Source of the DNA: Escherichia phage EI-SP-GF | Sequence record: OR992645.1 | Strand: one strand, 5' to 3' | DNA length: 64,000 nucleotides | In this document: positions 1 through 64,000 of the stretch, piece by piece | How positions within the stretch are numbered: the stretch's first letter is position 1 | How the letters are laid out: every line of letters starts with the position of its first letter | Position numbers and translations under genes: made by a program | The notes under the pieces: model-generated | Database searches by the model: none | What the model saw: the letters and a program-made list of their open reading frames with translations, nothing else | Told to the model about the DNA's origin: nothing

Positions 1-976
1 ACCAGACGCTTGCGGGTCTTATCTTTAACCTGAACTTCTTCACCTCCGTTCAGGGTGGTTTTCAATTGGGACAAAATGTCCTGAAGCTCTACCACAGAGA
101 ATCGCTGCAGATCTTCCGAGGTAATCTCACCCAGTGCAATCTTAACGGTCTCACCACTCTCCATCTGCAGATTCAGGAACACAGTGTGAACATCACCTTT
201 CATACCATTTGCTTTTGCAGACTCAACAGCGTGAACCAGCTCGTCCAGAGATGTGCATTGGTGAATCTCTGGCAGGCCTGCTTCGCCTAGCACACCTTCT
301 TCATCACTTTTTGCCAAAAGCTTTTTCGGTTTCTGCCCATTCTGAATGCGCTGAATGTTTTCATCGTCCAGAATGATAGCACCAGTTCGAGCTGCCAGCT
401 CTTCTCCATCCAACCACACTTCTCCACCAGCCGTGATGGATGCGATCTCATCTTCTGTCAGAACCCCACCGTAGTATTTTTCGATCAGGCGTTCAAAACG
501 TTTCTTCCAGTAGTTGACCTGAGTATTCATGTTCACACCGTTGCCATAGGTGCCACCTTGATAGTAGTGGAACATAAACTCTGTGTCCGGAGCCACAGTT
601 CGTTCTTTGCAACCCAGCCATAAGATTGTTCCTGCTGAGCAGCACATCCCTTCAGCGTGTACAACAACGCTTGCCTGAGACTCGCGGAATGCCTGCAAAT
701 ACGCCATGGCAATGTGGACGCAACCACCAGGGCTGTTAACAATTACACGGATACTTTCTTCCGGCTGTGCCATACGAATTGTTTGCAAACGGGACATATG
801 ATCCTGCAAATCATCAAGATCGTCAATATAAAGCACGTGGTCAACAACTGGCGTTGGGTAGCTGTATGTTTCCATAATACCACCAGGCATACCAAACATT
901 TTATTACTCATCGGTTCGAAGCCGTTCTGTTTTTCTTTCATGCCGTGTACCATGGTGCTGCGAGGTGTTAAATTCA
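1..976 (-). CDS. ClpP-family serine protease (partial; C-terminus beyond window edge)
   Basis: Minus-strand ORF from ATG at 976, absent from ORF track because truncated; translation shows ClpP-like core IRVIVNSPGGCVHIAMAYL...HAEGMCCSAGTIL. Confidence 0.6.
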
Positions 977-1038
977 TGTGAGGTCCTTAATGTTGGAAAG
1001 TTAAAAGCGATCTATTTAAACCTGATTCTCATTTGCCT

Positions 1039-1350
1039 TTATTTAGCAATTACCATGGAATACTTACAATTGTCAGAAGCATCACAGGTCAACGATTGCC
1101 AGTCTACCACATACCACGTGTCATTGTCAACAATTACTTTATCCCCTGTTCTGTAAAATGTGTTGCTTTCAATAACACGGGACTCAGTGAAGAATCGGTG
1201 TCTTCGCTCACGTAGTAGCGCCAAGTTGATTATGTTACCACCGCTGTCCTTAATCCACACATTCTTGTATCCTTTGTTTGCCAAAATTGTCTCACCGTTA
1301 TAGACAAATAGGCAGTATATCTTATTCAGTCTCTCTTGTATTGTAGCCAT
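1039..1350 (-). CDS. hypothetical protein (103 aa)
   Basis: ORF in tightly packed minus-strand array; no recognisable motif. Confidence 0.35.
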   Translation of the reverse strand: MATIQERLNKIYCLFVYNGETILANKGYKNVWIKDSGGNIINLALLRERRHRFFTESRVIESNTFYRTGDKVIVDNDTWYVVDWQSLTCDASDNCKYSMVIAK

Positions 1351-1448
1351 ACTGTCATTCTCCTTGTTTTGTTCGATAATACCTAAAACTTATCTGTTTG
1401 TCAATAATTGTTTTAGATATTTAAGGGTGGAATAACCACCCTTCTGTA

Positions 1449-2237
1449 TTACTCGGAAACAGGGGTCCAAATATGATTTGCACGATCCTCGATAAGATTG
1501 AGTGCAATCTGACGACCCAACCCGGAACGAACGACATCATCTGGGCTATCAAAGCTAATCATCCCAACCTCAGGATCTGGATGACGAGTAAAGAAATCCG
1601 TTACCCATGCAAGTCCAGACTTACCAGGGATGTCACGTTGGCTATTATCACCCATGATTACAAGTGTGGCCTGATCAGAGATCCTTGTGATAATTGACAA
1701 CATTTCTTCAGGGTTAGTTTGCTGTGCCTCGTCAATTAGGACAAAGCACCGCTCATCGAAACTACGACCACGAATGCTTTCAACTTCACAGATCTCGATA
1801 CGACTGTTCTGACCATCTCCCAGCATTGCGGCAAAAGCACCTTTGCCAACACGACGACAAATCGTGTCCATCATGCTTCGGAGATAGGGCCACAGTTTCT
1901 GCATTGCGTTTCCAGGTTTAAACCCTGAAGTCTTTCCTGTCTGAACGTAAGGGCGTGCAACAATGATCTTATCAATCTCGTTCTTACGCAAAAGATCACC
2001 TGCATATGCGGATGCCATGAATGTCTTACCGGATCCAAACACACCGTTTACAATAATAATCTTACGCGATCCTAGATAATCAAGATACTTTTGCTGCTTT
2101 TTGTTCATTGGTCGGAGAGCTGGAGCTGTGTGCTCTCGTTCGTCAGCAAATTTCTCAGCAGCCTTACGCAGGCGATCAGATTTGCGAGCCTCTCTGGCTT
2201 CATCACGCATGCGTTTTGTTTCTTTAGCTCGACCCAT
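1449..2237 (-). CDS. phoH: PhoH-like ATPase
   Basis: Walker A GVFGSGKTF and Walker B LIDEAQ in a 262-aa protein. Confidence 0.8.
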   Translation of the reverse strand: MGRAKETKRMRDEAREARKSDRLRKAAEKFADEREHTAPALRPMNKKQQKYLDYLGSRKIIIVNGVFGSGKTFMASAYAGDLLRKNEIDKIIVARPYVQTGKTSGFKPGNAMQKLWPYLRSMMDTICRRVGKGAFAAMLGDGQNSRIEICEVESIRGRSFDERCFVLIDEAQQTNPEEMLSIITRISDQATLVIMGDNSQRDIPGKSGLAWVTDFFTRHPDPEVGMISFDSPDDVVRSGLGRQIALNLIEDRANHIWTPVSE

Positions 2238-2275
2238 GTTGGGACTCCTTTCAGATTGAGATGTGTCAAGGACTT

Positions 2276-2626
2276 TTACTGCAACAGTTTTTCAATAGCC
2301 GCTTCCATGCTGCTTGCAACAGCCTGAACTCGGATATTCATCTCTTCTTGGCGGATCAGCTCCTTAAGCTCTTTAACGGTGAATTCTTTAGAGAAACCTT
2401 CCACCATAATCTTGTGCAAGGCTTCTTGCGTGTCTACTTGCAAGAACTTTTCCAGTTTGTTGGCAGAGGCCTCTAAATCGGCCCGAATACGTGGGTCATC
2501 TGTTCGGTTCAGCATTAGGCGTAAGCCATCAAGATTAGTAGAAATAGCGTCTGCATGTTGAGTAACCAACCGTGGCAAAATGAGATCTACAAACTTACTG
2601 GCTAAATCAATACGCTCTTGTGTCAC
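2276..2626 (-). CDS. hypothetical protein (116 aa, GTG start)
   Basis: ORF track; start codon is GTG on inspection; no motif recognised. Confidence 0.35.
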   Translation of the reverse strand: MTQERIDLASKFVDLILPRLVTQHADAISTNLDGLRLMLNRTDDPRIRADLEASANKLEKFLQVDTQEALHKIMVEGFSKEFTVKELKELIRQEEMNIRVQAVASSMEAAIEKLLQ

Positions 2627-2798
2627 TGTTGCACCCCCTCTTCATCTTCATGATATTTCTTTTCACGCTTGTGTTTTTTCTTAAGCTCAAGCGCAATCTC
2701 TTTCTTGTACGCCTTCTTCAAGGCTTTTTTAGCCATTTGGCACCTCCTCTGCTTTCATTACGATAATTATAACCAACTTACCAAAGCTTTGTCAACGA

Positions 2799-3272
2799 TT
2801 AGTCAACCTGAACCCAACTGCCTGCTACCTTTTTAAACATTCTCTGGTTATCACTGCCTCGGAATGGTTTCTTTGTTGGTAAATCTTTTACATACTTGCC
2901 ATCAATGATGATATCAGCCAGCTCAAGAACATCACTAGAGATATGCTCAAATGTGAACCCAGTATACACAAGAATAGTTTTCTTGTCACCAAACTTTTCC
3001 TTAATTCTCCTCATAAGTTTAATAATACCGGGCTCATTATACGTAGCCAAAGGCTCTCCACCAAGCAAAGAAATACCGCATATAGATTCATTGTCCAAAT
3101 CTGACAAAATTCTCTGCAAATCTTCTTCGGTGAATTCTCTTCCCTTATCTTTGGACCAAAATGCTTGATTAAAGCAACCATGACAAGCGTGTGGGCACCC
3201 AGATACCCACAAGGCCGTCCTGAGACCTGGCCCTTCGGTGTAGGATATTTCTGTGTATCCGACAATATTCAT
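2799..3272 (-). CDS. nrdG: anaerobic ribonucleotide reductase activating protein (radical SAM)
   Basis: N-terminal CPHACHGCFN cysteine motif; directly downstream of nrdD. Confidence 0.85.
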   Translation of the reverse strand: MNIVGYTEISYTEGPGLRTALWVSGCPHACHGCFNQAFWSKDKGREFTEEDLQRILSDLDNESICGISLLGGEPLATYNEPGIIKLMRRIKEKFGDKKTILVYTGFTFEHISSDVLELADIIIDGKYVKDLPTKKPFRGSDNQRMFKKVAGSWVQVD

Positions 3273-3385
3273 AAGTACTCCGCATCACATTTAGGACAAT
3301 GCCAAATAAAATCATCCAGTGCCTTGCACCAACGAAGATTGCAATGACAACCACACTTGCAAATTTTATAAATACCTGACGACAT
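3269..3385 (-). CDS. small Cys-rich zinc-ribbon-like protein (38 aa)
   Basis: Hand-translated MSSGIYKICKCGCHCNLRWCKALDDFIWHCPKCDAEYL; stop TGA overlaps nrdG ATG (ATGA); below ORF-track size cutoff. Confidence 0.35.
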   Translation of the reverse strand: MSSGIYKICKCGCHCNLRWCKALDDFIWHCPKCDAEYL

Positions 3386-3448
3386 ACTGCACCTCCTAGT
3401 TTACTGTGTAACAACAATATGCCACATCCTTGTGGCTTTTGTCAAGTA

Positions 3449-4657
3449 TCAGCAACCACAGCTTCCGTAGTGCTTAACCCGTTCTATAACTTCCGCTTGC
3501 TTACCTTTGTTGTAAGGTCGGGAGTTTGGACTGGACAGATACCCAGATACACGTCTAATCACACTGATCGTTCCCTCTTCATGGTTTCCGCACTCTGGGC
3601 ATACAAAGCCTTTAGCTGTTGCACTGAACTCACCAGAGAATCCGCACTTAAGACATTTATCCACAGGTTGGTTAATACCAAAATACATAATGTGTTTATA
3701 CCCGAAATCGACAAGGGATTCCAAAGCATCCAGGTTGTTTTTCAGGTTAGGTGTTTCTATGTATCCAATGTTACCGCCAGAAGAGATCATAGCAAAACCT
3801 TCCTCATACTTCCACTTGTCAAAAGGTGAGCTATTGATCCACACGGGCTGGTGGAAACTGTTGGTAAGGTATTCGTGCTCGTGCTTCAACACTTCAGGAT
3901 ATTCACGATCTAGACATGTTGCAGCCTTATAGCACAAGCTCTCTGAAGGAGTGCCGTACAAGCTGAATGCCAGACCACTTTCTTTTTTGTACCGATCACA
4001 AGCGTCTTTCATGTGCTGAAGGATCCCAAGAGCTAAGGACTTGTCTCCCTCTCTGCCTAAAATCTGGCAGGTTTCATACACACCAATATATCCAATACTT
4101 ATGGAAGCATACCCGTCATAGAAGAGTTTATCAATACTCTCTTCAGGATCCAGGCGAGCAAGAGCTCCTTCACACCACATGATGGGGTTCTGCCCTGCCT
4201 TTGTTCCTTTTAGACGGTTAACCCTTACAAGGTGAGCCTCGTATGCCAGATCCAAGTACTCGTCAAGAACTGCAAAGAAATCAACACCTTCCGTTTTAGC
4301 TTTTGCCGCAATCATTGGTAGGTTAAGGCTAACAACACCTAAGTTAAATCTGCCAAGGTATTTCTCCTCTCCTGTTTCCAAGTCATTGTATTTGCTAAGA
4401 AAACTCCGGCAACCCATGCTTGTGACATTACCTTCTGTTGAACCTGTCACTTTTCTATTCAGTGGTACAGATACGAAGTCAGGATAAATCCGCTCTGCAG
4501 AGCATTCCAGAGCTAATCGTTTCAAATCATAGTTAGGATCCTCGGGGTTCATGTTGATACCCTCCTCCAGGAAGAACAGCACCTTAGGGAACACAGGTGT
4601 GATACGTTCTTCACCAAGACCCATTTTGTGGACTTTCAGGTAGTTTTTGGTAATCAT
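3449..4657 (-). CDS. nrdD: anaerobic ribonucleoside-triphosphate reductase, exon 2 (C-terminal part with glycyl-radical site)
   Basis: C-terminal CPECGN zinc site and RRVSGYL glycyl-radical motif; frame is open up to 4750 so true exon start may lie between 4657 and 4750. Confidence 0.85.
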   Translation of the reverse strand: MITKNYLKVHKMGLGEERITPVFPKVLFFLEEGINMNPEDPNYDLKRLALECSAERIYPDFVSVPLNRKVTGSTEGNVTSMGCRSFLSKYNDLETGEEKYLGRFNLGVVSLNLPMIAAKAKTEGVDFFAVLDEYLDLAYEAHLVRVNRLKGTKAGQNPIMWCEGALARLDPEESIDKLFYDGYASISIGYIGVYETCQILGREGDKSLALGILQHMKDACDRYKKESGLAFSLYGTPSESLCYKAATCLDREYPEVLKHEHEYLTNSFHQPVWINSSPFDKWKYEEGFAMISSGGNIGYIETPNLKNNLDALESLVDFGYKHIMYFGINQPVDKCLKCGFSGEFSATAKGFVCPECGNHEEGTISVIRRVSGYLSSPNSRPYNKGKQAEVIERVKHYGSCGC

Positions 4658-5508
4658 TCTACCAAAGATTGAGGTATCCAGTCCTAAACTTAATGTGATG
4701 AATGGAGTCTGCTGTCTCCTCCCCGTGTTTCCACAGGGCCAGACTATCTCTTACTCTACTTCAATAAGATAATAACCCTTTATTGTGAGATGCTTACCTT
4801 CGGCATTTCCTTCGATAGCCCTATGAACGTTACCTACGTTCAAATTTAAGGCTTTTGCACAGGCATAGAGTGAAGGATATTCACCCACCAAGGTTTTCCC
4901 TTTGTATGCCTGCACTTTCCTATAGCACTTGCCTGGACAAAGTCCTGTTCGGAAAGCATGTCTCTTATTATCTTCCGGCAAAACCCACTCTAGGTTAGAC
5001 GGATGATCATTCAATGTATTGCCATCTTTATGATTCACTTCCCAGTTTTCAGGGTCTTCTGGGACATCTGGCAAACAATACAAGGCAACAATCCTTGAGG
5101 TTTGGATTCGAATCTTTTTACCTTTGTGGTTGAAAGAGTACATATAACGGCGTTTAACATGCTTGTTACCTTTTCCATAACCTCCCCACAATATTGGGTG
5201 TAGCATTCCACGTTTTCCGTATACGTTTCCAACCTCATCAATCACATAGTTTGATTCTTCACCATTAAGAATGATCTTTTTCATAGAGCCTCTCCATTTC
5301 GAAGTTAGTATTTCAACTAACCCCTACACTACTTGGTTCAGAAATGTTTGTCAAGCATCTCTGCCTTTCGTTAGTCGTTACAACCGTTCCAACTCCTGTA
5401 AGAACTAGTCACGGGATTGGCATAGCTTTCGCCTTAGCGTTCCCCGTTAGCCGGATTTACCGACCCCTCTTATGAGGTTAGGAGAGTTTTACAACGGCCA
5501 GTTTGTTA
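4658..5508 (-). mobile_element. group I self-splicing intron interrupting nrdD, carrying an HNH homing endonuclease ORF (boundaries approximate)
   Basis: Sequence between the two nrdD ORFs; minus strand has P7-type elements AACGACTAAC (5' part) and AAGAGATAGTCTGG (3' part) matching group I R/S consensus; free-standing endonuclease ORF between them. Confidence 0.7.
4751..5284 (-). CDS. HNH homing endonuclease (intron-encoded)
   Basis: HNH motif NHKDGNTLNDHPSNLEWV in a 177-aa protein located inside the nrdD intron. Confidence 0.75.
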   Translation of the reverse strand: MKKIILNGEESNYVIDEVGNVYGKRGMLHPILWGGYGKGNKHVKRRYMYSFNHKGKKIRIQTSRIVALYCLPDVPEDPENWEVNHKDGNTLNDHPSNLEWVLPEDNKRHAFRTGLCPGKCYRKVQAYKGKTLVGEYPSLYACAKALNLNVGNVHRAIEGNAEGKHLTIKGYYLIEVE

Positions 5509-6369
5509 ACCGTTGACAGAAGTTAACGTATTGATTTGGTATAGCAAAGTTTGCATACTATCAAACACGTCTTTATCCGTCATTTGCATTGCAACAGTCT
5601 CAGCATCCGGCAACCAATGTTCCTGACAAAATTTAAGATTCTTCTCATAGGTTGCTTCAGCATACTGCGCCAGATAATGATCAATATGGCTCATGGTCTG
5701 ACCACCATACTGAGCACTAGCTACTGCACTAGAGATTTGGCTGAGGATTGTTGTTGCAACCCCTATTGACTTCGGCTTACTGACATGGGCGTTGCCAATG
5801 TTGAATCCGTTTTCCAGCATATCCGGATAATTCACCAAACAGCAGTTTGTTAACGGACTGATCAGATAGTCAAGATCATGCACATGGATGAATCCCTTGT
5901 TGTGCTCTTCGGAGACACGATCTGGCAGTATCTGTGTTGATGCAAGGTGTTTGCTAAGGATACCTGCAAGCAGGTCACGATGAGTATGTACATGATTAGT
6001 GGGCTTATTTGCGTTTTCTTTTGTAAATTCATCACAAGTTCGATCCAAGAAGCCACTAATATCTGCAAGCAGTTTTCCACCTGCCTCTCTGTTATTATCT
6101 CTTGTCTGTCTATACTGGATATATTCTCTGGCTGCACATTTTAAACCCATATCCATAAGAGCATCTTCAACAAGGATATGGATATTTTTTACAGAGATCG
6201 TGCACTGGTCGGTTGGTAGATTGTTGGCAACAACTTCATTAACCGCACAAGCGATCCGGTAAGCTTCTTCTTCAGTATGCCCAGACTCAAGTAAGGCGGA
6301 CTCTGCCGCCTTGATTACCTTAACTCCGTTATAGACCTCTTCTCTACCGTCCCGTTTTACAACTTTCAC
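5506..6369 (-). CDS. nrdD: anaerobic ribonucleoside-triphosphate reductase, exon 1 (N-terminal ATP-cone part)
   Basis: Starts MKVVKRDGREEVY (ATP-cone-like); ORF ends at a stop that lies at the 5' edge of the intron, exon probably ends near 5509. Confidence 0.85.
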   Translation of the reverse strand: MKVVKRDGREEVYNGVKVIKAAESALLESGHTEEEAYRIACAVNEVVANNLPTDQCTISVKNIHILVEDALMDMGLKCAAREYIQYRQTRDNNREAGGKLLADISGFLDRTCDEFTKENANKPTNHVHTHRDLLAGILSKHLASTQILPDRVSEEHNKGFIHVHDLDYLISPLTNCCLVNYPDMLENGFNIGNAHVSKPKSIGVATTILSQISSAVASAQYGGQTMSHIDHYLAQYAEATYEKNLKFCQEHWLPDAETVAMQMTDKDVFDSMQTLLYQINTLTSVNG

Positions 6370-6644
6370 TTTTTCTCTCCAAAACCATTCTTAACAAAAG
6401 AGATGAAATCGTCAGCACCACCTATGTGGACACTATCAAGGTTGCTTTCCAAGAAGATCTGAGGCAACGTTCTGGGAACAAATGGACTACACTTCTCAAT
6501 AAGCTCTTCTTTTGTGTATCCTTCACCGAGCGTCTTGTATACGAAAGGTATACCTTTGCTTGCTGCAAATTCTTTTGCTCTTACACAATGTGGGCAGTTA
6601 TCCTTACCGTAGATGATAATGAAAAAAGATTTTTCACAGCTCAT
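6366..6644 (-). CDS. glutaredoxin/thioredoxin-like redoxin
   Basis: 92 aa with CPHC active-site motif near N-terminus, between nrdB and nrdD. Confidence 0.7.
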   Translation of the reverse strand: MSCEKSFFIIIYGKDNCPHCVRAKEFAASKGIPFVYKTLGEGYTKEELIEKCSPFVPRTLPQIFLESNLDSVHIGGADDFISFVKNGFGEKK

Positions 6645-6647
6645 ATA

Positions 6648-7736
6648 TTAAAACTCCCAAATTTCTTCTTCAGCGTCATTAACAGTTGTGTTGACGCGAT
6701 AGTCGGTGTTAGACATTTCCTGGTTAGCCGTCTGTTGCAGTGAAGGTTTCATCCACACCTGCATAAACGGTAACGGGTCTTTTGTTGGCGGCACAAAGTC
6801 TTTGTCGATGTTATAGTAATCATAAATCGGTGAACAGTTATAGTCAACCCATTCTTTAAGTAATGGTGAGTTAAGCCCTATAATCGCCCTTCCTTCGCTG
6901 AAAATATAGTCACTCCAACCGTACTCCTTGATCCGTACTTCGTCAAGAATCTCTTTTAACTCTCCCTTAATCTCAAGAAAGCTTTGCTCCCATGTAGGAT
7001 CATCAAGCAGGATATCGATGATAGCAAAATCACCTTTCGAATGCAGCATCTCATCAAGCATAATTTTTTGAACGAGTTGTGCAACTTGAACAAAAATACC
7101 TTGCTCAGCTACTGCGAACGTACATGCAAAACTTGCAATAAACTCAATACTCTCTAGAGCTAAAAGTGCAAAAAGTGCTCTAAGGATACATTTCCGTACA
7201 ACATCTTCTTCAACACTGGAAGGATCCAGTCGGTATTTTGCACCAATAACCTCAAGCTCTTGCATATATTTGACAATAACTCCAGACCTGCTTAGCACGT
7301 TCTGGTTTTCCTGAATCTCTTCTATAATCTCACGAGCATTAGGAAGGCATTGTCTAACAATCTCTGAGTAAGTTAGTGCATGAAGAACCTCGATCTCAGA
7401 CTGCTTCATCAACAAGGTGAAAAGTTCACTATTAGTGATAAATGGTGAAAACAGACAAATGATAGATCTTGCTGCAACACTGTCTGCCTCCCATTGCCAC
7501 ATCAGTGTCTGCACCATTACATCGTAAGTTGACTTTGAGCATGTTACGAAATCCGAAATAGACTGTGACAAATCTACTTCGTCCTCTGCCCAATCTTGTT
7601 CTTTTTGTTTTTTGTATAGTTCAAACAGCTGTGGGTACTTTTTGTTAATAGAGTCGTACATCCCCATCTGCTGTCCTAAAAACAGCGGATAATCACCAGT
7701 TTTATGAGCAGTGTTCTCAGTATTAAATACAGCCAT
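6648..7736 (-). CDS. nrdB: ribonucleotide reductase class Ia small subunit
   Basis: Position next to nrdA and size (362 aa from MAVFNTEN) fit the class Ia small subunit; no signature motif was checked. Start moved from ORF-track 7826 to ATG at 7736 (GAGG RBS 8 nt upstream), since 7826 would overlap nrdA. Confidence 0.85.
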   Translation of the reverse strand: MAVFNTENTAHKTGDYPLFLGQQMGMYDSINKKYPQLFELYKKQKEQDWAEDEVDLSQSISDFVTCSKSTYDVMVQTLMWQWEADSVAARSIICLFSPFITNSELFTLLMKQSEIEVLHALTYSEIVRQCLPNAREIIEEIQENQNVLSRSGVIVKYMQELEVIGAKYRLDPSSVEEDVVRKCILRALFALLALESIEFIASFACTFAVAEQGIFVQVAQLVQKIMLDEMLHSKGDFAIIDILLDDPTWEQSFLEIKGELKEILDEVRIKEYGWSDYIFSEGRAIIGLNSPLLKEWVDYNCSPIYDYYNIDKDFVPPTKDPLPFMQVWMKPSLQQTANQEMSNTDYRVNTTVNDAEEEIWEF

Positions 7737-7776
7737 TATTCTACCTCTAAAATGGGGCCGAAGCCCCTTTTTTAAA

Positions 7777-10092
7777 TTACAGTGCACAACTTTCGCAATA
7801 CGGATCTTCAACTGAACTATCTGCAATCAAAGGATAGTTCTTTCTGGTTTCATCTTCAGCCTGTTTCTTCGCGTGAAGCTCCTCTGTCAAAGAGTCACCA
7901 GCACCAACCCGAGAGTTTAAGTAATACCATGTCTTCATCCCGAATTTAGTAGCACGGATAAGATACCCAAGCTGCTCCTTCATTGAAATTTTACCATCTT
8001 TCAACTTGGTGTAATCAATATATAGGTCAGCACTGATTGCCTGTCCTGTGAATTTTTGAATCACAGCATACATATCAATCATGTCGTTAGTATCAACGTC
8101 CCAAGCTGAGGTATAATACTCTTTCAGTTCATCATATTCAGGAACGATAAACAGCACCTGCCCTTGTGGTGACTTTTTAAAGATAATGTGTTCACGGACA
8201 GGATAAACCCCGTTAGTGGTGTTTGTTGCCAGCGAAGAGCTTTCATTAGGCATATATGCTTCAAGAACGCTATTACGTAGCCCACCATTTTCAATGATTT
8301 CTTTACGTAACCCTTCCCAATCCTGCTTAAGAGAAGGATCTTTCACCACACTATCGACCTCTTTGTTATAAGTGTCGATTGGTAACCAACCCTCTGGGTA
8401 TTTTGTTTTATGCATCCACTCGCAGACACCGCGCTCTTTTGCCAATCGTAAACTTGCCTTATGCAAGCTGTAGCTGTGGAGCTCTGCAAGATCGTGAACA
8501 AGCTGTTTACTTTCAGGAGACCCGTAAGCAACCTTGTGGCTGGCAATAAAATGTGCAACATTGGTAAGGCCAACCCCGATGGATCTGCGTTTTTTAACAG
8601 TGCTCTCCATATTTTCATACGGATATGTCATGATTTCCATAACATTGTCAATCATAAGCACAGTGTAGTATGCAACATCCTCATACTCCTCCGGGGTAAC
8701 CCTTCCGGCTACAAGAGATGACAGGAAGCACAATGCAACTTCGCCATCATCAACATCGTACTTGAAGATATTACGCATATCTGAATAGCCTTTTGTCGGG
8801 AGGGCTATTTCTGCACACAGGTTACTTGAATAGATTACATCTTTAAAAGGTGTATGTCTATTCATCTCATCTGTCCAGTATACGTACAGCCTTCCAACCT
8901 CGGTACGCTGCGTGATCAGCTCAACAGCAAGATCTCTAGCTCGGATCCATGTTTTAGGAATACTGTCATCTTTAGCGATACGATCAACCTCTGCATCAAA
9001 CTCCTCCATAGACATGGTGAAGATACCCTCATGCAGTTGAGGCGCGTGCTTATAAGAAACAAGCATCCAATCTAAATTCTTAGCCACACGGTTGATAAAC
9101 GACCTATTAATACCTATAGAGTAGTCCATGGTGTTGATTCTTTTTGAAGCAACAGTCATAGGGTTTCTCAAACGGATTAGCTCATCAATCTGCGGGTCCA
9201 GTGCAAGGAATGATACTGTTGCAGAACCGCCACGTGATTGTTGTCTGTTCTCCTTAACCCCAGCATCAATACCTCGATAATATGGAATCTTGCCCATATG
9301 TTTAATAGTGTTACCACGAACACCATCACCTGCAGATCTTGATGATAAATAGTAGCCAATACCTGCTTGGTTAACCGTCATTGTGTATGCAACTTCACGT
9401 GCCACACCAATAGATTTTGCTGTATCGTCAGCTTTTATTACACAACAAGATGCATACCCTGTCTTGCCTGTGCGCAGCCCGTTTAAGTACGGTGTCGGGG
9501 CATTGATCTTTAAGTCGGACAGATAAGTGTATAATTTTACAACATCGTTGATACGACGTTCTTTCGACATATTCTTCATGACAGCCATTGCTATCCCCAT
9601 AAACATCATCTGGGGAGATTCAAACAAGGTGTCTTTAAGAGTATCCTTGATCCCGTATTTGTCGCGAAACTGTTTAAGGACTGCATAGCCATAACCGAGA
9701 TCTTTACTGTGGTCAATAACAGCGTCTAAAGTGTTTAGCTCGGTAAAGCTATAACCCATATCCTCCCAATACCCTTTCTCAACCATGGTATTGTAAAATG
9801 ATGGTAAGGAAGGGATCTTTGTAAACCCTCCAAAAGCCTCTTTATAAATCTGACCAATAAGAACACGACCAGCCATACGGGAATGTGCTTCGTCTTTACG
9901 GCTAACACAGGAGTCTATAATAGCTTGGTTAACTTCTTTGGTTGTGCATCCATCATACAGCCGTTTGTATGCATCAAGTGCAATATGTGACCAATTGCCG
10001 TTACCGTCGTCACCGAAAATAGCTGCCTTATTTAAACGTTCCGGATCGAATGCTACTTCACATCCGTTGCTTTTAATTACCTTGGTGATCAA
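7777..10092 (-). CDS. nrdA: ribonucleotide reductase class Ia large subunit
   Basis: 771 aa, N-terminal ATP-cone (MITKVIKSNGCEVAFD), active-site NLCAEIALP, C-terminal CESCAL. Confidence 0.9.
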   Translation of the reverse strand: MITKVIKSNGCEVAFDPERLNKAAIFGDDGNGNWSHIALDAYKRLYDGCTTKEVNQAIIDSCVSRKDEAHSRMAGRVLIGQIYKEAFGGFTKIPSLPSFYNTMVEKGYWEDMGYSFTELNTLDAVIDHSKDLGYGYAVLKQFRDKYGIKDTLKDTLFESPQMMFMGIAMAVMKNMSKERRINDVVKLYTYLSDLKINAPTPYLNGLRTGKTGYASCCVIKADDTAKSIGVAREVAYTMTVNQAGIGYYLSSRSAGDGVRGNTIKHMGKIPYYRGIDAGVKENRQQSRGGSATVSFLALDPQIDELIRLRNPMTVASKRINTMDYSIGINRSFINRVAKNLDWMLVSYKHAPQLHEGIFTMSMEEFDAEVDRIAKDDSIPKTWIRARDLAVELITQRTEVGRLYVYWTDEMNRHTPFKDVIYSSNLCAEIALPTKGYSDMRNIFKYDVDDGEVALCFLSSLVAGRVTPEEYEDVAYYTVLMIDNVMEIMTYPYENMESTVKKRRSIGVGLTNVAHFIASHKVAYGSPESKQLVHDLAELHSYSLHKASLRLAKERGVCEWMHKTKYPEGWLPIDTYNKEVDSVVKDPSLKQDWEGLRKEIIENGGLRNSVLEAYMPNESSSLATNTTNGVYPVREHIIFKKSPQGQVLFIVPEYDELKEYYTSAWDVDTNDMIDMYAVIQKFTGQAISADLYIDYTKLKDGKISMKEQLGYLIRATKFGMKTWYYLNSRVGAGDSLTEELHAKKQAEDETRKNYPLIADSSVEDPYCESCAL

Positions 10093-10397
10093 TTTGCTTC
10101 CTCCACTTCATCAACGTATTTATCAAGGCAGGTATCAGTATCTTGTTGGATAAAGGTATCCTCTTCTACAGAGATATTTATAATTTTACCTGTATACTCG
10201 TCATAATAAACATCATCATACATTTTAATATCGTTTGTCAGGCCGTTGAACCAAAGCCAACCAACATACTCTGACCGACTTGCAAAACCAAGATCCTTCC
10301 ACTTGGAGTTATGACTCATCTTCACCACCTTAGCTTTCAATACCGAATAATTTTTCCAGGCGATGCAGATCTTCAAAATTGAAAGGTTCATCAACAA
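10089..10397 (-). CDS. hypothetical protein (102 aa)
   Basis: ORF track; overlaps nrdA start by 4 nt. Confidence 0.35.
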   Translation of the reverse strand: MLMNLSILKICIAWKNYSVLKAKVVKMSHNSKWKDLGFASRSEYVGWLWFNGLTNDIKMYDDVYYDEYTGKIINISVEEDTFIQQDTDTCLDKYVDEVEEAN

Positions 10398-19978: not shown

Positions 19979-20449
19979 TCAATCAAGGACAACACCGCCT
20001 GCCTTTTTAAACACCTCGATCAACTTCTCAATCTTCTGTTCATGCTGACCATATCCAGCACCAGGTAACGAAGCCCAGCGGGAACGGCATTTATGGATAG
20101 CCTCGTGGATACGCCCTTCGTCAATGTCGGCGAGAGCCTTGCACTCACGGATCAGTTGCAACGCAATCTTGTCCTGACTGGCAGGGCCAAAATCTGGCAA
20201 TCCTAACTGTTCCATGTAGTGTTTAGCAAACTTCTCCAAAACCTGGTAACGCCCAGCAGCGGAGGAGGTAAGTTTAGCATTTAGCTTAACGTACACACCT
20301 GGATGCTTGCTGTAATCGCTAAACAGCTTGCCACCAACTATGACATCATAGCCCCGATCCTTGGTGGGTTGTCTACCATTATCTGTGCCTTCTGAATATG
20401 CGATCATATCCAAGAAAGCTTTTCGTTGAACATTTTTATCAAGTTTCAT
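19979..20449 (-). CDS. endolysin, lambda R-type lytic transglycosylase
   Basis: Near-collinear similarity to lambda R: QRKAFLDMIAYSEGTDNGRQ...GYDVIVGG...WASLPGAGYGQ. Confidence 0.85.
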   Translation of the reverse strand: MKLDKNVQRKAFLDMIAYSEGTDNGRQPTKDRGYDVIVGGKLFSDYSKHPGVYVKLNAKLTSSAAGRYQVLEKFAKHYMEQLGLPDFGPASQDKIALQLIRECKALADIDEGRIHEAIHKCRSRWASLPGAGYGQHEQKIEKLIEVFKKAGGVVLD

Positions 20450-20573
20450 TTTTCATACTCTCCAGTTTACTCATAACTAACCAGATCAACAACACTACAC
20501 AGTGTGGTTATGTAGGTGCCAATTGAAAAACCATCATTCGATTGGCTACCGTTACCTACTAAACCTTCCTACA

Positions 20574-21857
20574 TCATTCCAGAACCTCCCAAGTGTCTGG
20601 GTCAACATTTCGGACGCAGATACCGACAGGGAATTGGTAGTTGTTGTCTTCTGTCCTTGATTGATATTTGAAGGTGACAAACTTGCCGATCATTTCCTGC
20701 ATCCTGTCATAGCTACGCTCCTCGTGCGTGCCTTTCATCTTCATTTTAACAATAACACCTTCCTTGTCAACACAGATAAGAACACCTTCATCATTCTTAT
20801 CTTTCTCAACGTCAATAACTTTCACCTCTGCGTCGTTGAACTTTTTCCATTTCAATGCTTCAGATGTTCGCTGACCGTACTCGTATTTACCGCAGAAATT
20901 ACGCATGATAGTACCTTCATATCCTTCGGACATGAATATACCAACAGATTCTTCGCAATGATCAACTGTGTACGCAAGCTCTGCGTCAACAACCTTGATA
21001 TGGTCAAGCATCAGAGTGGTAACAGTATCCTCTGCATCCATAAGATCCTTGCAGCGTCCAGACTCTGTTTCTGGATCCCACCACACCTTGTCGCTAGGAA
21101 TATCAAAAATGTGATACTCCAGATCGTAGCTACAGTACCCACCGTAACGCAAATCATCACGAACAGGCTCAACATCGACAGGAATATCTACCTTGTTGAA
21201 GTTTTTGTATGTTGATAAGCCTGCCTTAATTGCTGCATGACGGCGTTTTTTATCTGCCTCATAGTCTTTATCGATCTCGGCCTGAATCTCTTCCTGTGTG
21301 CGCCACCGTTTAGCAAGAGACACTATTTTCTGCAAAGGAAGACCATGAATGTATAGTTCCCCATCAAGTTGTTTAATCCCAGTGGTAGAATGGAAAGAAC
21401 GAAGTTGCTCTAAAAGCTTTCCTTGAATAGGGTAGGACTTATTACCACGGGAAATAAATTTAGGCTCACCATTTTGGAAAACAACAAGCAGACGAAGGCC
21501 ATCTAACTTACGCAAGATCCAGCAAGGTAATTTAAGTGCCTTGCCACGCTTCAGGTAGTCATGCACCAGCATGGGTAAAAGATCAACACCCTGCTCGCAA
21601 TCTTCCATGTTTTCAACATACCCCAGACGGACTTGTTTTTCCCACTTGCTGATAGCCTCAAGCTCGGCCTGTTGCTCAGCTGTAGTCTCGTTGGCACGAC
21701 CTACGTTCTTAGGTGTGCATACCGTCTCTTTGTACTGCAGTTTACCATCAAGCTTGCCAAACTCTACGATAACCTTATCACCATCCGTGAATACTTTCCA
21801 CTGTTGGTAGCTGCCATCTTTATTCAGTGCGTACAGTGTTGTTTTGATCTGATGCAT
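20574..21857 (-). CDS. ATP-dependent DNA ligase
   Basis: Nucleotidyltransferase motif I KLDGLR and motif IV EGYEGTIMR. Confidence 0.6.
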   Translation of the reverse strand: MHQIKTTLYALNKDGSYQQWKVFTDGDKVIVEFGKLDGKLQYKETVCTPKNVGRANETTAEQQAELEAISKWEKQVRLGYVENMEDCEQGVDLLPMLVHDYLKRGKALKLPCWILRKLDGLRLLVVFQNGEPKFISRGNKSYPIQGKLLEQLRSFHSTTGIKQLDGELYIHGLPLQKIVSLAKRWRTQEEIQAEIDKDYEADKKRRHAAIKAGLSTYKNFNKVDIPVDVEPVRDDLRYGGYCSYDLEYHIFDIPSDKVWWDPETESGRCKDLMDAEDTVTTLMLDHIKVVDAELAYTVDHCEESVGIFMSEGYEGTIMRNFCGKYEYGQRTSEALKWKKFNDAEVKVIDVEKDKNDEGVLICVDKEGVIVKMKMKGTHEERSYDRMQEMIGKFVTFKYQSRTEDNNYQFPVGICVRNVDPDTWEVLE

Positions 21858-22126
21858 TACTCGGCCTCTTCCTTAAAAATTTTAAACATCTCTTCTTTAC
21901 TCATTACCAACCAGTCTCCCATAAAGTCAACTAGCCAATCTCCCTGGTACAAGACAAGGTTACCAAAAGGCTCGACAAGCTCACACATGCGACGAAGATC
22001 TCTGGTCCGAACAGGTGACGATGTAAACACACCTGTATCAATCCACCGTTGCAGATCAGATACTGATGAAGAGCTTCCGTCAAACTGATGTGCTTCTACA
22101 GGTTTAGCAAGATTAAATAACGGCAT
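21857..22126 (-). CDS. hypothetical protein (89 aa)
   Basis: ORF track. Confidence 0.3.
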   Translation of the reverse strand: MPLFNLAKPVEAHQFDGSSSSVSDLQRWIDTGVFTSSPVRTRDLRRMCELVEPFGNLVLYQGDWLVDFMGDWLVMSKEEMFKIFKEEAE

Positions 22127-22421
22127 TGCAGTCCTCCTTCTGTAGTAGGTCTTTTATAGGATAAACAAGTAAGTGTGGGTCGTAATAACGTATAGTCCTA
22201 TTCTGCCACACTATGAACTTTATTACAACCAAATTTACAATATCTTTATCACCATGTAGCCCAACACACACATTTGTCCATATTTTGTGGTTGAAGACCT
22301 TGCTATCGATGTAGATTTTAGTGTCAAACTTATCTTCCATTCTACCAATAAGTTTGATCAGCTCCTTCATCTGGTCGCCAAACACAGCATCTTTTTCAAG
22401 ATCTCTGGAATGCTTGTACAT
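22113..22421 (-). CDS. hypothetical protein (102 aa)
   Basis: ORF track. Confidence 0.3.
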   Translation of the reverse strand: MYKHSRDLEKDAVFGDQMKELIKLIGRMEDKFDTKIYIDSKVFNHKIWTNVCVGLHGDKDIVNLVVIKFIVWQNRTIRYYDPHLLVYPIKDLLQKEDCNAVI

Positions 22422-22449
22422 AACTGACTACCTCACTGCATACTTTCCA

Positions 22450-22477
22450 TAATAAGTAAAGCCGGGTAATCCCGGCT
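22450..22477 (-). terminator. hairpin terminator-like element downstream of 22484-23197 gene
   Basis: Perfect 7-bp stem AGCCGGG/CCCGGCT with TAAT loop, followed on minus strand by T-rich tract. Confidence 0.4.
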
Positions 22478-22483
22478 ATGTTG

Positions 22484-23197
22484 TTAAATATACTCTGTTA
22501 CATCCTTGAAGCTCGAAGGCTTCATAATCTTACCTTTACTGTCAAGGAATATAATAACTTTATTGCCGTTGTAGAACTCCTCTTTAGCAACGAAACCTTC
22601 GTAGCGACCACCAAAACGACGCTCAAGATCTTTAATCTCCAACTCGATGAGTTGTTCAGCAGGCATATCTGCACTGGCACCGTGTGAATGCCGTAGATGG
22701 TTGATCCGTGCAAACTTACTGTCATTAGATTTTAGAACCTTCCGCATCATCCCACACACATCCCCGCTAAGCTGGAACAGCAAAGCTGTTGATAACTCCG
22801 CTAGTCGGTAAGCTGACGCTCTTTGCTTGGATGTGTTTTTCGCAGCGATCAGTGTATCATAGAACTCACCGATCTTGAACTTAAGACCTCGCGGATTATC
22901 AAACAGGTTTGACCACTTTTCGTGGTTATCATTAACAAGATAAGCTGCATAACTTGTGACAACGTGAAGATCGCAGGCCTCTTTTAGCAGGTGATCTCCA
23001 CCAGCACCTTTCTCCAGCTCTTCCAAAACCTCATTGAACTCTTCCTCAATGAAGCTAAGCTGTAATTCGAATGGTGTGTATGATTTTTTCACTTTAGCTG
23101 CCACACGGTTCCAGTTTTCCACCCAGTTAGCAGACCAAAGGTAGTTTTCAGGCTGGGACAGTTTTTCCAGGTTGTCGATCAGTTTAGTATTCAGCAT
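22484..23197 (-). CDS. putative MazG-like nucleotide pyrophosphohydrolase
   Basis: EEEFNEVLEELEKG...DHLLKEACDLHVV resembles MazG EExxE/ExxD helices. Confidence 0.35.
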   Translation of the reverse strand: MLNTKLIDNLEKLSQPENYLWSANWVENWNRVAAKVKKSYTPFELQLSFIEEEFNEVLEELEKGAGGDHLLKEACDLHVVTSYAAYLVNDNHEKWSNLFDNPRGLKFKIGEFYDTLIAAKNTSKQRASAYRLAELSTALLFQLSGDVCGMMRKVLKSNDSKFARINHLRHSHGASADMPAEQLIELEIKDLERRFGGRYEGFVAKEEFYNGNKVIIFLDSKGKIMKPSSFKDVTEYI

Positions 23198-23210
23198 TAA
23201 AGGTCTCCTT

Positions 23211-23972
23211 TTAAAGTTCCATAAAGTTTTCTACAGTTTCAATAAATGCTTTATCAGAGAAAGCGTCAACAGCACCGTTAAACCATACAGGGATCCCGCG
23301 ATCCTCATATTGATAAAGGTCGCTACGTGAAATGCCACTTCCATCTGCACTCTGCGAATCATACTTGTTTACAATCAGCAGTTTTGTGCCTTTACAAGTA
23401 GCAGGAAACAATTCCCAGTTAAAATTAATAACTGTGTTAGAACAACCTACCAGGATCACCATATCATTGCTTGTGAGAGATGTCAACAGGTCATACATGT
23501 CTGTATACTTAGGAGCAACCTCACCGAAGAACACTACATTGGGCTTAACCCAGGTATACTTGCCTGTATCTACCTCCGTGTATCCGATATTTTTAATTAC
23601 ATCATTACCTTCAGCATCTTCGTAGGTGATTTCAGGCAAATACCCGTGGACATGTAAAATATCTTCATGTTTTACACCAGCACGCTCCAGCAAATCATCT
23701 ACATTGGTAGTAAGGTTGATCACACGACCAGACCAGCGGGAATACCACTCAGCGATCCGAAGATGTGCAAGGTTAGGATCAACACTGCCCAGAGCTACAC
23801 GACGTGCATTGTAAAAGTCATGCACCTTATAGTAGTTCTTGGCAAAGGTGTGGATGTTGCACACCTCATCGATGCTGAAATTCTCCCACATTGCAGTGCT
23901 ACCAGATCGGAAAGTGGGAATACCAGATTCAGCGCTCAAACCAGCACCGGAGATAATAATCAGTCGTCGCAT
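23211..23972 (-). CDS. Sir2-family (sirtuin-like) NAD-dependent protein
   Basis: GAGLSAESGIPTFR, TTNVDDL, HVHG, KPNVVFFGE and LVGCS sirtuin motifs; no CxxC zinc ribbon. Confidence 0.75.
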   Translation of the reverse strand: MRRLIIISGAGLSAESGIPTFRSGSTAMWENFSIDEVCNIHTFAKNYYKVHDFYNARRVALGSVDPNLAHLRIAEWYSRWSGRVINLTTNVDDLLERAGVKHEDILHVHGYLPEITYEDAEGNDVIKNIGYTEVDTGKYTWVKPNVVFFGEVAPKYTDMYDLLTSLTSNDMVILVGCSNTVINFNWELFPATCKGTKLLIVNKYDSQSADGSGISRSDLYQYEDRGIPVWFNGAVDAFSDKAFIETVENFMEL

Positions 23973-23980
23973 AAGTGTCC

Positions 23981-24361
23981 TCAGTAGATGTTTTGTTTAA
24001 TCTCTATTCCAAACTTCTTGAATGAGTCAGCAGCAAGCATAAATTTACGAGCTGCCGATGGATTAGAAGTATGCACGAAAATAATCACGTTGTCAATAAG
24101 TGGTGGCTTTCCGAATACAAGTTTCTCCTCTAGCGCAGAGAAGCAGTCGTACCCTTCAAGCACTTCACCTAGATCATTGTCAAAATGCCACTCAGAAACG
24201 CGCCTGTAGAGCTTTCTATTATCGTTAATAAAATCCATGAACTCAGAAGAGTTCTTCAGCCAAAGAGCATCTTGGATTCCGTAATTTGACGGATCTCTCA
24301 AGTCATCTAGCCACACAATCAACTTCTTCATTGCATATAGTCCTCGTTGTGAAAATAGCAA
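23981..24361 (-). CDS. hypothetical protein with receiver-like motif pattern (126 aa)
   Basis: KLIVWLDD...HFDNDLG...VHTSNP pattern reminiscent of a REC-like fold; inference only. Confidence 0.3.
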   Translation of the reverse strand: MLFSQRGLYAMKKLIVWLDDLRDPSNYGIQDALWLKNSSEFMDFINDNRKLYRRVSEWHFDNDLGEVLEGYDCFSALEEKLVFGKPPLIDNVIIFVHTSNPSAARKFMLAADSFKKFGIEIKQNIY

Positions 24362-25263
24362 TCAAGTATCTCACGGCGTTCCTGCTCCAGGAGGCAGTTC
24401 CACACATCTTCTGTGTAATTGCTACGAATGAAGTTTACCATGCCATAAAACTCTTCGTCAATACGTTTAAAGATATCATCATCCCAAATCTTCCAAGCTT
24501 TACCCCTCATTACGGCCTTCCGTGCCAAATAGTATGGAGACTTGATCTTCAGCTGCAGGTCATAAGGGTAGTAAGGCTTACGGATCATATACCCTTCGCC
24601 CCTTGTTTCTGCAGCCAATTCTTTTGCATAGCTGAACGGGATTTCACGCACAGTGTGAGGACGTTTTGCACCAAGGTATTTGGCAATCCCATCTAAAGCT
24701 GCTTCTGGTAGCATTATTCCAGAATCATTATATCTGCAACCTATCAAATATGCGCCATGGTCTTCTTGAACAATATGCGGATCTGAAGGGTGACAAATTT
24801 CAAACATGAATGTCATGTTTTCATTGCCCATAACCTTCTTGATAAGATCTAAATTACCACATTGCTCTTGGATGGTTTCCTTTGCAAGGTTACAATATGG
24901 AGAATCAAGAGACCCGGTTGTTGAGAACAATAGGTCACCTTTATGAGATGATACCACACCAAGGAATCCGTTCTTTTTCTCTACCGCAGTCACAAGCTTA
25001 TTGTCAGGCAGGTTGGTGGAGTTTTCTCCCAAGTTAAACACTTTTGTGAAGGGCCATGCCACAACATTTCCTTCATTACCTACAACAATGCCTCGGCACT
25101 CCAGTAAACGAGGGGACAAATGCCATAAATTGTTGTAAAATACTTTTCTAGCATATTTATAGATCTTTAACCCGAGATCTGGGTAATACCTACTGGTTAC
25201 AAGACCTTTGTCAACTAGGTCGTCTGCATTAAAATACTTCATCATACGTTCCTCATTTGTCAT
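24328..25263 (-). CDS. putative RNA ligase (nucleotidyltransferase)
   Basis: Motif I VEKKNGF (KxNG as in Rnl1/Trl1-type ligases) and motif IV GEGYMIRKP; true start probably ATG at 25242 (GAGGAA RBS). Confidence 0.45.
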   Translation of the reverse strand: MTNEERMMKYFNADDLVDKGLVTSRYYPDLGLKIYKYARKVFYNNLWHLSPRLLECRGIVVGNEGNVVAWPFTKVFNLGENSTNLPDNKLVTAVEKKNGFLGVVSSHKGDLLFSTTGSLDSPYCNLAKETIQEQCGNLDLIKKVMGNENMTFMFEICHPSDPHIVQEDHGAYLIGCRYNDSGIMLPEAALDGIAKYLGAKRPHTVREIPFSYAKELAAETRGEGYMIRKPYYPYDLQLKIKSPYYLARKAVMRGKAWKIWDDDIFKRIDEEFYGMVNFIRSNYTEDVWNCLLEQERREILDCYFHNEDYMQ

Positions 25264-25306
25264 TTTGTCAGTCTATCCTGTCACACAAATAACCTAGTGT
25301 CAACAC

Positions 25307-25335
25307 TTGAAATTAACAAAACAGTTAGATATACT
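25307..25335 (+). promoter_or_regulatory. sigma70-like promoter (TTGAAA-N17-TATACT) for kinase/phosphoesterase operon
   Basis: Hexamers at 25307-25312 and 25330-25335 with 17-nt spacer; back to back with a minus-strand TTGACA at 25298-25303. Confidence 0.45.
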
Positions 25336-25363
25336 ATCGTTGAAATTAAAACGGGGGGTCACT

Positions 25364-25774
25364 ATGTCTAAAATGCTATATATCGTGCGTGGTCTACCAG
25401 GGTCTGGCAAATCAACACTGGCAAATGCGCTATCTTTAGAGGGTCTGTATCCACATTTTGAGAACGACATGTTCTGGTATGACGATGACGGCAATTACAA
25501 CTGGGATGCAAGTAAAGTAACACTCGCAGCGAAATGGTGCAAAGATAACGTAGAAGATATGATGCGTATGGGATACGACCGTATCGTGGTAAGTAATACG
25601 TTTACAAAAGAAAAACATGTGCAGGAATATGTTGACATGGCAATCAGTCATGGGTATAGTTATACCGTGATCGTGGTTGAAAACCGCCACGGTAATAAAA
25701 GCATTCATGATGTTCCAGACAAGGTTGTGGATCGTATGGAACGCCAGCTTAAAAACTGCATTAAACTTAAATGA
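25364..25774 (+). CDS. P-loop polynucleotide-kinase-like protein
   Basis: Walker A VRGLPGSGKSTLA at N-terminus; start moved to ATG 25364 (GGGGGG RBS). Confidence 0.6.
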   Translation: MSKMLYIVRGLPGSGKSTLANALSLEGLYPHFENDMFWYDDDGNYNWDASKVTLAAKWCKDNVEDMMRMGYDRIVVSNTFTKEKHVQEYVDMAISHGYSYTVIVVENRHGNKSIHDVPDKVVDRMERQLKNCIKLK

Positions 25775-25781
25775 GGAATGT

Positions 25782-26336
25782 ATGAAATACTTTGTAACAA
25801 GCGACACACACTTTCTCCACCAGCGGGTCATGGAGTTTGATTCATGTCAAAAACACAGATCTCAGTATGATCACAATCTTGACAGTATGAATGCGGGAAT
25901 CATCGCCGAATGGAACTCTGTTGTGTCACCTGCAGACACTGTGTTCCACTTGGGAGATATTGCGTGCACTAATGATAAGAATATCAACAACTTACTTCCA
26001 GATATTCTAAATATGTTGAACGGACATATTATTCTTGTTCGTGGCAACCATGACACAAGGACGACTGTCAGAATTATGAAAGAGTTCGGTCATGAGGTTG
26101 TAGATTATTACGAGCTTCGCCACAACAAGAATTTGATCTGTATGAGCCATTACCAATTTGCAAAGTGGAACAGAAATCCTCACGGATCAGTCCAACTGTT
26201 CGGTCATGCTCACGGAACCACACAACAGTTGTTTGGCAGGCAGCTTGATGTCGGTTGGGATGTGTGGGGGAGACTCTTACCATTAGAAGAGGCATACCGT
26301 ATTGCAATGAGTTTTGCTATTGACAGCGGGGAGTAA
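25782..26336 (+). CDS. calcineurin-like metallophosphoesterase
   Basis: Motifs SDTHF, LGDIA, VRGNHD; start moved to ATG 25782 (GAGGAA RBS) directly after kinase stop. Confidence 0.65.
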   Translation: MKYFVTSDTHFLHQRVMEFDSCQKHRSQYDHNLDSMNAGIIAEWNSVVSPADTVFHLGDIACTNDKNINNLLPDILNMLNGHIILVRGNHDTRTTVRIMKEFGHEVVDYYELRHNKNLICMSHYQFAKWNRNPHGSVQLFGHAHGTTQQLFGRQLDVGWDVWGRLLPLEEAYRIAMSFAIDSGE

Positions 26337-26383
26337 TCCCTGCTATTTTAAAGAAAATTGCCACACAAGGAGAATCAGGAGAT

Positions 26384-26734
26384 ATGAAAGATGGGGATAA
26401 GCTGCTATATCTTAAAGTCCCCCTTGAAATACTGTCTATGTCAAAAGTTTTGAATGACACAACTGGAGAGGTTGTTGTTCTTGACTTGTATGACAAGATC
26501 GTATACTGCTACCTGCACAACTGGTATAAGCTTGGAGGAAATTCACGCTTCACACCCAGCACAAGGAAAATTGCAGCAGATGTTGGGATAAAGAAAACAA
26601 AAGCAGCAGCGTGCGTTAAAACTTTAGAGTGTGCAGGGGTGGTTGAAACATCCACACAAGGGAGAGGTAAAAGATGCACATTTTCCAAAGTTTTGCCACC
26701 AGAAGAAGTTATTCGGATGTCAACAACTGGTTAG
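26384..26734 (+). CDS. putative HTH DNA-binding protein (116 aa)
   Basis: STRKIAADVGIKKTKAAACVKTLECAGVVE resembles a winged-helix/HTH recognition segment. Confidence 0.4.
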   Translation: MKDGDKLLYLKVPLEILSMSKVLNDTTGEVVVLDLYDKIVYCYLHNWYKLGGNSRFTPSTRKIAADVGIKKTKAAACVKTLECAGVVETSTQGRGKRCTFSKVLPPEEVIRMSTTG

Positions 26735-26809
26735 ACCAGTAAAAACTTAAATATCTGTACTATAAGGATTCGTATGTTTTATGTTCGCTCTAGAATAGAG
26801 GTCAGTAAC

Positions 26810-26890
26810 TGTCCGTGATACGGACACTACTGTCCGTCACGCGGACACATCTGCCCGTAATACGGACACTAACTGTCCGTGATACGGACA
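26810..26890. repeat. four tandem 17-bp palindromic operator-like sites (TGTCCG-N5-CGGACA)
   Basis: Copies at 26810-26826, 26831-26847, 26853-26869, 26874-26890; copies 1 and 4 identical, 2 and 3 slightly degenerate; centre-to-centre spacing 21-22 bp. Confidence 0.65.
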
Positions 26891-27395
26891 CATAAAGAAT
26901 ATAACTAAAATAACTAAATAATAAAAAATAAAAGATCTAGTACTTATGGTACTAAAGTACATATACTTAACTTATGTAGAATATACTAGATCCTAAGTAC
27001 CATGTTTTAAATTTATTACTTACTATAGGTAGTGTCGGCCCTTCATTGGCACTCGCCTACGAGGGGCGAGATGCCGGGCCTCCATAGTGCACACAATAAC
27101 AGAAGTGCATACATGCAGGTCTGTTAACATGTGTGGGAGCGAAGCGATAGCGCAGGCCAAAGGCCGAGCACTAATGTGGACCACCGACGAAAGCTTGCCA
27201 GCGCCGTAAGGGGTCGGTTGAGAGCCTCCCGCGCGAGTTTGGATAAAGTTTATGTGTGGAAACTGACAAGAAGGCCCCTAAATCGCTCCACAGCTATATA
27301 AACTATACCAAGTAAGGCAATCGCACCAGTTTGATAGAAAAGCTCGTTACAAAGCGATACAGTTAGTTTTTCTATAACTTGAAGAGGAGTCTGCT

Positions 27396-27974
27396 ATGAG
27401 TTCACGCAAAGATGCCAGTGAAAAGATTGCAAAACGTTATCAGAATGAAGAACAGATGGAGAAAACTTTCAAGTGGAAGCCAGGTTTCCAGCGTAATCAT
27501 TCTAACGCTCGTGATCGTAAGCATCCTGATAAGTGGCTAACACCGCCAAATGATGGCATGCAGGTTGGTGATGAGAAGGAGCTATCACCTGGAAAAGATG
27601 GCAACTACATTCGCACTAAGGACGCTAGTCCAAAGGATGACAGCTATCTTGTAGATAAGGTTCTTAATGGTATTGATGTAGATGTTGACACTACACGGAA
27701 CTTTTTTCTTGGGTGGTATCGCACAGGTTTTTTCGACATCAAGGCCATTCGTCGTGTTTGTGATATTAAAAAGTCTGCATATGATGACGACTCGTTACAT
27801 CGCACACTGAGACAATATTCAGAAAGATATGGTCATCCGGTTATCACTCTTGACGATGTTAACGAAGTGATGTATCATGCAGAGGTTGTTGCAGGCAGAT
27901 TTGGTGATGCATATCTTGATATCCTTTCTGCAAACGATGAGGTAATGTTGAATAAGATTTACTACGAACGTTGA
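27396..27974 (+). CDS. hypothetical protein (192 aa)
   Basis: ORF track; GAGGAG RBS upstream. Confidence 0.45.
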   Translation: MSSRKDASEKIAKRYQNEEQMEKTFKWKPGFQRNHSNARDRKHPDKWLTPPNDGMQVGDEKELSPGKDGNYIRTKDASPKDDSYLVDKVLNGIDVDVDTTRNFFLGWYRTGFFDIKAIRRVCDIKKSAYDDDSLHRTLRQYSERYGHPVITLDDVNEVMYHAEVVAGRFGDAYLDILSANDEVMLNKIYYER

Positions 27975-27984
27975 GGAGAGCTTA

Positions 27985-28173
27985 ATGAACAATCCGGTAG
28001 CAAAGAATTGTAATAAGTTCAACAAGTCTGCAATTCACACTGACAGGAAAAAGAGCTGGTCACCGGACATTGACGAGGAGCTTGAGAATTACTTTGAAGA
28101 TCTGGTTACCAATGCAGGTGAGGTTGCGATTAAAGAATACGCAGACAGGAGGGATAAGGCCGGAATCTGTTGA
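27985..28173 (+). CDS. hypothetical protein (62 aa)
   Basis: ORF track; GAGGAG RBS. Confidence 0.3.
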   Translation: MNNPVAKNCNKFNKSAIHTDRKKSWSPDIDEELENYFEDLVTNAGEVAIKEYADRRDKAGIC

Positions 28174-28198
28174 CAAAAATAATGTTACCTGATAAGAT
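28170..28198 (+). promoter_or_regulatory. sigma70-like promoter (TTGACA-N17-TAAGAT)
   Basis: Hexamers at 28170-28175 and 28193-28198. Confidence 0.4.
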
Positions 28199-28249
28199 CT
28201 GCAATATGATGTGATACAATTTTAACTTACGAGGTCTACAGGTAATGCT

Positions 28250-28492
28250 ATGTTTAAGGTTAAGCTCGTTTTCCGTTCCATGAATGAGGATTATTTAGAA
28301 GATGAAGGTGAATTTCGTGCACTAGATGATGCAATAGATTTTGCCAACGACTTAGCTTGTATGAATACTGGTTATGGGTTATGCTGTTGGGATGGTGGTG
28401 TTCAGATCGGTGATAGCAAGATCTTCTACTTCTACCCTGAGCCTGATAACAAACAAATTAAGTATGTTTTATTTATTTGTGCTTTACAATGA
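28250..28492 (+). CDS. hypothetical protein (80 aa)
   Basis: ORF track. Confidence 0.4.
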   Translation: MFKVKLVFRSMNEDYLEDEGEFRALDDAIDFANDLACMNTGYGLCCWDGGVQIGDSKIFYFYPEPDNKQIKYVLFICALQ

Positions 28493-28780
28493 GGTTGTTT
28501 TCGTGTATCATGATGAATATCCAATTTAAAGATGAGTTTGATGGCTTTATCTCCGGATGCTTTGAAACAGGGTTTGGAGAAGGCTGAGTTCCCCTTAGAG
28601 GGCTTGATAGTGCACCACACTTAAAATGGTAGGGGCAGCCAGCACATGACGATGTGACCCCAGCCAACCTGTAATAAGGTCGAGCCAGAGCGCGGTAATG
28701 GGTATCTGGTAACCCACTTGTTGGGTCTTGCTGGTCCAGGACGCTGGGCAAGTCGCAGGGAATACCACCCTGCGGCGAAC

Positions 28781-28809
28781 TTGACAATCAGTATTTGCCG
28801 TGATAAAAT
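28781..28809 (+). promoter_or_regulatory. sigma70-like promoter (TTGACA-N17-TAAAAT) overlapped by inverted repeat CGTGATA/TATCACG
   Basis: Hexamers at 28781-28786 and 28804-28809; palindrome arms flank the -10. Confidence 0.45.
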
Positions 28810-28837
28810 CCACCTATCACGTGATAATGGAGGAAAC

Positions 28838-29176
28838 ATGGCGGATACAACTAAAAAGCGTCGCCGTAGAGGCAGACCTCTGAAAGAGGAGTCCAACGCC
28901 ATTCAGCTAGAGAAGAACATTCTTGATATGAAGGAATCTTTTATAGCGATGGTTCCAGAAGCTCACAAAGTTTTAAGAGAGCTGATGTTGGACCCGAAAA
29001 CCAAACAAAATATTCGTCAAAGCATTGCAGAGTATGTTCTTGATAAGGCAGACCGAATGCAGGAAGAATATGATGAGATGTTTGGTGAAGAGGAAGAGGT
29101 GGTAGTGGAAGAGGCTGAAAAACCAGCACCTTTTATGCCATTTACCACAGAAATACAGCCTGTTGGCAATAGTTAA
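28838..29176 (+). CDS. hypothetical protein with basic N-terminus and acidic C-terminus (112 aa)
   Basis: Start moved to ATG 28838 with GGAGGAAA RBS; KKRRRRGRPLK AT-hook-like segment. Confidence 0.45.
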   Translation: MADTTKKRRRRGRPLKEESNAIQLEKNILDMKESFIAMVPEAHKVLRELMLDPKTKQNIRQSIAEYVLDKADRMQEEYDEMFGEEEEVVVEEAEKPAPFMPFTTEIQPVGNS

Positions 29177-29272
29177 AATATTTTCTTGACAAACTTTGCC
29201 TAACAGTGTAATATTATAAACATGGTCTCCCACCTTTTCTGGCGGCTCAGGTGTAAAAGAAAGCCACCCAGT

Positions 29273-29344
29273 GCCCTGTTAGCTTAGTGGATAAAGCAGC
29301 GGCCTTCTAAGCCGTTGACACTGGTTCGAGTCCAGTACGGGGTG
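29273..29344 (+). tRNA. tRNA-Arg(TCT)
   Basis: Hand-folded cloverleaf: acceptor GCCCTGT/ACGGGGT, D-stem GCTT/AAGC, anticodon loop CTTCTAA, T-loop TTCGAGT, encoded CCA. Confidence 0.8.
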
Positions 29345-29477
29345 CCAAGTTCTTTTTAATGTAGCTTACTTTAGCAGAGTAAATCTTCGGCAAGTGGCGG
29401 TAACCACTTTACCGATACCTCATAGTTAGTGGTTAGAACACTAGCTATTTTAAAAAGAATTTAAATATTAGTATTTA

Positions 29478-29562
29478 GGTGAGTTAATTCCGTAGGGGTA
29501 GCGGGGCAGACTGTAAATCTGTTATCATTGCGATTCGGGTGGTTCGACTCCATCACTCACCA
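29478..29562 (+). tRNA. tRNA-Tyr(GTA), type II with long variable arm
   Basis: Acceptor GGTGAGT/ACTCACC, anticodon loop CTGTAAA, T-loop TTCGACT, CCA encoded. Confidence 0.75.
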
Positions 29563-29680
29563 CCAAATTTATATTTTTAAATGCATAAATCATACAGATA
29601 ATGGCATTGATATTTATCGTCGTTTATACTAGTCACTAACTGCTCGAAAATCAGTGTCATTATCAGTATTGTTTATAAAA

Positions 29681-29768
29681 GAGGGTAGGGAGCAATGGTG
29701 CTCAAGCGGTCTTGAAAACCGTCCCGTTGAGGATGACTCGATGATGGTTCGATTCCATTATCCTCTGC
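29681..29768 (+). tRNA. tRNA-Ser(TGA), type II
   Basis: Acceptor AGAGGGT/ATCCTCT, anticodon loop CTTGAAA, long variable arm, T-loop TTCGATT, CCA encoded. Confidence 0.7.
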
Positions 29769-29868
29769 CATATTGTTGACCTTGTAATTAAGCGAAAGCC
29801 GGAAGCAGAACCGGATTATCAAATGTTACAGTCGTCATCGCCGACTAGCAACATGGTCAACATACTGA

Positions 29869-29965
29869 GCTAGGTAAGCCCTTTGGCAAGGGCGAGGATT
29901 TTTAATCCTGAAAATAGACGAGGTAGTCGTTGAATACATAGATGGTTCGATTCCATCACCTAGCA
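29869..29965 (+). pseudogene. aberrant tRNA-like element (possible degenerate tRNA-Lys(TTT)-like)
   Basis: Canonical acceptor GCTAGGT/ACCTAGC, D-arm GCCC/GGGC and T-arm GATGG-TTCGATT-CCATC, but 97 nt long with about 30 nt between anticodon-like hairpin and T-arm. Confidence 0.35.
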
Positions 29966-29971
29966 CCTTTT

Positions 29972-30044
29972 GCTGATGTAGCACAATTGGCAGTGCAATT
30001 GATTTGTAATCAATAGGTTGCAGGTTCAAGTCCTGCCATCAGCA
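29972..30044 (+). tRNA. tRNA-Thr(TGT)
   Basis: Complete 73-nt cloverleaf: acceptor GCTGATG/CATCAGC, anticodon stem ATTGA/TCAAT with loop TTTGTAA, T-loop TTCAAGT, CCA encoded. Confidence 0.85.
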
Positions 30045-30048
30045 CCAT

Positions 30049-30120
30049 GGCCCTGTAGCTGGAAGGTTCAAGCAAGCGACTCATAATCGCCAGACGGTGG
30101 TTCAATTCCACCCAGGGCCA
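30049..30120 (+). tRNA. tRNA-Met(CAT) (elongator or Ile2-type)
   Basis: Acceptor GGCCCTG/CAGGGCC, anticodon loop CTCATAA, T-arm GGTGG-TTCAATT-CCACC; starts 1 nt after tRNA-Thr CCA. Confidence 0.8.
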
Positions 30121-30134
30121 CCAAATAATAAATA

Positions 30135-30208
30135 CTCCGCGTAGCTCAGCTTGGTAGAGCGCCTGATTTGGGATCAGGAGGTCGAGTGTTCGAATCACTC
30201 CGTGGAGA
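30135..30208 (+). tRNA. tRNA-Pro(TGG)
   Basis: Acceptor CTCCGCG/CGTGGAG (C1-G72 as in bacterial tRNA-Pro), D-arm AGCTCAGCTTGGTAGAGC, anticodon loop TTTGGGA, T-loop TTCGAAT. Confidence 0.85.
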
Positions 30209-30257
30209 CCACCTTTAGTTATACTTTAAATATATACACACAAAAGGAACCTTTAAA

Positions 30258-30527
30258 ATGTATACACTTAAAATTGTAGAACGTGTAAATCCAACCCATA
30301 CTTTAGATCTTCGTGAAGATTTCAACCCTCTTGCTGTAAATCTTCGAGAGTCGTATCATGAACTAAGCTGCGATGCAGTTGTGGTCTTCTTTGAAGACAA
30401 CTCTGAAGGGGCAGTAGCTTGTGTTGTTGATAGCGAGCAGAAGTTTTATATTTACAGAGATGTGGATGCTTACTTGATGAATGAGAATGCGGTTACTGTC
30501 AGAATCATCCACCGAGTGCCTCGATAA
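30258..30527 (+). CDS. hypothetical protein (89 aa)
   Basis: ORF track; AAAGGAA RBS. Confidence 0.4.
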   Translation: MYTLKIVERVNPTHTLDLREDFNPLAVNLRESYHELSCDAVVVFFEDNSEGAVACVVDSEQKFYIYRDVDAYLMNENAVTVRIIHRVPR

Positions 30528-30580
30528 GTATTAGTCTCCTTTTAGTTAGTTTCGATCTATTTAGGTTACTCAATTTTAAC

Positions 30581-30616
30581 CCGCCCCGTTAGCTGTATAG
30601 CTGCGGGGTTTTTTCG
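30581..30616 (+). terminator. intrinsic terminator
   Basis: GC-rich hairpin CCCCG...CGGGG followed by TTTTTTCGTTT. Confidence 0.45.
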
Positions 30617-30632
30617 TTTCTGGAGCCTTAAA

Positions 30633-31031
30633 ATGATTTCAGTTTTAACATTGATGAGTAAATACAGAGGGATCATAAAAGGTTTAGTTTTTGCAGCGGC
30701 TATAGGTATGGCTTATCTTGGTGCCGTGTATTGGTTTAACTCTAAGCTCAATGATGCTTATCAGGAAGGTGTGTCAGCAACAGAGTTAAAGTGGGAACGG
30801 ATCCTTGACCAACAACAAAAGCAGGCCGACAAAATTAAAATGGGCCACGCAGAGGAGGTTAAAAACCTTGAAAAATCTCTTTCTGATCTGCAGGATAAAT
30901 TAAATATGGCTGAAAAGGCAGGTAAAGAAAAGCAGATTATCTACCTCCAATCTCCTGAAGGTAAGAAGTCAACACTTCCTGATCAGCTAATAGATATTTA
31001 TAATGAGAGTATCAATCAGGAGGTTCGATGA
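30633..31031 (+). CDS. i-spanin (Rz-like)
   Basis: N-terminal TM segment then coiled-coil periplasmic domain; ATGA overlap with following lipoprotein gene. Confidence 0.6.
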   Translation: MISVLTLMSKYRGIIKGLVFAAAIGMAYLGAVYWFNSKLNDAYQEGVSATELKWERILDQQQKQADKIKMGHAEEVKNLEKSLSDLQDKLNMAEKAGKEKQIIYLQSPEGKKSTLPDQLIDIYNESINQEVR

Positions 31032-31315
31032 GAGTTACTGCACTGGTTGTTTTGTGCTTGTTATTGTGTGGGTGTGCAACCAGCGTTGAGAGAGAATACA
31101 AGATTGACCCTCCGGATGTAGGAAGGTTGATTGTTAAACCTCCCGAGGGTGCTATGAAACCACCTGCTAAAGCTATCCCTTTGAAGAAAGGTGCGCCAGA
31201 TGCGGTGAATTCTGGCATTATGAGGGATAATAACCTGTCTTGTAGTAATGATAGAGCTAAATTAATCATTTTGCAAGACTATATTAGAACACTGTTTCCA
31301 AAGGAGAGAGGTTAA
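31028..31315 (+). CDS. o-spanin (Rz1-like outer-membrane lipoprotein)
   Basis: Signal peptide with lipobox LLLCGC, Pro-rich mature part. Confidence 0.65.
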   Translation: MRVTALVVLCLLLCGCATSVEREYKIDPPDVGRLIVKPPEGAMKPPAKAIPLKKGAPDAVNSGIMRDNNLSCSNDRAKLIILQDYIRTLFPKERG

Positions 31316-31740
31316 TGTCTAAGATTTACGGACCGTGTTCTGAAAAGCAGAAGATGATCCTGGAAAATGATGCAGATATTTTGGTAATTGGCGGGGCTGC
31401 AGGATCTGGCAAGTCATTCCTCTTGCAGCTAATGCCGCTTAAAATTATTGATGACCCGCACAGCTCTGTGGTTATGTTCCGAAGAACAACCCCACAGTTG
31501 GAAGGTGAGGGGGGACTATGGCCTAAAGCAGTAGCTATTTATAGTGATCTGCCAGAAAACATTAAGCCAAAGTTTAGAGAGAAGGATCATAAGTTCATTT
31601 TTCCACGGTTTGATCCGAGCACTGGCAAGTGGGACAGGAGCAAAAAGGGAGCTGTTGTAAAATACTGCCACATGGAATATGTCCAAGATAAGCTTAACCA
31701 TCAGGGTTTGGAATACACCATGGTTTGCTTCGATGAGGGT
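31315..31740 (+). CDS. terminase large subunit, exon 1 (ATPase Walker A and B)
   Basis: Walker A GGAAGSGKS and Walker B MVCFDEG; ORF stops immediately after Walker B at the intron edge. Confidence 0.8.
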
Positions 31741-32092
31741 TAATTTGTAGCTCTCGTAAAACCTCCCTAATTGCGGGGAAATCTTTATTATTGACACCAC
31801 CAACCTGTCATGGTAACATAATAGAGGCTTCGAAGAGAGATCGAAGGTATGGTAACAGTGTGTTAATTTAGATAATCCGCAGCGAAGCATCCGAGAGGAT
31901 GAACGTTCAACGACTAGTCGAAAGACGTAGAATCAAGCGATTCGAAACGGGAGGGTAAGCGGTTGTTGTCGCTTATAAGATATAGTCTGGTCTGCATGGA
32001 GACATGCAGCTGCCTGAAAATGGCGGGGCAAGACTAGCGACCTTGCCCGAACATGAACGACACAATTCGAATGGGAGCAGATAGACTATCTG
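31741..32092 (+). ncRNA. group I intron (ORF-less) interrupting terminase large subunit; 3' boundary approximate (32057-32092)
   Basis: Canonical P/Q/R/S elements: AATTGCGGGGAAA (31769-31781), AATCCGCAGC (31874-31883), GTTCAACGACTAGTCG (31905-31920), AAGATATAGTCTGG (31977-31990); exon 1 ends with U. Confidence 0.7.
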
Positions 32093-33181
32093 ATGTCTCG
32101 TCTGCGATCTCAGTCAAAGTATCCATCAAGAATGGTTATCAGCTGTAACCCCGATTCAGAACACATGCTTGCCAAACTGGTTAGATGGTGGTTGGACGAT
32201 GAAGGGTATCCAGATCCGGAGAAATGCGGTAAGAAAAGATATTTTATCCGACGCGACGGTGAATTTATCTGGGGAGACTCTAAAGAAGAGTTGATAGAGA
32301 AATACACCACGGTTAACGGACTTGGCGTAGAGATCAAGCCAAGACCGTTGTCATTCTCGTTCATAGGCGCAACAATATTCGATAATCCTGTCTGTTTGAG
32401 AGACAACCCAGAATACCTTGCTTTCCTCGAAGGTCTACCAGAGCTGGAAAAAGCTCAGCTTCTCCATGGTAACTGGTTTGCAAAGCCTGAGGGTGCAAAC
32501 TATTTTCAAAGATCTTTCCTTCGTGATGCCGATAGAGTACCTCTTGGGTCAGTATCTTGCAGGGCATGGGATAAGGCAGGAACCGAGAGAACTTCCGGTA
32601 ATAAATTTCCTGACTTTACTGCCAGTATTAAGGTAAGTAAAGATAGCGACGGCTTTTATTACCTGTCCGGTGATTATTGTCCTGAGAACGTGGATGACGG
32701 GAGGTATTCCACAGGTCTGGAAGGCAAGTTCTGTAAAAAGGCTGGTGAACGAGATGTGATCATCAGGAAACAGGCGCAGTTCGATGGTGATGATTGCATA
32801 ATCGTCTTCTCTGTGGACCCAGGGCAGGCAGGTAAGAGTGAGTTCTTAACCTCCTCCAGATCCTTGCTTGCCGAAGGGTTCAGGGTTGAAGAAGACCCAA
32901 TGCCTTCCAACAAGTCTAAACTGACAAGGTTCTCACCTTTTGCCAATCTTGCCCAACAAGGAATGGTGAGGATTGTAAAATCCAGTTTCCATCCTGATAC
33001 TCTGGAAGCATTTCTGACTGAACTTGAAAAATTCAACGGGGAAAGATCAACATTTAACAGAAAAGACGACTGGGCCGACTGTGTAGCTTCTGCGATTAAT
33101 TTCCTAGAGAAAGAGGAGGTAGCACTTCCTTGTGTGATTCCATCAATCTCATCACCTTCTATGTTCAAGCGTTTTATCTAA
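32093..33181 (+). CDS. terminase large subunit, exon 2 (nuclease domain)
   Basis: Continues terminase after the intron in a different frame; frame open from 32057, so exon may start up to 36 nt upstream of ATG 32093. Confidence 0.75.
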   Translation: MSRLRSQSKYPSRMVISCNPDSEHMLAKLVRWWLDDEGYPDPEKCGKKRYFIRRDGEFIWGDSKEELIEKYTTVNGLGVEIKPRPLSFSFIGATIFDNPVCLRDNPEYLAFLEGLPELEKAQLLHGNWFAKPEGANYFQRSFLRDADRVPLGSVSCRAWDKAGTERTSGNKFPDFTASIKVSKDSDGFYYLSGDYCPENVDDGRYSTGLEGKFCKKAGERDVIIRKQAQFDGDDCIIVFSVDPGQAGKSEFLTSSRSLLAEGFRVEEDPMPSNKSKLTRFSPFANLAQQGMVRIVKSSFHPDTLEAFLTELEKFNGERSTFNRKDDWADCVASAINFLEKEEVALPCVIPSISSPSMFKRFI

Positions 33182-33184
33182 GTG

Positions 33185-33213
33185 TTGCCAATCTTAATTA
33201 GATGTGGTACAAT
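33185..33213 (+). promoter_or_regulatory. sigma70-like promoter (TTGCCA-N17-TACAAT) followed by 7-bp hairpin at 33232-33249
   Basis: Hexamers at 33185-33190 and 33208-33213. Confidence 0.35.
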
Positions 33214-33281
33214 AAAGTAATTGGAGATACTAGCCCTCTGACGAGGGCTATTTTGTTATACTGTTTTGAGGGGTAAAGCTT

Positions 33282-34838
33282 GTGTCCAAAAAGAACCGCA
33301 GGAAACACAACGCCACAGCCAAAACTGTGAATAAATCTGGGAACGCAGGCGCACCAACTCATAATGTTCGTATGAGTGAGATCGGTTCTGGCGCACTTTC
33401 CCAAATTATGGCAGAATCGCAATCTATGATGGTTGAGGAATTGCGTTGGCCTCAGCTGATTGCCACAGTGGAGACTATGAAATGTGATTCCACAGTTGCT
33501 ACTGCCTTAGATACAAAATATGTTTTCATCACGAAAGCATTCAATGATTTTAAGATCCTTTATAATGTTAAAAGTGAAGACTCTAAGAAAGCTGCCGAGC
33601 TTATAGAGTATTCTTTGCGTAATTTGGCAAACCAACAAACTCTTCGAGATATTGCAAGAAGCGCAGCTACCTTTAACGAGTATGGTTTTTCACTGTTTGA
33701 GAAAGTATACCGCAGAGAGAAAGAAGGTAAATATGCCGGGATGCTTCTTATCGATAAAATTGCATTCCGACCTCAGGCCAGCCTGTCCAGATCAGAGCCG
33801 TTTGTTTTTGATAAGAATAGCAGAACACTGACAGGTATTTATCAGTCACCTAATGCATTTCTAAACACTCAGAATGCACGCTGGGCTGGACCTCTTGCTG
33901 CAATGCCTTCAAAAGGCTTTAATGAGCCTGAAATTTTCATCCCTGCTAAAAAGCTTATGCTCATGACCCTGTCAGGAACAGAATCTAACCCTGCAGGTGT
34001 GTCACCTATGATAGGTTGCTACAGATCTTTCCGTGAGAAAGTTCTGATTGAAAACCTTGAGGTTGTTGGCTGTTCCAAAGACCTTGGTGGTGTGCTTGAG
34101 CTGAAAATTCCTTCCAATATTTTGAACAAGGCCAGCATTGACCCGAATTCAATGGAAGGGAGAATGGTTGCAGACCTTATGCTTGACGCAGCAAACGCCC
34201 ATAGTGGTGAGCAAAGTTTCTTTATACTTCCGTCTGATAGAGATAAGTCTGGTAAAGAGCTTTACTCCATGACCCTGAAGGGGGTTGACGGTATGGGTAA
34301 GCAGTATTCCACTAAAGATTTGATTGATGCCCGTAAAAAGGCGATTCTTGACCGTTTCGGTGCTGGCTTTATTAACCTAGGTAACGATAACGTTGGATCC
34401 TTCTCTCTGTCTGAGTCAAAACAGTCTATCCATGGTCATTTTGTTCAGCGTGATATAGATATTATCACTGAGGCCTTCAATAAGGATCTTATTCCACAGC
34501 TTCTGGCATTGAATGGTATCATCCTTGAAGATGATGATATGCCTAAACTGAAACCTGGTCTGATTGAAGAAGTGGATATGGAGAGCTTCTCCAAGTTTGT
34601 CCAGAGGATCGGTGCTGTAGGTTACTTGCCAAAAACTCCTGCAGTAATTAATAAGATTCTTGAAGTAGGCGGGTTTGATGAAAGATTTGACGAGGACATG
34701 GATCAGGAAGAGCTGATGAAGCTCTTGGGCCAGGACATCAGTAGAGCTGGTGATGGAATGGCTGCAGGATCCACTGGCAACGGTACTTCTAAGATATCAT
34801 CAACCAGAGATAATTCCATATCCAACATGGAAAATTAA
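33282..34838 (+). CDS. portal protein (GTG start)
   Basis: 518-aa protein immediately after terminase; size and position typical of portal; GAGGGG RBS. Confidence 0.65.
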   Translation: MSKKNRRKHNATAKTVNKSGNAGAPTHNVRMSEIGSGALSQIMAESQSMMVEELRWPQLIATVETMKCDSTVATALDTKYVFITKAFNDFKILYNVKSEDSKKAAELIEYSLRNLANQQTLRDIARSAATFNEYGFSLFEKVYRREKEGKYAGMLLIDKIAFRPQASLSRSEPFVFDKNSRTLTGIYQSPNAFLNTQNARWAGPLAAMPSKGFNEPEIFIPAKKLMLMTLSGTESNPAGVSPMIGCYRSFREKVLIENLEVVGCSKDLGGVLELKIPSNILNKASIDPNSMEGRMVADLMLDAANAHSGEQSFFILPSDRDKSGKELYSMTLKGVDGMGKQYSTKDLIDARKKAILDRFGAGFINLGNDNVGSFSLSESKQSIHGHFVQRDIDIITEAFNKDLIPQLLALNGIILEDDDMPKLKPGLIEEVDMESFSKFVQRIGAVGYLPKTPAVINKILEVGGFDERFDEDMDQEELMKLLGQDISRAGDGMAAGSTGNGTSKISSTRDNSISNMEN

Positions 34839-34905
34839 AAATTATCAACACAGGGGGTTGCAAAACCTCCTTTGGCGTGATAAAATAATCCACATGGGGA
34901 ATAAG

Positions 34906-35325
34906 ATGCCACAGGAAGAAATGATTTCCTACGAAATCATCTACGAGCCTGACACTAAAGATGCTCACGGTGAGTGGATGAGTAAAGACACCATCAAAAA
35001 GGCTAAAGATAACTGGGACGCAGCATACGCTGCAGGCCTAGTTTCTGAAAACCTTTTCCACTTGACCTCTACAGATGCTTTCACTATTGAAAAGACGTGG
35101 ATTCAAGAAGAGTTTGATGTTGTAGTAATTGGCACTGAGCAGGTCATCAAGGCTGGCTCTTGGGTTGCTAAAGTTAAATACAATAATCCTGAATTATGGG
35201 AAGCTAAGAAGGCTGGCATTGTTGGTGGCCTAAGCATTCAGGCAACAGGTAATGTTGATGAAGAAACTGGTGAAATTACCAACGTAAACTTCGGGATCAG
35301 TGTTGTAGAAGAGGGCAATGAATAA
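34906..35325 (+). CDS. hypothetical head-module protein (139 aa)
   Basis: Start moved to ATG 34906 after portal stop (GGGGA RBS); between portal and scaffold. Confidence 0.35.
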   Translation: MPQEEMISYEIIYEPDTKDAHGEWMSKDTIKKAKDNWDAAYAAGLVSENLFHLTSTDAFTIEKTWIQEEFDVVVIGTEQVIKAGSWVAKVKYNNPELWEAKKAGIVGGLSIQATGNVDEETGEITNVNFGISVVEEGNE

Positions 35326-36302
35326 TGTCTGAAAAAACGATTACTATTAAAGAGAAGGGGATTGCCCTGTGCCATAAGGCGCAAGGCTATAGCGCTAACA
35401 ACAGACCTGTATCTCTTTTGATGAAGAGTGATCTTAAGCCTGAGCAGTTAACAGACGATATTGTTAAGGCACTTCGCCAAGTTACTGTGGAGCTTAGTTT
35501 TGAAGAATACCTGCGTCGTTTCTTCGATATGTGGTATGATGATGCTAAAGCACTTGCACACATGCTTGGTTTTGAGATTGAAGAGGAGGCTTGGGCTAAA
35601 GAGCATCCCGATTGGGAATGGGCGCAAGCTGACGCAGAGTCTTGTATTGCATGGCTGGAAGAGCGTTGTGATAACGTGACCATTCATAAGGCTGCAAAAG
35701 AAGGCAAGCAGCTTAGTGTGGTAGATCAGTACAGCCTGTTAAAAACACAACAGATTTTTGAACAAGTAACCGCTGATCTCTTCGATAAAGAAGGGAACCT
35801 GATCAAGGCGGTACAGGAACCTACTGAGGTAGATAAAACTACCGAGGTGGATGATGTTGCAAAATCCGCAAATACCGAGGAGAATCCGGTGGACGTAACC
35901 AAAACTAAAGAGTATCTGGATCTGCTGAAGCAAGTAGAAGAGCTGAAAGCAACCCAGAGTAAAGCTGAAGAGATCATCAAGGCCCAGGTTGAAGTTGAAA
36001 AAGCTAAAATGCTGACTAAGGCTCAAGCTTTAAGCTTTGTTGGTGAAGAAGATCACGCAACCCTGGTTGACTTCATGCTGGAAAAAGCTAACGAACCTAT
36101 CGTAGCTATGCTGGAGAAAGCTCAAGCAAAAATTGAAGAGCTGGAAGCAGAGGTGCATAAAACTAAAGAAGAGTTTGCCACCACTGAACATGGTAATGAT
36201 GGCGAACCTGTTGTGGATGATATTGCAAAATCCGCAGAAGAAATTCTTGCTGAAAACGTTGCAAAAGCACTTGCTCGTGCACGTGCAGAATCTAACAAAT
36301 AA
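35325..36302 (+). CDS. putative scaffolding protein
   Basis: Acidic, Ala/Glu/Lys-rich coiled-coil sequence located just upstream of capsid genes. Confidence 0.5.
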   Translation: MSEKTITIKEKGIALCHKAQGYSANNRPVSLLMKSDLKPEQLTDDIVKALRQVTVELSFEEYLRRFFDMWYDDAKALAHMLGFEIEEEAWAKEHPDWEWAQADAESCIAWLEERCDNVTIHKAAKEGKQLSVVDQYSLLKTQQIFEQVTADLFDKEGNLIKAVQEPTEVDKTTEVDDVAKSANTEENPVDVTKTKEYLDLLKQVEELKATQSKAEEIIKAQVEVEKAKMLTKAQALSFVGEEDHATLVDFMLEKANEPIVAMLEKAQAKIEELEAEVHKTKEEFATTEHGNDGEPVVDDIAKSAEEILAENVAKALARARAESNK

Positions 36303-36322
36303 GACATTAACGGGGGAAATAA

Positions 36323-36712
36323 ATGATTACCGCTCAATATTCTGATATCGTGCTCGGCAAAGTTGATTCTAGCGATGCTGGCTACAATTTTAAAGAGATG
36401 GAAATTACACTGACAGAGCACCATCATGCTGGTACTGTTGTAACAAAAACTGGCACTATCGCTAACGATGATGGCTCAGATGTTTATGGTGTTCTTGTAG
36501 ACCGAGCTCTGGTAAAAGATGCAGGAAAAGTTCATCTTGCTGAGCCTCTGCAAACAGGTCAGAAATATAAACTGGTTGTTGCAGTTCACGGTGTTACCTT
36601 TGCAAAAGATAAGCTGCTGGGGTCTAACGGTGAAGCAGCTAAGCAGGCTGTCCTTGAAAAGCTGGAAGCTCTGGGTAACAAAGTCCACGTCCAGACTCTT
36701 GGTGAAGAGTAA
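36323..36712 (+). CDS. putative head decoration/accessory protein (129 aa)
   Basis: Immediately upstream of major capsid gene; host-optimised codons; GGGGGAAA RBS. Confidence 0.3.
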   Translation: MITAQYSDIVLGKVDSSDAGYNFKEMEITLTEHHHAGTVVTKTGTIANDDGSDVYGVLVDRALVKDAGKVHLAEPLQTGQKYKLVVAVHGVTFAKDKLLGSNGEAAKQAVLEKLEALGNKVHVQTLGEE

Positions 36713-36759
36713 GCCCTAAATTGTTCGGGAAATATTTAAGTTTTACTTTGGAGAAATAA

Positions 36760-37767
36760 ATGATTACTCGTAAAGATGAATTTGGCATTGTTGATTTAGG
36801 TGCTACTCTGGAACTTGTTCCGCGCCAATTCCGACTGATTACTGGTATGGATCTGTTCGAAACCCGTCTCGGCACCTCAACGATTGCTCAGATCGAGCGT
36901 GTTGATGAAGTTGTAACCGACATTCCGGCACGCCGTCGTGGTGGTGAGCGTAACTACGTTGGTAGTGAACGTGCCCAGGTTAAAAACCTGAACATCCCGT
37001 TCTTCCCTCTGGACAAAGGCATCACTGCCGCAGATGTTCAGAACTTCCGTCGTTACTTCACCCCTGATGCTCCGAAAACTGTTCAGGACGTAGTAACCCG
37101 CGTTGTTCGCCGTATCCGTGTTTCTCATGAAGCACTGCGTGAGAAAGCACTGTTCCAGGCTATTCTGGGTAAATCCTATGCACCTGGTGACACCACCTGT
37201 CAGTATGACTACTACACTCTGTGGGGTGTGTCTCAGAAGTCTGTTGAGATCGACCCTGCAAAAGCAGATCAGGATCCTATGGAGGTTCTGGAAGAAGCTC
37301 GTCTGCACATCGCACTGCAAGCTGGTGATAACGCAGCTGGCTATCGTATTGTAGCTCTGTGCTCACCAGAGTTCTTCAGTGCTATTACCCATCACCCGCT
37401 GGTAGAACTGGCATACACCTATTACGGCTCTGCTCAGGAACCTCTGCGTCGCCGTCTGGGTGCTGGCGGTCAAGACAGCGTATACCGTGTGTTTGAACAT
37501 AAAGGTATCACCTTTATCGAAGATATTTCTGGCAATATTCCTAAGAAAGAGGCTCGCATCCTGCCGATGGGTATTGATCAGATGTTCCAGCTGCACTTTG
37601 CTCCGGCAGACGATGTTAACGAAGCAAACACTCCAGCACAGGAACTGTACATGTGGTACAAACACTCTGCATACCTGCGTGAAGAGAAGATTGAATCTGA
37701 AACTTCCATGCTGGCAGTTAACACCCGTCCAGAGCTGGTTGTTAAAGCAACTCTGAAAGGTGAATAA
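36760..37767 (+). CDS. major capsid protein
   Basis: 335 aa; strong RBS GGAGAAATAA; codon usage conspicuously biased to CTG/CGT/GGT; followed by strong terminator. Confidence 0.6.
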   Translation: MITRKDEFGIVDLGATLELVPRQFRLITGMDLFETRLGTSTIAQIERVDEVVTDIPARRRGGERNYVGSERAQVKNLNIPFFPLDKGITAADVQNFRRYFTPDAPKTVQDVVTRVVRRIRVSHEALREKALFQAILGKSYAPGDTTCQYDYYTLWGVSQKSVEIDPAKADQDPMEVLEEARLHIALQAGDNAAGYRIVALCSPEFFSAITHHPLVELAYTYYGSAQEPLRRRLGAGGQDSVYRVFEHKGITFIEDISGNIPKKEARILPMGIDQMFQLHFAPADDVNEANTPAQELYMWYKHSAYLREEKIESETSMLAVNTRPELVVKATLKGE

Positions 37768-37791
37768 TCACTAAGGTGATTCATCCCATAT

Positions 37792-37820
37792 GGGGAGGGG
37801 GTTCTCCCCCTCCCCTTTTT
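37792..37820 (+). terminator. intrinsic terminator after major capsid gene
   Basis: Perfect 10-bp stem GGGGAGGGGG/CCCCCTCCCC, loop TTCT, then TTTTT. Confidence 0.75.
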
Positions 37821-37848
37821 ATTTATTAGGGTTTAACAGGAGTGTCCC

Positions 37849-38676
37849 GTGAATAGAGCCGTGTATCCAGTCGAGTATGATCCTCTATTAAGAGTTTTCA
37901 ACAATCAGTTAAGTTTTTATCAATTTTTAGCACAATACAATCCAGAAATCAATGTTGGTTTATCAGCCCTACTGCCACCAACAGAATTCGTTATTGGCAG
38001 TGTCCACTATCCGTGCAGAACGATTGTAGACTTCTTCGAGAAGATTGCAAAACACACAGGCCTGCCAATTGATACTGGTATTTCAACTATCCGTATGGGT
38101 GTTATTCTTCTGTTCTTCACAGAGAACCTTGATGAAAGCACTTTAACACTGCAAAGCGGTGATGTCAATATCACACTCACCCCGTCAGTGTTTAAAGAGG
38201 TAGATGCGGCTTTCCAAGTTTCCGTGGCAGAGGGCCATCTATGGGACCCTGTAGGGATGCCTAAAAAAGTGACCATAAACGATGAGCAATGCAACATTGT
38301 TTATGAAGAAGATACCCAAACTTTCACCATTGAGTGGCCTAAGAAACGTTCTCAGGTTGTAAATCTTGGACTGGTGTCTACGATAGCTCCACCGCCTGAA
38401 CCAGAGCCGGAGCCGCCTGTAGGTCCTACTGAACCTGGTGGTGACGGTGAAGTTACTGTAGCAGATCCGCAAGATGTGACTGTATCCTCTTCCTCATTTG
38501 TAGCCGTTGAGAATAAGGATGAAATCCTTAAACAGGCCGCAGCTCTTAACAACGAAGATGACAAAAGTGGTTCAAAAGATGCACTCCAAACCTTCGCTAA
38601 AGAGTACGGTGTTACCTTAAGTAAGGCAAAAACTTTCCAAAATATGATGAAAGATTTTGAGGCTGCACTGGCATAA
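37849..38676 (+). CDS. hypothetical structural protein with Pro-rich linker (GTG start)
   Basis: PPPEPEPEPPVGPTEPGG linker in 275-aa protein. Confidence 0.4.
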   Translation: MNRAVYPVEYDPLLRVFNNQLSFYQFLAQYNPEINVGLSALLPPTEFVIGSVHYPCRTIVDFFEKIAKHTGLPIDTGISTIRMGVILLFFTENLDESTLTLQSGDVNITLTPSVFKEVDAAFQVSVAEGHLWDPVGMPKKVTINDEQCNIVYEEDTQTFTIEWPKKRSQVVNLGLVSTIAPPPEPEPEPPVGPTEPGGDGEVTVADPQDVTVSSSSFVAVENKDEILKQAAALNNEDDKSGSKDALQTFAKEYGVTLSKAKTFQNMMKDFEAALA

Positions 38677-38685
38677 TTTTGTTAA

Positions 38686-38720
38686 GGCCCCTTCCAAATC
38701 AGGAATGGGGCTTTATTTTT
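38686..38720 (+). terminator. terminator-like hairpin
   Basis: GGCCCCTTCC...GGAATGGGGC stem with T-tract CTTTATTTTT. Confidence 0.4.
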
Positions 38721-38735
38721 ACGAGGTATTTTCAA

Positions 38736-39356
38736 ATGGCATGGTATGAAGATGAAGAGATTATCCCGTCACCGCCTAACCATGATGGTGTAGTCGATAC
38801 CCCAGAAGAACCACCAAAAGAAGATCCTGTGCCTCCGGAACCTGATCCAGACCAACCTCTTATTGATATTATGAGGTTATTGCTTGGCAATGTTGATGAG
38901 GAAACTCTCCCTGATGAGGTAATTAAAACATTCCTTGACATGGAGAAGTTGAAACTAAATTATCCGGCAGATCCTGATAAGCTACCTCTGCTTAAGTACA
39001 ATGTGCTTGTGCAACTTGTGCGGTGGCTGATGATGCAGGAAGTGTCCAGTGGTAATGCAAGTATAACTTCCCGTCTGGAAAAAATAGGTGATGAGACCAT
39101 AGAGATTCGTGGTGGATCTTCCTACGCCCAATGGAAGGATTTTCTTGATTGGCTGCTGGCACACCCAGACTATGTAGATTCTGAGTTAGATGCTTACAGC
39201 AGAATGATTATCATTGGTGGTGTTCGTGTAGACGAAGGAATTCGGGTTAAATTTAATGAAAACAGCAACGGACCGTTCGATGTCCAGGGGATTACACCTA
39301 TTAGTGGTCTAAATAATCAACCTCCTCGCCACCCAAGACGCAAACGCAGTTTTTAA
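38736..39356 (+). CDS. hypothetical protein (206 aa)
   Basis: Start moved to ATG 38736 (GAGG RBS); acidic Pro-rich N-terminus. Confidence 0.4.
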   Translation: MAWYEDEEIIPSPPNHDGVVDTPEEPPKEDPVPPEPDPDQPLIDIMRLLLGNVDEETLPDEVIKTFLDMEKLKLNYPADPDKLPLLKYNVLVQLVRWLMMQEVSSGNASITSRLEKIGDETIEIRGGSSYAQWKDFLDWLLAHPDYVDSELDAYSRMIIIGGVRVDEGIRVKFNENSNGPFDVQGITPISGLNNQPPRHPRRKRSF

Positions 39357-39362
39357 AAATTG

Positions 39363-39391
39363 TTGCTTTTGATGTATCTTTGTGGTAAAAT
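39363..39391 (+). promoter_or_regulatory. sigma70-like promoter (TTGCTT-N17-TAAAAT, TGGTAAAAT extended -10)
   Basis: Hexamers at 39363-39368 and 39386-39391. Confidence 0.45.
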
Positions 39392-39409
39392 ACATTAGTG
39401 AGGAATATA

Positions 39410-39868
39410 ATGCTAAAGGTTAAATGTCAAACAAGGTTCAACCTAAAGCGTTTAGATCGCTTTTATAAAGACCTTGTGAAACTTGAAAGCAAAACAATAA
39501 CCTACGGCTTTTATGATGAACCTCACCCGTCAGGCTTAAATATGGCAACATTGGCAGCTATTCACAACTTCGGTTGGAACGGGCTGCCTGTTCGCAATTT
39601 CATGGAGACGGCCTTTGCATTTCACAGCACGCAACTACAGACCTTGACAGAAAAATTGTTGAGAGCTATGGCTAGAGGATCAAGTGCAGAGGCTGTTCTT
39701 AGACAGATGGGGGACACAGGGGCCAAAGCTATCCAGTTTGTTATTGAGGCTGGTCAGTTTAGTAACCCTACTGTTAGTGAGCAGTGGGCACAAGAGAAGG
39801 GCTTCAACGAGGCTATGCGGCATTACGATGTGCTGCTTGAATCTGCAACCTTTAAAATTGGACAGTAA
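39410..39868 (+). CDS. hypothetical protein (152 aa)
   Basis: Start moved to ATG 39410 (GTGAGGAA RBS). Confidence 0.4.
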   Translation: MLKVKCQTRFNLKRLDRFYKDLVKLESKTITYGFYDEPHPSGLNMATLAAIHNFGWNGLPVRNFMETAFAFHSTQLQTLTEKLLRAMARGSSAEAVLRQMGDTGAKAIQFVIEAGQFSNPTVSEQWAQEKGFNEAMRHYDVLLESATFKIGQ

Positions 39869-39882
39869 AATAAGGGGGTTGA

Positions 39883-40308
39883 GTGGCAGCAGGTTATAAG
39901 CTGATAGGAAAGAACAGGCTAATACCTCGTAAAACATTCAAAGGTCGCCACAGAGTGTATAACAAAACAGTTGGTGGTCCTTTTGCTAACGAGGGGTTAG
40001 AACTTGAGTATGAAGAGTTTGATGTCTTAGAGTGTGTTGTGCAGCCGTTGACAGGAAGGGCAGCTAAAGATTACTCCTCTCAAATAAATCCTGAGGGTGA
40101 CAGACAGTACGAGGCTTTTACAGTTTACTCCTCAACCAAGTTGTATAGTCCAGACGAAGGAACATATGCAATGGCTGATCAAATTCAACTGCCTGACATC
40201 CGTGGTGACCTGAAGTGGTTTACCGTTTTAAAATGTGATGCTTATGTCACGTCTGGTGGTGGAAGATATAGATTTTTTGTGGTAGAAGAGCCTGAAGGAG
40301 AAAACTGA
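39883..40308 (+). CDS. hypothetical protein (141 aa, GTG start)
   Basis: ORF track; AGGGGG RBS. Confidence 0.4.
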   Translation: MAAGYKLIGKNRLIPRKTFKGRHRVYNKTVGGPFANEGLELEYEEFDVLECVVQPLTGRAAKDYSSQINPEGDRQYEAFTVYSSTKLYSPDEGTYAMADQIQLPDIRGDLKWFTVLKCDAYVTSGGGRYRFFVVEEPEGEN

Positions 40309-40859
40309 TGGAAGCTTTCGAAAAAGTTTTTTCTGATCTTGAAACAACCATCGCTAAGCTTGTCAAGGTTGCCACAGGAAGAACTGTAGTTCTGGCAGAA
40401 AGCTCTACCATACCGAAGCCGGAAGGTGAGTTTGTACTTTTGCAAACCCTGGCGATCAATCCCACCACTTGGGAAGATAATGAGTTTCAAGATGCGGAGG
40501 GTAATGCTTACGTCACCCACAGTTATACTGTTACTTATCTGTTAACAGCTTATCGCGGCAGGGCATATGCTGCACTTAGCAGAGTATTGCAAGCAATAAA
40601 CCTTCCAATGTTTTATGACAAGTATTTCCCTCTGGGATCGTGCTTTGCCTACTCTAACAATTCAACAATTTCACCTCAAAGGGTGCCGTTGAATAAGCAG
40701 ACGTATGAAAATAGAGCCACCGTAATGCTGACATTTAACGTAAGGTTTGTTGAGACAGACATTGGGGCTTTTGAGGATCTTCAGGGAATTAAGGCTGAAA
40801 TAACCACACACTTCCCTTCACCCAATTCTGGTAAAGCGGTTACAGACAGTGGTCAGTAA
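40308..40859 (+). CDS. hypothetical protein (183 aa)
   Basis: ATG overlaps upstream stop (TGATG). Confidence 0.4.
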   Translation: MEAFEKVFSDLETTIAKLVKVATGRTVVLAESSTIPKPEGEFVLLQTLAINPTTWEDNEFQDAEGNAYVTHSYTVTYLLTAYRGRAYAALSRVLQAINLPMFYDKYFPLGSCFAYSNNSTISPQRVPLNKQTYENRATVMLTFNVRFVETDIGAFEDLQGIKAEITTHFPSPNSGKAVTDSGQ

Positions 40860-40931
40860 TCGTTATAATTGTGTAGTGTAATGATTACACTGCGTGTTTG
40901 ATATCCGTGCACAGATATTAAGAGGAAACAA

Positions 40932-42308
40932 ATGCCATATTTAGATAAAGTGGTAGATGTTACAGTTAACCTCGGAACCCAACCTATTGACACTGTAGGT
41001 TTCGAAACTCCCCTGTTCATCGCTATCCACAACAACTTTACTGAGCGAGCTCGCGTATATGCGGAGCTGGATCAGATGGTGGAAGATGGTTTCGCACAAG
41101 GCTCTGCAGCGTATGAGTTTGCAGCAAAAGCTTTTGGTGGTGTATTCCCTCCACAATATGTTATGATCGGCAGACAGGCCAAAGAAAAAACCACTGTAGA
41201 TTTTAAAGGTATTGCTGCCGCAGCTGATACTGATGTCGTAATGACTATTGCAAAAGGTGGCTACAATACCTCTCTGATAGTGCCTATCTCTGGTGGAACA
41301 GGTGCAACTCAGATTGCAGAGTCAATGAAGACTAAAATCGAAGCAGATGATAATTTGGACGGTATCACTGTAGAGGCTGAAGAAGGTGTTATCACCATCA
41401 CTGGTGACTGCACTGTTGGTTATCATACTGGTAACTATACAATCAAAAATATCGCCAATTCTGAAAAACCTTCTACAATAGTTGATAAGATCAATGCTGA
41501 GCGGGACAATTGGTACTTCCTGTGCCATGAAGACCACACCGACATTGAAGCATGTGCTAAGTGGGCTCAGGCCAACTACAAGCTGCACGTCTACTCTACT
41601 GCAGAAGATGTGACTGGCAAAGACAGTAACATCGCTACCAAACTGAAAGCTGCACAATATGACAGTGTTGGCATGTACGATCCTCGTGCAGATAAGGACT
41701 TCCCGGAGGGTGGTATCATAGGTGCTATGGCATCCAACGATCCGTCCTACGGTGACAGCTTGCACTTAAAACAGATGCCAGGTGTGATTGCACCATCTCT
41801 GACTTTAACTCAGCGTATGGCGATTTGGGAAAACCACGTTAACTTCTACAGAATGATTAACGGTGTTGGCGCTTTCTGGGAAGGTAAGTGTGCTTCAGGT
41901 CAGTATGCAGACGCTATTCGTTTTGCACACTGGATCAAGTTCAGATCTGAAGAATCCATGTTTGGGTACATGCATCGCCGCTCCAACATGGGTTTAAGCA
42001 TGAAGATGTCTGATGATGATCTTCCGGTTATCAAGTCTGTTCTGATGAACAACCCGATCAATACTGGCATTAAGAATGGCGCGATCCTGACAGGTTTTGA
42101 CGAAGACAACAATGTGTTCTACGACCCGATCATCACAGTTCCTAAACGTGCAGAGATCCCAACCAATCAGTTGGCTGCTCGTGTTCTGGAAGGTGTGAAA
42201 GTAGAACTGGTGTATAACAACGCCCTGCACTTCGTTCGTATCCGGATCAACGTCCTTCTGGACAAGGTTGGTTCTAAATCCACCAATGCTGTTGCAATGA
42301 CTGAATAA
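40932..42308 (+). CDS. putative major tail protein (tail sheath-like by size and gene order)
   Basis: 458 aa, followed by a 157-aa tube-like gene, chaperone pair and tape measure; order typical of contractile tails. Confidence 0.45.
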   Translation: MPYLDKVVDVTVNLGTQPIDTVGFETPLFIAIHNNFTERARVYAELDQMVEDGFAQGSAAYEFAAKAFGGVFPPQYVMIGRQAKEKTTVDFKGIAAAADTDVVMTIAKGGYNTSLIVPISGGTGATQIAESMKTKIEADDNLDGITVEAEEGVITITGDCTVGYHTGNYTIKNIANSEKPSTIVDKINAERDNWYFLCHEDHTDIEACAKWAQANYKLHVYSTAEDVTGKDSNIATKLKAAQYDSVGMYDPRADKDFPEGGIIGAMASNDPSYGDSLHLKQMPGVIAPSLTLTQRMAIWENHVNFYRMINGVGAFWEGKCASGQYADAIRFAHWIKFRSEESMFGYMHRRSNMGLSMKMSDDDLPVIKSVLMNNPINTGIKNGAILTGFDEDNNVFYDPIITVPKRAEIPTNQLAARVLEGVKVELVYNNALHFVRIRINVLLDKVGSKSTNAVAMTE

Positions 42309-42318
42309 GGAAGACTAG

Positions 42319-42792
42319 ATGGAAACTCAAATTTTAACTCCTTATGCTTATGACCCTAAAAAGGTCAAACTGTATCTGATGCAGCAGCGTGTCACTGGCT
42401 TCGCTGCTGACACCAAGATCGTTGTTTCAAGAAATGAAGACAACATCTACCCTCACGTTGGTGTGGATGGCGAAATGTCTGCGGCTCTGTCTCGTAACCA
42501 ATCTGGTGTTATGACTGTATCTTTGCAGAACACTTCTGTATGGAACGCCTACCTTTCCGACTGGCAGAAACAGGCATCAATTACTGGTCTGGTATTCTTC
42601 CCTGTTCTGCTGGAAGGTAGCCAGGGCCCTGGTATTGCCACAATCGGTTGGATCCAGAAACAGCCTGACCTGACTTATGGAACCGAAGTAGGTCAGCTGG
42701 ATTGGGATATCGGTATCCTGGATGCATGGCTCAACCGTGACAACATCACTGGTGCTCTCACTGGCCTCGCAGGTCTTGCAGGTATTATCTAA
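42319..42792 (+). CDS. putative tail tube protein
   Basis: 157 aa between sheath-like gene and chaperones; followed by strong terminator. Confidence 0.4.
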   Translation: METQILTPYAYDPKKVKLYLMQQRVTGFAADTKIVVSRNEDNIYPHVGVDGEMSAALSRNQSGVMTVSLQNTSVWNAYLSDWQKQASITGLVFFPVLLEGSQGPGIATIGWIQKQPDLTYGTEVGQLDWDIGILDAWLNRDNITGALTGLAGLAGII

Positions 42793-42810
42793 GAGCACAC
42801 TTCAGCATAA

Positions 42811-42841
42811 GCCTCACCTTCTGGTGGGGCTTTTTGCTTTT
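42811..42841 (+). terminator. intrinsic terminator
   Basis: 8-bp stem GCCTCACC/GGTGGGGC, loop TTCT, then TTTTTGCTTTT. Confidence 0.7.
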
Positions 42842-42882
42842 ATGGTTCTGACACACGTTCTTGAATTGCTTGAAAGGTTAAA

Positions 42883-42911
42883 TTGACAATGCACCATAAT
42901 CATGGTAAAAT
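42883..42911 (+). promoter_or_regulatory. sigma70-like promoter (TTGACA-N17-TAAAAT)
   Basis: Consensus -35 at 42883-42888, -10 at 42906-42911, TGGTAAAAT extended -10. Confidence 0.55.
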
Positions 42912-42954
42912 ACACAAATATGGTGCACAACATGACTAATAAGGATGCTATAAA

Positions 42955-43428
42955 ATGGCTATAAACTTTAGACCTACAACAGAGATTGACTTAGCAGGGC
43001 ACAACTTCGTGATCACCCACTGGGGGCCGATGAAGGCAATGAAAAATATGCCTAAGATTGGCAAGATTGTGGCTGTCCCGTTAGGTGCTATCGGTGGATC
43101 TATTATCTCAGGTGGTCAGAATATGGCTGAGGTTCTTCCTACTGCTCTGGCCTACCTGTTCCAGGAGCTTGATGACAACTCTATTGAAGAGTTGTTTAAA
43201 ATCTTGTTCGAAGATATTACTGTAGACGGTGTGGATAGGCTTAATCCAGATGTTGTGTTTGCAGGGCATCTGCTGGAGATGATTAAACTGGCAGGTAAGG
43301 TTCTGGAGGTTAACTACGGCTGTTTTTTCACACAAGACGGTTTAGGAAGCCTTCTGGAGATGTTACAGCAGATGGGTATGATTCAGCAGGTGAACAATCT
43401 GGATCAGACTCCGGAAGAGCAGGAATAA
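42955..43428 (+). CDS. tail assembly chaperone
   Basis: 157-aa acidic protein immediately upstream of tape measure gene. Confidence 0.5.
   Translation: MAINFRPTTEIDLAGHNFVITHWGPMKAMKNMPKIGKIVAVPLGAIGGSIISGGQNMAEVLPTALAYLFQELDDNSIEELFKILFEDITVDGVDRLNPDVVFAGHLLEMIKLAGKVLEVNYGCFFTQDGLGSLLEMLQQMGMIQQVNNLDQTPEEQE
43323..43329 (+). other. candidate -1 ribosomal frameshift slippery heptamer T_TTT_TTC
   Basis: X_XXY_YYZ heptamer in frame of chaperone ORF; -1 frame is open from here to stop at 43688. Confidence 0.4.
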
Positions 43429-43439
43429 GCAAAGTTGTT

Positions 43440-43688
43440 GTGAGAGCCAGTGAGTGGGCAGCTAAGAACAGCTCACTTAACTGGTTCGACTTTCTTTGGT
43501 GTAGGGTGCTCAAGAACTTTAAAGGGGAAAATTTTGAATCGCTTAATCTTGCAGATATGGCGTATTTCCTCAAGCTGTGTGAGTATCTTGATATCGAAGA
43601 ATTCCTAGATACCGTCCAAAACAGGGAAATGGAGCGGGAGCAGAAGGCTGCCGCAGCTGCTGCGAAAGCTAAGCGCAGGAGAGGATAA
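43440..43688 (+). CDS. tail assembly chaperone frameshift extension
   Basis: ORF in -1 frame relative to 42955-43428, contiguous open frame back to slippery site. Confidence 0.4.
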   Translation: MRASEWAAKNSSLNWFDFLWCRVLKNFKGENFESLNLADMAYFLKLCEYLDIEEFLDTVQNREMEREQKAAAAAAKAKRRRG

Positions 43689-43742
43689 TCTAAGGGCCGG
43701 ATTCCTTTTCTGGGATCTGGCCCTTTTTATTATGAGGAAAAC

Positions 43743-46082
43743 ATGGCTACAAATAAGATAGTTGCCACAACAGTCAACAAGATTGGCTTTGAGATAGAGA
43801 ACTCCTCCTACAAAAAAGCTGTAGAGAAAATTCGCAGTATCGGGAAGGAGTTCAGGAAACTGGGCGAGGATTTTAACTCAGCCAACCCTATGAGCAGATG
43901 GCAGGCAGTGGCTGTTAAAACTCAGCAGACAATGCAACGTGTTGCCAGACAGCAATCCCAAGCAAATGCTAAACTGCACAGGGAGAGCGTTGCTCAGGCC
44001 AAGAAAGAGGCTGCAGTAAAGGCTGCAATAGAGCGCAGGGAGAATGCAAGACGTAAGCAAGCTGTAGGCAATATTACCGCCAAAAACCCAGAGATGGCTA
44101 GGATGCGTAAGTTCTACCAGCAGCAAGCTAAAGAGGCCAAAAAAGCTGCCAAATCTGCACCAGTATCCTATGGTGGTTATAAGGCACCTAAGGCAAGAGT
44201 TCTTGCTAACGCCAAGTCTTTCAGATATATCCCAGGCAACCCTAACATGGGTGGGGTGGCTTCAGATCCTAATCTTGTGAAAGCCCAGACTGCTGCCATG
44301 AACCGTTATCACAGACAGTTAAGAAGGGACAGCAAAGCTGGGATGGATAATAGGCTTATGGCAGATCGTGAGGCAAGGAGAACCCACCTCTACAACTCTG
44401 CGATAAGACTTTCTGCCAAATATGGTGCCGGATTCCGTGGTAGTCTGTCTGGATATTCGGAGTTGGAGTCCAGATTTGCTCGCGGGGAAATGAGTAAGTC
44501 AACCTTTAACGCCCACCTGTCTGCGTTGCAGTCTGGGTTTAAAAGTGCCACCAGCCAAACTCTGACCCTCGGTGATGCTATGAGGGATTTGCGTAGATCT
44601 GTAATCAACGCTACAGCTGCGTATACCGCTTTTTCTGGATTTGCTGCAGTTAACAGATCCGGTCATATGATGGAGGGGGCAAGTGCTGCTCTTACTGCTG
44701 TTACTGGAGATCCAAACAAAGCCAACAGTGAAGTTGCGTTTGTCCAGCAGGAGGCTATGCGTCTTGGTTTTGACCTCAAGTCTGGTCTTCAGGGTTATTC
44801 TCAGATGGCGGTGAACGCCAAAAATCAGATGACAAACCAAGAGGTGCATGAGCTATTCTCTGCATACTCGCAGTATGCTGCTGCTTACGGTGCCGATGAG
44901 GTAAAATACCAGCGCGGTATTATGGCAATCCAGCAAATGCTCGGTAAAGGGCAAGTAATGTCCGAAGAACTGAAGCAACAACTTGCTGAAGCATTACCTG
45001 GTGCATACGAACCTTTTATCAAAGCTACCCAAGAGGCTTTTGGTCTTGCTGAGCTCTCCATGGATCAGTTCATGGATATGATGAAAAAAGGTGAAGTTAA
45101 AACAGCCAAGATCATGAAGTATGTGGCTAAGTACATGAATGAGGCATCTGCAGCTGGTTATGAAAGAATGCAGAAGTCTAACGTACTGGCAGAAAACAGA
45201 CTGAAAACCTTTATTGAACTGTCCCGTCAGAAACTGTTCACACGTTGGGCAGATGAGCTGACAGAGTTCTACTACACCTTAATCCGCACAGGTGAGACCC
45301 TGCAATTTGTGTGGGATGCCGCTGGTGATTTTGTTAGCGGGTTTGTGAGAGGTTTGAACTGGGTTGTTGGTGAACTAAACAACACTATAGTTAAGATCCG
45401 TTTGTTTTTCCTTGAATGGGGAATTAAATGGGGTATCATAACTGCTAAGACGAAGGAATATTCCGAAGAGATACATGACACCTTTAGCATGGCTAAATGG
45501 GCAGGGTATGCTGCTGCAATCATGCTGGTAGTGAACGCCCTTACCAAAGGGTTTGTTATGGCATCCATGCTTGTAAAAACATTTAAGTTCCTCAGCAACC
45601 TGAGAGGTGCAGCTGGAGCTGCAGGTGCTGGTGCAGTAACCGCAGACGGCTCTGGAGGAGGAGCAGCCGGAAAAGGTGGTGGAGGCATTAAGACGCCTGG
45701 CGGTAAAGTTGGCATTCTTGGCAAACTAGGTATCATTGGCACAATACTGAGTGCCGGAGAACTATTTAATGACCGTTTCAACCCGCTGAGTGAAAGAAAT
45801 CAACAGCTGGATACCATCAGCGATATGATTCGTAAAGACATCATATCTGGAGGTAACGGGTTTGTTGATCCTCTAAGCACCTTGCCGGGAGGTACTCTTC
45901 CGTTACCAGGTGGTCCTGGTTTTGCTTCTCAATTAAGAACCATGGAAATGCTACCTTTAGAGATCAGTGATGGTAAAATCACGATTTCAATAGATGAGGG
46001 TGAGTTTAGCAAAATATTTGATGCAAAACTTGAGTGGGAGAACAGTAAAGATATCAACTTTATGTCCACAGACCTTTGGTAA
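43743..46082 (+). CDS. tail tape measure protein
   Basis: 779 aa, Ala/Gln/Lys-rich helical sequence with Gly-rich segment, downstream of chaperones. Confidence 0.8.
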   Translation: MATNKIVATTVNKIGFEIENSSYKKAVEKIRSIGKEFRKLGEDFNSANPMSRWQAVAVKTQQTMQRVARQQSQANAKLHRESVAQAKKEAAVKAAIERRENARRKQAVGNITAKNPEMARMRKFYQQQAKEAKKAAKSAPVSYGGYKAPKARVLANAKSFRYIPGNPNMGGVASDPNLVKAQTAAMNRYHRQLRRDSKAGMDNRLMADREARRTHLYNSAIRLSAKYGAGFRGSLSGYSELESRFARGEMSKSTFNAHLSALQSGFKSATSQTLTLGDAMRDLRRSVINATAAYTAFSGFAAVNRSGHMMEGASAALTAVTGDPNKANSEVAFVQQEAMRLGFDLKSGLQGYSQMAVNAKNQMTNQEVHELFSAYSQYAAAYGADEVKYQRGIMAIQQMLGKGQVMSEELKQQLAEALPGAYEPFIKATQEAFGLAELSMDQFMDMMKKGEVKTAKIMKYVAKYMNEASAAGYERMQKSNVLAENRLKTFIELSRQKLFTRWADELTEFYYTLIRTGETLQFVWDAAGDFVSGFVRGLNWVVGELNNTIVKIRLFFLEWGIKWGIITAKTKEYSEEIHDTFSMAKWAGYAAAIMLVVNALTKGFVMASMLVKTFKFLSNLRGAAGAAGAGAVTADGSGGGAAGKGGGGIKTPGGKVGILGKLGIIGTILSAGELFNDRFNPLSERNQQLDTISDMIRKDIISGGNGFVDPLSTLPGGTLPLPGGPGFASQLRTMEMLPLEISDGKITISIDEGEFSKIFDAKLEWENSKDINFMSTDLW

Positions 46083-46093
46083 TTAAACTATGT

Positions 46094-46119
46094 GGGGGCT
46101 TCTGGCCCCCTTTATTTTA
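46094..46119 (+). terminator. intrinsic terminator
   Basis: GGGGGC/GCCCCC stem, loop TTCTG, then TTTATTTTAT. Confidence 0.6.
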
Positions 46120-46125
46120 TCAGTG

Positions 46126-46154
46126 TTGTAAAAACGGCTATTTTATGATACAAT
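46126..46154 (+). promoter_or_regulatory. sigma70-like promoter (TTGTAA-N17-TACAAT)
   Basis: Hexamers at 46126-46131 and 46149-46154; implies start near 46161 so gene start taken as ATG 46188. Confidence 0.4.
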
Positions 46155-46187
46155 ATCTAAATGGTATCGGAGTGTCCTGGAGAGGTT

Positions 46188-47072
46188 ATGCCAAGTAATA
46201 TAGTTGATGAAAAAGACCTGTACAAGCCTCAAGAGGTTAAATCTCCAAAGGCTGAAAAGGCAGAGCAGCAAACTGAAAGTGATGTAAAGTATACTATGTT
46301 TGTCAGCGGTCTTAACTACGGCGGTCGCAATATAGAGATGAAGGGTAAAAACTTCACTAACGACCTTGCCATTATCTTCGATCAGGTTGAGAATTATTCT
46401 TTTAAACAAACGGTCGATAAGTCAGATTTTGCAGTAGAAGATAAGTCTACCCTGTCAGACCATGCGGTGGTTAAGGATGGGGTATTTTCTTTCACTGGTC
46501 GGGTAAATACATCTCCTCATATAATTTATGAGCAAAACTACATTGATAGAAATACTGACTCCAAAAACCCTGCAGCGTCTATGCGACCTGGTGCGGCATT
46601 AGAAGCTTTGACAGAGATCATTAATAAGCGACAGTTGGTTTCTTTAGTTACCGAGGAGAGACTCCTTGAAAACTACATTATAACCAGTCTTTCTGCCAAC
46701 AAGTCTGTTGGTGAAGGTGCTGCAATGGTGTTTGATGTGGAACTTACAGAATTCCGCACATTCTACTTGAACAAGGTTGTTAATGCAACTGTATACAGCA
46801 ATCCTAAGAAGGTCGGTAAGACTCAACAAAAAGGTGCTGTCAACGATTGCAAGAATGGTAGTAACGTAGGTAACAAGAGAGACACAGGGGCATTTGCAGA
46901 CACCGCGTCCACAAATGCTGCAGAAGAGTGGCAGCCATACAAATCCATGATGTGGACAGATGAAAACGGTGTTACCCAATCAGCTGCAGATTGGTACTAT
47001 CAGGAATATGGAAGACCTTCCACCATAGTCCCATCTGAGCAGGGGAACTACAACAAAGTTAACGGAAAATAA
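46188..47072 (+). CDS. hypothetical tail/baseplate protein
   Basis: ATG 46188 with GGAGAGG RBS; first gene after tape measure. Confidence 0.45.
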   Translation: MPSNIVDEKDLYKPQEVKSPKAEKAEQQTESDVKYTMFVSGLNYGGRNIEMKGKNFTNDLAIIFDQVENYSFKQTVDKSDFAVEDKSTLSDHAVVKDGVFSFTGRVNTSPHIIYEQNYIDRNTDSKNPAASMRPGAALEALTEIINKRQLVSLVTEERLLENYIITSLSANKSVGEGAAMVFDVELTEFRTFYLNKVVNATVYSNPKKVGKTQQKGAVNDCKNGSNVGNKRDTGAFADTASTNAAEEWQPYKSMMWTDENGVTQSAADWYYQEYGRPSTIVPSEQGNYNKVNGK

Positions 47073-47084
47073 GGGGAGCGTGTA

Positions 47085-47465
47085 ATGGAGCTTAAAGATT
47101 GGTGCATAATCACCTTTGTGTGGGACATTGACGGCTTTCCTGATCAGACCATGCGTGTGGTTTTAGATAATGAAACCTATGAAATGCGTATGCAATGGAA
47201 CGAGAGGGATGAGTCCTGGTGGTTATCTCTTGGTCCAGTAGGCGACAGTCCTTTAGTAACCAGAAAAGTAACAGCTTGTCAAGACATTTTAGACGGACTG
47301 CATTACAGAGACGATTTACCGAAGGGTAGGCTGATGGCCCTGTCGTTTAAAGACGATCAATATTGGGGCAGGGTTGGAAGATACAACCTTGGGGCCAGAT
47401 CTGAGCTACAACTTGTATACGGCACCCCAGTTGATCTTTACAAGGAACAGCAAGGGTTAGCATAA
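47085..47465 (+). CDS. hypothetical tail/baseplate protein (126 aa)
   Basis: ORF track; AAGGGGAG RBS. Confidence 0.4.
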   Translation: MELKDWCIITFVWDIDGFPDQTMRVVLDNETYEMRMQWNERDESWWLSLGPVGDSPLVTRKVTACQDILDGLHYRDDLPKGRLMALSFKDDQYWGRVGRYNLGARSELQLVYGTPVDLYKEQQGLA

Positions 47466-48469
47466 TGGCAGAGTATAGACGTAGAACATGGCGATTATTG
47501 TTTGGTCGCCCTGTAGAACATGGCGGAAAATCAAAAACCAATATCCCAAAATCTGTTGAAAAGAAAGGAGAAAGTGATTCTGGCGTTTATGAGATTAGCT
47601 CAGACACAGGTGCTGCCAATATAGAGTTCGACATACAAAAGGATAACACCAAAGAGCCAAACAAAGGCTATGTGATAGTTTACAACCTGTCTGACGATAC
47701 GGTTAACTATCTGGACATGCACCAGGCTGATGCTCTTGCGGTGATGTTTGAGGCTGGCTATGATAATGAGAACCAGTTGATATTCTCCGGAACTGTAGAG
47801 TTTGTTGAAGACAGGTGGGAAGGTCCGACTAGGAAAACTAAGTTCATCTTTGGAGATGGCACTGAGAACATCATTAAGTGCCAAAGCACCAGATCTTATC
47901 AGAAAGGTACACCTCTGGACTCTGTGCTTAATGACCTCCTGAAGGATATGAACTTACCAAAAGGTAGGGTTGTTGGTTTTGGAAACCAAACTTTGCAATA
48001 CTCCATGGCTTTCTCGGGGAATACTGCAGAGAACCTCCGCAGATTTGCAAGACTGACCAACTCAACATTTAGCGTTCAGGATGGGGCTTTATATTGGACC
48101 AAGGTTGGAAAAAGGTTCAAGGACTCTGTGTTTGAAATTAGTGCAGAGTCTGGGATGCACGGATCGCCCACCCCTAAAAACCCAGAGCCTGCGAGAAAAC
48201 GGAAAGCTAAAGCTGCTGCAAAAGGCGGTTCAACATCTAAAAAGAAAAAGAAAAACCCGAAAGAGGACGTTGGTCTTACCGTGACCACATGCCTTAACGG
48301 GGCTATCCTCCCAGAGTCAACCATCTATCTTAAGAGCAGACAATATACAGGCTTCTACAAGGTGATCACAGTGCACCACAAAGGCACCATCGAAGGAGGT
48401 GATTACATTACAGAGCTTGGACTTGGGGAAGCTGTTGGTGGGATTGTTGACAAAACTGAGGAGGTATAA
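47465..48469 (+). CDS. hypothetical baseplate-module protein with Lys-rich insert
   Basis: 334 aa; TAATG overlap with upstream gene; KRKAKAAAKGGSTSKKKKK segment. Confidence 0.4.
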   Translation: MAEYRRRTWRLLFGRPVEHGGKSKTNIPKSVEKKGESDSGVYEISSDTGAANIEFDIQKDNTKEPNKGYVIVYNLSDDTVNYLDMHQADALAVMFEAGYDNENQLIFSGTVEFVEDRWEGPTRKTKFIFGDGTENIIKCQSTRSYQKGTPLDSVLNDLLKDMNLPKGRVVGFGNQTLQYSMAFSGNTAENLRRFARLTNSTFSVQDGALYWTKVGKRFKDSVFEISAESGMHGSPTPKNPEPARKRKAKAAAKGGSTSKKKKKNPKEDVGLTVTTCLNGAILPESTIYLKSRQYTGFYKVITVHHKGTIEGGDYITELGLGEAVGGIVDKTEEV

Positions 48470-49146
48470 TGGCAATAAACAGGAAAGATGCTGCTGTAAG
48501 ATCCTTTATAGAAAAAATAATGAGGGACTACCACACCAGTATTAGAGCCAGAGTTGTCAGTGTAGATTACAGTATCCCCTCTGCAGCCGTGCAGCCAATA
48601 GCCGAAACCATGTTTGACGATGGGGATGTAGAAAGGTACCCTCTTATCTATGATGTTCCAATCCAGGTGATGTCTGCAAACGGTGGGAAGGCAAGGTTAA
48701 CGCTTCCTATTAAAGCTGGTGATGTTGTAGGGCTGCAATTTTCAGAGAGAAATGAAAACAATAACGATGACCAGCAAACCCACGGCCTGTTTCCAGGATG
48801 GGCTATCACCTCTGTTCATTCAGACTCGAATGCTTTGCAGATCGATCCTGATAATGTAGAGTTATGGAATGATAGGGTTTATTTTAAGCTAACACCTTCT
48901 GGTGATTTTGAGCTTCAAACACCTGGTGGGACATTACGGTGCGACAGTAGCGGGGAGTTTTCTTTCACCAACGGGGCTGCCAATTTACGAGCTGCTGTGG
49001 ATGGAAATATCAGAATGAATGGTGCCACAATAGACCCATCAGGTAGAATTATAACGGCTGCTGGTGTGGATTTGGACTCATTCTATGCAGAATATAAAGG
49101 TCATACCCACTCTTGCCCTGATGGCGAGACAAGTGGACCGCACTAA
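48469..49146 (+). CDS. putative baseplate spike/central protein
   Basis: 225 aa; position in baseplate cluster; weak resemblance to gpV-type N-terminal domain. Confidence 0.3.
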   Translation: MAINRKDAAVRSFIEKIMRDYHTSIRARVVSVDYSIPSAAVQPIAETMFDDGDVERYPLIYDVPIQVMSANGGKARLTLPIKAGDVVGLQFSERNENNNDDQQTHGLFPGWAITSVHSDSNALQIDPDNVELWNDRVYFKLTPSGDFELQTPGGTLRCDSSGEFSFTNGAANLRAAVDGNIRMNGATIDPSGRIITAAGVDLDSFYAEYKGHTHSCPDGETSGPH

Positions 49147-49158
49147 TAGAGGGCTTGA

Positions 49159-49875
49159 ATGGCTACGCTTTATAGTGATATATTGATGGACCCACAGACA
49201 GGTGATTTGGCGATAGACAAAGGTCTTGAGTTGATAGATTCAAACCAAGTAAGTCTGCGCCAGCGCCTGTGGATGAGGTTTAATACATGGAAGGGGAGCT
49301 GGTACTTTGATGAGTTGTTTGGCTTCCCTTATATGGACTTTCTCAGTAAGAAGGTCATGAAGACTGTTCTTGATAACAAGATTATGGAAGTGGCAAGACA
49401 AGAGCCAGATGTGCTAAACATCATAAACTTCCAGTCTACTATGGATCGAAGATCGAGAACATACCAAGCGTTCTTTGAGGTTGTTACCAAGGAGAACGAG
49501 ATTGTAAGGCTGGCTTTCGTAGGTCTTGATCAGTTTACCTACCCACAGCCTGATGACGGGGCAACCTCTCTTTGTGATGATGAAGGTTGGATTAAGTGGG
49601 CTAATAAACTGTACTACCTGATCAACTTCAGATTGCCTAGAACTGGAGATGCTACGTGGTGGAACCAGTATGCTGGTCCTGAGATGGAAAACCCGATTCC
49701 TGTAGGTTCTCTGTTGACTCAGAATAAAGATCTGTTGATGACTGATGCAGAACAAACCATTAACCGCAATACCTGGACGCTTGCTCCAGATGAGCGCGAA
49801 TATTCTGGTGTTATTGCTACCTCTAATGATGAGGCTATTGCCAACCAGTCTGGTCGTGCTATCGATGTTAACTAA
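49159..49875 (+). CDS. putative baseplate wedge protein (gp25/GpW-like N-terminal domain)
   Basis: LELIDSNQVSLRQRLWMRFNTWKGSWYFDELFGFPY resembles the gp25/GpW family signature. Confidence 0.4.
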   Translation: MATLYSDILMDPQTGDLAIDKGLELIDSNQVSLRQRLWMRFNTWKGSWYFDELFGFPYMDFLSKKVMKTVLDNKIMEVARQEPDVLNIINFQSTMDRRSRTYQAFFEVVTKENEIVRLAFVGLDQFTYPQPDDGATSLCDDEGWIKWANKLYYLINFRLPRTGDATWWNQYAGPEMENPIPVGSLLTQNKDLLMTDAEQTINRNTWTLAPDEREYSGVIATSNDEAIANQSGRAIDVN

Positions 49876-49884
49876 GGAGAAATC

Positions 49885-50553
49885 ATGGCTGTAGCTTATC
49901 CTACAATACCAATCCCAGATCTTGAAGATGCAGAAACAGTCTTGAGTGATGACTTCTTGGTTGTCAACCAGACTGACGGGACAAGAAAGGCTAAGATTGA
50001 TGATGTTGTCAATGATCTTAGCATTACTAAAATAGTTTATTTCACAGAGGGCGGTTATCTTAAGAGCAAGAAGGATTTTGCTTATGATCCGGAAACTAAG
50101 CGCTACTACACATGGAATGGAGATTATCCTAAAATAATCCTCCCAGATTCTACTGTAGAGGGTGCCGGAGGTGTGTCTGCAAAAGCATGGTCTGTTTTTG
50201 GAGAGCTTGCTGCAACTTCTTCAGGTAGGATAGTTGATTACGGCTCTATTGGTGGTCAACTTGACATGGATCTTGACGTTGCAGACACGTTTAAAGTTCG
50301 GCTCACTTCAAACACTACAATCTCTTTTGAAAATCAAACAGAAGGGCTCGACGGAGTGGCAAGAACTATAACTGTATGCATAACGCAGACCTCGGGTGGT
50401 AACAAAGTTTATTGGCCTGACAATGTTAAATGGGCCTACGGGAGAGATCCTATCCTAACATTTACAGCTGGTGCAACAGACATTTTCAAGTTGGAAACAT
50501 ATGATAATGGACTAACTTGGTACGGGGCACTGATCATCGCAGGAGCTATCTAA
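49885..50553 (+). CDS. tail fibre-related protein sharing N-terminal domain with 53188 fibre
   Basis: N-terminus ETVLSDDFLVVNQTDGTRKAKIDDVV parallels DDYLVVQQPDLTRRVKIGDVV of the 1268-aa fibre. Confidence 0.4.
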   Translation: MAVAYPTIPIPDLEDAETVLSDDFLVVNQTDGTRKAKIDDVVNDLSITKIVYFTEGGYLKSKKDFAYDPETKRYYTWNGDYPKIILPDSTVEGAGGVSAKAWSVFGELAATSSGRIVDYGSIGGQLDMDLDVADTFKVRLTSNTTISFENQTEGLDGVARTITVCITQTSGGNKVYWPDNVKWAYGRDPILTFTAGATDIFKLETYDNGLTWYGALIIAGAI

Positions 50554-50554
50554 G

Positions 50555-53152
50555 ATGCGTATTCAACACAACATTGATAACGTATTTCAGATGATCGAGG
50601 GGCACAGGAAGTGCCTCGATAACAACACAGGTATTACCAATCTCCCTACACAGAACAAACTGGTAAACCAGGATGGACTTATAGCGTCAGGTTGGTCAGG
50701 AAGTAAGATAAATAATGATTGGGCAATGCATGAGTCCCAAGCCGTGTTGATTCTGGGATACATTGAGGCATACAGGGCATCAAAAAGCGATTTTTATCTA
50801 GACAGGGCCAAAGAGGCTTGGGAAGCCTACAACAGTCATCTTCTGGGAGTATATGCAGTAGAAAGTAAAATGCAAAGATTGTCCCACTACCCGTTATCCA
50901 CAGATGGAGTTCCATCACATGGTGGGTTTAAAGATGTGGTTGTGTCTTTTAACAAAGGTAGAGGAAAAATCCCAGCAGGATCCCCGACATGGGGAGAATA
51001 CTTGGACAAGGCTTTTCAGGCGTATAACGGTGTTTTAGGAAGAAACACTGTAGACTCTGATGTTTACGGCGGCACAGATGCTAATCCTAATTGGACAACT
51101 TCCGGATTAAGTTGGTGGGTTGAGTGGTATATAGCATGGGATGGTAACCGCTATTGGGCCAACGGTAGCATAGCCGACAGTGGTCATACGTCTGCAGAGT
51201 TCGGCACAATCCAACTGCAAGATAAGGGTGTTACAGGCAACCACAAGGTTACCTATTGTGTGAGATTGCCTAAAGAGCAGGGAGGATCGGTGATACCTGC
51301 TGGATCCCCTGTAATTGTAAATCCTATAAACGTGGTTGCAGACAATCAAGCCCCAGAGTTAGACGGGGAAGAGATGTGGTGTGACGCTTGTTATCAACTC
51401 TACACCTTGACAGGTGAGGAAAAGTATTACACCGCGTTTAAGCAGTCTTACAATAAGTTGCTTAATTTTAGTGATATAAATGCCTACGACAAGCTGTTCA
51501 GAAAGACCACGTTGATTAAGGCCCCGTTCACAGATGGCACTTGTCTAGTTGCAGGAACAGTACCTGTCATGAGTAGGGATAGTGACGGATATATCAATTT
51601 TAGAATGAACGCACGCCAGCCTTGCGAAATAATCCAAAAAGGGACTACATACAAAATAGGCAGAGATGCTGAAATTGTTATGAATTTCGGAGGAGAAGGG
51701 GTTCTGTTCCAGCCACATTTCATCCTTAATGATGGCAACAATAACAAAAAACAGTACAGAATAGGTGTACCTTTTGGAGGGGCAGAGGTAACAGAAACAG
51801 TTGCCAAGGTTACTGATTTTGTAGAGGTGGTTGGTAAAGACGGTAACCCGTATCTCTTGCCAAAAGAGGAAAACATTGCCGTAAGCGGTGGCGCTAGTGT
51901 TAGTATGCAGTATGATACCGACATTTACAACCACTCTGACAACTTCACCCGTTGCAACATAGTAAGAGGCAAGGTAACTTTCAATTTTGGAAGAGAGATT
52001 TCTTTAAACTCAGTGACTTATCGGTCAGATGATGAGATGGTAAGGGTCAAATTTCTTGACAAAGACCGTTGGTTATGGTATGCTGATCTATATGCTACTA
52101 ACGGGCAATGGATAACAGAAACTCTTACCCTGGGCGATTTTAAACTAGACCCAACACAACCTCATCACACAGAAGATGAGATTAAACCTTTCTTTGCTAA
52201 CCCTAAAGGAATTACCTCTGTAGATTTCAGTCTGAGCGACAGGCAGATAGGCAATGGCTTGTTCGATCTGTATTGCGTCAACACGCTGCCGCAATTTTAT
52301 GTTGCAGATAGGGATGCTTATCTGATCTGGTTTAGTGTATGGATGGCAAGCAAGACAGAATCAACCGCCAAGGTTGGTGATTGCTATGTCAGAAACTACA
52401 AGCAAGGAGCATACAGACACACTCCTGGTGTGTTCCCTGCTGGGAAGGTGATAGATAAGGAAAACTATCTCTTAGAGGAAAAGCCAAATTGGCCCTATCC
52501 TGGCATGCAATACCCAGCAGTCTACTGCATGGGTGCAGAAAACATAGATCGCCATAGATTGTCAAATACAATAGGCTTTCTGTACGACTCTCAAGTCTGG
52601 TATAATAATACATTTAAGACAGAGGGTCCAGTTGCCTCACGTTATGTATGGCAAAGAGGTAATGAAGGGTTGACTGGTTGGTGGGAGATGGTAGATAACT
52701 CTAAGCTCCAGTCAAGATCTTTTGTTGCTGCGTGCCGCACAATATATGAGCTCAAGAAACATAAAGAACCTGTTGATGAAAGACTGTTCCTGTTCTGCCA
52801 GAAATGGGCATGGTTCCTCAACAGATTCCAGTCATCTCATTCAGGAAATCTACCTACAGACTTTAACACCTCTGGAGGATACTCTTATCAGGACAGAGGA
52901 GACAGGATGTGGGTGGTAGGTGAATGGCTTGCAGGTTGCTGCTGGCTAGGTCTTTGCGGGTATTCAGAGACAATACCTCAAATAGATATTGTTGTAGAGG
53001 CCTGTATGAAGTTACTGCAAAAGCACCACTTCATTAACGGGGATAATGTTTTAAACGGCTGCTGGGCAGTTTCTGATCCGGTAGGCTATCACTCTGGCGA
53101 AATCCTTCGCGGTCTGGGACTTTATGCTCAATACCGTGGATTGTACCTTTAA
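50555..53152 (+). CDS. large tail fibre/tailspike-like protein (865 aa)
   Basis: Large ORF within tail fibre cluster; no catalytic motif recognised. Confidence 0.4.
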   Translation: MRIQHNIDNVFQMIEGHRKCLDNNTGITNLPTQNKLVNQDGLIASGWSGSKINNDWAMHESQAVLILGYIEAYRASKSDFYLDRAKEAWEAYNSHLLGVYAVESKMQRLSHYPLSTDGVPSHGGFKDVVVSFNKGRGKIPAGSPTWGEYLDKAFQAYNGVLGRNTVDSDVYGGTDANPNWTTSGLSWWVEWYIAWDGNRYWANGSIADSGHTSAEFGTIQLQDKGVTGNHKVTYCVRLPKEQGGSVIPAGSPVIVNPINVVADNQAPELDGEEMWCDACYQLYTLTGEEKYYTAFKQSYNKLLNFSDINAYDKLFRKTTLIKAPFTDGTCLVAGTVPVMSRDSDGYINFRMNARQPCEIIQKGTTYKIGRDAEIVMNFGGEGVLFQPHFILNDGNNNKKQYRIGVPFGGAEVTETVAKVTDFVEVVGKDGNPYLLPKEENIAVSGGASVSMQYDTDIYNHSDNFTRCNIVRGKVTFNFGREISLNSVTYRSDDEMVRVKFLDKDRWLWYADLYATNGQWITETLTLGDFKLDPTQPHHTEDEIKPFFANPKGITSVDFSLSDRQIGNGLFDLYCVNTLPQFYVADRDAYLIWFSVWMASKTESTAKVGDCYVRNYKQGAYRHTPGVFPAGKVIDKENYLLEEKPNWPYPGMQYPAVYCMGAENIDRHRLSNTIGFLYDSQVWYNNTFKTEGPVASRYVWQRGNEGLTGWWEMVDNSKLQSRSFVAACRTIYELKKHKEPVDERLFLFCQKWAWFLNRFQSSHSGNLPTDFNTSGGYSYQDRGDRMWVVGEWLAGCCWLGLCGYSETIPQIDIVVEACMKLLQKHHFINGDNVLNGCWAVSDPVGYHSGEILRGLGLYAQYRGLYL

Positions 53153-53187
53153 CATAGGGGGCTGTTTGCCCCCTTTCAGGAGAAAGA

Positions 53188-56100
53188 ATGGCTGATATTA
53201 AAGTTGTCAGAATTGAATCTCTTCCTGCCACTACCGCAGTGACAGAGGATGATTACCTGGTTGTTCAACAACCAGACCTGACCCGTCGTGTAAAAATTGG
53301 CGATGTTGTCCATGTGGATGGGACTGTTTCTCATGTAATCTCCTTTAAGGAAGGTGGTAAGTTAAACGGCCCAATGGATTTTGCCTACTTCGAAGAGGAA
53401 GATCTATACCTGCGTTGGAAAGGCGAATTTCCACACACTGTCCCTGCACTGTCTTCACCATATTCTGACGGTGGTATTACTGACGCTGCGTGGATGGTAT
53501 ATACAGATCCGTCCTTAAGGGAGGAGCTGGAGTCTACCATTGGCGCATCTATGATCATGACAGCCGAAGGGCAGTCTGTCCAAGATGTAATGGATGTTAC
53601 TGTTCAGACAGCCAACGATGCTAAAGCACTTGCACAGCGGGTAGATTTTGGCACAGTGCATACTGTAGGCGATGTTATTCACCTTGTCAACTTTGTTGGT
53701 CCTGCAGTTATTGAAGAGGGAAGAACTACTAACTACCCTTCTGAAGCGGCGGGTGAAAAATTTCTGAACGGTGTGGTATCTCGTCGTGATACTACAACTG
53801 TTGATGGCATTTTCCGTGGCGCTACCTCCGGAGCCATGTATACCATTGCAGTAACCAACGGTGTAGCAACAACAAAAAGAATAGCACTTCGTGACGAATT
53901 TAAACGCCTGGAGGCAAACAACCCAACAAGAACAGTTATCCGTGCCGGAGATGATTTAAACACAGCAGGGTACTTGCAGCTTGATGCAACAGGCCGTTGG
54001 GGTATGTGGAACCAACAAACAGCTTCGTGGCAACCTCTTGCTATAGAGCAAGGCGGCACAGGGGCCAGAGATGCCGCAGGTGCACGCATTAATTTAGGGG
54101 CTTTCTATAAGCAACGTGCAGCCCTTGAGTCAAATTTTAATATCAATAACTTGACTGGTAATCAGGATGGTATATACTACCAGCCGATGACTGCTTATGC
54201 AACTGAGGCAAATGGTTACCCTGCAGGTTCTGGTGCTGGTCACTTGATTGTCTGGCAGAACAATGCTAACGGCGGTACAGGTTGTCGTCAGGAATACTAT
54301 CCATTCTCTAACGTAGATGTTTGGTATTTGAGAACCTATCAGGCCAACACAAATCAGTGGACTGCATGGCAGCCAATGGTCAGACCCCGTAACGATGAGA
54401 CCTTTAGATCGCACATCGGTCTTGGGTCTAGGAATTCTCCTACCTTCGGGCACCTTTACCTGTCTCAAAGCTCGGCTGATGTTAAGTCGGCATCAGGTAT
54501 TGTTAACGGGGACAAATACAGCGCTGACGGTGTCCTTGAGCATGGGTATAGGATCTACTCTGAGGTAAGAAACGACAATAAGGCTTGGTTGACAATCCAC
54601 CTGCACAAAGGCGCAAAAGGATCTGAAACTCATAGATATTTAGGCTTCCGCGAGGATGGGGTCTTAGATTGTCCTAAATATATGCAGGTTGGTGATCTGA
54701 ACGGTCAGCTGGCAAACTGGGGACTTGGAGAATGGATCCGCAGTTCAGGAGCAGAAAGAGGTTTCTGGGGATCTAAGAAAGCCGCCAAGATGGTTATCTG
54801 GGATGGCGGTATGGACGAGCAAGGTGAAGGAACGCTTGAGTGGGGTGTTTATAACAACCGGAAAGCCAAATGGGAACCACTACCGATAGCTTGTGGTGGT
54901 ACCAGTGCCAGGACTGTAGGGGATGCTCAAGCACAATTCAGAATCCCTCTGGCATCAGGCGCTAGACCATATGTAAACCTGCCTAGAACTGCAGCTATGC
55001 AGGACGGTAAGTATTATCCTATTATCGTCAGAACTGACCCCAACTTTGCAGCAACTATCGGGACAGATTTAACCATTGTCACCAGATCTTCTTCTGGCGG
55101 CGACCCAATGAACTGTGCTACACTACAGTGTCACTACAGAACTGGTGGCTGGACAGACAGAGGTGATTCTTTCCAAGGGGTTATTAATTTCTACCAAAAC
55201 GAGAGAGCAATCCTCGGATGTGTATCTCCAACCAGAGGTAAGCAGGAGTATGTTGCATTCTATGTAGAGGCACGTGCATTCCCTGTTACAGTATATGCTG
55301 GCGCTACTGTAATAGAAGTGTCAACCAGGGAGGCTGATTGGCAAGTAGGCAACGTGACAGGTAACCAAGATGGTGTCAAGTTCTGTGCTCCTCTGGAATC
55401 TGCAGATTTGAGTCTTGCAATCAAAGGTGATGATGTAACAAACACCAGACCTCTGGTTGAGTTCAAAGGAACATCAGGTTTCTACACTGGTGGTGGAACT
55501 ATGTGGCACTACCTGGGGACTCCTGAACGCTATGCAGTGATGAGCAAAACGAACATGCCTAAAGTCGAGCTGTGGGCAGACGGTCTTGACTATTTGTGCT
55601 ACGGCGGTCCTAGAAAGGCATTATTCTCTAACGCGGGATTCCAGTGTGCATCTGACGGAACAGAGGATCTAACTAACGGCACGTTTACCTCTAAATGTGG
55701 TAATGGTGCTGGCCTTAAAGGCCAAGCAGAGTTCAGGTCTACTCCAGAAGCTGGTCAAGTTATTGTTCGAGATGTTGTGGGAACAGCTCATAGATTCTAC
55801 AACTTCAACAAAGATGGTACTTTCTCAGCCCCAGGTGGTTTTGTATGTCATACTGGTGGAGACTGGAACAACCAGTTCGGGCCTAATAACCCGTCAAAAA
55901 TAATGGCTGGCAACGTCAACGGACCAGAAGGTTCGATGGTTGTTGGTGGGTTGTCTGTGGCGTTTTCTGGAAACTATGCCTTCCAAATGGCTGGTCGCCT
56001 TGATCAGTTATACACCAGATCTATTGAGGGTGGTAACCACAGGGCGTGGAACAAAGTTATTCAGCACCGTGGTCAAGGTCTGGGGACAGAAGACCTTAAT

Positions 56101-56994
56101 GCCTACGATGGTAGCCGTGAAGGTTTCTATCACCAAGGTTCAAACGCTGACGCACTTGTAATAGATCGCCACTACCCTGCTCCGTACGCTGGTACACTGC
56201 TTGTTTACAAAAACACAGCTAACAGACCTCAAGGTTGTGTGCAGGAATATATCACCTATTTTGGTGACAGATATACTCGTGCTGGTAACTACGTTGGCGA
56301 TGTCTTTACTTGGGAAGAATGGAGACACGATGCTGGTAAAGGCATTCAGTTAAGACCTAATTACACTTTTGGTGAAACCAGTAATCAACTGGAAATTCAT
56401 GTCGGTGCTAATAGTCTTTCTAGCAACGCCGATAACTTACCTACCAATACAGGTAGAATGTTCTATTGGGGTAACGCAGACAGGAAGAACGTGCTTGAGT
56501 TTCAGGTAAACGACAACGCTGCATCTGCTAGCTGGGTATTCCACTGTGGCACTAGGTCAGACGAGGCTAAGTCAAGATATTTTGCTGTCAACGGTGTAGT
56601 AGAGTGCACCACTGTGAGCCAGAGCTCTGATAGAGACCTGAAGGACAATATAGAGGTTATTCCTAACGCGCTGGAAGCTATCCGTAAGATGAAGGGCTAT
56701 ACCTACACTTTAAAAGAGAATGGTATGCCTCACGCGGGGGTAATTGCTCAAGAGGTCATGGAAGCATTGCCAGAGGCAGTAGGGTCTTTCGTGAAAAGGA
56801 AGGAAATCCCAAACCCTGATCAAGATGGAACTCCTTTGATAACAGAAGAAAGGTTCTATAACGTTGACTACGCAGCTGTAACAGGCTTGCTTGTCCAGGT
56901 TTGCAGGGAACAGGACGATAAAATAACCGCCCTTGAGGAGCAGGTTAAAAAATTGACAGAGGTTGTTACTGGGTTGCAAGAGAAACTGAAGTAA
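53188..56994 (+). CDS. tail fibre with C-terminal intramolecular chaperone (S74-like) domain
   Basis: C-terminal SDRDLKDNIEVIPNALEAIRKMKGYTYTLKE...GVIAQEV matches the autoproteolytic fibre chaperone signature; Gly-rich repetitive shaft. Confidence 0.75.
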   Translation: MADIKVVRIESLPATTAVTEDDYLVVQQPDLTRRVKIGDVVHVDGTVSHVISFKEGGKLNGPMDFAYFEEEDLYLRWKGEFPHTVPALSSPYSDGGITDAAWMVYTDPSLREELESTIGASMIMTAEGQSVQDVMDVTVQTANDAKALAQRVDFGTVHTVGDVIHLVNFVGPAVIEEGRTTNYPSEAAGEKFLNGVVSRRDTTTVDGIFRGATSGAMYTIAVTNGVATTKRIALRDEFKRLEANNPTRTVIRAGDDLNTAGYLQLDATGRWGMWNQQTASWQPLAIEQGGTGARDAAGARINLGAFYKQRAALESNFNINNLTGNQDGIYYQPMTAYATEANGYPAGSGAGHLIVWQNNANGGTGCRQEYYPFSNVDVWYLRTYQANTNQWTAWQPMVRPRNDETFRSHIGLGSRNSPTFGHLYLSQSSADVKSASGIVNGDKYSADGVLEHGYRIYSEVRNDNKAWLTIHLHKGAKGSETHRYLGFREDGVLDCPKYMQVGDLNGQLANWGLGEWIRSSGAERGFWGSKKAAKMVIWDGGMDEQGEGTLEWGVYNNRKAKWEPLPIACGGTSARTVGDAQAQFRIPLASGARPYVNLPRTAAMQDGKYYPIIVRTDPNFAATIGTDLTIVTRSSSGGDPMNCATLQCHYRTGGWTDRGDSFQGVINFYQNERAILGCVSPTRGKQEYVAFYVEARAFPVTVYAGATVIEVSTREADWQVGNVTGNQDGVKFCAPLESADLSLAIKGDDVTNTRPLVEFKGTSGFYTGGGTMWHYLGTPERYAVMSKTNMPKVELWADGLDYLCYGGPRKALFSNAGFQCASDGTEDLTNGTFTSKCGNGAGLKGQAEFRSTPEAGQVIVRDVVGTAHRFYNFNKDGTFSAPGGFVCHTGGDWNNQFGPNNPSKIMAGNVNGPEGSMVVGGLSVAFSGNYAFQMAGRLDQLYTRSIEGGNHRAWNKVIQHRGQGLGTEDLNAYDGSREGFYHQGSNADALVIDRHYPAPYAGTLLVYKNTANRPQGCVQEYITYFGDRYTRAGNYVGDVFTWEEWRHDAGKGIQLRPNYTFGETSNQLEIHVGANSLSSNADNLPTNTGRMFYWGNADRKNVLEFQVNDNAASASWVFHCGTRSDEAKSRYFAVNGVVECTTVSQSSDRDLKDNIEVIPNALEAIRKMKGYTYTLKENGMPHAGVIAQEVMEALPEAVGSFVKRKEIPNPDQDGTPLITEERFYNVDYAAVTGLLVQVCREQDDKITALEEQVKKLTEVVTGLQEKLK

Positions 56995-57002
56995 CTGTTT
57001 TG

Positions 57003-57030
57003 CCCTCGCTTCGGCGGGGGCTTTTTGTTT
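57003..57030 (+). terminator. intrinsic terminator
   Basis: Stem CCCTCGC/GCGGGGG with UUCG tetraloop, then CTTTTTGTTT. Confidence 0.7.
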
Positions 57031-57033
57031 GTA

Positions 57034-57062
57034 TTGCGTATTAACTCAAAATCTGGTAAAAT
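57034..57062 (+). promoter_or_regulatory. sigma70-like promoter (TTGCGT-N17-TAAAAT)
   Basis: Hexamers at 57034-57039 and 57057-57062; TGGTAAAAT extended -10. Confidence 0.5.
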
Positions 57063-57093
57063 AACTATCATGATTGTTTAACCTGGAGGCACA

Positions 57094-57684
57094 ATGTTTT
57101 TATGGGAAAGGCCTAGATACCTTCCAGATATTAGATTGGAGCTGCTGGCAGATATTGTTACGTTTAAAAGTCCGTTTACAGGTAAAACGCAAAAAGTGAC
57201 CTATGCCACACCTAACTGGAAAGGCACTTTGACGGTTTCCAATATCAGCGAGTCACAGTTGCTAGAGCTTAAGAGCTTTGTTGATCAGGTGTATAAAGAC
57301 GGGAACATTTTTCTTATTAAAACGTACGGTCACTCAGTAACAGCTAATGAGCCAATCGCCCTTGGGCCTACCGGTAACGACGATTTTTTGAAGACGGTCG
57401 GATGGGAGCCAAACAGAGACATAGCCAGAGCTGGGGATAAAATATCTGTTAACGATGAATTGAAAGTGGTAACAGCTCCAGTGCGCAGCGATGGTGTTGG
57501 GTCTGCTGTTATAAGCATATCTCCAAGACTTAGAAAACCTATTGCCGCAGGGGACACTATGAAGATAATAACTCAATCCCCAAAGGGTAGGTTTCATATC
57601 AGAGATATTTATAAAATTAAGCAAAAAGTCGATGCTATGCAAAAAGGTGATAATATAGTTATCAACTTCTTTGAGGATTTCTAA
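57094..57684 (+). CDS. hypothetical tail tip protein (196 aa)
   Basis: First gene of cluster ending with J-like protein; GGAGG RBS. Confidence 0.35.
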   Translation: MFLWERPRYLPDIRLELLADIVTFKSPFTGKTQKVTYATPNWKGTLTVSNISESQLLELKSFVDQVYKDGNIFLIKTYGHSVTANEPIALGPTGNDDFLKTVGWEPNRDIARAGDKISVNDELKVVTAPVRSDGVGSAVISISPRLRKPIAAGDTMKIITQSPKGRFHIRDIYKIKQKVDAMQKGDNIVINFFEDF

Positions 57685-57685
57685 G

Positions 57686-58237
57686 ATGATTAGAGCGCCA
57701 TTAGATAATTTATTTCTTGAAAAGCTGGAGCTTGATAGTGTTGAGATCTTAATTGCTGCAAAGCTAGAGCTACCAACAGGGACTGTCAGGGTGTGCTCAG
57801 GAACTGGTGTTGTGGTGATTGAGGGGCAACATTTTATAGGGATAGGTGGATCAGCAACATTGACTGCTGTGTCTGAGAAAGATGCTACCAACTTCGGATC
57901 TGTGGTAGCAACATTGAACGGATTTGATCCCAAGTATGTAGGTGATCTGCTGAAGACAGAGTATTCGGGTTGTCGTGCCACGTTGTATATCACAGCTATG
58001 GAGAATGGTTTACCTGTTACAACCAATGGCTTGTTTGACGGCCTTATAACAGACATGGCTATTCAGACAGGGGAGAATAGTGCTTTGTCCATATCCATAT
58101 CTTCCATCTTCAACAGCTGGTTAAGAGGTTTTCCTTATCGATACACAGAGGAGAGCCATAGCTCAAGAAACGATAATGACAGATTTTTTAAATATGTGGA
58201 TCAGGTGGCAAGCCGCCCGATCATTTGGGAGGTTTAA
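57686..58237 (+). CDS. hypothetical tail tip protein (183 aa)
   Basis: Start moved to ATG 57686 just after upstream stop. Confidence 0.35.
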   Translation: MIRAPLDNLFLEKLELDSVEILIAAKLELPTGTVRVCSGTGVVVIEGQHFIGIGGSATLTAVSEKDATNFGSVVATLNGFDPKYVGDLLKTEYSGCRATLYITAMENGLPVTTNGLFDGLITDMAIQTGENSALSISISSIFNSWLRGFPYRYTEESHSSRNDNDRFFKYVDQVASRPIIWEV

Positions 58238-58662
58238 TGAGCACACACCCTCGTTTAGTAGACTGGCAAGAAAGATTGTGGAAAGTGTTTGACGAAGAAG
58301 CTACCGTCCAGTTTGAATGGGGATTCCACGATTGTTGCACTTTTGCGGCTAAATGTGTTGATGCCCAATATGGAACAGATTTTCTTTCTAACTTTGAAGG
58401 AACGTATAAAACAGAGTTGGAAAGCAAGAGATGGTGCATGCTCCGTTTCAAAACCACCCACCTGCCTACTATTTTTGATCTCTTTTTGACTCGACTGGAT
58501 ACTCCTAAACAGGTTCAGCGTGGCGATATTGTTATTTTCGAAGGTCTGAACGGGCTCACCGCTGGTGTGTTCTGGAACAACCAGATTTGGGCGAAAGGTG
58601 ATAAGGGGATCTTTATGTTCGACATGAAAGATTCTATCGTTGTTGATGTCTGGAGGTATTAA
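58237..58662 (+). CDS. hypothetical tail tip protein with Cys/His motif (141 aa)
   Basis: Start moved to ATG 58237 (GGGAGG RBS, TAATG overlap); WGFHDCCTFAAKC could be a peptidase-like site. Confidence 0.35.
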   Translation: MSTHPRLVDWQERLWKVFDEEATVQFEWGFHDCCTFAAKCVDAQYGTDFLSNFEGTYKTELESKRWCMLRFKTTHLPTIFDLFLTRLDTPKQVQRGDIVIFEGLNGLTAGVFWNNQIWAKGDKGIFMFDMKDSIVVDVWRY

Positions 58663-61600
58663 TGCCAATTGCAATGATTGATAACATCGTTGCTTCTGCA
58701 AGATCTTCGAGCTATGACTGGAACGCATCCAAGGCAGCTCTGGCTGACAGCCTGAACACTGTTACCACCAGAACCCTGGATAAGATTTTCGAAGGTAACA
58801 AATCTTACAGAAGTCAGCAAGATAGACAAAAGCTTCTCAGATCTTCTGCTGCACCTTGCTCTGTAGTGTATGGGAAGACACGCACATCTGGATTGCTTGC
58901 GTTTTTGGAGCAGGACAGGGACAGAACCCTTCATTGTGCTATTGTTCTTGCCAATCATCCCTTGGAAGGTATAGAAGATATACTTATCGACGGTAATCCT
59001 ATTTCCTCGTATGGGGATTTGGTATCGTGGGAGTTACATAACGACAGGAAAACCTCTGATCCTTTCATGGGTACACACTGCCCTTCGTGGTCACCAGACA
59101 TGATAGGTAGAGGGATCAGTTGGCTACGTGCCAGCTTTAAGTTTGACCCTAACAAGTTTCCTTTTGGGTTGCCAAACGTTACACTCGTCAAGGTTGGTAA
59201 AAAATGTTATGATCCTCGTATCAGTAAAGAGGTGTATACCAATAACGCTGCCTTGGTGATTCTGGACTACCTAAGAACGTACCTTAAATGTCCTGACGAA
59301 ACCATCAACTGGGAGTCCTTCAAGGAAGCTGCCAACATATGCGATGAGGCTGTAAAAAACGCGGACGGAACCAGTGAGCGCCGTTACACCATTAATGGCG
59401 AGTTCGACATGGATGAAGCACCAGCAAGCATTATGGCAGAGATGCTGAAAGCTTGTGGTGCAGACCTTAGCTATGTAGCTGGCAAATATGGTCTGCTGGT
59501 AGGTGCATACTATGGCCCGGCAACAATGACACTTAGCGAGAACTGTGTTTGCGGTGAGGTTAAGATCTATCCTGAAGCCTCCTTCGACAAAAGATCCAAC
59601 ACAATAACTGGCAGATTCACTAGTCCGGCCAAAGGGTATTCTGAAACAGATTTTCCATCAGTGTTTGTCCCAGAGTGGGTAGAGAAGGATGGAGAAAGAA
59701 AGATAATCGATATAGATTATCGCTTTGTTACCAGTCCTTATCAAGCTCAGCGTGTTTCTGCAATCTTCTTAAGACGTGCCAGAGCTGGTAGGATTATTGA
59801 AGTAACCTGCAATATGCGGGGTTTTAAATTTAAGCCTGGGCGTTACGTTACGATGGACCTCCCAAGTATTGGTATAGTGGGCCAAGAAATGAGGGTTCTT
59901 GAATGGGAGTTCACCAAAAAGGGCGGTGTCAAGGTAAAACTCCGTCAAGATGCTAAAGAGTGGAATGATGCCACAGGGCAACTTCCGGATTCTGGAGATG
60001 TGGATATTCCGATATCCCCGTCCGGCGTAGCTCAACCGCAAAACTTCAGATACTCTGTTCTTCAAGCTGGGGAAGTAACTCATGGTGTTTTGGCTTGGGA
60101 CAACGTTGGAACTTATGCTCAAAATATTGTGCAGGTAAGAAAGAACGGAGAGATTATTTGGACAGCACAGACAGTTGAGCAGTTTGTCCGCGTAGAAGGA
60201 TTGACCAAAGGGTCATACACAGCAACCGTGGTTGCAACATCTTATAAAGGTGGTGTATCTCCAGAAGCTTACTGCGAGTTTAACATTCAAGCACCTGAAG
60301 CTCCTGTTTCTGTAGAAGTTAAGCAGGGATACTTTGCTATCACCTTGATTCCGCACAGCAGGGACTTAGCAAGTGTAAGCACCCAGTATGATTTTTGGAC
60401 ATCTGGTATGACAAGGTTGCCGGACACAAGTGATGCAACCGTTACTTCAAAAGCCACCCGTATGGGTGTTGGTTCAACTTGGACATCTGAAGGTCTGCAG
60501 AACGATAAGATTTATTATTGGTATATTCGAACCACAAACGCTTTTGGTAGTTCTCAGTTTGTAGAATGCGCTGCACGCTGCTACACCTCTATTGAAGATT
60601 TGATGCCTCAGATAGATGCTGAATTTAAAAAGACAGAAACTTATAAAGAGTTGATGAGCACTTTAGATTCCTCTATCGAGGAGGTTGAAAATCGTGTCAC
60701 AGAGCTTAACAAGTACATGGACGGAAGGGTAGATGAGGCATTCCAACAACTTGGAGATAGGATAGGTGCGGTAGTTGCAGAGACAACTCAGAAGTTTGAG
60801 GATGTCAATGGTAATATCACAGCTCTGGATAGGAAACTTGTTGCTGCACAGAACAAGTTCACCAACGATCTGAACACTGAAAGTGGAAGACTGGCATCCC
60901 TGATCGAGACAACCAATAAAGCAACCACTGATCTTCTGAACAAAAAGACAGAGGCTTTAGACGAGAAATTGGTTGCAGCCAAAGGGGAGTTGGTAGAACA
61001 AATAAGTGGTGTGGAGAGCGGATACCTTGCCGGAGATAAAACTCTAGATGGCAAGATCAATACCCAGAGAACGGAACTTGATGCAAGCATCTTAAGCACC
61101 AACCAGGCGACAGTGGATCTTCTCAACAGGACATCTGAAACTTTGGATCAAAAGATCAGTCAGACAAACGCGACGGTATCTAAGAACTATACCACCCTTG
61201 ATGGTAAGATAACTACCGCAAAAACTGATCTCAATACCTTGATTGCCAATACCAACAAGGCCACCACAGATTTGTTGAATCAGAAAACCTCTGCACTGTC
61301 GGAGCAGATAACTTCTGCACGTGGAGAAATTTCTACCAACAAACAGGCGATTAAGGATTTGGATGGTAAGCTGACCTCCACAAAAACAGCACTGGACGCT
61401 ACAATCTCCGATACCAACAAAGCAACCGTGGATCTTATTAACGGCACAGCGTCAGCTATTCGTCAAGAACTTGCTGTTGCTAAGCAGGAGATCATTGATG
61501 ATGTCGGTGATGTGTCAGAGCTTAGAGCTGCAGTAGCTACAACATCTAAGGCTGTGACAGACTTAGAGGGCAAAGTAACTGCTCAATGGGGCACAAAAAT

Positions 61601-62501
61601 ACAGGTAGACTCCGCAGGGAATAAGTATGTGGCAGGTATCCAATTGGGCATGGAAGGCTCTGGAGGCCAAGTTCAATCATACTTCATGGTTAGTGCAAAC
61701 AACTTTGCGGTATACAACCCCGGAAATGGAACAGCAACCCTTGCTTTCGCAATCAAGAACAACCAAGCATTCTTGAAAGATGCTTTTATAGAGAACGGGA
61801 CGATCTCTTCTGCCAAGATTGCACAAGAAATTTCGTCTAACAACTACGATGGCAACGGGTACCATAAATACGGTTGGTATATTAACAAGAACGGACACGC
61901 CCAGTTTATGGATGTGTGGGTGAAAGGTAACATCAACGCTAGTGCAGGTAACTTCACAGGGGCAGTTAACGCTACCAGTGGCACTTTCCGTGGGGATGTT
62001 TATGCCAATAATGGTAGCTTTAGAGGCACCATAGATGCAACAGGAGGTACATTCCGTGGACGTGTAGAAGCTTCCGTTATCCGTGCTAACCAGTTCGAAG
62101 GTGCAATCGTTGCACATAGGACCTATGGTGACTGTCCTCCGGTATATAACTCGCAGCAGAGGGTTTGCCGTTGGAGGTGGAGATATGTGGACAACGTTTC
62201 AGGGCAAGGTAAGAACGTAACATTCTTCTTTAAACTAAACGGAACCTTGTCTGGCTCCCAGCTCAACGTTTGGATAGCCGGACATCAAATCCTTGCAGGT
62301 AAGAAGTACGGAAACGACAACAACGGCATGTGTGCGGTAGGGATAACTGGTCTCGGTGAACAAACCATAGACATTATCGTCGAGATATACACACCATGGT
62401 CAACGTCAAGCGTGACAGGAGTTACAATATCTTGTCCAACCGTAATAGTTAGTCGTTCAAACTCTAGCTTCCAGGGACCTTGGAACGAGTCTCATGACTA
62501 A
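58662..62501 (+). CDS. lambda gpJ-like tail tip / host specificity protein
   Basis: Segments APEAPVSVEVKQGYFAITLIPH, YYWYIRTTNAFGSSQFVE and KYVAGIQLGMEG...FMVSANNFAV parallel lambda J; internal 30-aa coiled-coil repeats. Confidence 0.7.
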   Translation: MPIAMIDNIVASARSSSYDWNASKAALADSLNTVTTRTLDKIFEGNKSYRSQQDRQKLLRSSAAPCSVVYGKTRTSGLLAFLEQDRDRTLHCAIVLANHPLEGIEDILIDGNPISSYGDLVSWELHNDRKTSDPFMGTHCPSWSPDMIGRGISWLRASFKFDPNKFPFGLPNVTLVKVGKKCYDPRISKEVYTNNAALVILDYLRTYLKCPDETINWESFKEAANICDEAVKNADGTSERRYTINGEFDMDEAPASIMAEMLKACGADLSYVAGKYGLLVGAYYGPATMTLSENCVCGEVKIYPEASFDKRSNTITGRFTSPAKGYSETDFPSVFVPEWVEKDGERKIIDIDYRFVTSPYQAQRVSAIFLRRARAGRIIEVTCNMRGFKFKPGRYVTMDLPSIGIVGQEMRVLEWEFTKKGGVKVKLRQDAKEWNDATGQLPDSGDVDIPISPSGVAQPQNFRYSVLQAGEVTHGVLAWDNVGTYAQNIVQVRKNGEIIWTAQTVEQFVRVEGLTKGSYTATVVATSYKGGVSPEAYCEFNIQAPEAPVSVEVKQGYFAITLIPHSRDLASVSTQYDFWTSGMTRLPDTSDATVTSKATRMGVGSTWTSEGLQNDKIYYWYIRTTNAFGSSQFVECAARCYTSIEDLMPQIDAEFKKTETYKELMSTLDSSIEEVENRVTELNKYMDGRVDEAFQQLGDRIGAVVAETTQKFEDVNGNITALDRKLVAAQNKFTNDLNTESGRLASLIETTNKATTDLLNKKTEALDEKLVAAKGELVEQISGVESGYLAGDKTLDGKINTQRTELDASILSTNQATVDLLNRTSETLDQKISQTNATVSKNYTTLDGKITTAKTDLNTLIANTNKATTDLLNQKTSALSEQITSARGEISTNKQAIKDLDGKLTSTKTALDATISDTNKATVDLINGTASAIRQELAVAKQEIIDDVGDVSELRAAVATTSKAVTDLEGKVTAQWGTKIQVDSAGNKYVAGIQLGMEGSGGQVQSYFMVSANNFAVYNPGNGTATLAFAIKNNQAFLKDAFIENGTISSAKIAQEISSNNYDGNGYHKYGWYINKNGHAQFMDVWVKGNINASAGNFTGAVNATSGTFRGDVYANNGSFRGTIDATGGTFRGRVEASVIRANQFEGAIVAHRTYGDCPPVYNSQQRVCRWRWRYVDNVSGQGKNVTFFFKLNGTLSGSQLNVWIAGHQILAGKKYGNDNNGMCAVGITGLGEQTIDIIVEIYTPWSTSSVTGVTISCPTVIVSRSNSSFQGPWNESHD

Positions 62502-62509
62502 CAGTAAAG

Positions 62510-62534
62510 CCCCGCTTCGGCGGGGTTTATTTTT
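62510..62534 (+). terminator. intrinsic terminator
   Basis: Stem CCCCGC/GCGGGG with UUCG tetraloop, then TTTATTTTT. Confidence 0.7.
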
Positions 62535-62543
62535 ATGCTCAGA

Positions 62544-62572
62544 TTGACTATTGTTACAAAATTTGGTAAAAT
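62544..62572 (+). promoter_or_regulatory. sigma70-like promoter (TTGACT-N17-TAAAAT)
   Basis: Hexamers at 62544-62549 and 62567-62572; TGGTAAAAT extended -10. Confidence 0.5.
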
Positions 62573-62605
62573 ACCTTGTAGAGATTTTCATACCGGAGGA
62601 GTGAC

Positions 62606-64000
62606 GTGGCTAAGTATGGATTGACAGAGGCTGGTTTCGTTATACCAACCCTAAATGACCTAATCGTTGAAACTAAGCAAAGCCTGATCCGTGCTTTTGG
62701 CGAAAACTTCAACGTACAGAGTAACTCCGTTGCAGATAAGCTGACCACTATCTTCAACGAGCGAGAGTATCAACTTATTCTTATGGCAGCATCTGTATAC
62801 GCATCGCAGACGCTGTATGGGGCAGAAGGTATTTACCTGGATGAGCTTCTTGGAAGACAGGGTATTTACCGAAGAGGCCGTTCTAAATCATCAGGTACCT
62901 GCCAGTTGACAATCAACACAACTGTGCCGTACAATATGATTTATGATTCCAAAACTTATACGCTGGACAGTGGCAACTTTGTTCTTAGCAACGATGTGCA
63001 GGTGGCGGGAAATCTTATTGCTCACAGAATAAACGCTCCAGACCTAAGAATTGGGAAATACAACTTTCAAATTACCAACCAGACAGACGGAAGTATCAAA
63101 ACAAAAAGTCTGGTTTTAACAGATAAGGCTCTGGACTCTTCTGATTTGCCAAGCTTTTACGGCGAGATTAAGCAATTCATTGTCGATAATACAACCCTGC
63201 TGAATGATGATTTAATTCAGATAGATATGTTGACAGGGACGTTGTGGATAGGGTACAATTCGAATCTTGATCAAGTTGGACTTAATAGCAGGGTAGATTT
63301 CAGAGTATCCCCGATTGTAGGGGAAAGAACTATCACCCTAGATGTTATCGCTAACGAGGCTGGTGAGCTGTCAAGAGAGGCAGAAACCGTGACAACAATG
63401 TCACCTACTCCCAGTGGATTTATCAAGCTTACCAACCGAGAAAGATTCAATGAGGGTAGGGATGTTGAGAAAGACTCTGAGTATCGCTTAAGAGCTTCCA
63501 GCACTAAACAGCTGACATCTAAAGCTACCCGTCCTGCAATCCTTAGCGCTGTAAGCGAGGTGAAAGGTGTTGAGAAAGTAAGAGTGTTCTCCAACAACAC
63601 CGATAAAACGGATGCGAAAGGTATACCACCTTATAAGTTTCAAGTGGTGGTGTTTGGTGGTGCAACAGAGGATATCTGTCAGGCGCTGTATCAAACCATA
63701 GCTTGCACAAACAGAACTTATGGGAATATCTTCTACGATATTACCACATCAGACGGTCAGACTGAAAGGATTTATTACTCCAAGGCAAATACCTACCGCC
63801 TAGATGTAAGAATTACCTACTCAGGTGCTGCGCTTTCCACAACCGAAAAAGATGCCATTGTAGAGGCTCTTTTACAGGTTGTTAACGGACTGGATGTTGC
63901 AGATACGTTGTACAATATCCAATTGGTTGGTGCTGCATCAGCTGCTGTGTCAATAGGCAGATTTAACAGACTTGTGATTCAAGTAAAACCTGTGGGAGCC
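62606..64000 (+). CDS. putative baseplate/tail protein (partial; continues beyond window end)
   Basis: GTG start with GGAGGAG RBS; open frame to window end (465 codons); not in ORF track because incomplete. Confidence 0.45.
   Translation, partial: MAKYGLTEAGFVIPTLNDLIVETKQSLIRAFGENFNVQSNSVADKLTTIFNEREYQLILMAASVYASQTLYGAEGIYLDELLGRQGIYRRGRSKSSGTCQLTINTTVPYNMIYDSKTYTLDSGNFVLSNDVQVAGNLIAHRINAPDLRIGKYNFQITNQTDGSIKTKSLVLTDKALDSSDLPSFYGEIKQFIVDNTTLLNDDLIQIDMLTGTLWIGYNSNLDQVGLNSRVDFRVSPIVGERTITLDVIANEAGELSREAETVTTMSPTPSGFIKLTNRERFNEGRDVEKDSEYRLRASSTKQLTSKATRPAILSAVSEVKGVEKVRVFSNNTDKTDAKGIPPYKFQVVVFGGATEDICQALYQTIACTNRTYGNIFYDITTSDGQTERIYYSKANTYRLDVRITYSGAALSTTEKDAIVEALLQVVNGLDVADTLYNIQLVGAASAAVSIGRFNRLVIQVKPVGA

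Follow-up and report, generated by a model that had tools for sequence, protein, structure and literature searches.

The ClpP-like gene of rV5-like phages is already known: it has been annotated from the rV5 genome paper onward, gp122 is listed in rV5 Table S3, and over 100 genomes carry the gene under the name "ClpP ATP-dependent protease subunit". The Vequintavirinae gp122 family (phrog_5410) includes FV3_00114, S127 BCL3 clpP, PVP-SE1 gp151 and CR3_205. Within Vequintavirus the identities are 96-100%, and for other genera of this subfamily they are 30-70%. These homologues share a length class and a C-terminal extension, and their genes have PhoH upstream and a small methyltransferase-like gene downstream. 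Cellular ClpP (MEROPS S14; E. coli, PDB 1TYF/3MT6) has the fold, the Ser and His positions and the handle helix in common with gp122. Short orphan ClpP-like proteins of phages form phrog_1827, which gp122 matches at E 1.5e-38; members are ICP1 gp211, Otagovirus phiPsa300_045, Barbavirus gp076 and proteins of Pakpunavirus, Sugarlandvirus and KVP40-like phages. Like gp122, they are encoded among replication and nucleotide-metabolism genes and not among head genes, often directly 3' of PhoH. Unlike gp122, most of them are about 180-240 aa long and lack the extension, and in ICP1 gp211 the extension is of another kind and the third catalytic position is occupied by Asp. The best-scoring relatives of gp122 outside its own family are the ClpP-related head-maturation proteases (NF045542, NF045540; phrog_1684, 94 and 133; lambda gpC-like S49 relatives), in which, as in gp122, the protease domain is followed by a C-terminal extension. 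gp122 differs from them in scoring below their 120-bit cut-off, in lying outside the head module, in not being late and in its absence from virions.

The window analysed here is a stretch of 64,000 nucleotides from Escherichia phage EI-SP-GF (OR992645.1), an rV5-like Vequintavirus with 99.9% identity to Escherichia phage S127 BCL3. An initial annotation had placed a ClpP-like ORF on the minus strand at its left end, and this was borne out: the gene (1..977, minus strand) is the rV5 gp122 orthologue according to its translation, Pfam, PHROG and rV5 Table S3. Pfam PF00574 CLP_protease matches at E 1e-12 (48.8 bits; gathering score 20.2), and phrog_5410 'ATP-dependent protease' matches at E 2.2e-147, aligning residues 24-325 with profile positions 4-302 of 323 and thereby taking in the C-terminal extension. 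The extent had been given as 1-976; the ORF is there, but its start was one base off, with the ATG at 977..975 preceded at a spacing of 6 nt by a ribosome-binding site, AAGGA (984..988, minus strand). Codons 1-325 of 349 lie inside the window, and the remaining 24 codons, together with the terminator, are found beyond its left edge. The full 349-codon gene, which the initial annotation had proposed to obtain from flanking sequence, was recovered in the 99.9%-identical S127 BCL3 (L001:5928-6977). Beyond the cut at codon 325, the window copy shows no substantive difference from Vequintavirinae gp122 and has the same neighbours.

Upstream of the ClpP-like gene on the minus strand is a small ORF of unknown function (1039..1350; rV5 gp121 in rV5 Table S3, 103 aa, phrog_5456). 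A sigma-70-type promoter, TTGACA-17-TATTAT, is found at 1376..1404 on the minus strand (11/12 matches in the scan); it is P121 of rV5, and window 1404..1376 corresponds to 7404..7376 of S127 BCL3. The terminator GCCCTCTTCGGAGGGCTTTTAT stands directly left of the window edge in S127 BCL3, and both P121 and terminator t122 are listed in rV5 Table S4. This small transcription unit starts at promoter P121, takes in gene 121 and, as its last gene, gene 122, and closes at terminator t122; the rV5 transcription unit 82-163 has gene 122 mid-unit. The gene for a PhoH-like P-loop ATPase (rV5 gp120; rV5 Table S3 and neighbourhood survey) lies further upstream at 1449..2237, minus strand. No perfect late-promoter motif was found 5' of the ClpP-like gene, and the four perfect motifs, at 39383, 42903, 57054 and 62564, are all on the plus strand in the plus-strand late region. 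The ClpP-like gene had been described as the last of the early minus-strand array, which does not hold, as more than 20 further minus-strand genes lie beyond it in S127 BCL3 and FV3. PADLOC gave no defence or anti-defence match for the ClpP-like protein or gp121. Between gp121 and the ORF at the upstream position in Certrevirus and Seunavirus, homology was marginal (E 0.002 for 47 residues in a pairwise comparison) and was not used.

The head genes are encoded on the plus strand. The portal gene (33282..34838; phrog_113 E 2e-88, Pfam Portal_Mu) is followed by a candidate XkdF-type head-maturation protease gene (34906..35325), an acidic, helical scaffold-like or capsid protein gene (35325..36302; PHROG match to phrog_2970), a head decoration protein gene (36323..36712; phrog_2680 E 4e-40) and the gene for a major capsid protein of the lambda gpE type (36760..37767; Pfam Phage_cap_E E 4e-40). 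The large distance of the ClpP-like gene from the head genes, pointed out initially, was confirmed; the portal and major capsid genes are about 32-36 kb away. The accompanying statement that the head module has no obvious prohead protease was overturned by the gene between the portal and scaffold-like genes. Its product matches Pfam PF14550 Peptidase_S78_2 (E 1.1e-17; 64.6 bits, cutoff 24) and the head-maturation protease families phrog_1530, phrog_3017 and phrog_15223. A mechanical ORF call begins at GTG 34750 inside the portal gene; the start annotated in S127 BCL3 is ATG 34906. A late-promoter-like motif with one mismatch is located near the gene at 34878..34887. Residues D19, H21, H52 and S110 are invariant across 19 homologues and, by analogy with HK97-type proteases, would be the catalytic residues. 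Relatives are labelled 'XkdF-like serine protease', 'prohead protease' or 'capsid protease'. The gene resembles those of the XkdF/Peptidase_S78_2 prohead proteases ICP1 gp125 and W70_136 in its domain, its conserved His/Ser motifs and the gene order portal-protease-scaffold-decoration-capsid; gp125 belongs to the late class of ICP1, and W70_136 is virion-associated. A literature search found no enzymatic characterisation of any XkdF/Peptidase_S78_2 member, and no solved structure for an XkdF-type protease was detectable by sequence. Because phrog_1530 bears the name 'DNA methyltransferase', the 'DNA methyltransferase' gene downstream of the ClpP-like gene (rV5 gp123) was suspected of encoding a second XkdF-like protein; this was rejected, as gp123 belongs to phrog_799 and has weak methylase hits.

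Proteomic and expression data from related phages bear on whether either protease is part of the head. In W70 virions, the XkdF-type homologue W70_136 (phrog_1530) was detected with 40 spectra, and W70_135, the homologue of the phrog_2970 protein, was abundant. rV5 gp61, the counterpart of the decoration protein, reached 85% MS coverage. MS peptides of the rV5 major capsid protein gp60 begin at residue 5, and therefore no large N-terminal propeptide is removed. gp122 is absent among the 19 rV5 virion proteins, and W70 encodes a ClpP-like homologue that is absent from its virion proteome. In ICP1, the ClpP-like homologue gp211, whose protease domain is 36% identical to the window protein, and PhoH gp208 belong to the 'Middle-late' class, whereas the capsid genes gp122-126, including the S78_2 protease gp125, are 'Late'. 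The middle-phase timing of gp122 is taken from its promoter type and from ICP1, not from an rV5-like phage. The ClpP-like gene itself lies some 32 kb away from the portal gene and on the other strand, under a sigma-70 promoter, and it shows neither the score, the head-module location nor the late expression of a head-maturation protease gene.

The ClpP-fold catalytic domain spans about aa 37-213 (339..869, minus strand; AlphaFold2 and Foldseek). AlphaFold2 pLDDT was 89-96 across most of this domain, and in Foldseek the model aligned to ClpPs in the PDB at an rmsd of about 2.8 A across some 160 columns, with E about 3e-10 and TM (target) 0.65-0.73. The alignments and the AlphaFold2 model indicate that the handle region is present. 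Ser114 (codon tca, 636..638, minus strand) aligns in hhalign with E. coli ClpP Ser97 (mature numbering) and is the predicted nucleophile; His137 (codon cac, 567..569, minus strand) aligns with ClpP His122 and is the predicted general base. Both are invariant in 44/44 family members, as are the surrounding G-x-S-A-G and M-x-H motifs among these diverse relatives. Unlike cellular ClpP, the protein does not complete the triad with Asp: the position of the catalytic Asp171 is occupied by Glu186 (codon 420..422, minus strand; phmmer against PDB ClpPs and column counts), and among the 44 relatives this column holds Gln in 40 and Glu in four.

Further differences from cellular ClpP lie on the surface where unfoldases dock. 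ClpX and ClpA (through their IGF/IGL loops) and ADEP bind a pocket formed by L48, F49, Y60, Y62, F82, I90, M92, L114, L189 and other residues (bioRxiv 10.1101/2023.03.01.530711). As mapped by sequence and profile alignment only, the hydrophobic apical pocket is not retained and conserved Arg, Glu, His and Glu take its place: Y60 corresponds to R77 (43/44), F82 to E99 (43/44), I90 to H107 (42/44) and M92 to E109 (43/44). In the same alignments, F112, which from the general pocket literature we take to be a docking-pocket residue, corresponds to T127, L114 is replaced by Ser or Ala, and ClpP L48, F49 and E51 fall within a 5-residue deletion. The hhalign profile match begins at residue 36 of the ClpP precursor, and residues 1-35 of the phage protein (pLDDT <50) are predicted to be disordered and have no similarity to the axial-loop segment of ClpP, although they may include a divergent segment that does the same job. 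Scores against curated ClpP models were far under the cut-offs (33.1 bits against 308.6 for NCBIfam TIGR00493 clpP; 20-39 bits against 228-361 for other, PRK models). The top curated model was 'ClpP-related head maturation protease' (60.3 bits, cutoff 120), and phrog_1684 matched at E 1e-22. In the comparison of ClpP with prohead-protease profiles, suggested at the outset, the curated models of both kinds stayed under cutoff, with the head-maturation models slightly better than cellular ClpP. Judged by its sequence, the gp122-type protein is not an orthodox ClpP.

The remainder of the protein, an extension of roughly 135 residues that cellular ClpP lacks, consists of a linker and a family-specific C-terminal domain (1..338, minus strand, aa 214-325, running to aa 349 outside the window; AlphaFold2). 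AlphaFold2 predicted a disordered linker at 223-237 and then an alpha/beta domain with pLDDT 63-93. A single-sequence AlphaFold2 model of aa 214-325 (pLDDT 62.7) had no significant fold match in the PDB (best E 0.07), a sequence profile search of the PDB with the extension gave nothing below E 0.1, and a Pfam search at E<=10 gave no consistent family. The profile of the extension obtained only 11 hits among 1.84 billion representative proteins. Six of these were ClpP-like proteins or a fragment of one, and the other examined hits were a Rho_N-repeat protein, a 53-aa fragment and two long proteins in which matched stretches were either absent or short and numerous. The extension is confined to the gp122-type family. 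The alignments gave the impression of a HeH/Rho_N/SAP-like motif, but support for it was slight (Rho_N-repeat protein E 5e-4; hhalign probability 2.4%), and Rho_N in one relative was under the cut-off (E 0.018); the motif is not regarded as established. A scaffold or targeting domain shared with the phrog_2970 scaffold-like protein was discarded (BLASTP E 0.38).

These data can be read in several ways. The initial annotation raised the possibility that the ClpP-like protein is the prohead protease in an unusual position, and four observations speak against it: the S78_2 protease in the head module; the W70 virions, which carry the homologue of that protease and not the ClpP-like protein; the absence of gp122 from rV5 virions; and the 'middle-late' class of the ICP1 homologue as opposed to the 'late' capsid genes. 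If gp122 were an additional (second or auxiliary) head protease, or an internal component of the head that its C-terminal domain targets to the prohead, this would be in keeping with the ClpP-type head-maturation proteases being the nearest curated and PHROG models outside the family. ClpP-type prohead proteases usually have C-terminal targeting or scaffold extensions, and the extension of gp122 fits this pattern. Location alone is not decisive, because at least one virion protein gene, that of rV5 gp133, is in the minus-strand array that also holds gene 122. Maturation proteases are often lost from mature virions, and a transient role in the prohead is for this reason compatible with the proteomes. 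This role is nevertheless quite improbable given the XkdF-type protease in the canonical position and in W70 virions, the lack of gp122 in both virion proteomes, the sigma-70 promoter and the middle-late ICP1 homologue. The extension also has no similarity to the scaffold-like protein, and the PhoH/ClpP-like pair is found among nucleotide-metabolism genes in every lineage examined. Of the two findings that had been named as deciding against a head role, a canonical head-module protease was found, by bioinformatics and in virions of a related phage, and the evidence for a non-structural ClpP-like protein is its absence from two virion proteomes.

An orthodox ClpP subunit, which would form mixed or separate tetradecamers that cooperate with host ClpX/ClpA and redirect host proteolysis, agrees with the Pfam CLP_protease score, with cellular ClpPs as the top structural matches, and with the conserved Ser and His and the handle region. 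We regard it as unlikely, since the ClpX/ADEP pocket is charged or polar and partly deleted, the family does not keep the catalytic Asp, TIGR00493 is matched at 33 bits (cutoff 308.6), and the 35 N-terminal residues are unrelated and predicted to be disordered. The C-terminal domain would moreover exit on the docking face. The V5-like phage LL12 has been screened on the Keio collection; only LPS genes were found to be required, and clp genes are not mentioned in the paper. The missing third triad residue and the lost pocket could alternatively point to a ClpP-fold protein that is catalytically dead or whose role is purely regulatory or structural; it could, for instance, be a decoy that sequesters adaptors or poisons the ClpP rings of the host. 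Against this very unlikely reading, the invariance of Ser114, His137 and their motifs across 44 relatives argues for retained catalysis, and ICP1 gp211 keeps Asp at the third position.

The rV5 gp122-type protein is probably a non-structural, middle-phase ClpP-fold serine peptidase, with capsid maturation carried out instead by the XkdF-type protease encoded at 34906..35325. Its own promoter and terminator, the timing in ICP1 and its absence from virions together indicate a separate, non-structural protease, and a separate proteolytic function, the other option of the initial annotation, is the better supported of its two readings. gp122 may form ClpP-like rings in which peptides or unfolded or targeted proteins would be cleaved in the internal chamber. 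As its sequence suggests, it would not use the host ClpX/ClpA unfoldases canonically. In ClpP, the C-terminus comes out on the apical face next to the ClpX/ClpA pocket, and the extra domains of gp122 are therefore probably located where an unfoldase would dock. In such a model, the C-terminal domains may be a built-in substrate-recruiting or gating module. Substrates would be host or phage proteins turned over in the replication and nucleotide-metabolism phase, and gp122 may act in the pathway or regulon of the adjacent PhoH-like ATPase. In our literature search, we came across no experiment on a gp122-type protein or close homologue and no publication on what phage ClpP-like proteins do when encoded outside head modules; the protease is not treated in the phi92 structure paper or in the ICP1 capsid paper.

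The linkage with PhoH extends beyond the Vequintavirinae. Among loci from IMG/VR, the ClpP-like gene is preceded on its own strand by PhoH in 17/17 Vequintavirinae-like, 8/8 Otagovirus-like and 2/2 Barbavirus cases, and in the Otagovirus-like ones the PhoH stop and the ClpP-like start overlap. ICP1, Alteromonas phage V22 (CDS-146/147) and a Vibrio phage lineage have the order PhoH-ClpP-like as well, and in ICP1 the two genes share one expression class. At 22 distant loci, with ClpP-like ORFs mostly of about 190-680 aa, no PhoH was present within the flanks examined. An alignment of short ClpP-like proteins offered no conserved stretches for a degenerate-pattern scan. The PhoH-like ATPase and the ClpP-like peptidase might constitute a conserved two-gene module whose products cooperate, for example in ATP-driven degradation or RNA-protein quality control that would replace the lost ClpX/ClpA interface. 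We consider such cooperation doubtful; common ancestry of the synteny block is a simpler explanation of the adjacency.

Our analysis indicates that recognition of the XkdF-type gene resolves the puzzle of the missing head protease in these phages. Several records name the true head protease 'DNA methyltransferase' or 'hypothetical', which can be corrected. For gp122, 'ATP-dependent Clp protease proteolytic subunit' is probably a misleading product name, as the features for coupling to ClpX/ClpA appear not to be conserved. Orphan ClpP-like genes outside head modules are a widespread class linked to PhoH, itself a widespread phage gene.

The ClpP-like gene is a minus-strand ORF that starts at an ATG at 977..975, behind a ribosome-binding site, AAGGA, at 988..984, and in translation it runs off the left window edge after 325 codons. 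In nucleotide comparison, S127 BCL3 is 99.9% identical to window bases 1-3000, and FV3, rV5 and about 100 other Vequintavirus genomes are 92-94% identical to them. The full gene in S127 BCL3 has 1050 nt and encodes 349 aa. The gene was already known and annotated: Table S3 of the rV5 paper lists gene 122 as 'ClpP (ATP-dependent) protease subunit' (PMC3606486), and nearly all related records carry similar names. A literature search found no test of the biochemical function of the protein. Its ClpP-like nature, recognised in the initial annotation, is solid. The ORF matches Pfam CLP_protease (E 1e-12) and phrog_5410 (E 2e-147), the AlphaFold2 model has a pLDDT of 89-96 across most of residues 45-215, and the top PDB structure matches of the model are all ClpP (E about 3e-10, TM (target) 0.65-0.73, rmsd about 2.8 A). 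Contrary to the initial annotation, the minus-strand array does not end with this gene: S127 BCL3 and FV3 have more than 20 further minus-strand genes beyond it, and rV5 gene 122 lies inside the transcription block of genes 82-163.

We collected 88 relatives of the ClpP-like protein and aligned 44 diverse ones; the E. coli ClpP sequence used for comparison was checked against PDB 3MT6. Ser114 and His137, which occupy the positions of ClpP Ser97 and His122, do not vary among the aligned sequences (44/44). Where ClpP has the catalytic Asp171, the window protein has Glu186; of the 44 relatives, 40 have Gln and four have Glu. In the profile alignment, docking-pocket residues of ClpP are replaced (Y60 by Arg77, F82 by Glu99, I90 by His107, M92 by Glu109, F112 by Thr127 and L114 by Ser/Ala); F112 was added as a further pocket residue. 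Each replacement is kept in 42-43 of the 44 sequences, and L48, F49 and E51 fall inside a five-residue deletion. F112 apart, the list of ADEP/IGF-loop pocket residues was that of bioRxiv 10.1101/2023.03.01.530711. The first 35 residues are predicted to be disordered and bear no recognisable sequence similarity to the axial loops of ClpP. The profile comparison between ClpP and prohead proteases suggested in the initial annotation gave scores below the cut-off on both sides: 33 bits against 308.6 for TIGR00493 clpP, and 60.3 bits against 120 for the best NCBI curated model, 'head maturation protease, ClpP-related'. The protein differs in several defining tests both from ClpP proper and from curated ClpP-type head proteases. 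We therefore read the gene product as a ClpP-fold Ser-His peptidase; its departures from ClpP proper argue that it is not an orthodox ClpP.

AlphaFold2 models residues from about 214 to 349 as a disordered linker that leads into a small alpha/beta domain (pLDDT 63-93). This extension has no significant match in a PDB fold search, no Pfam family and no relative among PDB sequences. At E <= 1e-3, a profile of the domain retrieved no more than 11 of 1.84 billion representative proteins, and six of these were ClpP-like, a fragment included. A helix-extended-helix (Rho_N/SAP-like) motif, seen by eye and in very weak matches, had no support from hhalign and is not claimed. E. coli ClpP L189, a docking-pocket residue (bioRxiv 10.1101/2023.03.01.530711), lies four residues before the C-terminus, so an extension starting there would sit on the apical face. 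From this predicted position we infer that the extra domain may replace, rather than recruit, an unfoldase.

The initial annotation saw no obvious prohead protease in the head module and considered that the ClpP-like protein might be one in an unusual position, or else have a separate proteolytic function. The head module in fact has an XkdF-type Peptidase_S78_2 gene between the portal gene (33282..34838, plus strand) and a scaffold-like gene. The plus-strand ORF spans 34750..35325, with a probable true start at ATG 34906 as annotated in S127 BCL3. It matches Pfam PF14550 (E 1.1e-17, 64.6 bits, cut-off 24) and PHROG head-maturation protease families, and D19, H21, H52 and S110 (GG-L/V-S motif) are invariant among 19 diverse homologues. 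Relatives name it 'prohead protease' (EmilHeitz, PaulScherrer), 'capsid protease' (ICP1) or 'XkdF-like serine protease'. On the same strand follow the scaffold-like protein (35325..36302; 325 aa, acidic, helical, phrog_2970), the decoration gene (36323..36712, phrog_2680) and the lambda-E-type major capsid gene (36760..37767). The C-terminal extension of the ClpP-like protein shows no similarity to the scaffold-like protein.

The evidence so far indicates that the ClpP-like protein is not structural. In rV5, gp122 (38,541 Da) is missing from the 19 proteins of virion MudPIT. Maturation proteases can themselves be missing from mature virions. Mass spectrometry of virions of the related phage W70 found 28 proteins, including the phrog_1530 capsid maturation protease, the phrog_2970 protein, the phrog_2680 decoration protein and the phrog_29 major capsid protein, and the ClpP-like protein encoded by the W70 genome was absent among the 28 (PMC11370258). 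These are the PHROGs matched by the head-module ORFs of the window. Placement in an 'early array' alone would not rule out a structural role, because the same minus-strand array also codes for gp133, a protein of the rV5 virion. A small ORF outside the window, downstream of the ClpP-like gene (2459..2914 in L001, the S127 BCL3 locus; 2491..2946 in L002, that of a relative), is annotated 'virion structural protein' in FV3; this is probably gp133, which is among the predominant rV5 virion proteins in mass spectrometry. With a protease in the head module and virions without the ClpP-like protein, a displaced prohead protease is not supported, and a separate proteolytic function is the reading that stands.

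Several further observations concern the head genes. Many related records (slur16, phiTE, PHB05, ZCKP1) call the XkdF/S78_2 protease a 'hypothetical protein' or a 'DNA methyltransferase', and the latter is also the name of phrog_1530, its best PHROG; this is likely a mis-annotation that has spread. W70_135, the phrog_2970 homologue, is abundant in mature virions (913 spectra), so the scaffold-like protein may stay in the capsid as a component instead of being removed like a classical scaffold. Major capsid protein peptides from rV5 virions start at residue 5. No large N-terminal domain is thus trimmed off this protein, and the head protease presumably cuts scaffold, portal or internal proteins. 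In the window the large terminase gene lies in separate pieces (31315..31743 and 32093..33181), which fits the introns and homing endonuclease described in rV5 terL; in S127 BCL3 it is one gene of 1548 nt.

Transcription signals and expression timing also speak against a structural role of the ClpP-like protein. A near-consensus sigma-70 promoter, TTGACA-17-TATTAT (1404..1376, minus strand), corresponds to rV5 P121 and precedes gene 121 (1039..1350, minus), which lies between it and the ClpP-like gene. A strong terminator after the ClpP-like gene, just beyond the window, is rV5 t122. The rV5 late-promoter-like motif TGGTAAAATA occurs 21 times in the whole window with at most one mismatch, against six expected. 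The four perfect copies (39383, 42903, 57054, 62564) all map to the plus strand of the late region, where the tail and later morphogenesis genes lie. ICP1 shares the ClpP-like and head-module protease genes with rV5-like phages. RNA-seq of ICP1 puts the capsid cluster gp122-126, to which the Peptidase_S78_2 gene gp125 belongs, in the 'Late' class, and PhoH gp208 through ClpP gp211 in the 'Middle-late' class (PMC7567579, Table S1). PhoH and the 'orphan' ClpP-like gene thus share an expression class there.

A PhoH-like ATPase gene (1449..2237, minus strand) lies just upstream of the ClpP-like gene. The same order on one strand is found in CR3, a Seunavirus, ICP1, Otagovirus phiPsa300 (where stop and start overlap), Barbavirus and Vibrio phage 496E54-1, and is also reported for Alteromonas phage V22 (PMC7289586). 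The same-strand pair is conserved in the compared loci L004, L005, L006, L010-L029 and L052-L061. In IMG/VR, PhoH was within 2 kb upstream in 17/17 Vequintavirinae-like, 8/8 Otagovirus-like and 2/2 Barbavirus loci. It was absent from the flanks available for 22 distant loci, where the ClpP-like match was weaker and the ORFs were mostly about 190-680 aa long, and for three KVP40-like loci, as well as from the 3-kb flanks examined in a Sugarlandvirus and a Pakpunavirus. The small ORFs between the two genes vary by lineage, which suggests ancestral direct adjacency. A methyltransferase-like gene, dCMP deaminase and DNA ligase recur around the pair, so inherited synteny is a sufficient explanation; functional coupling is only a possibility.

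Farther along the window, the anaerobic ribonucleotide reductase gene nrdD (3449..6369) is in two pieces (3449..4657 and 5506..6369) split by an HNH homing-endonuclease ORF (4751..5284). FV3 has the same split, whereas S127 BCL3, 99.9% identical otherwise, has an uninterrupted nrdD of 2124 nt. About 20 'Campylobacter phage' records (host given as C. jejuni; among them MG065677, MG065672, MG065653 and MG065645) share 90-97% identity with rV5-like or Phapecoctavirus coliphages and are probably contaminants or host mislabelled.

We propose that the ClpP-like protein may be a middle-phase, self-compartmentalised Ser-His peptidase, which would bypass the canonical ClpX/ClpA interface and bear its own apical domain. 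That it is at once non-structural, not the head protease and not an orthodox ClpP seems to us likely; the details of assembly and substrate are held with much lower confidence. 'ATP-dependent Clp protease proteolytic subunit', as a product name, is best taken as a label of the fold.

Follow-up and report, generated by a model that had tools for sequence, protein, structure and literature searches.

In the genome of Escherichia phage EI-SP-GF (sequence record OR992645.1), an rV5-like coliphage of the genus Vequintavirus, nrdD is found as two ORFs with a gene for an HNH endonuclease between them, and this raises the question whether the two ORFs are the exons of one gene split by a self-splicing intron or are translated as two separate proteins. 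The window that we analysed is a stretch of 64,000 nucleotides of this genome, and all the features named below lie on its minus strand. The gene order on that strand is nrdB (6648-7826), a glutaredoxin gene (6366-6644), nrdD, a small Cys-rich ORF (3269-3385) and nrdG (2799-3272), and the 3.4-kb region around nrdD has matches of at least 90% identity in 120 phage records, nearly all of them Vequintavirinae. The N-terminal NrdD ORF (5506-6369) contains an ATP-cone and positions 1-154 of the Pfam NRDD profile, and the C-terminal ORF (3449-4657) positions 180-562 of the same profile together with Gly_radical. An earlier note on this DNA, made from the sequence alone, had proposed that a group I intron splits the gene, and in this the ribozyme core, the allele of the intron-less phage ECP26 and the restored reading frame all agree with it. 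The stretch 5508..4712 is very probably a mobile intron of group I, of the IA2 type found in phages and similar to the sunY intron of T4, inserted in nrdD directly after the codons for ...TSVNG.

The boundaries of the intron follow from the comparison with ECP26, which has an uninterrupted nrdD of 2124 nt. In the alignment, window positions 6700-5510 match ECP26 at 99.9% and positions 4712-3300 at 99.6% identity, and between them the window has 797 nt more than ECP26 (5508..4712). Since precisely these 797 nt are absent from ECP26, the intron is placed at 5508..4712, and the gap between the two ORFs (4658-5505) was rejected as the intron. The earlier note was thus right about the split gene, but its boundary at 4658/4657 has to be moved, as the 3' splice site lies at 4712/4711. 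Exon 1 (5509..6369), the end of which was placed by the alignment with the ECP26 allele together with the ORF and the Pfam matches, has 287 codons with the ATP-cone and the N-terminal part of NRDD and ends with ...GTC AAC GGT, T5509 being its last base. The first three bases of the intron, UAA, form an in-frame stop for exon 1, and the intron ends with ...GACAG and the terminal guanosine G4712 (omega-G). Exon 2 (3449..4711) has 420 codons and a stop, starts from C4711 with CAG ACT CCA (QTP) and holds the remaining NRDD and the glycyl-radical domain. It opens 54 nt upstream of the ATG that had been taken as the start of the C-terminal part. This ATG (4657) codes for Met 306 in the interior of the joined NrdD, and the 18 codons preceding it encode QTPFITLSLGLDTSIFGR, a conserved NrdD sequence with the counterpart QTPFVTITFG... 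in T4 NrdD.

The corrected gene model, join(6369..5509, 4711..3449), gives a NrdD of 707 aa. The joined protein has a single continuous Pfam NRDD match over the whole profile (1-562 of 562) with 538.8 bits, against 142.6 and 358.6 bits for the separate halves, and it differs from the NrdD of ECP26 by one internal residue. T4 NrdD encodes the motif that spans the junction, SSNGQTPF, in one piece. The predicted ligated exon junction is GTCAACGGT|CAGACTCCA (with the exon 2 side also given as CAGACTCCATTC), and the intron-less target sequence of the ECP26 type is GTCAACGGGCAAACCCCATTC.

The R- and S-like elements that had been noticed on the minus strand are indeed there, GTAACGACTA at 5381-5372 and AAGAGATAGTC at 4752-4742. 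Nowhere else in the 64 kb of the window are the motifs of R, S and P4 found together, which excludes a chance match. When the 14 proposed helices were written out, every pair was either Watson-Crick or G·U, and the P3-P4-P5-P6-P7-P3'-P8-P7'-P9 core, including the P3/P7 pseudoknot, was found with support from covariation. The guide region for P1 and P10 lies at 5492..5515. In P1 all seven bases of the exon sequence CAACGGU (5515-5509) are paired to GCCGUUG (5498-5492) of the internal guide, with U5509·G at the 5' splice site, and in P10 the guide CUG (5501-5499) forms three out of three pairs with the CAG (4711-4709) of exon 2. The 5' strand of P3, CUCUCC (5481..5486, intron positions 23-28), pairs with GGAGAG at 5295-5290 and is followed by two extra hairpins between P3 and J3/4 (5449..5477; intron 32-43 and 44-60). 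The stretch 5389..5446 comprises P4-P5-P5a-P4' with a GAAA loop on P5a (5446-5412) and P6 (5408-5389), the pairs of which were checked. The P4/P5 motif is common to 12 viral contigs, and a partial match to the Rfam model RF00028 covers the P4-P7 part at 5371-5447.

Next come J6/7 and the 5' strand of P7, the R element GUAACGACUA, at 5372..5381. The stretch 5301..5365, between P7 and P3', holds P7.1 (5365-5335) and P7.2 (5324-5301), extra helices that are typical of subgroup IA; they correspond to intron positions 144-174 and 185-208 and have GUAGGG...CGAAA flanks as in T4 sunY. P3' (GGAGAG, 5295-5290) and the 5' strand of P8 (GCUCUAU, 5289-5283) are directly adjacent at 5283..5295. On the other side of the HNH ORF, the stretch 4721..4759 contains the 3' strand of P8 (GUAGAGU, 4759-4753), J8/7 and the 3' strand of P7, that is the S element AAGAGAUAGUC (4752-4742), and the P9 hairpin (4738-4721) with a GAAA loop. 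The nrdD intron has the complete sunY-like architecture of an IA2 group I intron, with P1 containing the U·G pair, P3-P9, P7.1/P7.2, P10 and the terminal G.

The structure can be compared with that of a close relative, as 14 other Vequintavirus records, for example Shigella phage CM1, carry an ORF-less intron of 257 nt at the same site in nrdD. Between the window intron and that of CM1, six pairs are changed on both sides and still paired (one each in P1, P3 and P9, and three in P8), the change in P1 being C-G to A-U in CM1. Nine further pairs are changed on one side and still paired, and two are broken, both of them in CM1 (P6 and P10). Compensatory change is seen in P7 as well, where GAGUA...UACUC replaces GACUA...UAGUC in one relative (L014). 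We studied P3 in nine sequence types by extracting the strands explicitly and calculating their duplex energies. The cognate strands had a mean energy of -7.8 kcal/mol and the non-cognate ones -4.2, the cognate total was reached in 6 of 100,000 random re-pairings, and the cognate partner ranked first in six of the nine types. The strands themselves are almost wholly divergent among the types: CUCUCC/GGAGAG, CUCUGC/GCAGGG, AAUGUU/AGCAUU, GAGCGC/GCGCUC, ACGCAUU/GGUGCGU, CUAUGU/GCAUAG and CCGAUU/GGUUGG, among others. Rfam aligns another P3 in CM1, between the strand just before P4 and GCAGGG, which we rejected because of its mismatches and because it has no counterpart in the window; the CUCU(C/G)C strand that precedes the two hairpins forms a perfect helix and shows covariation, which supports our choice. 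A MAFFT alignment of the ORF-trimmed cores was set aside, as the variable helices fell out of register.

The ORF inside the intron (4751..5284) encodes a protein of 177 aa similar to I-HmuI, in the position of an intron-encoded HNH homing endonuclease. The earlier note had seen this ORF between the R and S elements, and we can place it precisely in the loop of P8; its description as free-standing falls away, as the ORF lies within the intron. The protein matches Pfam HNH_3 with 29.3 bits (cut-off 24.8), and its HNH catalytic (His-Me finger) block, NHKDGN...N...NL...N, aligns with that of I-HmuI. Residues 8-160 align with residues 8-159 of I-HmuI (PDB 1U3E) with about 25% identity (E=2.7e-4), and the weak match to PF22083, the NUMOD-like DNA-binding module that I-HmuI has at its C-terminus, reaches 18.4 bits, which is under the Pfam cut-off of 27. 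The ORF was assigned to phrog_59, the commonest intron passenger in Bastillevirinae (PMC11878797). The protein is 98.9-100% identical in 27 Vequintavirus records and intact in all carriers. Its next-best phage matches, mostly HNH genes in phages of Gram-positive hosts, have at most 50% identity over partial alignments and about 32% over the full length. The codon changes in the gene are mostly synonymous, 13 against 2 non-synonymous in FV3 and 3 against 0 in nomo, which argues that the gene is selected for its function now or has been recently.

The ORF and the ribozyme share sequence at both ends of the gene. The AUG is inside the 5' strand of P8. At the other end, the last base of the P8 3' strand (GUAGAGU) is the U of the UAA stop, and the stop continues into J8/7. 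P3' likely doubles as the Shine-Dalgarno sequence of the ORF (GGAGAGG), and a ribosome-binding site there could interfere with folding. The promoter scan for the ORF gave no sites. A sigma-70 candidate picked by eye in the loop of P7.1 (TTGACA-17 nt-TAGTGT) failed the same scan.

The closest well-known counterpart of this intron is found in the same gene of T4 and in the same conserved motif (...NTL.S.NG QTPF...). The T4 nrdD (sunY) intron has been shown experimentally to be self-splicing. The two introns share, in order, the lack of P2, G-UAAAA with the 5' strand of P3, P4-P5-P6, ACGACUA (P7), P7.1, P7.2 (GUAGGG...CGAAA), P3', P8, AAGA(U/G)AUAGUCU and the GAAA loop of P9, and both of them begin with UAAC, which gives a stop at once in frame after exon 1. 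In contrast, the T4 intron (1033 nt) splits a Tyr codon in AYE-Y-EVNTLFSSNG QTPF, whereas the window intron follows NG (...TSVNG), 32 nt further downstream. As the earlier note had held, the family of the endonuclease and the position of its ORF also differ: T4 has the GIY-YIG enzyme I-TevII at intron positions 236-1012, after the S element and P9, and the window has an HNH enzyme in the P8 loop. In addition, the two hairpins between P3 and J3/4 are absent in T4 sunY, and the T4 intron scores 105 bits with RF00028 against 24-30 bits for the subfamily of the window intron. The introns of T4 and of the window are related in ribozyme type, but they are different elements at different sites. Homing elements tend to target conserved parts of ribonucleotide reductase genes, and it fits this preference that T4 and rV5-like phages have distinct introns of the sunY-like kind in one and the same NrdD motif, at a distance of 32 nt.

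The endonuclease itself is best compared with I-HmuI, which is likewise an HNH enzyme encoded in an IA-type phage intron, with a similar length (174 aa against 177), apparently the same domain order and the same phrog_59. The differences are the low sequence identity noted above, the host gene, which is nrdD and not DNA polymerase, and the host, which is here Gram-negative. For the window enzyme, nicking activity and strand choice are predicted features.

We also asked what the standard model makes of the intron. At the gathering threshold of RF00028, 50 bits, no intron was called at the nrdD locus, and only the intron in terL was found. The group I covariance-model search that had been suggested as a check gave, with permissive settings, one partial match to RF00028 on either side of the ORF, with 24.1 bits for the 3' part (J8/7, P7', P9; E about 1e-3) and 11.3 bits for the P4-P7 part, the hit being split since the 534-nt ORF interrupts the model; neither reached the gathering threshold. 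The ORF-less form of CM1 matches over its full length, but with 29.3 bits (E=1.8e-5), and ORF-less members of the subfamily in general reach 27-30 bits, far from the 105 of T4 sunY. The low score is thus common to the subfamily and no sign of a defective copy at nrdD. The missing bits go along with the ORF in P8 and with the pair of additional hairpins that separates P3 from P4. These two small hairpins directly precede (C)UA-ACGGGG in every subfamily member and have no equivalent in T4 sunY, and the two-hairpin module was far more stable than shuffled sequence, with z values of about -3.3 to -3.7, where both hairpins were covered (RNAfold, nine sequence types). The yeast mitochondrial intron aI5beta is an earlier example of an insertion between P3 and P4 (PMC2396411), and a survey from 2025 notes that in phage introns the models of Rfam and GISSD often recover no more than part of the core around loops that bear an endonuclease (PMC11878797).

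A pattern search with P4-P5-P4' gave 12 viral metagenome contigs, and these as well as Bacillus phage S4-2, which was found separately, all have the same layout. The host genes of the distant relatives are thyX-like, gyrB-like, DNA-polymerase and others, and none of these ribozymes was found to interrupt nrdD except in one Vequintavirus-like contig. Tentatively, the nrdD intron could belong with at least 12 viral contigs and Bacillus phage S4-2 to an undescribed subclass of IA2, marked by the two-hairpin module and systematically under-scored (24-30 against 50 bits), but we hold this to be rather doubtful at present. If such a subclass exists, many phage introns would be overlooked, and the annotation would show the genes that contain them as split. 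The nrdD intron is in any case a tangible case of a type of phage intron missed by the standard Rfam model.

Several features of the sequence point to transfer of the intron between phages. It is 97.5-99.6% identical among phages whose exons on either side share 91-96% identity with the window, with the exception of exon 2 of 10C2 (98%). Compared to ECP26, the window exons have 7 differences in 2604 nt (exons 99.6-99.9% identical), and three of the seven are found close to the insertion site, at positions -1, +3 and +6 (GGT|CAG ACT in the window against GGG|CAA ACC). All three are synonymous and match every carrier of the ORF-containing intron that was examined, and it is to two of these changes that P1 owes its U·G pair and P10 its third pair. 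An intron that is better conserved than its flanks and a cluster of changes at -1, +3 and +6 are the footprints that would be expected if homing was recent and co-converted a very short tract. In the case of I-HmuI, the template strand is nicked 3 nt downstream of the site where its intron is inserted (PMC3428280), and by analogy a nick of that kind near the site would fit such a short tract. The phage of the window and ECP26 are near-isogenic and differ in the presence of the intron. With a co-conversion tract of only a few bases, the evidence for recent homing is unusually tidy.

Taken as a mobile intron, the element would work as follows. Transcription would run through the intron, and ribosomes translating exon 1 would stop at the UAA formed by its first three bases. 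The RNA would fold into P1 with the U·G pair, P3-P9, P7.1/P7.2 and P10, and two guanosine-dependent transesterifications would be predicted to join GGT|CAG into an mRNA for the 707-aa NrdD. As P3' and P8 would hide the ribosome-binding site and AUG of the HNH ORF, an RNA that is folded as a ribozyme should not be translated into the endonuclease at the same time, nor the reverse, which may be how expression of the ORF is regulated. In a mixed infection the endonuclease would probably nick or cut an intron-less nrdD near the site, and recombinational repair would copy the intron with a few bases of the flanking exons into the recipient.

The serious alternative is that of genes in pieces, in which the insert is not spliced and two NrdD polypeptides assemble after translation. 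In Aeromonas phage Aeh1, NrdA is reportedly made in this way as two polypeptides, its gene being split by the free-standing HNH gene mobE. There, like in the window, an RNR gene of a large myovirus is broken by an HNH gene and annotated as two CDSs, and the nrdD of the window would suit this pattern also in that the stop of the N-terminal ORF is right at the junction and that most GenBank records give two nrdD CDSs with the HNH gene in between. However, Aeh1 has no ribozyme and no splicing, whereas here the HNH ORF is flanked by a complete and covarying group I core, and the junction has no translation start: no in-frame start codon was found between the HNH stop and ATG 4657 in the 32 codons after the stop. 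A stand-alone C-terminal fragment would moreover lose the 18 conserved residues that are kept in frame, and a free-standing endonuclease gene cannot explain an ORF-less form at the same site. We therefore consider two separate polypeptides very unlikely. In Certrevirus CB7, another member of Vequintavirinae, HNH-bearing introns are found in terL, DNA polymerase and nrdA/nrdB, thus also in genes of nucleotide metabolism, and several of them splice by RT-PCR, but one HNH-associated insertion failed to splice (PMC7344957), so that association with an HNH gene alone is no guarantee of splicing. This insertion favours the alternative to some extent. CB7 has an uninterrupted nrdD and different introns at different sites, described in that paper without structural models (PMC7344957).

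Two other readings accept the intron but doubt its activity. It might splice without being actively mobile, the HNH protein being inactive or having another role and the intron being spread by ordinary recombination between co-infecting phages. The endonuclease activity is a prediction, the NUMOD-like match is below its cut-off, and the persistence of the ORF-less form in 14 records shows that the intron can be maintained without the ORF. It is difficult to reconcile this with an ORF that is intact and nearly invariant in 27 of 27 carriers with mostly synonymous changes, with an intron so much better conserved than its flanks, or with an apparent co-conversion tract that is very short and centred on the site, as would fit repair initiated by a break or nick. 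Loss of mobility is hence unlikely, although of the alternatives it is the one that we would give most weight. Even less probable than two polypeptides is a decayed, non-functional intron in an nrdD pseudogene. In the laboratory, with oxygen present, phages can do without class III RNR, and an Rfam score under the threshold could be read as a sign of decay. Yet the exons are intact and nearly identical to the intron-less gene, all core helices are intact with compensatory changes, low scores are general in the subfamily also among members that lack the ORF, and the element has been retained in 27 genomes. A mobile group I intron that is spliced from nrdD remains the reading that we prefer.

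The element is present in 27 public GenBank records at 99% identity or more. Most of these records list nrdD as two genes with an unrelated HNH gene between them. From FV3 onwards the ORF has been labelled 'HNH homing endonuclease', and in the BASEL records of MaxBurger and WalterGehring nrdD is annotated as a join of two pieces with a 'putative homing endonuclease' between them; in the BASEL paper the intron boundaries are said to have been set by comparative genomics. The genome paper of rV5 reported introns in terL only (PMC3606486), and our literature search found no paper describing the nrdD intron of rV5-like phages. The nrdD intron is a genuine but ordinary mobile element of phages, of a known kind and already partly recognised in public data. 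The present analysis contributes the corrected boundaries, the structure model backed by covariation, the footprints of homing and the membership in a subfamily that is under-scored by Rfam. The main value of these results is in annotation, as one NrdD of 707 aa replaces two partial genes, and in providing a clean natural example. All three kinds of allele, intron-less, ORF-less and ORF-containing, are found in a single phage genus, and together they offer a snapshot of the homing cycle.

In the family of sunY-like phage introns to which the nrdD intron belongs, an additional two-hairpin module lies between the 5' strand of P3 and J3/4 (window 5449-5477, minus strand), and it is found also in the related sequences L003 (Shigella phage CM1), L006 and L012-L023. 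Its position is conserved but its sequence is not, and the host genes of the introns carrying it vary, including thyX-like, gyrB-like and DNA polymerase genes. Every member of this family receives just 24-30 bits from the Rfam group I intron model RF00028. No description of a two-hairpin module between P3 and J3/4 was found in the literature for phage introns; an insertion at the same position is present in the yeast intron aI5beta (PMC2396411). Within the window, the HNH ORF and nrdD exon 2 share one reading frame on the minus strand, separated only by a TAA stop and 13 sense codons without a start codon (window 4712-4753), and this sharing of frame is probably coincidental.

The second group I intron of the window splits the large terminase gene. 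It is an ORF-less element of 279 nt (31731-32009, plus strand; RF00028, 84 bits), with the upstream piece of the gene, carrying the Walker A motif GGAAGSGKS, at 31315-31743 and the remainder at 32093-33181 (both plus strand), and it agrees with the terL intron known from rV5 (PMC3606486). A cluster of six tRNA genes was also detected by Rfam at 29273-30208 (plus strand).

The nrdD region of E. coli Vequintavirus is matched at 90% identity or more by 19 records titled "Campylobacter phage" (for example MG065655, MG065644 and MG065690), 17 of which give C. jejuni as the host. Campylobacter phage C2 (MG065655), a listed example, matches the nrdD region of the window at 94%. The same nrdD intron alleles are present in these records. 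The hosts named in them look doubtful.

In some relatives, nrdD exon 2 is interrupted by a further group I intron, which follows residue 387 of NrdD and lies about 300 nt from the start of the exon; the nrdD of the window is without this intron. It lies at 2246-2485 in the related sequence L012 (RF00028, 70.5 bits) and at about 2593-3344 in phage JEP1, where it contains its own HNH ORF. Between nrdD and nrdG, the window has a small Cys-rich, zinc-ribbon-like ORF of 38 aa (MSSGIYKICKCGCHCNLRWCKALDDFIWHCPKCDAEYL; 3269-3385, minus strand), whose counterpart in relatives is a conserved "hypothetical protein" of 117 nt. An additional gene, coding for 270-330 aa and missing from the window, is present in several relatives between nrdD and the small ORF that lies upstream of nrdG; its annotation is "putative homing endonuclease" in WalterGehring (3588-4580) and hypothetical protein in JEP1 (4377-5312) and CM1 (4164-4973). 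The stretch from nrdD to nrdG looks like a hotspot of mobile endonuclease genes.

Follow-up and report, generated by a model that had tools for sequence, protein, structure and literature searches.

Gene content and organization of the locus

The window, a stretch of 64,000 nucleotides from Escherichia phage EI-SP-GF (OR992645.1), is a Vequintavirus (rV5-like) genome with 99.9% identity to published phages. A preliminary description of the sequence reported five adjacent genes: a Sir2-like protein, a small receiver-like protein and a putative RNA ligase on the minus strand, and a P-loop kinase and a calcineurin-type phosphoesterase on the plus strand. All five lie where it placed them and Pfam upholds its domain calls, but it missed a sixth, co-oriented gene at 22484-23197 on the minus strand.

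The leftward unit consists of four genes. The first encodes an Rnl1-family RNA ligase of 305 residues (24328..25245, minus strand; RNA_lig_T4_1, E 1.1e-14). It is followed on the same strand by a receiver-like protein of 116 residues (23981..24331; cREC_REC, PF20274, E 5.7e-14), a sirtuin of 253 residues (23211..23972; SIR2, E 6.9e-28) and an all-alpha NTP pyrophosphohydrolase of 237 residues, a member of the MazG / dimeric-dUTPase superfamily (22484..23197). Gaps between genes of the unit are 8-13 nt, and the start of the cREC gene, ATG 24331, overlaps the ligase stop; from the sequence, the two genes are translationally coupled. A terminator-like hairpin (22460..22477, minus strand), detected by consensus scan and in the sequence, reads AGCCGGG-ATTA-CCCGGCT, is followed by a T-rich tail, and closes the unit 6 nt past the stop of the 237-residue reading frame. 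The plus-strand set comprises a stand-alone P-loop kinase of 136 residues (25364..25774; AAA_33, E 1.7e-10) and a calcineurin-type metallophosphoesterase of 184 residues (25782..26336; Metallophos and Metallophos_2). Starts of the longest open reading frames needed correction: the kinase begins at ATG 25364, the phosphoesterase at ATG 25782 and the ligase, most likely, at ATG 25245, which has a GAGGA Shine-Dalgarno sequence upstream and is also the start in the Bas59 record.

The two sets diverge from a 118-bp spacer (25246..25363), predicted to be a divergent promoter region from the promoter scan, the sequence and a conserved island. By consensus scan, the predicted plus-strand promoter has TTGAAA (25307-25312) and TATACT (25330-25335) separated by 17 nt. 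The minus-strand -35 box, TTGACA (25303-25298), stands back to back with the plus-strand one. The divergent promoters originally proposed at 25298-25335 thus stand as to both -35 boxes and the plus-strand -10 box; for the minus strand, the candidate -10 is a weak TGn-CAGGAT at 25283-25275, 17 nt on, found by eye and not called by the scan. A 12-nt island, GTCAACACTTGA, spans both -35 boxes and is fully kept in a relative whose spacer has otherwise diverged. Because the ligase, kinase and phosphoesterase genes cluster at the divergence of two transcription arms, behind sigma-70-like promoters, they are probably transcribed early by host RNA polymerase. Operon structure and promoters are what suggests co-expression of the cluster.

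The RNA ligase

The sequence bears out the motifs KKNG and EGYMIRKP, on which the ligase was first recognized: K90-K-N-G forms motif I and E217-G-Y-M-I-R motif IV, and motif V reads K233-I-K235. None of motifs I, III, IV and V varies across 57 homologues. A profile of the ligase finds T4 Rnl1 (2C5U) with an E-value of 4.6e-26. For the AF2 model (pLDDT 93.9), the best Foldseek matches are the fungal tRNA ligase domain Trl1-LIG and T4 Rnl1, both at about 1e-11, and DNA ligases reach only E >= 6e-5 with TM < 0.4. Identity as a DNA ligase, an alternative that had been raised for this protein, was rejected on these values. Compared with T4 Rnl1, the phage protein has every nucleotidyltransferase motif together with the N-terminal subdomain of Rnl1, but is shorter (305 residues versus about 374; PDB chains 375-395) and ends in a different C-terminal domain, short and helical.

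The kinase and metallophosphoesterase

The best full-length matches to the kinase profile are all polynucleotide kinases, T4 Pnk (1LTQ, E 3.4e-5), Pnkp1 (4XRP) and Clostridium thermocellum CthPnk (4GP7), which speaks against the alternative of a nucleotide kinase. The kinase also matches PHROG 505, "polynucleotide kinase," at 4.7e-10, and its P-loop and Asp40 are invariant. The phosphoesterase matches PHROG 547. Its nearest solved relative, PDB 1XM7 (Aquifex aq_1665; 1.8e-10), has no known function, and no specific sequence similarity was found to the phosphatase of C. thermocellum Pnkp or to lambda phosphatase. We predict that it heals 2',3'-phosphate ends.

In a survey of 83 ligase-centred loci, drawn from several phage genera and from metagenomes, 64 had a kinase no more than 3 kb from the ligase and 46 had a phosphoesterase at that distance. 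The three genes are syntenic in unrelated phage genera, and gene order marks them as the conserved core of the cluster. The phosphoesterase is present with 41 of 49 short kinases but with none of the 13 that carry a fused DxDGT HAD domain (Fisher p = 2e-8). This bears out the earlier suggestion that a metallophosphatase is used here instead of a HAD phosphatase, and supports a functional displacement in which it would stand in for the HAD phosphatase domain that T4-type Pnkp carries.

T4-type Pnk enzymes are active on DNA too, and the kinase and phosphoesterase could instead serve the ATP-dependent DNA ligase encoded nearby (20574-21857), healing DNA ends in PNKP-like DNA repair. Of the 83 loci, 20 do have a DNA ligase gene no more than 3 kb from the RNA ligase, and 35 have one somewhere; the phosphoesterase, moreover, weakly matches the ligase-associated PdeM model of NCBIfam (E 3e-4, far below cut-off). 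Within 0.5 kb of the RNA ligase, however, there is a kinase in 48 loci and a DNA ligase in none. A Vibrio phage locus and many others have the triad without any DNA ligase, and PHROG 8238 (737 positions), whose N-terminus is matched by the kinase and C-terminal part by the ligase, is evidence of fusion between kinase and RNA ligase. We regard repair of DNA ends as highly improbable. With its domains verified and its synteny extending across unrelated phage genera, the triad had been aptly described as an RNA-healing set, and its function in RNA repair is very probable.

The sirtuin, cREC and pyrophosphohydrolase

The receiver-like protein is a member of cREC ("cyclic-phosphate-processing receiver"), a named family associated with RNA repair, and scores 53 bits to PF20274 against a cut-off of 27. 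Its invariant D9, D10, D51/D53, S89 and K96 form a receiver-like catalytic set. The sirtuin is closest, by PDB search, to the class III enzymes E. coli CobB (1S5P, 3.2e-21) and human SIRT5 (6e-21). Its GAGxS and TxNxD motifs and catalytic His109 are invariant, and FYNxRR is retained. No match to a defence Sir2 was found in PADLOC. The 237-residue protein is structurally most like dimeric dUTPases; in other lineages its gene lies beyond the DNA ligase gene, which may point to a part in DNA metabolism.

The proposed link of the sirtuin to RNA repair rests on recurring gene neighbourhoods. Of 79 sirtuin-centred loci, 10 contain the ligase set and 33 contain, no further than 2 kb away, the "RNA repair" phosphatase HAD_SAK_2, and these two contexts are mutually exclusive. 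Genes for Thg1, MazG-like proteins and NAD salvage are also found in distant sirtuin loci. From the ligase side, a sirtuin lies within 3 kb in 10 of 83 loci, as does a cREC gene. Adjacency of sirtuin and ligase is confined to the rV5, Mydo and Erwinia-phage lineages, which are related, and may therefore reflect common descent. We rate the chance that the sirtuin has any role in RNA repair as somewhat short of even.

Repair may accordingly be confined to the ligase, kinase and phosphoesterase, with the remaining leftward genes being unrelated early genes and chance neighbours: the sirtuin a CobB-like protein deacylase or an ADP-ribosyltransferase, with host or phage proteins as its substrates, and the 237-residue protein the phage dUTPase. 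The close relation to CobB and SIRT5, with the class III Y-x-x-R motif kept, fits this reading, as do the low count of sirtuins near ligases and the rest of the leftward arm, which is devoted to DNA metabolism (thymidylate synthase, ribonucleotide reductases, DNA ligase). In phAPEC8-like phages, the sirtuin lies outside the 15-kb ligase locus, the records placing the homologous genes some 25-30 kb from each other, and in T5-like phages no ligase turns up in the 10 kb on either side of the sirtuin. Several features make the reading rather unlikely nonetheless. The cREC family accompanies RNA ligases in many contexts (PMC7824862), and is here coupled to one. The sirtuin clade often adjoins the RNA-end phosphatase HAD_SAK_2, as counted above. 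Unlike CobB and SIRT5, the phage sirtuin has lost the cysteines of the zinc module, which gives the peptide-binding small domain its shape; CxxC pairs are missing across the proteobacterial-phage clade. It scores far under all NCBIfam CobB (equivalog) cut-offs, and its gene neighbours point to RNA-end processing.

The cluster is real, was correctly read, and is known already as a prediction. Iyer, Burroughs, Anantharaman and Aravind (Viruses 2022; PMC9503650, section 3.7.3) described a sirtuin-centred RNA-repair neighbourhood, type 2, with Escherichia phage V5 and Proteus phage Mydo as prototypes; the prediction is also found in PMC7824862. Their neighbourhood comes from the same phage group and holds a sirtuin, a T4-like ligase, cREC, a kinase, a MazG-superfamily pyrophosphatase and a calcineurin-like phosphoesterase, and ours differs in nothing essential. 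Added here are the conserved core, the complementarity of the phosphoesterase to HAD-fused kinases, and the structural placement of the "MazG" member nearest dimeric dUTPases.

Iyer et al. put forward a pathway of the yeast type (PMC9503650), in which cREC would resolve cyclic phosphates, the sirtuin would play the part of Tpt1 in the NAD+-dependent removal of an RNA 2'-phosphate, and the ADP-ribose by-product would be cleared by cREC together with a pyrophosphatase. Applied to this locus, cREC or the phosphoesterase would open the cyclic phosphate to a 2'-phosphate, the ligase would seal the 3'-OH,2'-PO4 end, the sirtuin would strip the junction 2'-phosphate, and cREC with the pyrophosphohydrolase would degrade the ADP-ribose cyclic phosphate. 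The equal ranking of Trl1-LIG with T4 Rnl1 by Foldseek agrees with this proposal. The short-ligase clade has an invariant His157 (motif III Glu +8), Lys243 and Arg247 (second motif V Lys +8 and +12), which resemble, by linear position only, the fungal 2'-PO4-enforcing triad (His at +9, Arg at +9/+12; PMC11404444, PMC6379707). In T4 Rnl1 the corresponding residues are Ile, Ser and Ser, and 2'-P ends are not ligated by that enzyme (PMC12440814). NAD-salvage genes recur around members of the sirtuin clade and, in other phages, close to the triad. The cluster, like Trl1 with Tpt1, includes a kinase and a linked NAD-using enzyme. Against this, the same three ligase residues are also invariant in many phages without sirtuin or cREC. 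The ligase sequence is far nearer to T4 Rnl1, Trl1 going undetected at E <= 10, and the cluster has neither a 2H cyclic phosphodiesterase nor Tpt1/KptA, for which cREC and the sirtuin are the proposed stand-ins. We know of no sirtuin that acts on RNA. The conserved metallophosphoesterase could leave clean 2',3'-OH ends, and such a route would then not be needed. The yeast-type pathway is, on balance, improbable.

Proposed pathway and relation to known systems

The reading we prefer, with a probability of roughly 0.7, is that the cluster is a phage-encoded "heal-and-seal" module for the repair of RNA breaks, most likely re-joining RNAs, probably tRNAs, cut by host defences. By homology and synteny, a host ribotoxin or anticodon nuclease would cleave RNA, most likely in the tRNA anticodon loop. 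The stand-alone kinase would phosphorylate the 5'-OH, the metallophosphoesterase would open and remove the 2',3'-phosphate, and the Rnl1-family ligase would join 3'-OH to 5'-phosphate via lysyl-AMP on K90. The cREC, zinc-less sirtuin and NTP pyrophosphohydrolase, predicted to be transcribed with the ligase, would probably be accessory enzymes. The further suggestion that the cluster counters NAD-depleting defences found nothing in support, because the sirtuin itself consumes NAD+. No biochemical, genetic or transcript data for these proteins were found in the literature.

The module could alternatively mature or maintain RNAs of the phage itself, the candidates being unusual, oversized tRNAs, three of which are encoded in a plus-strand tRNA cluster 3 kb downstream. 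In a Streptomyces phage the ligase clade, too, is surrounded by tRNA genes, and a phAPEC8-like phage has tRNAs at 5 kb from its triad. However, many triad-bearing phages show a locus free of tRNA genes, neither a splicing endonuclease nor an intron was identified, and the extra length of the Lys tRNA appears, by eye, to lie in the variable region rather than the anticodon loop. We regard such a role in place of anti-defence as highly improbable.

The preferred reading has a precedent in phage T4, where tRNA repair by Pnkp and Rnl1 counters the anticodon nuclease PrrC. The cluster kinase is homologous over its full length to the T4 Pnk kinase domain, but stands alone, with 3' healing assigned to a metallophosphoesterase rather than a fused HAD phosphatase, and the cluster adds the cREC, sirtuin and pyrophosphohydrolase genes. 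With bacterial Pnkp/Hen1 systems (C. thermocellum; Capnocytophaga Pnkp1-Rnl-Hen1) it shares the chemistries of a P-loop 5' kinase, a dinuclear metallophosphoesterase and an ATP-dependent ligase, as well as the kinase profile matches to Pnkp1 and CthPnk. No Hen1 methyltransferase was seen in the segment of the window examined, the ligase is of Rnl1 type rather than Rnl4, and the phosphoesterase is nearest to Aquifex aq_1665 rather than to the CthPnkp phosphatase. As first proposed, the three Pnkp-type activities reside on separate polypeptides instead of one.

Organization of the locus

Escherichia phages in the genus Vequintavirus, a group of rV5-like myoviruses of about 131-140 kb, match the 3.5-kb region at 99.9% identity, and 117 of the 119 matching records carry most of the region. 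The preliminary description had proposed, from the sequence, a split RNA-repair or counter-defence module that includes a Sir2-like protein, and as a whole this finding is real and was correctly read. The best-supported interpretation is a predicted split heal-and-seal RNA repair system made up of a kinase, a metallophosphoesterase and an Rnl1-type ligase, with a cREC protein, a zinc-less sirtuin and an NTP pyrophosphohydrolase as predicted co-transcribed accessories of uncertain role. Annotations in the matching records already read 'RNA ligase', 'sirtuin domain NAD-dependent deacetylase', 'polynucleotide kinase' and 'putative phosphoesterase'.

ORF listing and Pfam together recover all five genes first described. 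The minus strand encodes the sirtuin (23211-23972), a cREC_REC domain protein (23981-24331) and an RNA_lig_T4_1 ligase (24328-25245), while the plus strand encodes an AAA_33 P-loop kinase (25364-25774) and a calcineurin-like phosphoesterase (25782-26336). The longest-ORF starts are overlong for four of the five, and better starts with Shine-Dalgarno sequences match those in the record of the reference Vequintavirus phage Bas59. The ligase stop overlaps the cREC start, and gaps of 8 nt and 13 nt follow down the leftward unit. A fourth co-oriented gene, for the 237-aa NTP pyrophosphohydrolase (22484-23197, minus strand), is followed 6 nt past its end by a GC-rich hairpin with a T-rich tail (22460-22477), so the leftward unit consists of ligase, cREC, sirtuin and the 237-aa protein.

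The module sits at a change of sign in GC skew, at the point from which the genome's two arms are transcribed in opposite directions. Beyond it, the leftward arm carries DNA ligase, endolysin, exonucleases, thymidylate synthase and ribonucleotide reductases, and the rightward arm carries small genes, a tRNA cluster and structural genes. In the 118-bp spacer, a promoter scan calls a good sigma-70-like site on the plus strand, TTGAAA-17-TATACT. On the minus strand, inspection by eye finds a perfect TTGACA followed only by a weak TG-extended -10. A relative with about 90% protein identity retains, unchanged, a 12-nt island containing both -35 boxes, while the rest of the spacer has diverged; this island, together with the promoter-like sites, makes divergent early promoters likely. 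Of the back-to-back promoters originally proposed, then, the rightward one agrees with the scan, whereas the leftward one, for which the sigma-70 scan calls no promoter on the minus strand of the spacer, is accepted provisionally from its conserved -35 and weak TG-extended -10.

The ligase belongs to the Rnl1 family

By motifs and profile, the predicted RNA ligase is a member of the Rnl1 family. Its nucleotidyltransferase motifs, K90-K-N-G (I), F148-E149 (III), E217-G218 (IV) and K233-x-K235 (V), are invariant in 57 homologs and align with those of T4 Rnl1. Also invariant in the 57 are the counterparts of Rnl1 N-terminal contacts, R51 (in ECRG), K68 and F70, aligned to T4 'ECRG' and 'EKFFN'. 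Single-sequence searches of the ligase, the kinase and the cREC protein against PDB sequences return nothing useful, and profiles are required. The best match to a six-sequence ligase profile is T4 RNA ligase 1 (E = 4.6e-26), followed by Rnl3-type RNA ligases (4e-5). For the confident AlphaFold (AF2) model (pLDDT 93.9), the best Foldseek matches are the adenylyltransferase domain of fungal tRNA ligase (Trl1) and T4 Rnl1, level at about 1e-11; Trl1, Rnl1 and Rnl3 together span about 1e-11 to 1e-7, against E >= 6e-5 and TM < 0.4 for DNA ligases. Profile and structural comparison thus agree with the initial call of a putative RNA ligase and place the protein nearer to RNA ligases than to either DNA ligases or capping enzymes.

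The C-terminal helical domain of T4 Rnl1, of about 120 aa, confers tRNA specificity. That T4-specific domain is absent from the 305-aa phage ligase, in which about 65 residues, forming four helices in the AF2 model (237-299), follow motif V, and HMM alignments to T4 Rnl1 end at or just after motif V. The protein therefore appears to be an Rnl1-like core with a short C-terminal domain of its own. Many annotations of the matching records carry a copied label for tail-fiber attachment, the second function of T4 gp63; this role was dropped, given the missing T4-specific C-terminal domain and the invariance of the catalytic motifs.

Kinase and phosphoesterase

The kinase P-loop, G10-x-x-G13-x-G15-K16, and D40 are invariant in five diverse homologs. 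Both regions align to T4 Pnk ('GCPGSGKST' and 'NRDDYR'), with D40 as the counterpart of the T4 catalytic base Asp35. A profile of the five sequences gives whole-domain matches to T4 Pnk (1LTQ/1LY1, 3.4e-5), Pnkp1 (4XRP, 1.9e-3) and CthPnk (4GP7, 0.015), while matches to nucleotide kinases are confined to the P-loop. The best full-length matches are thus polynucleotide kinases rather than nucleotide kinases, in keeping with the Pnkp-type reading of the preliminary description, although the margins behind this predicted assignment are modest. The kinase also matches PHROG 505, 'polynucleotide kinase' (4.7e-10), and in one PHROG profile the kinase matches the N-terminal part and the ligase the C-terminal part. 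As a stand-alone protein of 136 aa, it lacks a fused 3'-phosphatase domain of the T4 Pnkp type.

The translated phosphoesterase contains all the calcineurin-type motifs (SDTHF, LGDI, RGNHD, SHY and GHAHG) and scores above the cut-off of the Pfam Metallophos model. Among solved proteins, its closest match is Aquifex aq_1665 (1XM7), which is uncharacterized; neither CthPnkp phosphatase nor lambda phosphatase appears among its PDB matches at E <= 1.

Comparison of ligase loci

A set of 83 ligase-centered loci, drawn from GenBank phages and IMG/VR, was searched with iteratively built HMMs. In 64 of these the kinase is found at most 3 kb from the ligase, usually directly downstream, and the phosphoesterase is this close in 46; the cREC protein and the sirtuin are each found at this distance in 10. 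The triad of ligase, kinase and phosphoesterase occurs in Phapecoctavirus, Pakpunavirus, Thalassavirus, Saclayvirus and many uncultured phages. Among the 83 loci, kinase and phosphoesterase on the strand opposite to the ligase are seen in Vequintavirus only.

Across the loci, phosphatase type varies together with the lengths of the ligase and the kinase. Fused HAD domains with the DxDGT motif are confined to the kinases of the long-ligase clade. A separate phosphoesterase accompanies short kinases (about 130-170 aa) in 41 of 49 loci, but HAD-fused kinases of the T4 Pnkp type in 0 of 13 (Fisher p = 2e-8). This complementarity is the strongest argument for the phosphoesterase as the predicted 3'-end healing enzyme.

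Three unrelated phages with the triad are Vibrio phage Chester, Pseudomonas phage PAK_P4 and Acinetobacter phage Aci05. All three have genes for a ribose-phosphate pyrophosphokinase-like protein and a nicotinamide phosphoribosyltransferase a few kb from the triad, so RNA repair and NAD genes recur together even without a sirtuin. PAK_P4 and Chester have an extra small gene labeled 'phosphatase', described in PAK_P4 as Macro, Poa1p-like.

The sirtuin and the cREC protein

The sirtuin scores 6.9e-28 against Pfam SIR2. Its GAGxS and TxNxD motifs and its catalytic histidine align with CobB and are invariant in seven diverse phage homologs. Its closest relatives are CobB and SIRT5, and the class III Y-x-x-R motif is retained. 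The Cys4 zinc module is missing, with no CxxC pairs in the proteobacterial-phage sirtuin clade, and is kept in a Streptomyces phage homolog. The best NCBIfam score to the CobB protein-deacylase equivalogs reaches 122.6 bits, where the cut-off is 243. PADLOC finds no defense-system match for the sirtuin or the other module proteins, and a defense-type NADase Sir2 was set aside for that reason. The suggestion that the module might counter NAD depletion is rejected for the sirtuin itself, since a sirtuin consumes NAD+. Other phages have NAD-salvage genes close to the triad or the sirtuin, but the module locus has none.

The cREC protein scores 53 bits against PF20274 (cut-off 27). It retains the receiver-type acidic residues, with D9, D10, D51, D53, S89 and K96 all invariant. 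The cREC domain is described as a cyclic-phosphate-processing receiver domain, and its cyclic phosphodiesterase activity is a published prediction (PMC7824862, PMC9503650).

Neighbors were examined in 79 sirtuin-centered loci. The ligase lies within 10 kb of the sirtuin in just 10, all from a related group of rV5, Mydo and Erwinia phages, and phAPEC8-like phages have no sirtuin in the ligase locus. An HAD_SAK_2 protein, described in Pfam as 'HAD domain in Swiss Army Knife RNA repair proteins', occurs within 2 kb of the sirtuin in 33 loci, mostly T5-like and usually at 0.5 kb or less. In the most distant sirtuin loci, the neighbors include HAD_SAK_2, Thg1, MazG-like and NAD-salvage enzymes. The repeated occurrence of this clade beside RNA-end-processing enzymes in unrelated phages supports a functional link to RNA-end processing, as judged from gene neighborhoods, and does not reveal the chemistry.

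Possible 2'-phosphate chemistry

Fungal tRNA ligase requires a 2'-phosphate end, through a His at +9 from the motif III Glu and two Arg at +9 and +12 of motif V (PMC11404444, PMC6379707). Such ends are not ligated by T4 Rnl1 (PMC12440814). In the short-ligase clade, His157 (+8 from the motif III Glu), Lys243 (+8 after motif V) and Arg247 (+12) are invariant, also in phages without the sirtuin. The residues at these positions are Ile, Ser and Ser in T4 Rnl1, and Ile, Lys and Gly in the long-clade member of a Streptomyces phage. A deeper ligase-family profile does not recover Trl1 at E <= 10, and the correspondence is one of linear spacing. The likeness to the His-Arg-Arg triad of Trl1 may be a new observation, and is suggestive only.

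The sirtuin and the cREC protein have been proposed as analogs of Tpt1/KptA and of 2H cyclic phosphodiesterase, respectively (PMC9503650). Neither a Tpt1/KptA 2'-phosphotransferase nor a 2H cyclic phosphodiesterase is matched among the six module proteins in Pfam, PHROG or NCBIfam. A joint reading, which we consider rather improbable, is that the short-ligase clade would tolerate 3'-OH,2'-PO4 ends, or be specific for them, as Trl1 is (through clade-specific His157 and Arg247); the zinc-less sirtuin would act as a non-ART NAD-dependent RNA 2'-phosphotransferase, an analog of Tpt1, and the cREC protein and the pyrophosphohydrolase would clear ADP-ribose cyclic phosphate. If true, this would add a new class of reaction to the sirtuin repertoire and give a bacterial-virus form of eukaryotic tRNA-splicing end chemistry, and phages with the triad but without the sirtuin might rely on the host Tpt1 homolog, KptA. 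We know of no natural substrate of bacterial KptA.

Prior predictions and significance

The cREC domain was defined by Iyer et al. in 2021, who noted that it is linked to RNA ligases in operons (PMC7824862), and their proposal that the sirtuin removes 2'-phosphates in the manner of KptA/Tpt1 is also published (PMC9503650). The module repeats GenBank annotations and this 2022 prediction, so its novelty is low. A literature search on phage sirtuins, Vequintavirus RNA repair and transcriptomes found no experimental work.

Defenses that cleave tRNA (PrrC, RloC, PARIS, retron effectors, OLD, Cas13 and Cas12a3) are now viewed as widespread, and to our knowledge T4 repair is the only well-studied phage answer to them. 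The module would add a second repair kit of different construction, one common in phages of E. coli, Klebsiella, Pseudomonas, Vibrio and Acinetobacter used for therapy, and the attached sirtuin would offer a concrete, cheap test case for new NAD-dependent RNA-end chemistry.

Neighboring genes and related records

The tRNA cluster (29273-30211, plus strand) comprises six ARAGORN genes and a further one that Rfam places at 29478-29562 (39 bits; anticodon GTA by eye). Three genes of the cluster are oversized. The gene at 29869-29967, 'tRNA-???' in the output, reads by eye as Lys-UUU with a variable region of about 31 nt. For the gene at 29680-29770 (Ser-TGA), the tRNA-Sec model gives the best score, though one below its threshold. 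The cluster specificities Lys-UUU, Tyr, Thr-UGU and Arg-UCU match tRNAs that are known targets of tRNA-cleaving defenses.

Directly after the phosphoesterase is a gene for a small HTH protein (26384-26734, plus strand; DUF6945/HTH_36, PHROG 'replication initiation protein'), with a promoter-like site of its own at 26320-26349; the protein could be a regulator of the early region. The approximately 660 bp downstream (26735-27395) hold just tiny annotated ORFs in relatives and have no convincing Rfam match, the best being rli43 at 26 bits (threshold 100).

In Bas59 (locus L001, 2229-4858), one homing-endonuclease gene lies between endolysin and DNA ligase and another just past the endolysin. In the window, endolysin directly abuts DNA ligase (19979-21857, minus strand), so at least the first of these insertions is absent. 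Within the ATP-dependent DNA ligase (427 aa, 20574-21857, minus strand), Pfam sees only residues 285-338, the last third of the adenylation domain, and the OB domain; the N-terminal two thirds either have diverged strongly or carry insertions.

Eighteen near-identical records were deposited as 'Campylobacter phage', with Campylobacter (mostly C. jejuni) as host. All their relatives are E. coli phages, so these records are probably mislabeled or derive from a contaminant.

Follow-up and report, generated by a model that had tools for sequence, protein, structure and literature searches.

The window analysed here, 64,000 nucleotides of Escherichia phage EI-SP-GF (sequence record OR992645.1), carries on its minus strand (23211-23972) a gene for a 253-residue sirtuin of class III (CobB/SIRT5-like) in which the zinc ligands have been lost. 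Judging from its sequence and from those of its relatives, we read the product as an active class III-type NAD+-dependent deacylase that would act on protein acyl-lysines, possibly including acidic acyls bound via Tyr54 and Arg57, and we put the probability of this reading at roughly 0.4. More than 1,000 sequenced lytic phages, including T5 and the Vequintaviruses of the BASEL collection, carry this predicted NAD-consuming enzyme, and two published in-silico proposals compete to explain it: deacetylation of host proteins and Tpt1-like RNA repair. A deacylase would show how phages rewrite the host acylome; an RNA-repair enzyme would mean that, in the conflict between phage and host over tRNAs, sirtuin chemistry has come to serve the repair of nucleic acids.

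The sirtuin gene and its product

The open reading frame is real, and its match to sirtuins lies far beyond chance. It starts with ATG, has a ribosome-binding site (GAGGA) 7 nt upstream, and encodes an acidic (pI 4.9), single-domain protein. Residues 9-181 match the Pfam SIR2 profile (PF02146) over positions 1-178 of 180 with E=6.9e-28 and 98.2 bits (cutoff 24), and the match to PHROG 2162, 'Sir2 (NAD-dependent deacetylase)', runs end to end (E=1.5e-108). Over the surrounding 4 kb, the window shares 99.8% identity with Escherichia phage MaxTheCat (Bas57) and further Vequintavirus (rV5-like) phages, in whose records the gene is annotated as 'sirtuin domain NAD-dependent deacetylase' or 'Sir2-like'.

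Homologs were detected by tblastn in 1,011 phage records. Identity to the window sirtuin was 92-100% in rV5-like phages, about 55-56% in PVP-SE1-like phages, about 46-57% in T5 and T5-like phages (57% for T5.102), 46-50% in phi92-like phages and likewise in KVP40/nt-1-like Vibrio phages, and 38-43% in jumbo phages. Some labels in public records need correction. In the T5 RefSeq record NC_005859.1, T5.105 (6142-6648) is named 'Sir2 (NAD-dependent deacetylase)' although its product, by Pfam, is a phosphatase of the HAD_SAK_2 type (PF18143, E=4e-20). The true T5 sirtuin is T5.102, and the T5.105 label seems to be a mis-annotation passed on between records. Some 18-25 records in GenBank that bear the name 'Campylobacter phage' (e.g., MG065653.1 and MG065635.1) are rV5-like or phi92-like coliphage genomes whose sirtuins are 99-100% identical to that of the window, and these host labels look doubtful.

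For the alignment, the CobB sequence was taken from the E. coli genome, SIRT5 and Sir2Tm were entered as what we take to be their sequences (residues 51-160 of SIRT5 agree with the PDB alignment), and zinc-bearing close relatives were included. The motifs GAGLS (9-13), SGIPTFR (16-22), N90, D92, H109-G110, VVFFGE (146-151), G176-x-S178 and N202 were located. An earlier note on this DNA had claimed that all core sirtuin motifs are present; the alignment bears this out apart from two departures from the canonical consensus, TQNID to TTNVD (23697-23711, minus strand), in which Gln is replaced by Thr89, and GTS to GCS. His109 (codon 23646-23648, minus strand) aligns with the catalytic histidine of CobB, SIRT5 and Sir2Tm and is invariant in the family, as are N90, D92, G9-A10-G11-x-S13 and F21-R22. 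The stretch Tyr54-Asn-Ala-Arg57 (23802-23813, minus strand) corresponds to Tyr102/Arg105 of the anionic-acyl pocket of SIRT5, and this class III Tyr-x-x-Arg pair is invariant in all 120 of the 120 closest homolog clusters. Cys38, which is invariant and aligns with Ala86 of SIRT5, was considered as a phage-specific pocket residue and rejected, as it is common to cellular zinc-bearing relatives.

The AlphaFold2 model of the protein has a mean pLDDT of 90.4 and a pTM of 0.89. A C-terminal extension (residues 205-253; 23214-23360, minus strand), predicted to form helices at 216-224 and 234-252, is present in the aligned proteins of rV5, T5 and phi92 type and absent from CobB, SIRT5 and the protein of Vibrio phage nt-1.

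Loss of the zinc ligands

The sirtuin has three cysteines (38, 177 and 193), and residues 110-143, which follow H109 and precede P144, contain neither Cys nor His. This segment (GYLPEITYEDAEGNDVIKNIGYTEVDTGKYTWVK; 23544-23645, minus strand) is a degenerate zinc-ribbon module. When it is aligned with CobB, SIRT5, Sir2Tm and the zinc-bearing close relatives, T116 and D119 stand where these have the first CxxC, and a gap takes the place of the second. The segment has 34 aa (CobB, 37; zinc-bearing relatives, mostly 36-39) and retains the central IGY motif. Three strands are predicted in it, at 110-118, 124-128 and 142-146, with pLDDT values of about 94-97. The earlier claim that the zinc module is absent is thus right for the ligands but not for the module: the ligands are gone, and according to the model the ribbon itself is kept as an ordered three-stranded sheet.

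To place the zinc-less state among its relatives, we used an exhaustive HMMER search of 1.84 billion representatives, which returned 5,496 relatives, 73 of them at E<1e-30. The ligands are missing in 120 of the 120 closest homolog clusters (at least 46% identity). Among the best 150 of the 5,496 relatives, the nearest mostly lack the ligands, and slightly more distant ones combine an equally long segment with the complete CxxC...CxxC. A neighbour-joining tree built without the zinc segment, which is crude and indicative only, puts the window sirtuin in a clade of about 45 representatives, of which 42 lack the zinc ligands. The clade lies inside an assemblage that is largely zinc-bearing, and CobB, SIRT5 and Sir2Tm fall outside. 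The zinc-bearing relatives are mostly cellular and CobB-like. They include P0135, P0142 and P0145, all on cellular contigs (next to lipoate-protein ligase, amid purine-synthesis genes, and next to ankyrin and DAGK genes, respectively), and P0154, on a contig with myovirus-like baseplate genes. Translating the P0135 locus beside the lipoate-protein ligase gene (L068 4714-5427) with table 11 does not yield the query sequence; its source organism may therefore use an alternative genetic code.

Outside the zinc segment, one core position splits the two groups: it is Thr89 in 83% of the zinc-less sequences and Gln in 86% of the zinc-bearing ones. Since the zinc-less clade is nested and its pocket is near-identical to that of the zinc-bearing relatives, these sequences are indicative of a late degeneration of the zinc site within a deacylase-type lineage. 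The zinc of sirtuins is structural, not catalytic (PMC8556138), and a sirtuin cannot be taken for a defence-type NADase from its loss of zinc alone.

Similarity to deacylase and defence sirtuins

The best PDB matches of the sequence were E. coli CobB, SIRT5 and Sir2-Af1 (E about 1e-21). When the model was searched with Foldseek, CobB, Sir2-Af1 and SIRT5 took the top ranks (E=4e-18 for CobB; TM 0.74-0.84), and the top 50 consisted of deacylase sirtuins only, with no defence Sir2 among them. By three methods, the top PDB matches were class III sirtuins. The Tyr-x-x-Arg pair together with closest similarity to CobB, SIRT5 and Sir2-Af1 assigns the protein to class III (CobB/SIRT5 type) by sequence. 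Its scores against the CobB equivalog models NCBIfam NF040867 (104 bits, cutoff 320) and PRK00481 (122.6, cutoff 243) are far below the cutoffs, indicating a relative of CobB rather than an ortholog.

The earlier note had taken the zinc-less state as a sign of a defence-type NADase. This does not agree with the absence of a defence-Sir2 HMM match, the invariant Tyr-x-x-Arg pair and the nesting among CobB-like relatives. With the PADLOC models for defence Sir2 (ThsA, DSR, SIR2-HerA, SPARSA), only a 33-residue match to PDC-S65 was obtained (E=0.011), and SIR2_2 (PF13289) gave E=0.097, below its cutoff. At the sirtuin locus, no defence-type sensor or partner (SLOG, HerA, pAgo/APAZ, STAND, TPR) was found, either fused or adjacent. 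The structural comparison with defence Sir2 and CobB, which the earlier note had proposed, also places the model nearer to the deacylases. Similarity values were 22.3 for Sir2-Af1, 19.0 for PfSir2A, 17.8 for SIRT4, 17.7 for SIRT2 and 17.4 for SIRT1, compared to 15.0 for the ADP-ribosylating SirTM and 9.5-13.0 for defence Sir2 (PsSIR2 13.0, HerA-Sir2 12.0, KomC 11.9, ThsA 11.4, Avs5 9.5).

Gene neighbourhood in the window and in other phages

The minus-strand order around the sirtuin is Rnl1, cREC, sirtuin, MazG-like gene, hairpin, two small ORFs and DNA ligase. The gene for the T4 Rnl1-type RNA ligase (24328-25245; Pfam PF09511, E=1.1e-14; annotated in MaxTheCat) overlaps the start of the gene for the cyclic-phosphate processing receiver cREC (23981-24331; PF20274, E=5.7e-14; PHROG 1479), which lies 8 nt upstream of the sirtuin gene. 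The gene for the MazG-like nucleotide pyrophosphohydrolase (22484-23197; PHROG 671, E=1.3e-20; no Pfam match) follows 13 nt downstream of the sirtuin gene. Directly after it come a perfect, GC-rich 7-bp hairpin (AGCCGGGTAATCCCGGCT; 22460-22477, either strand), two small ORFs (21857-22421; 102 aa, PHROG 7684, and 89 aa, PHROG 14585) and, at the end of the same-strand run, the gene for an ATP-dependent DNA ligase (20574-21857; PF01068 and PF14743). Divergently, on the plus strand, lie a P-loop polynucleotide-kinase-like gene (25364-25774; AAA_33, E=1.7e-10; PHROG 505/2071; start as in MaxTheCat) and a gene for a calcineurin-like metallophosphoesterase (25782-26336; PF12850 and PF00149; PHROG 547). 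RNA ligase, cREC, kinase, MazG-like gene and phosphoesterase, all five partners, are located no more than 2.5 kb from the sirtuin gene. A scan of the region for terminators and promoters gave counts not above shuffled expectation, so operon boundaries are suggestive only, and the hairpin at 22460-22477 faintly hints at the end of a four-gene unit of Rnl1, cREC, sirtuin and MazG-like gene.

The two small ORFs are kept alongside repair genes in Vequintavirinae-type loci (L002, L005, L026-L029). In phage records, the cREC gene is often labelled 'RNA ligase and tail attachment protein', a mislabel that is likely due to its overlapping or abutting the Rnl1 gene. A cluster of tRNA genes lies 3.5 kb away (29273-30211, plus strand), and the callers disagree on its content. 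At 29869-29967, ARAGORN calls a 99-nt 'tRNA-???' whose anticodon has four bases; the Rfam tRNA score of this element is weak (37.5 bits), and MaxTheCat has a 97-nt tRNA-Lys at the equivalent place. An 85-nt tRNA at 29478-29562 was called by Rfam only, and a 91-nt tRNA-Ser at 29680-29770 by ARAGORN only.

In PVP-SE1-type phages, Rnl1, cREC, kinase, sirtuin and DNA ligase are consecutive. Among the 63 loci sampled, about 14 of Vequintavirinae type have most or all of the full repair set, and T5-like loci pair the sirtuin with a HAD_SAK_2 'RNA repair Swiss-army-knife' phosphatase (29 of 63). In jumbo phages, the sirtuin occurs with a Nudt16-like Nudix protein and cREC, and an Acb1-like 2H enzyme and NAD-salvage genes are close by. 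On the other side, for about 18 of the 63 loci, neither tblastn nor Pfam revealed any partner up to roughly 3.5 kb from the sirtuin. Phage ukendt, which is phi92-like, has the whole repair block (Rnl1 47%, cREC 53%, kinase 43%, phosphoesterase 36%, MazG-like 31% and DNA ligase 28% identity) at 84-90 kb and the sirtuin at 57 kb, 27 kb apart. By tblastn, cREC was detectable in 357 phage records, compared to 1,011 for the sirtuin, with no T5-like phage among the matches listed. As the partners recur across lineages yet are missing or distant elsewhere, the link of the sirtuin to RNA-end and ADP-ribose-processing genes is recurrent, not obligatory.

Two stricter rules were rejected: that a cREC gene invariably precedes the sirtuin gene directly (in T5, ukendt and nt-1, the ORFs upstream do not match cREC), and that adjacency to RNA-repair genes is universal (the partnerless loci and the distant block of ukendt). 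In T5-like phages, the sirtuin or HAD_SAK gene is closely followed by a tandem pair of DUF7415 genes (L001 6651-7481; L031 8969-9762), and these are kept even where HAD_SAK was not detected. In Yersinia phage fHe-Yen9-03 (L065 1-6668), NadM/Nudix, Nampt, an Acb1-like 2H enzyme (Pfam Acb1, E=2.6e-17), the sirtuin and a Nudt16-like Nudix-cREC fusion lie together, an NAD/ADP-ribose island in which enzymes for salvage and for RNA ends occur beside anti-CBASS-like ones.

Proposed activity and alternative explanations

We favour a deacylase because the pocket is unchanged relative to the cellular relatives, all three similarity rankings point to deacylases, the protein is acidic, and adjacency to repair genes is dispensable. 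In the proposed mechanism, NAD+ would bind to the Rossmann domain, and the acyl oxygen of the substrate would attack C1' of the nicotinamide ribose, releasing nicotinamide. His109 would then activate a ribose hydroxyl to resolve the intermediate, giving the deacylated substrate and O-acyl-ADP-ribose. The likeliest substrates would be acyl-lysines of host or phage proteins, among them those with acidic acyls recognised by Tyr54/Arg57. The sirtuin would be made together with RNA ligase 1, cREC and the MazG-like pyrophosphohydrolase, and removal of the ADP-ribose by-product could fall to the pyrophosphohydrolase (Nudix in jumbo phages) and cREC. However, a general protein deacylase leaves unexplained the recurrent link to RNA-end and ADP-ribose genes in Vequintavirinae, T5-like and jumbo phages. 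Moreover, canonical sirtuins contact the NAD ribose through a Gln, and the Thr found here in its place could change the outcome of the reaction; nor can a target protein be named.

The main alternative is a sirtuin for RNA repair that would be a non-homologous analogue of Tpt1/KptA, a prediction published with phage V5 named (Iyer, Burroughs, Anantharaman, Aravind 2022; PMC9503650). Here, ADP-ribose would be moved from NAD+ to the RNA 2'-phosphate that is left after cyclic-phosphate opening and ligation, and the 2'-phosphate would leave as ADP-ribose 1'',2''-cyclic phosphate. The by-product would be processed by cREC/2H and Nudix/MazG proteins, and Rnl1, kinase and phosphoesterase would heal and seal the ends. 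We regard this as possible but rather unlikely. It explains the recurrent gene context best: the tight Rnl1/cREC/sirtuin/MazG-like run with its overlaps or gaps of 8-13 nt and the divergent kinase and phosphoesterase, the same gene set in PVP-SE1-type phages, the pairing with HAD_SAK_2 in T5-like loci, the Nudix, cREC and Acb1-like 2H enzymes of jumbo phages, and the nearby tRNA genes. The anion site at Tyr54/Arg57 could also bind a phosphate. However, pocket and catalytic residues are essentially those of cellular CobB-like relatives, so the substrate would have been switched with almost no sequence adaptation, and the protein is acidic. The set of healing and sealing enzymes lacks nothing when the sirtuin is left aside, and in phi92-like phages it lies far from the sirtuin; T5-like phages are missing from the cREC matches listed. 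We know of no sirtuin that acts on an RNA phosphate.

A broader form of the same idea, likewise put forward in silico by Iyer et al. 2022, is that the sirtuin acts on RNA rather than on protein, by NAD+-dependent removal of a 2'-phosphate or by another ADP-ribosyl transfer to RNA ends, as part of a phage tRNA-repair pathway directed against host anticodon nucleases; we consider this doubtful as well. If it holds, the phage protein would be a non-homologous replacement of Tpt1/KptA and the first nucleic-acid-directed sirtuin in RNA repair. The anti-defence role suggested in the earlier note survives only via this RNA-repair context.

Alternatively, as part of a tRNA-restoration kit, the enzyme might deacylate a non-protein amide of the translation apparatus, such as the N-acetyl-aminoacyl-tRNA that GNAT toxins produce or an acetylated nucleoside. 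An unchanged deacylase-type active site would then be reconciled with the RNA/tRNA gene context, but the protein is acidic, and peptidyl-tRNA hydrolase already handles adducts of the N-acetyl-aminoacyl-tRNA type in cells; we consider it improbable. About as improbable is an NAD+ glycohydrolase or NAD-modulating factor that, like zinc-less defence Sir2, would drain or alter the NAD pool of the host or disturb immunity based on NAD: the missing zinc ligands, the position 2-4 kb from the NAD-salvage genes Nampt and NadM in some jumbo phages and the consumption of NAD+ by any sirtuin would fit it, but not the comparison with defence Sir2 given above.

Comparison with known systems

The absence of the zinc ligand was described by Skliros et al. 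2016 (PMC5107563) for the Sir2/CobB proteins of Vibrio phages phiSt2, phiGrn1 and KVP40. These authors proposed stabilisation by salt bridges, reported that the His and the acetyl-lysine tunnel are conserved, gave T5 as a homolog, and suggested deacetylation and activation of host Acs as the role. The Vibrio proteins belong to the same phage clade as the window sirtuin (the nt-1 homolog is 40% identical in the alignment) but have no C-terminal extension and are not beside an RNA ligase or cREC gene. In a full-text literature search, no experiments on the sirtuins of T5, rV5 or other phages came up. The zinc loss of the clade and the RNA-repair neighbourhood of the rV5 phage type are thus already published, and the gene is annotated in about 1,000 genomes; added here are the nesting of the clade in cellular CobB-like sirtuins and the loss of adjacency in phi92-like phages.

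CobB and SIRT5 are only 29-30% identical to the window sirtuin. In comparison with both, it has no zinc ligands, has Thr for the Gln of TQNID, GCS for GTS and 'VINF' for 'VYP', and adds a C-terminal extension of about 50 residues; Ala86 of SIRT5 is Cys38. The defence Sir2 NADases (ThsA, DSR1/2, SIR2-HerA, SPARSA, KomC, Avs5) have the sirtuin Rossmann core in common with it and also lack the Zn(Cys)4 site. SirTM shares the sirtuin fold but transfers ADP-ribose rather than deacylating, and no operon or fusion with a macrodomain of the SirTM type was found for the window sirtuin. Tpt1/KptA is a proposed functional analogue with an unrelated fold and active site and no homology. Its use of NAD+, via a substrate oxygen on C1'' and subsequent attack by the ribose 2''-OH, resembles the role proposed for the sirtuin, and both occur in an RNA-ligase context. 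The closest counterpart is the gene set for which Iyer et al. 2022 (PMC9503650), from the group that also defined the cREC domain (PMC7824862), gave Escherichia phage V5 as the prototype, predicting in silico that the phage sirtuin removes RNA 2'-phosphates in the manner of KptA/Tpt1. The neighbourhood of that clade, with T4-like RNA ligase, cREC, kinase, MazG and calcineurin-like phosphoesterase, is exactly that of the window.

Follow-up and report, generated by a model that had tools for sequence, protein, structure and literature searches.

In phage lambda, the C-terminal domain of the initiator O recruits P and DnaB. Gene O also contains the lambda origin, in which four inverted-repeat iterons adjoin an AT-rich tract; O contacts the iterons with its N-terminal domain, and the origin is activated when it is transcribed (PMC7466680). 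The locus described here, from an rV5-like phage, resembles lambda ori in having four dyad-symmetric repeats about two helical turns apart, and an AT-rich tract that lies beside the iterons and distal to the DNA-binding domain. It differs in several respects. The lambda origin sits in the middle of gene O, whereas the array described here lies outside the gene, 75 nt past its stop; O has a C-terminal domain, whereas the 116-aa protein encoded next to the array lacks one; and the iteron sequences are unrelated. The phage itself also differs from lambda, being a lytic myovirus of 136–138 kb with its own helicase-primase.

In iteron plasmids, Rep monomers bind direct, non-palindromic iterons, and DnaA boxes are common in the origins. 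Like this locus with its candidate initiator, the systems RK2 oriV/TrfA, F/RepE, and P1/RepA combine iterons with winged-helix proteins and with AT-rich DNA for unwinding that contains 13-mer-like repeats; among their initiators, RepE has two winged-helix domains, WH1 and WH2 (PMC4980987). Unlike the origins served by RepA, RepE, pi, and TrfA, the locus combines a protein with one winged helix, palindromic sites, and no DnaA box. The origin of rV5-like phages has so far been unmapped, and the rV5 genome paper gave skew shifts only (PMC3606486). Our literature searches found no paper on the array, on a Vequintavirus origin, or on the iteron motif. With moderate confidence, we predict from sequence comparison that the locus is a lambda-style, iteron-type replication origin of Vequintavirus, with a stand-alone initiator domain bound to the array. 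New here would be a lambda-type iteron origin with a stand-alone DNA-binding domain, iterons outside the gene, and an added structured element.

The window (the whole stretch of DNA that was analyzed, 64,000 nucleotides) derives from a member of Vequintavirus, the rV5-like myoviruses of E. coli with genomes of 130–143 kb. Its segment 26300–27400 is matched at 90–99.8% identity by 118 phage records, nearly all of them from Escherichia phages of this genus. Minus-strand genes, including Sir2 and an RNA ligase, extend up to 25263. On the plus strand, a polynucleotide kinase or ATPase gene, a metallophosphoesterase gene, and the 116-aa helix-turn-helix (HTH) gene lead into a stretch of 661 bp (26735–27395), beyond which lie a 192-aa gene, small genes, a tRNA cluster (29273–30208), spanins, and the large terminase. 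The 661-bp stretch is without a conserved ORF, and tiny ORFs are called there by some GenBank annotators. The array starts at its left edge, at 26810 and thus 75 nt past the stop codon of the HTH gene (26732–26734), in agreement with the original prediction, which had placed it at the edge of an ORF-free region of about 660 bp. The features of the locus are as follows:

26320 to 26349, plus strand: sigma-70-like promoter, TTGACA-18-TATTTT with TG, upstream of the HTH gene
26384 to 26734, plus strand: rV5 ORF79; codes for the stand-alone winged-helix protein (116 aa) that is the candidate to bind the array
26785 to 26809, no strand: hypervariable 25-bp spacer just 5' of the array, an internal control for the local substitution rate
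26810 to 26826, no strand: Iteron 1, TGTCCGTGATACGGACA, which is TGTCCG-TGATA-CGGACA
26831 to 26847, no strand: Iteron 2, TGTCCGTCACGCGGACA, which is TGTCCG-TCACG-CGGACA
26852 to 26868, no strand: Iteron 3, TGCCCGTAATACGGACA, which is TGCCCG-TAATA-CGGACA, with one mismatch
26874 to 26890, no strand: Iteron 4, TGTCCGTGATACGGACA, which is TGTCCG-TGATA-CGGACA, adjoining the AT-rich tract
26891 to 27031, no strand: AT-rich tract, candidate DNA-unwinding element, about 80% AT, with two GATC sites and several short GTAC palindromes
26925 to 26937, minus strand: oriC 13-mer match GATCTTTTATTTT, the sole exact match in the window to GATCTnTTnTTTT
27031 to 27290, plus strand: GC-rich, hairpin-rich element directly after the AT-rich tract, with a hairpin at about 27037–27080 and a core at about 27176–27232
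27396 to 27974, plus strand: 192-aa gene (rV5 ORF77), the first gene downstream, PHROG 12226, function unknown, given for context only

Between 25 and 31 kb, an Rfam scan returned only tRNAs and a sub-threshold chance match to rli43 (26 bits against a cut-off of 100). A second GC-rich region, at 28535–28785, has no relation to the GC-rich element listed above, and its folding exceeds that of shuffles only weakly (z = −1.85). The sequence TGTAGAAT was considered as a phage promoter motif and rejected, as it showed no enrichment.

The array consists of four sites of the form TGTCCG-N5-CGGACA, each a 17-bp palindrome, within 26810–26890 and with start-to-start distances of 21, 21, and 22 bp. Their existence as four operator-like palindromes, reported in the original prediction, was confirmed by their coordinates, by shuffling, and by Tandem Repeats Finder: the mean motif count in 100 dinucleotide-preserving shuffles was 0.00, the 64-kb window has no copies beyond the array, and the array is the only tandem array of the window (period 21, 4.0 copies). 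The genome-wide motif search that had been proposed as a check was run on the complete rV5 genome (137,947 bp) with up to one mismatch allowed, and it recovered the homologous array only, leaving the array unique. The eight half-sites alternate between TGTCCG and CGGACA, with starts 11, 10, 11, 10, 11, 11, and 11 bp apart; this spacing is about one helical turn, and all eight therefore lie on the same face of the helix.

A further suggestion, that a related half-site (CGTGATA/TATCACG) overlaps a promoter at 28781–28809, was not borne out. CGTGATA corresponds to the variable N5 spacer within the array, and we rejected it as a half-site since this spacer varies both among sites and among phages. 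Its copies near the promoter are at 28799, 28815 (minus strand), and 28820. The copy at 28799 contributes to an extended −10 element that does not keep its "CG," and the palindrome TATCACGTGATA at 28815–28826 is invariant and has no TGTCCG half-site.

Conservation of the array was assessed in 11 Vequintavirus sequences, including metagenomic lineages whose homologue of the 116-aa protein is 87–91% identical. Varying columns made up 2 of 48 in the half-sites, 0 of 13 in the linkers, 7 of 20 in the N5 centers, and 20 of 25 in the 25 bp upstream. Both the N5 centers (Fisher, p = 0.0006) and the upstream DNA (p = 6e-13) differ from half-sites and linkers taken together. The two variable half-site columns are both T/C, at position 3 of a left half-site, and the change in phage JEP1 restores the consensus, so that its iteron 3 reads TGTCCG instead of TGCCCG. 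Judged by these alignments, the half-sites of the array are under selection, and the pattern is the signature of a dimeric protein that would contact the half-sites and not the center.

Homology suggests that the 116-aa protein is equivalent to the DNA-binding, N-terminal part of lambda-O-like replication initiators. Against Pfam, it scored 27.4 bits to DUF6945 and 24.5 bits to HTH_36, both just under the cut-offs, and gave no match to Phage_rep_O. It matches PHROG 12838, "replication initiation protein" (5e-80), a family that is essentially this protein, and it has weak matches to the N-termini of the longer initiator PHROGs 8102, 428, and 270. What was already known is the labeling by GenBank pipelines, in which the protein is named "replication initiation protein" or "transcriptional regulator," the latter in many records; PHROG and GenBank labels are annotations, not experiments. 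A further comparison came from a profile built on the winged-helix parts of 10 array-linked lineages (described below), with repeat-encoded residues left out. Searched against 329 ORF fragments of the window, this profile had a single match, the 116-aa ORF (E = 1.9e-7). The protein also aligns to residues 30–113 of a 288-aa plasmid O-like initiator (E = 3e-6). Searches with the 116-aa protein as a single query, by k-mer or full HMMER, returned almost solely relatives from the same genus and a few weak partial matches, and tblastn against phages found none outside Vequintavirus.

The protein is a single winged helix with no C-terminal domain, and no C-terminal helicase-recruiting domain or partner was found in the downstream DNA or in the 192-aa gene. 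The 192-aa protein itself has no Pfam match and does not resemble the C-terminal domains of array-linked initiators, and we therefore rejected the idea that it is such a domain split off; for the same lack of similarity, we also rejected the GC-rich region as the decayed remnant of one. Modeling the 116-aa protein with AlphaFold from its sequence alone gave no usable structure (mean pLDDT 39). Among PDB sequences, the family profile matched only generic winged-helix regulators, e.g., MarR, SlyA, and CodY. These PDB matches, the bare DNA-binding domain, and the missing Phage_rep_O match count against an origin.

The motif was also sought outside the genus. IMG/VR was scanned for two adjacent copies, and contigs other than those of Vequintavirus were kept. 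The scan yielded 17 such contigs with GC contents of 0.49–0.70 and 2–7 sites at 20–25 bp, representing about six protein lineages. In all 17, an ORF coding for an N-terminal winged helix either contains the array or has it at its 3' end. The layout is that of lambda, whose ori is likewise embedded in gene O (PMC7466680). Four of the six viral lineages match PHROG families annotated "replication initiation protein" or "replication initiation O-like." A bacterial scan with one genome per species gave 37 loci. Those in Actinoplanes, Treponema, Kiritimatiellae, and Parachlamydiaceae have the array within a winged-helix ORF, and many others, from high-GC Burkholderiales and Kofleriaceae, are intergenic pairs of sites with a spacing of exactly 20 bp and no adjacent initiator gene. 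Because such intergenic pairs exist, the motif alone is not diagnostic of an origin. The array-linked loci (labeled L010–L026, L039, L041, L042, L046, and L070) encode initiators with almost no cultured relatives.

Like the Vequintavirus locus, the array-linked O-like genes have identical half-sites, the N5 geometry, a 20–25-bp period, and a homologous N-terminal winged helix. They differ in that their arrays are translated within proteins of about 130–400 aa, and they come from very different host GC contents and phyla. The order of winged-helix domain, array, and local AT-rich dip is found in most array-linked lineages and in the window alike.

Sister genera have related proteins next to other repeats. 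A homologue of 105 aa, also a winged helix, is encoded by phages 4MG (Seunavirus; gp255), KpS8 (Mydovirus), and pEp_SNUABM_01 (Henunavirus); it matches the N-terminus of the 337-residue PHROG 8102 profile (6e-37). The repeats in these genera are two copies of AGCCTAT(A/G)CTCAAATTGA, 23 bp apart and followed by an AT-rich tract with AAGATCT repeats. Klebsiella phage K54_rec1 carries a different winged-helix gene (PHROG 8453) and repeats of the form TATTCC-N6-GGAATA at 24 bp, yet despite the changed gene and repeats its AT-rich tract is that of KpS8. Protein and repeats thus travel together, since both were exchanged in K54_rec1, as expected if the protein reads the repeats. The three genera resemble the window in having a stand-alone winged helix (105–119 aa) annotated as replication initiation protein, in the same subfamily, and in having repeats directly beside an AT-rich tract with GATC. 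Unlike the window, with its four repeats, they have two (two or three in K54_rec1), at 23–24 bp; the 4MG-type repeats are non-palindromic, and the gene points away from the repeats, which lie at its 5' end. As the repeats in the sister genera sit immediately 5' of the winged-helix start codon, autoregulation is also possible there. Overall, the proposed tie between the array and the neighboring HTH protein gained indirect support in three ways, from the homology of the protein to initiators, from the occurrence of the motif inside initiator genes, and from the swaps in sister genera.

Beyond the AT-rich tract, the GC-richest 250 bp of the window (27028–27277) coincide with a hairpin-rich element whose folding on either strand is far better than that of shuffled sequence (z = −3.6 and −4.1). 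It matches no Rfam family and is nearly invariant in the genus, with variation too small for covariation. Patches of the element with 82–84% identity occur in circular E. coli plasmids of 13.2–13.7 kb from at least five strains (NZ_CP020521.1, NZ_CP178698.1, NZ_CP035869.1, CP148565.1, and NZ_CP043822.1, the last deposited as a trimer). Compared with the plasmid, the phage element has five base pairs, in two helices, at which both partners differ, and no pair is broken, which argues for a conserved structure, as RNA or as single-stranded DNA. The element may serve in priming or helicase loading, act as a non-coding RNA, or mark the DNA for packaging.

The plasmids were read in detail in two cases, NZ_CP020521.1 and NZ_CP043822.1. 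Their repeats are 19-nt palindromes with a CGGTAA-ATA-TTACCG core (seven in NZ_CP020521.1, four of them consecutive at 23-bp spacing, followed by AT-rich repeats), and the order is palindromic repeats, AT-rich repeats, the homologue of the GC-rich element, and an O-like initiator of 288–303 aa. The plasmids thus resemble the phage locus in their non-coding layout, in the GC-rich element, and in the N-terminal domain of the initiator, and they differ in the repeat sequence, in having a full-length initiator downstream of the element, and in being autonomous small replicons. Since a plasmid replicon has the same three-part layout and an initiator of probably the same family, it supports the reading of the phage locus as an origin. 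Capsid, tape-measure, and baseplate proteins are also encoded by these plasmids. With rV5 ORF48 and ORF56, the baseplate protein and one encoded next to it share about 50% identity; a weaker match, to rV5 ORF49, covers part of the tape-measure protein. One possibility is that the plasmids are satellites of rV5-like phages; we did not find such a helper-satellite relationship described in the literature searched.

The tract between array and GC-rich element (26891–27031) is the AT-richest sequence at the 60-, 100-, and 140-bp scales, both in the 64-kb window and in the whole rV5 genome, and it is nearly invariant across Vequintavirus. Its match to the oriC 13-mer consensus, GATCTnTTnTTTT, compares with an expectation of about 0.08 exact matches per window in composition-preserving block shuffles. 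The match is absent from the Aya-like lineage, and because it is not kept in this lineage we give it little weight, as a weak lead. For comparison, oriC contains three 13-mers (PMC4980987). No DnaA box (TTWTNCACA) was found between 18.5 and 33.3 kb of the window. The cumulative GC skew of rV5 reaches its global minimum 1.45 kb from the array, where transcription diverges. Its nearness to the array speaks for an origin; the rV5 authors ascribed skew shifts to the direction of transcription and did not define an origin (PMC3606486). That the skew minimum coincides with the transcription switch, and that no DnaA box is nearby, also count against an origin. A second large ORF-free region of rV5, at 104.0–106.6 kb and outside the window, could hold another origin.

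At the position homologous to the promoter at 26320–26349, the rV5 GenBank record carries an annotated promoter, P76. A search between the HTH gene and the array turned up nothing terminator-like, and transcription from this promoter would traverse the HTH gene into the array. A sigma-70-type scan of both strands found no promoter-like site within 26735–27395, and the rV5 record annotates none there.

The original prediction had left open whether the sites serve a dimeric regulator or are the iterons of an origin. On the first reading, the array would be an operator and the 116-aa protein a cooperative repressor, or a roadblock, acting on read-through to 27396 onward or on a weak promoter in the AT-rich tract, with no role in replication. 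We regard this as unlikely. In its favor, the sites are GT...AC-type palindromes, as for many dimeric winged-helix regulators, and in the absence of a terminator between gene and array a roadblock would affect the downstream genes. The best PDB sequence matches (MarR, SlyA, and CodY) and the many GenBank records that say transcriptional regulator point the same way, as do the sister-genus repeats directly 5' of the winged-helix start codon and the two-site pairs of the motif in bacterial intergenic DNA. An operator, however, would be expected to lie at a promoter, and the promoter scan was empty at the array on either strand, in line with the rV5 annotation. Arrays of this kind in other phages are part of coding sequence, a place where operators do not lie, and a regulatory role would leave the AT-rich tract, the polarity, the initiator homology, and the plasmid replicon layout unexplained. 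An origin fits better than an operator because arrays elsewhere are intragenic, the polarity is conserved, the AT-rich tract is extreme, and the layout of the plasmid replicon is the same. The origin half of the original prediction is therefore the better fit, and a purely regulatory role is less well supported.

A second alternative accepts the origin and assigns the 116-aa protein a different part, that of a competitor for the iterons that limits initiation, or blocks related phages or satellites with the same iteron code, while another protein fires the origin. The missing C-terminal domain would suit such a role, full-length O-like initiators with the same type of site exist in other phages, and capsid-encoding, rV5-related plasmid elements are present in E. 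coli. Those plasmid-like elements, however, use a different repeat sequence, the window encodes no second homologous winged-helix protein, and stand-alone domains beside repeats have been kept in at least four genera of the subfamily, suggesting a core function. We consider a competitor improbable.

It is very improbable, in our view, that the array, the GC-rich element, or both form a pac site or another cis site for terminase or satellites. This alternative draws on the sharing of the GC-rich element with plasmids that encode rV5-like capsid, tape-measure, and baseplate proteins, on the tendency of satellites to copy the packaging signal of their helper, and on the large terminase gene about 4.4 kb downstream. 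Against it, the array itself is absent from those plasmids, arrays of the same motif elsewhere sit in initiator genes, the adjacent protein is initiator-like and not small-terminase-like, and no terminase gene adjoins the locus. Finally, a functionless recent tandem duplication, which the original prediction had named as part of the outcome that would refute it, is scarcely credible even though the repeats are tandem and alike: neutrality is ruled out because half-sites and linkers are conserved while N5 and upstream positions vary, the four copies differing in their spacers yet keeping their half-sites in 11 of 11 Vequintavirus sequences next to upstream DNA saturated with changes, and the motif and its geometry recur in unrelated phages.

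Returning to the iteron-type origin, it is from the anatomy and conservation of the array, the homology of the protein, the recurrence of the motif in initiator genes, the joint swapping of protein and repeats, and the plasmid layout that we infer origin activity and its steps, from binding and unwinding to helicase loading. The four 17-bp palindromes would be bound by dimers of the 116-aa protein, all on the same side of the DNA, and these dimers would build up a wrapped complex resembling the O-some. The wrapped complex would strain and open the adjoining 140-bp, 80% AT tract, at which a helicase could then be loaded, either the phage helicase-primase (the homologue of rV5 ORF230) or the host enzyme. 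As happens at lambda ori, activation of the array may be aided by read-through transcription from the promoter at 26320–26349. The GC-rich hairpin element probably plays an accessory role in this module and could, for instance, signal priming or loading. Large lytic phages often rely heavily on recombination-driven replication, and this counts against the origin model.

A broader reading, which we offer tentatively and hold with low confidence, is that TGTCCG-N5-CGGACA with a period of about 22 bp is an old iteron code, read by one clade of O-like winged helices across phages of many phyla. The rV5 initiator would have been reduced to its DNA-binding domain, and the origin would have gained a GC-rich element in common with the capsid-encoding plasmids of 13.2–13.7 kb, which may be Vequintavirus satellites that tap the replication or packaging of a helper.

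Phages of the rV5 type are widely isolated and are used in therapy and biocontrol. If the locus is indeed their origin, it would offer a testable handle for phage engineering, for phage-derived replicons, and for the question of how a 137-kb lytic phage initiates replication via a bare DNA-binding domain. Identical iterons in initiator genes of distant phyla would provide a natural system in which to follow how initiator-origin specificity is conserved or exchanged, and the GC-rich element held in common with capsid-encoding plasmids points to a possible helper-satellite relationship.

The highest-GC 250 bp of the 64-kb window are those of the structured element that directly follows the AT-rich tract. 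The sequence of this GC-rich element is almost constant across the genus Vequintavirus, and the element shows strong structure, with no family in Rfam matched. Circular Escherichia coli plasmids of 13.2–13.7 kb carry patches of this element at 82–84% identity, and between the phage and plasmid copies five base pairs are altered on both sides while none is broken. Possible roles for the element are those of a priming or loading signal, a non-coding RNA, or a signal for packaging. The features of the window considered here are as follows.

26938–26954: palindrome TAGTAC-TTATG-GTACTA, with the 6-5-6 geometry of the iterons
26957–26970: palindrome AAGTA-CATA-TACTT, after the preceding one
27031–27290: GC-rich structured element, with a hairpin at ~27037–27080 and a core at ~27176–27232
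28535–28785: second GC-rich stretch, non-coding, upstream of the 28781 promoter
28815–28826: 12-bp palindrome TATCACGTGATA, invariant

The two short palindromes with GTAC cores lie within the AT-rich tract, where a second factor might recognize them. Near the strong promoter-like site at 28781–28809, which the original prediction had linked to the iterons, the palindrome TATCACGTGATA sits after the −10 and before the following gene's ribosome-binding site. Unrelated to the TGTCCG sites, this palindrome may act as an operator for a different factor. The stretch upstream of this promoter ranks second by GC among the non-coding DNA of the window, folds only weakly better than its shuffles (z = −1.85), and does not resemble the GC-rich element at 27031–27290.

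High-GC bacterial MAGs of Burkholderiales and Kofleriaceae also carry TGTCCG-N5-CGGACA between genes, as pairs or short runs with a spacing of exactly 20 bp and several per genome (loci L035–L071 of the motif scan; e.g., L043:1532–1568, L047:1017–1113, and L036:6348–6451). No initiator-like gene adjoins these intergenic sites, which could serve an unrelated regulator as operators or represent a dispersed repeat.

Window 26300–27400 is matched by 18 GenBank records titled “Campylobacter phage” (MG0656xx), at 97–98% identity among the matches listed. The GC-rich element is matched at 96.7% in CP057073.1, an E. coli “plasmid” whose 137.5 kb equal a Vequintavirus genome in size. Mislabeling or a carrier state probably explains these phage and plasmid records. 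Because three short-read metagenomic contigs from the same phage group (L027, L033, and L034) end within or just past the repeat array, this locus may be under-represented in assemblies.

Outside the window, a second region of phage rV5 and two of the plasmid records were considered.

rV5 104,014–106,617 (L076:4014–6617 in the rV5 section): ORF-free stretch
NZ_CP020521.1 (L079): whole plasmid record, 13,689 bp
NZ_CP043822.1 (L080): trimeric form of the plasmid unit, 39,610 bp

The rV5 stretch comprises 2.6 kb without an annotated ORF, on which transcription converges, and contains numerous short repeats, AT-rich patches, and one hairpin-rich motif of 49 nt (rV5 105,688–105,736), which has an 88% identical counterpart within the 13.7-kb plasmid's gene for the O-like initiator. 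The 2.6-kb stretch may be a second cis-acting region, e.g., another origin or a pac site. The 13.2–13.7-kb plasmids form a recurrent family (L079, L080, L081, and L082) encoding a major capsid protein, a tape-measure protein, a baseplate protein with 54% amino acid identity to rV5 ORF48, and the O-like initiator. Both plasmids examined in detail (NZ_CP020521.1 and NZ_CP043822.1) contain repeated 19-nt palindromes, and the former has AT-rich repeats as well. These plasmids look like plasmid-borne satellites or mini-phages, kin to the rV5-like phages.
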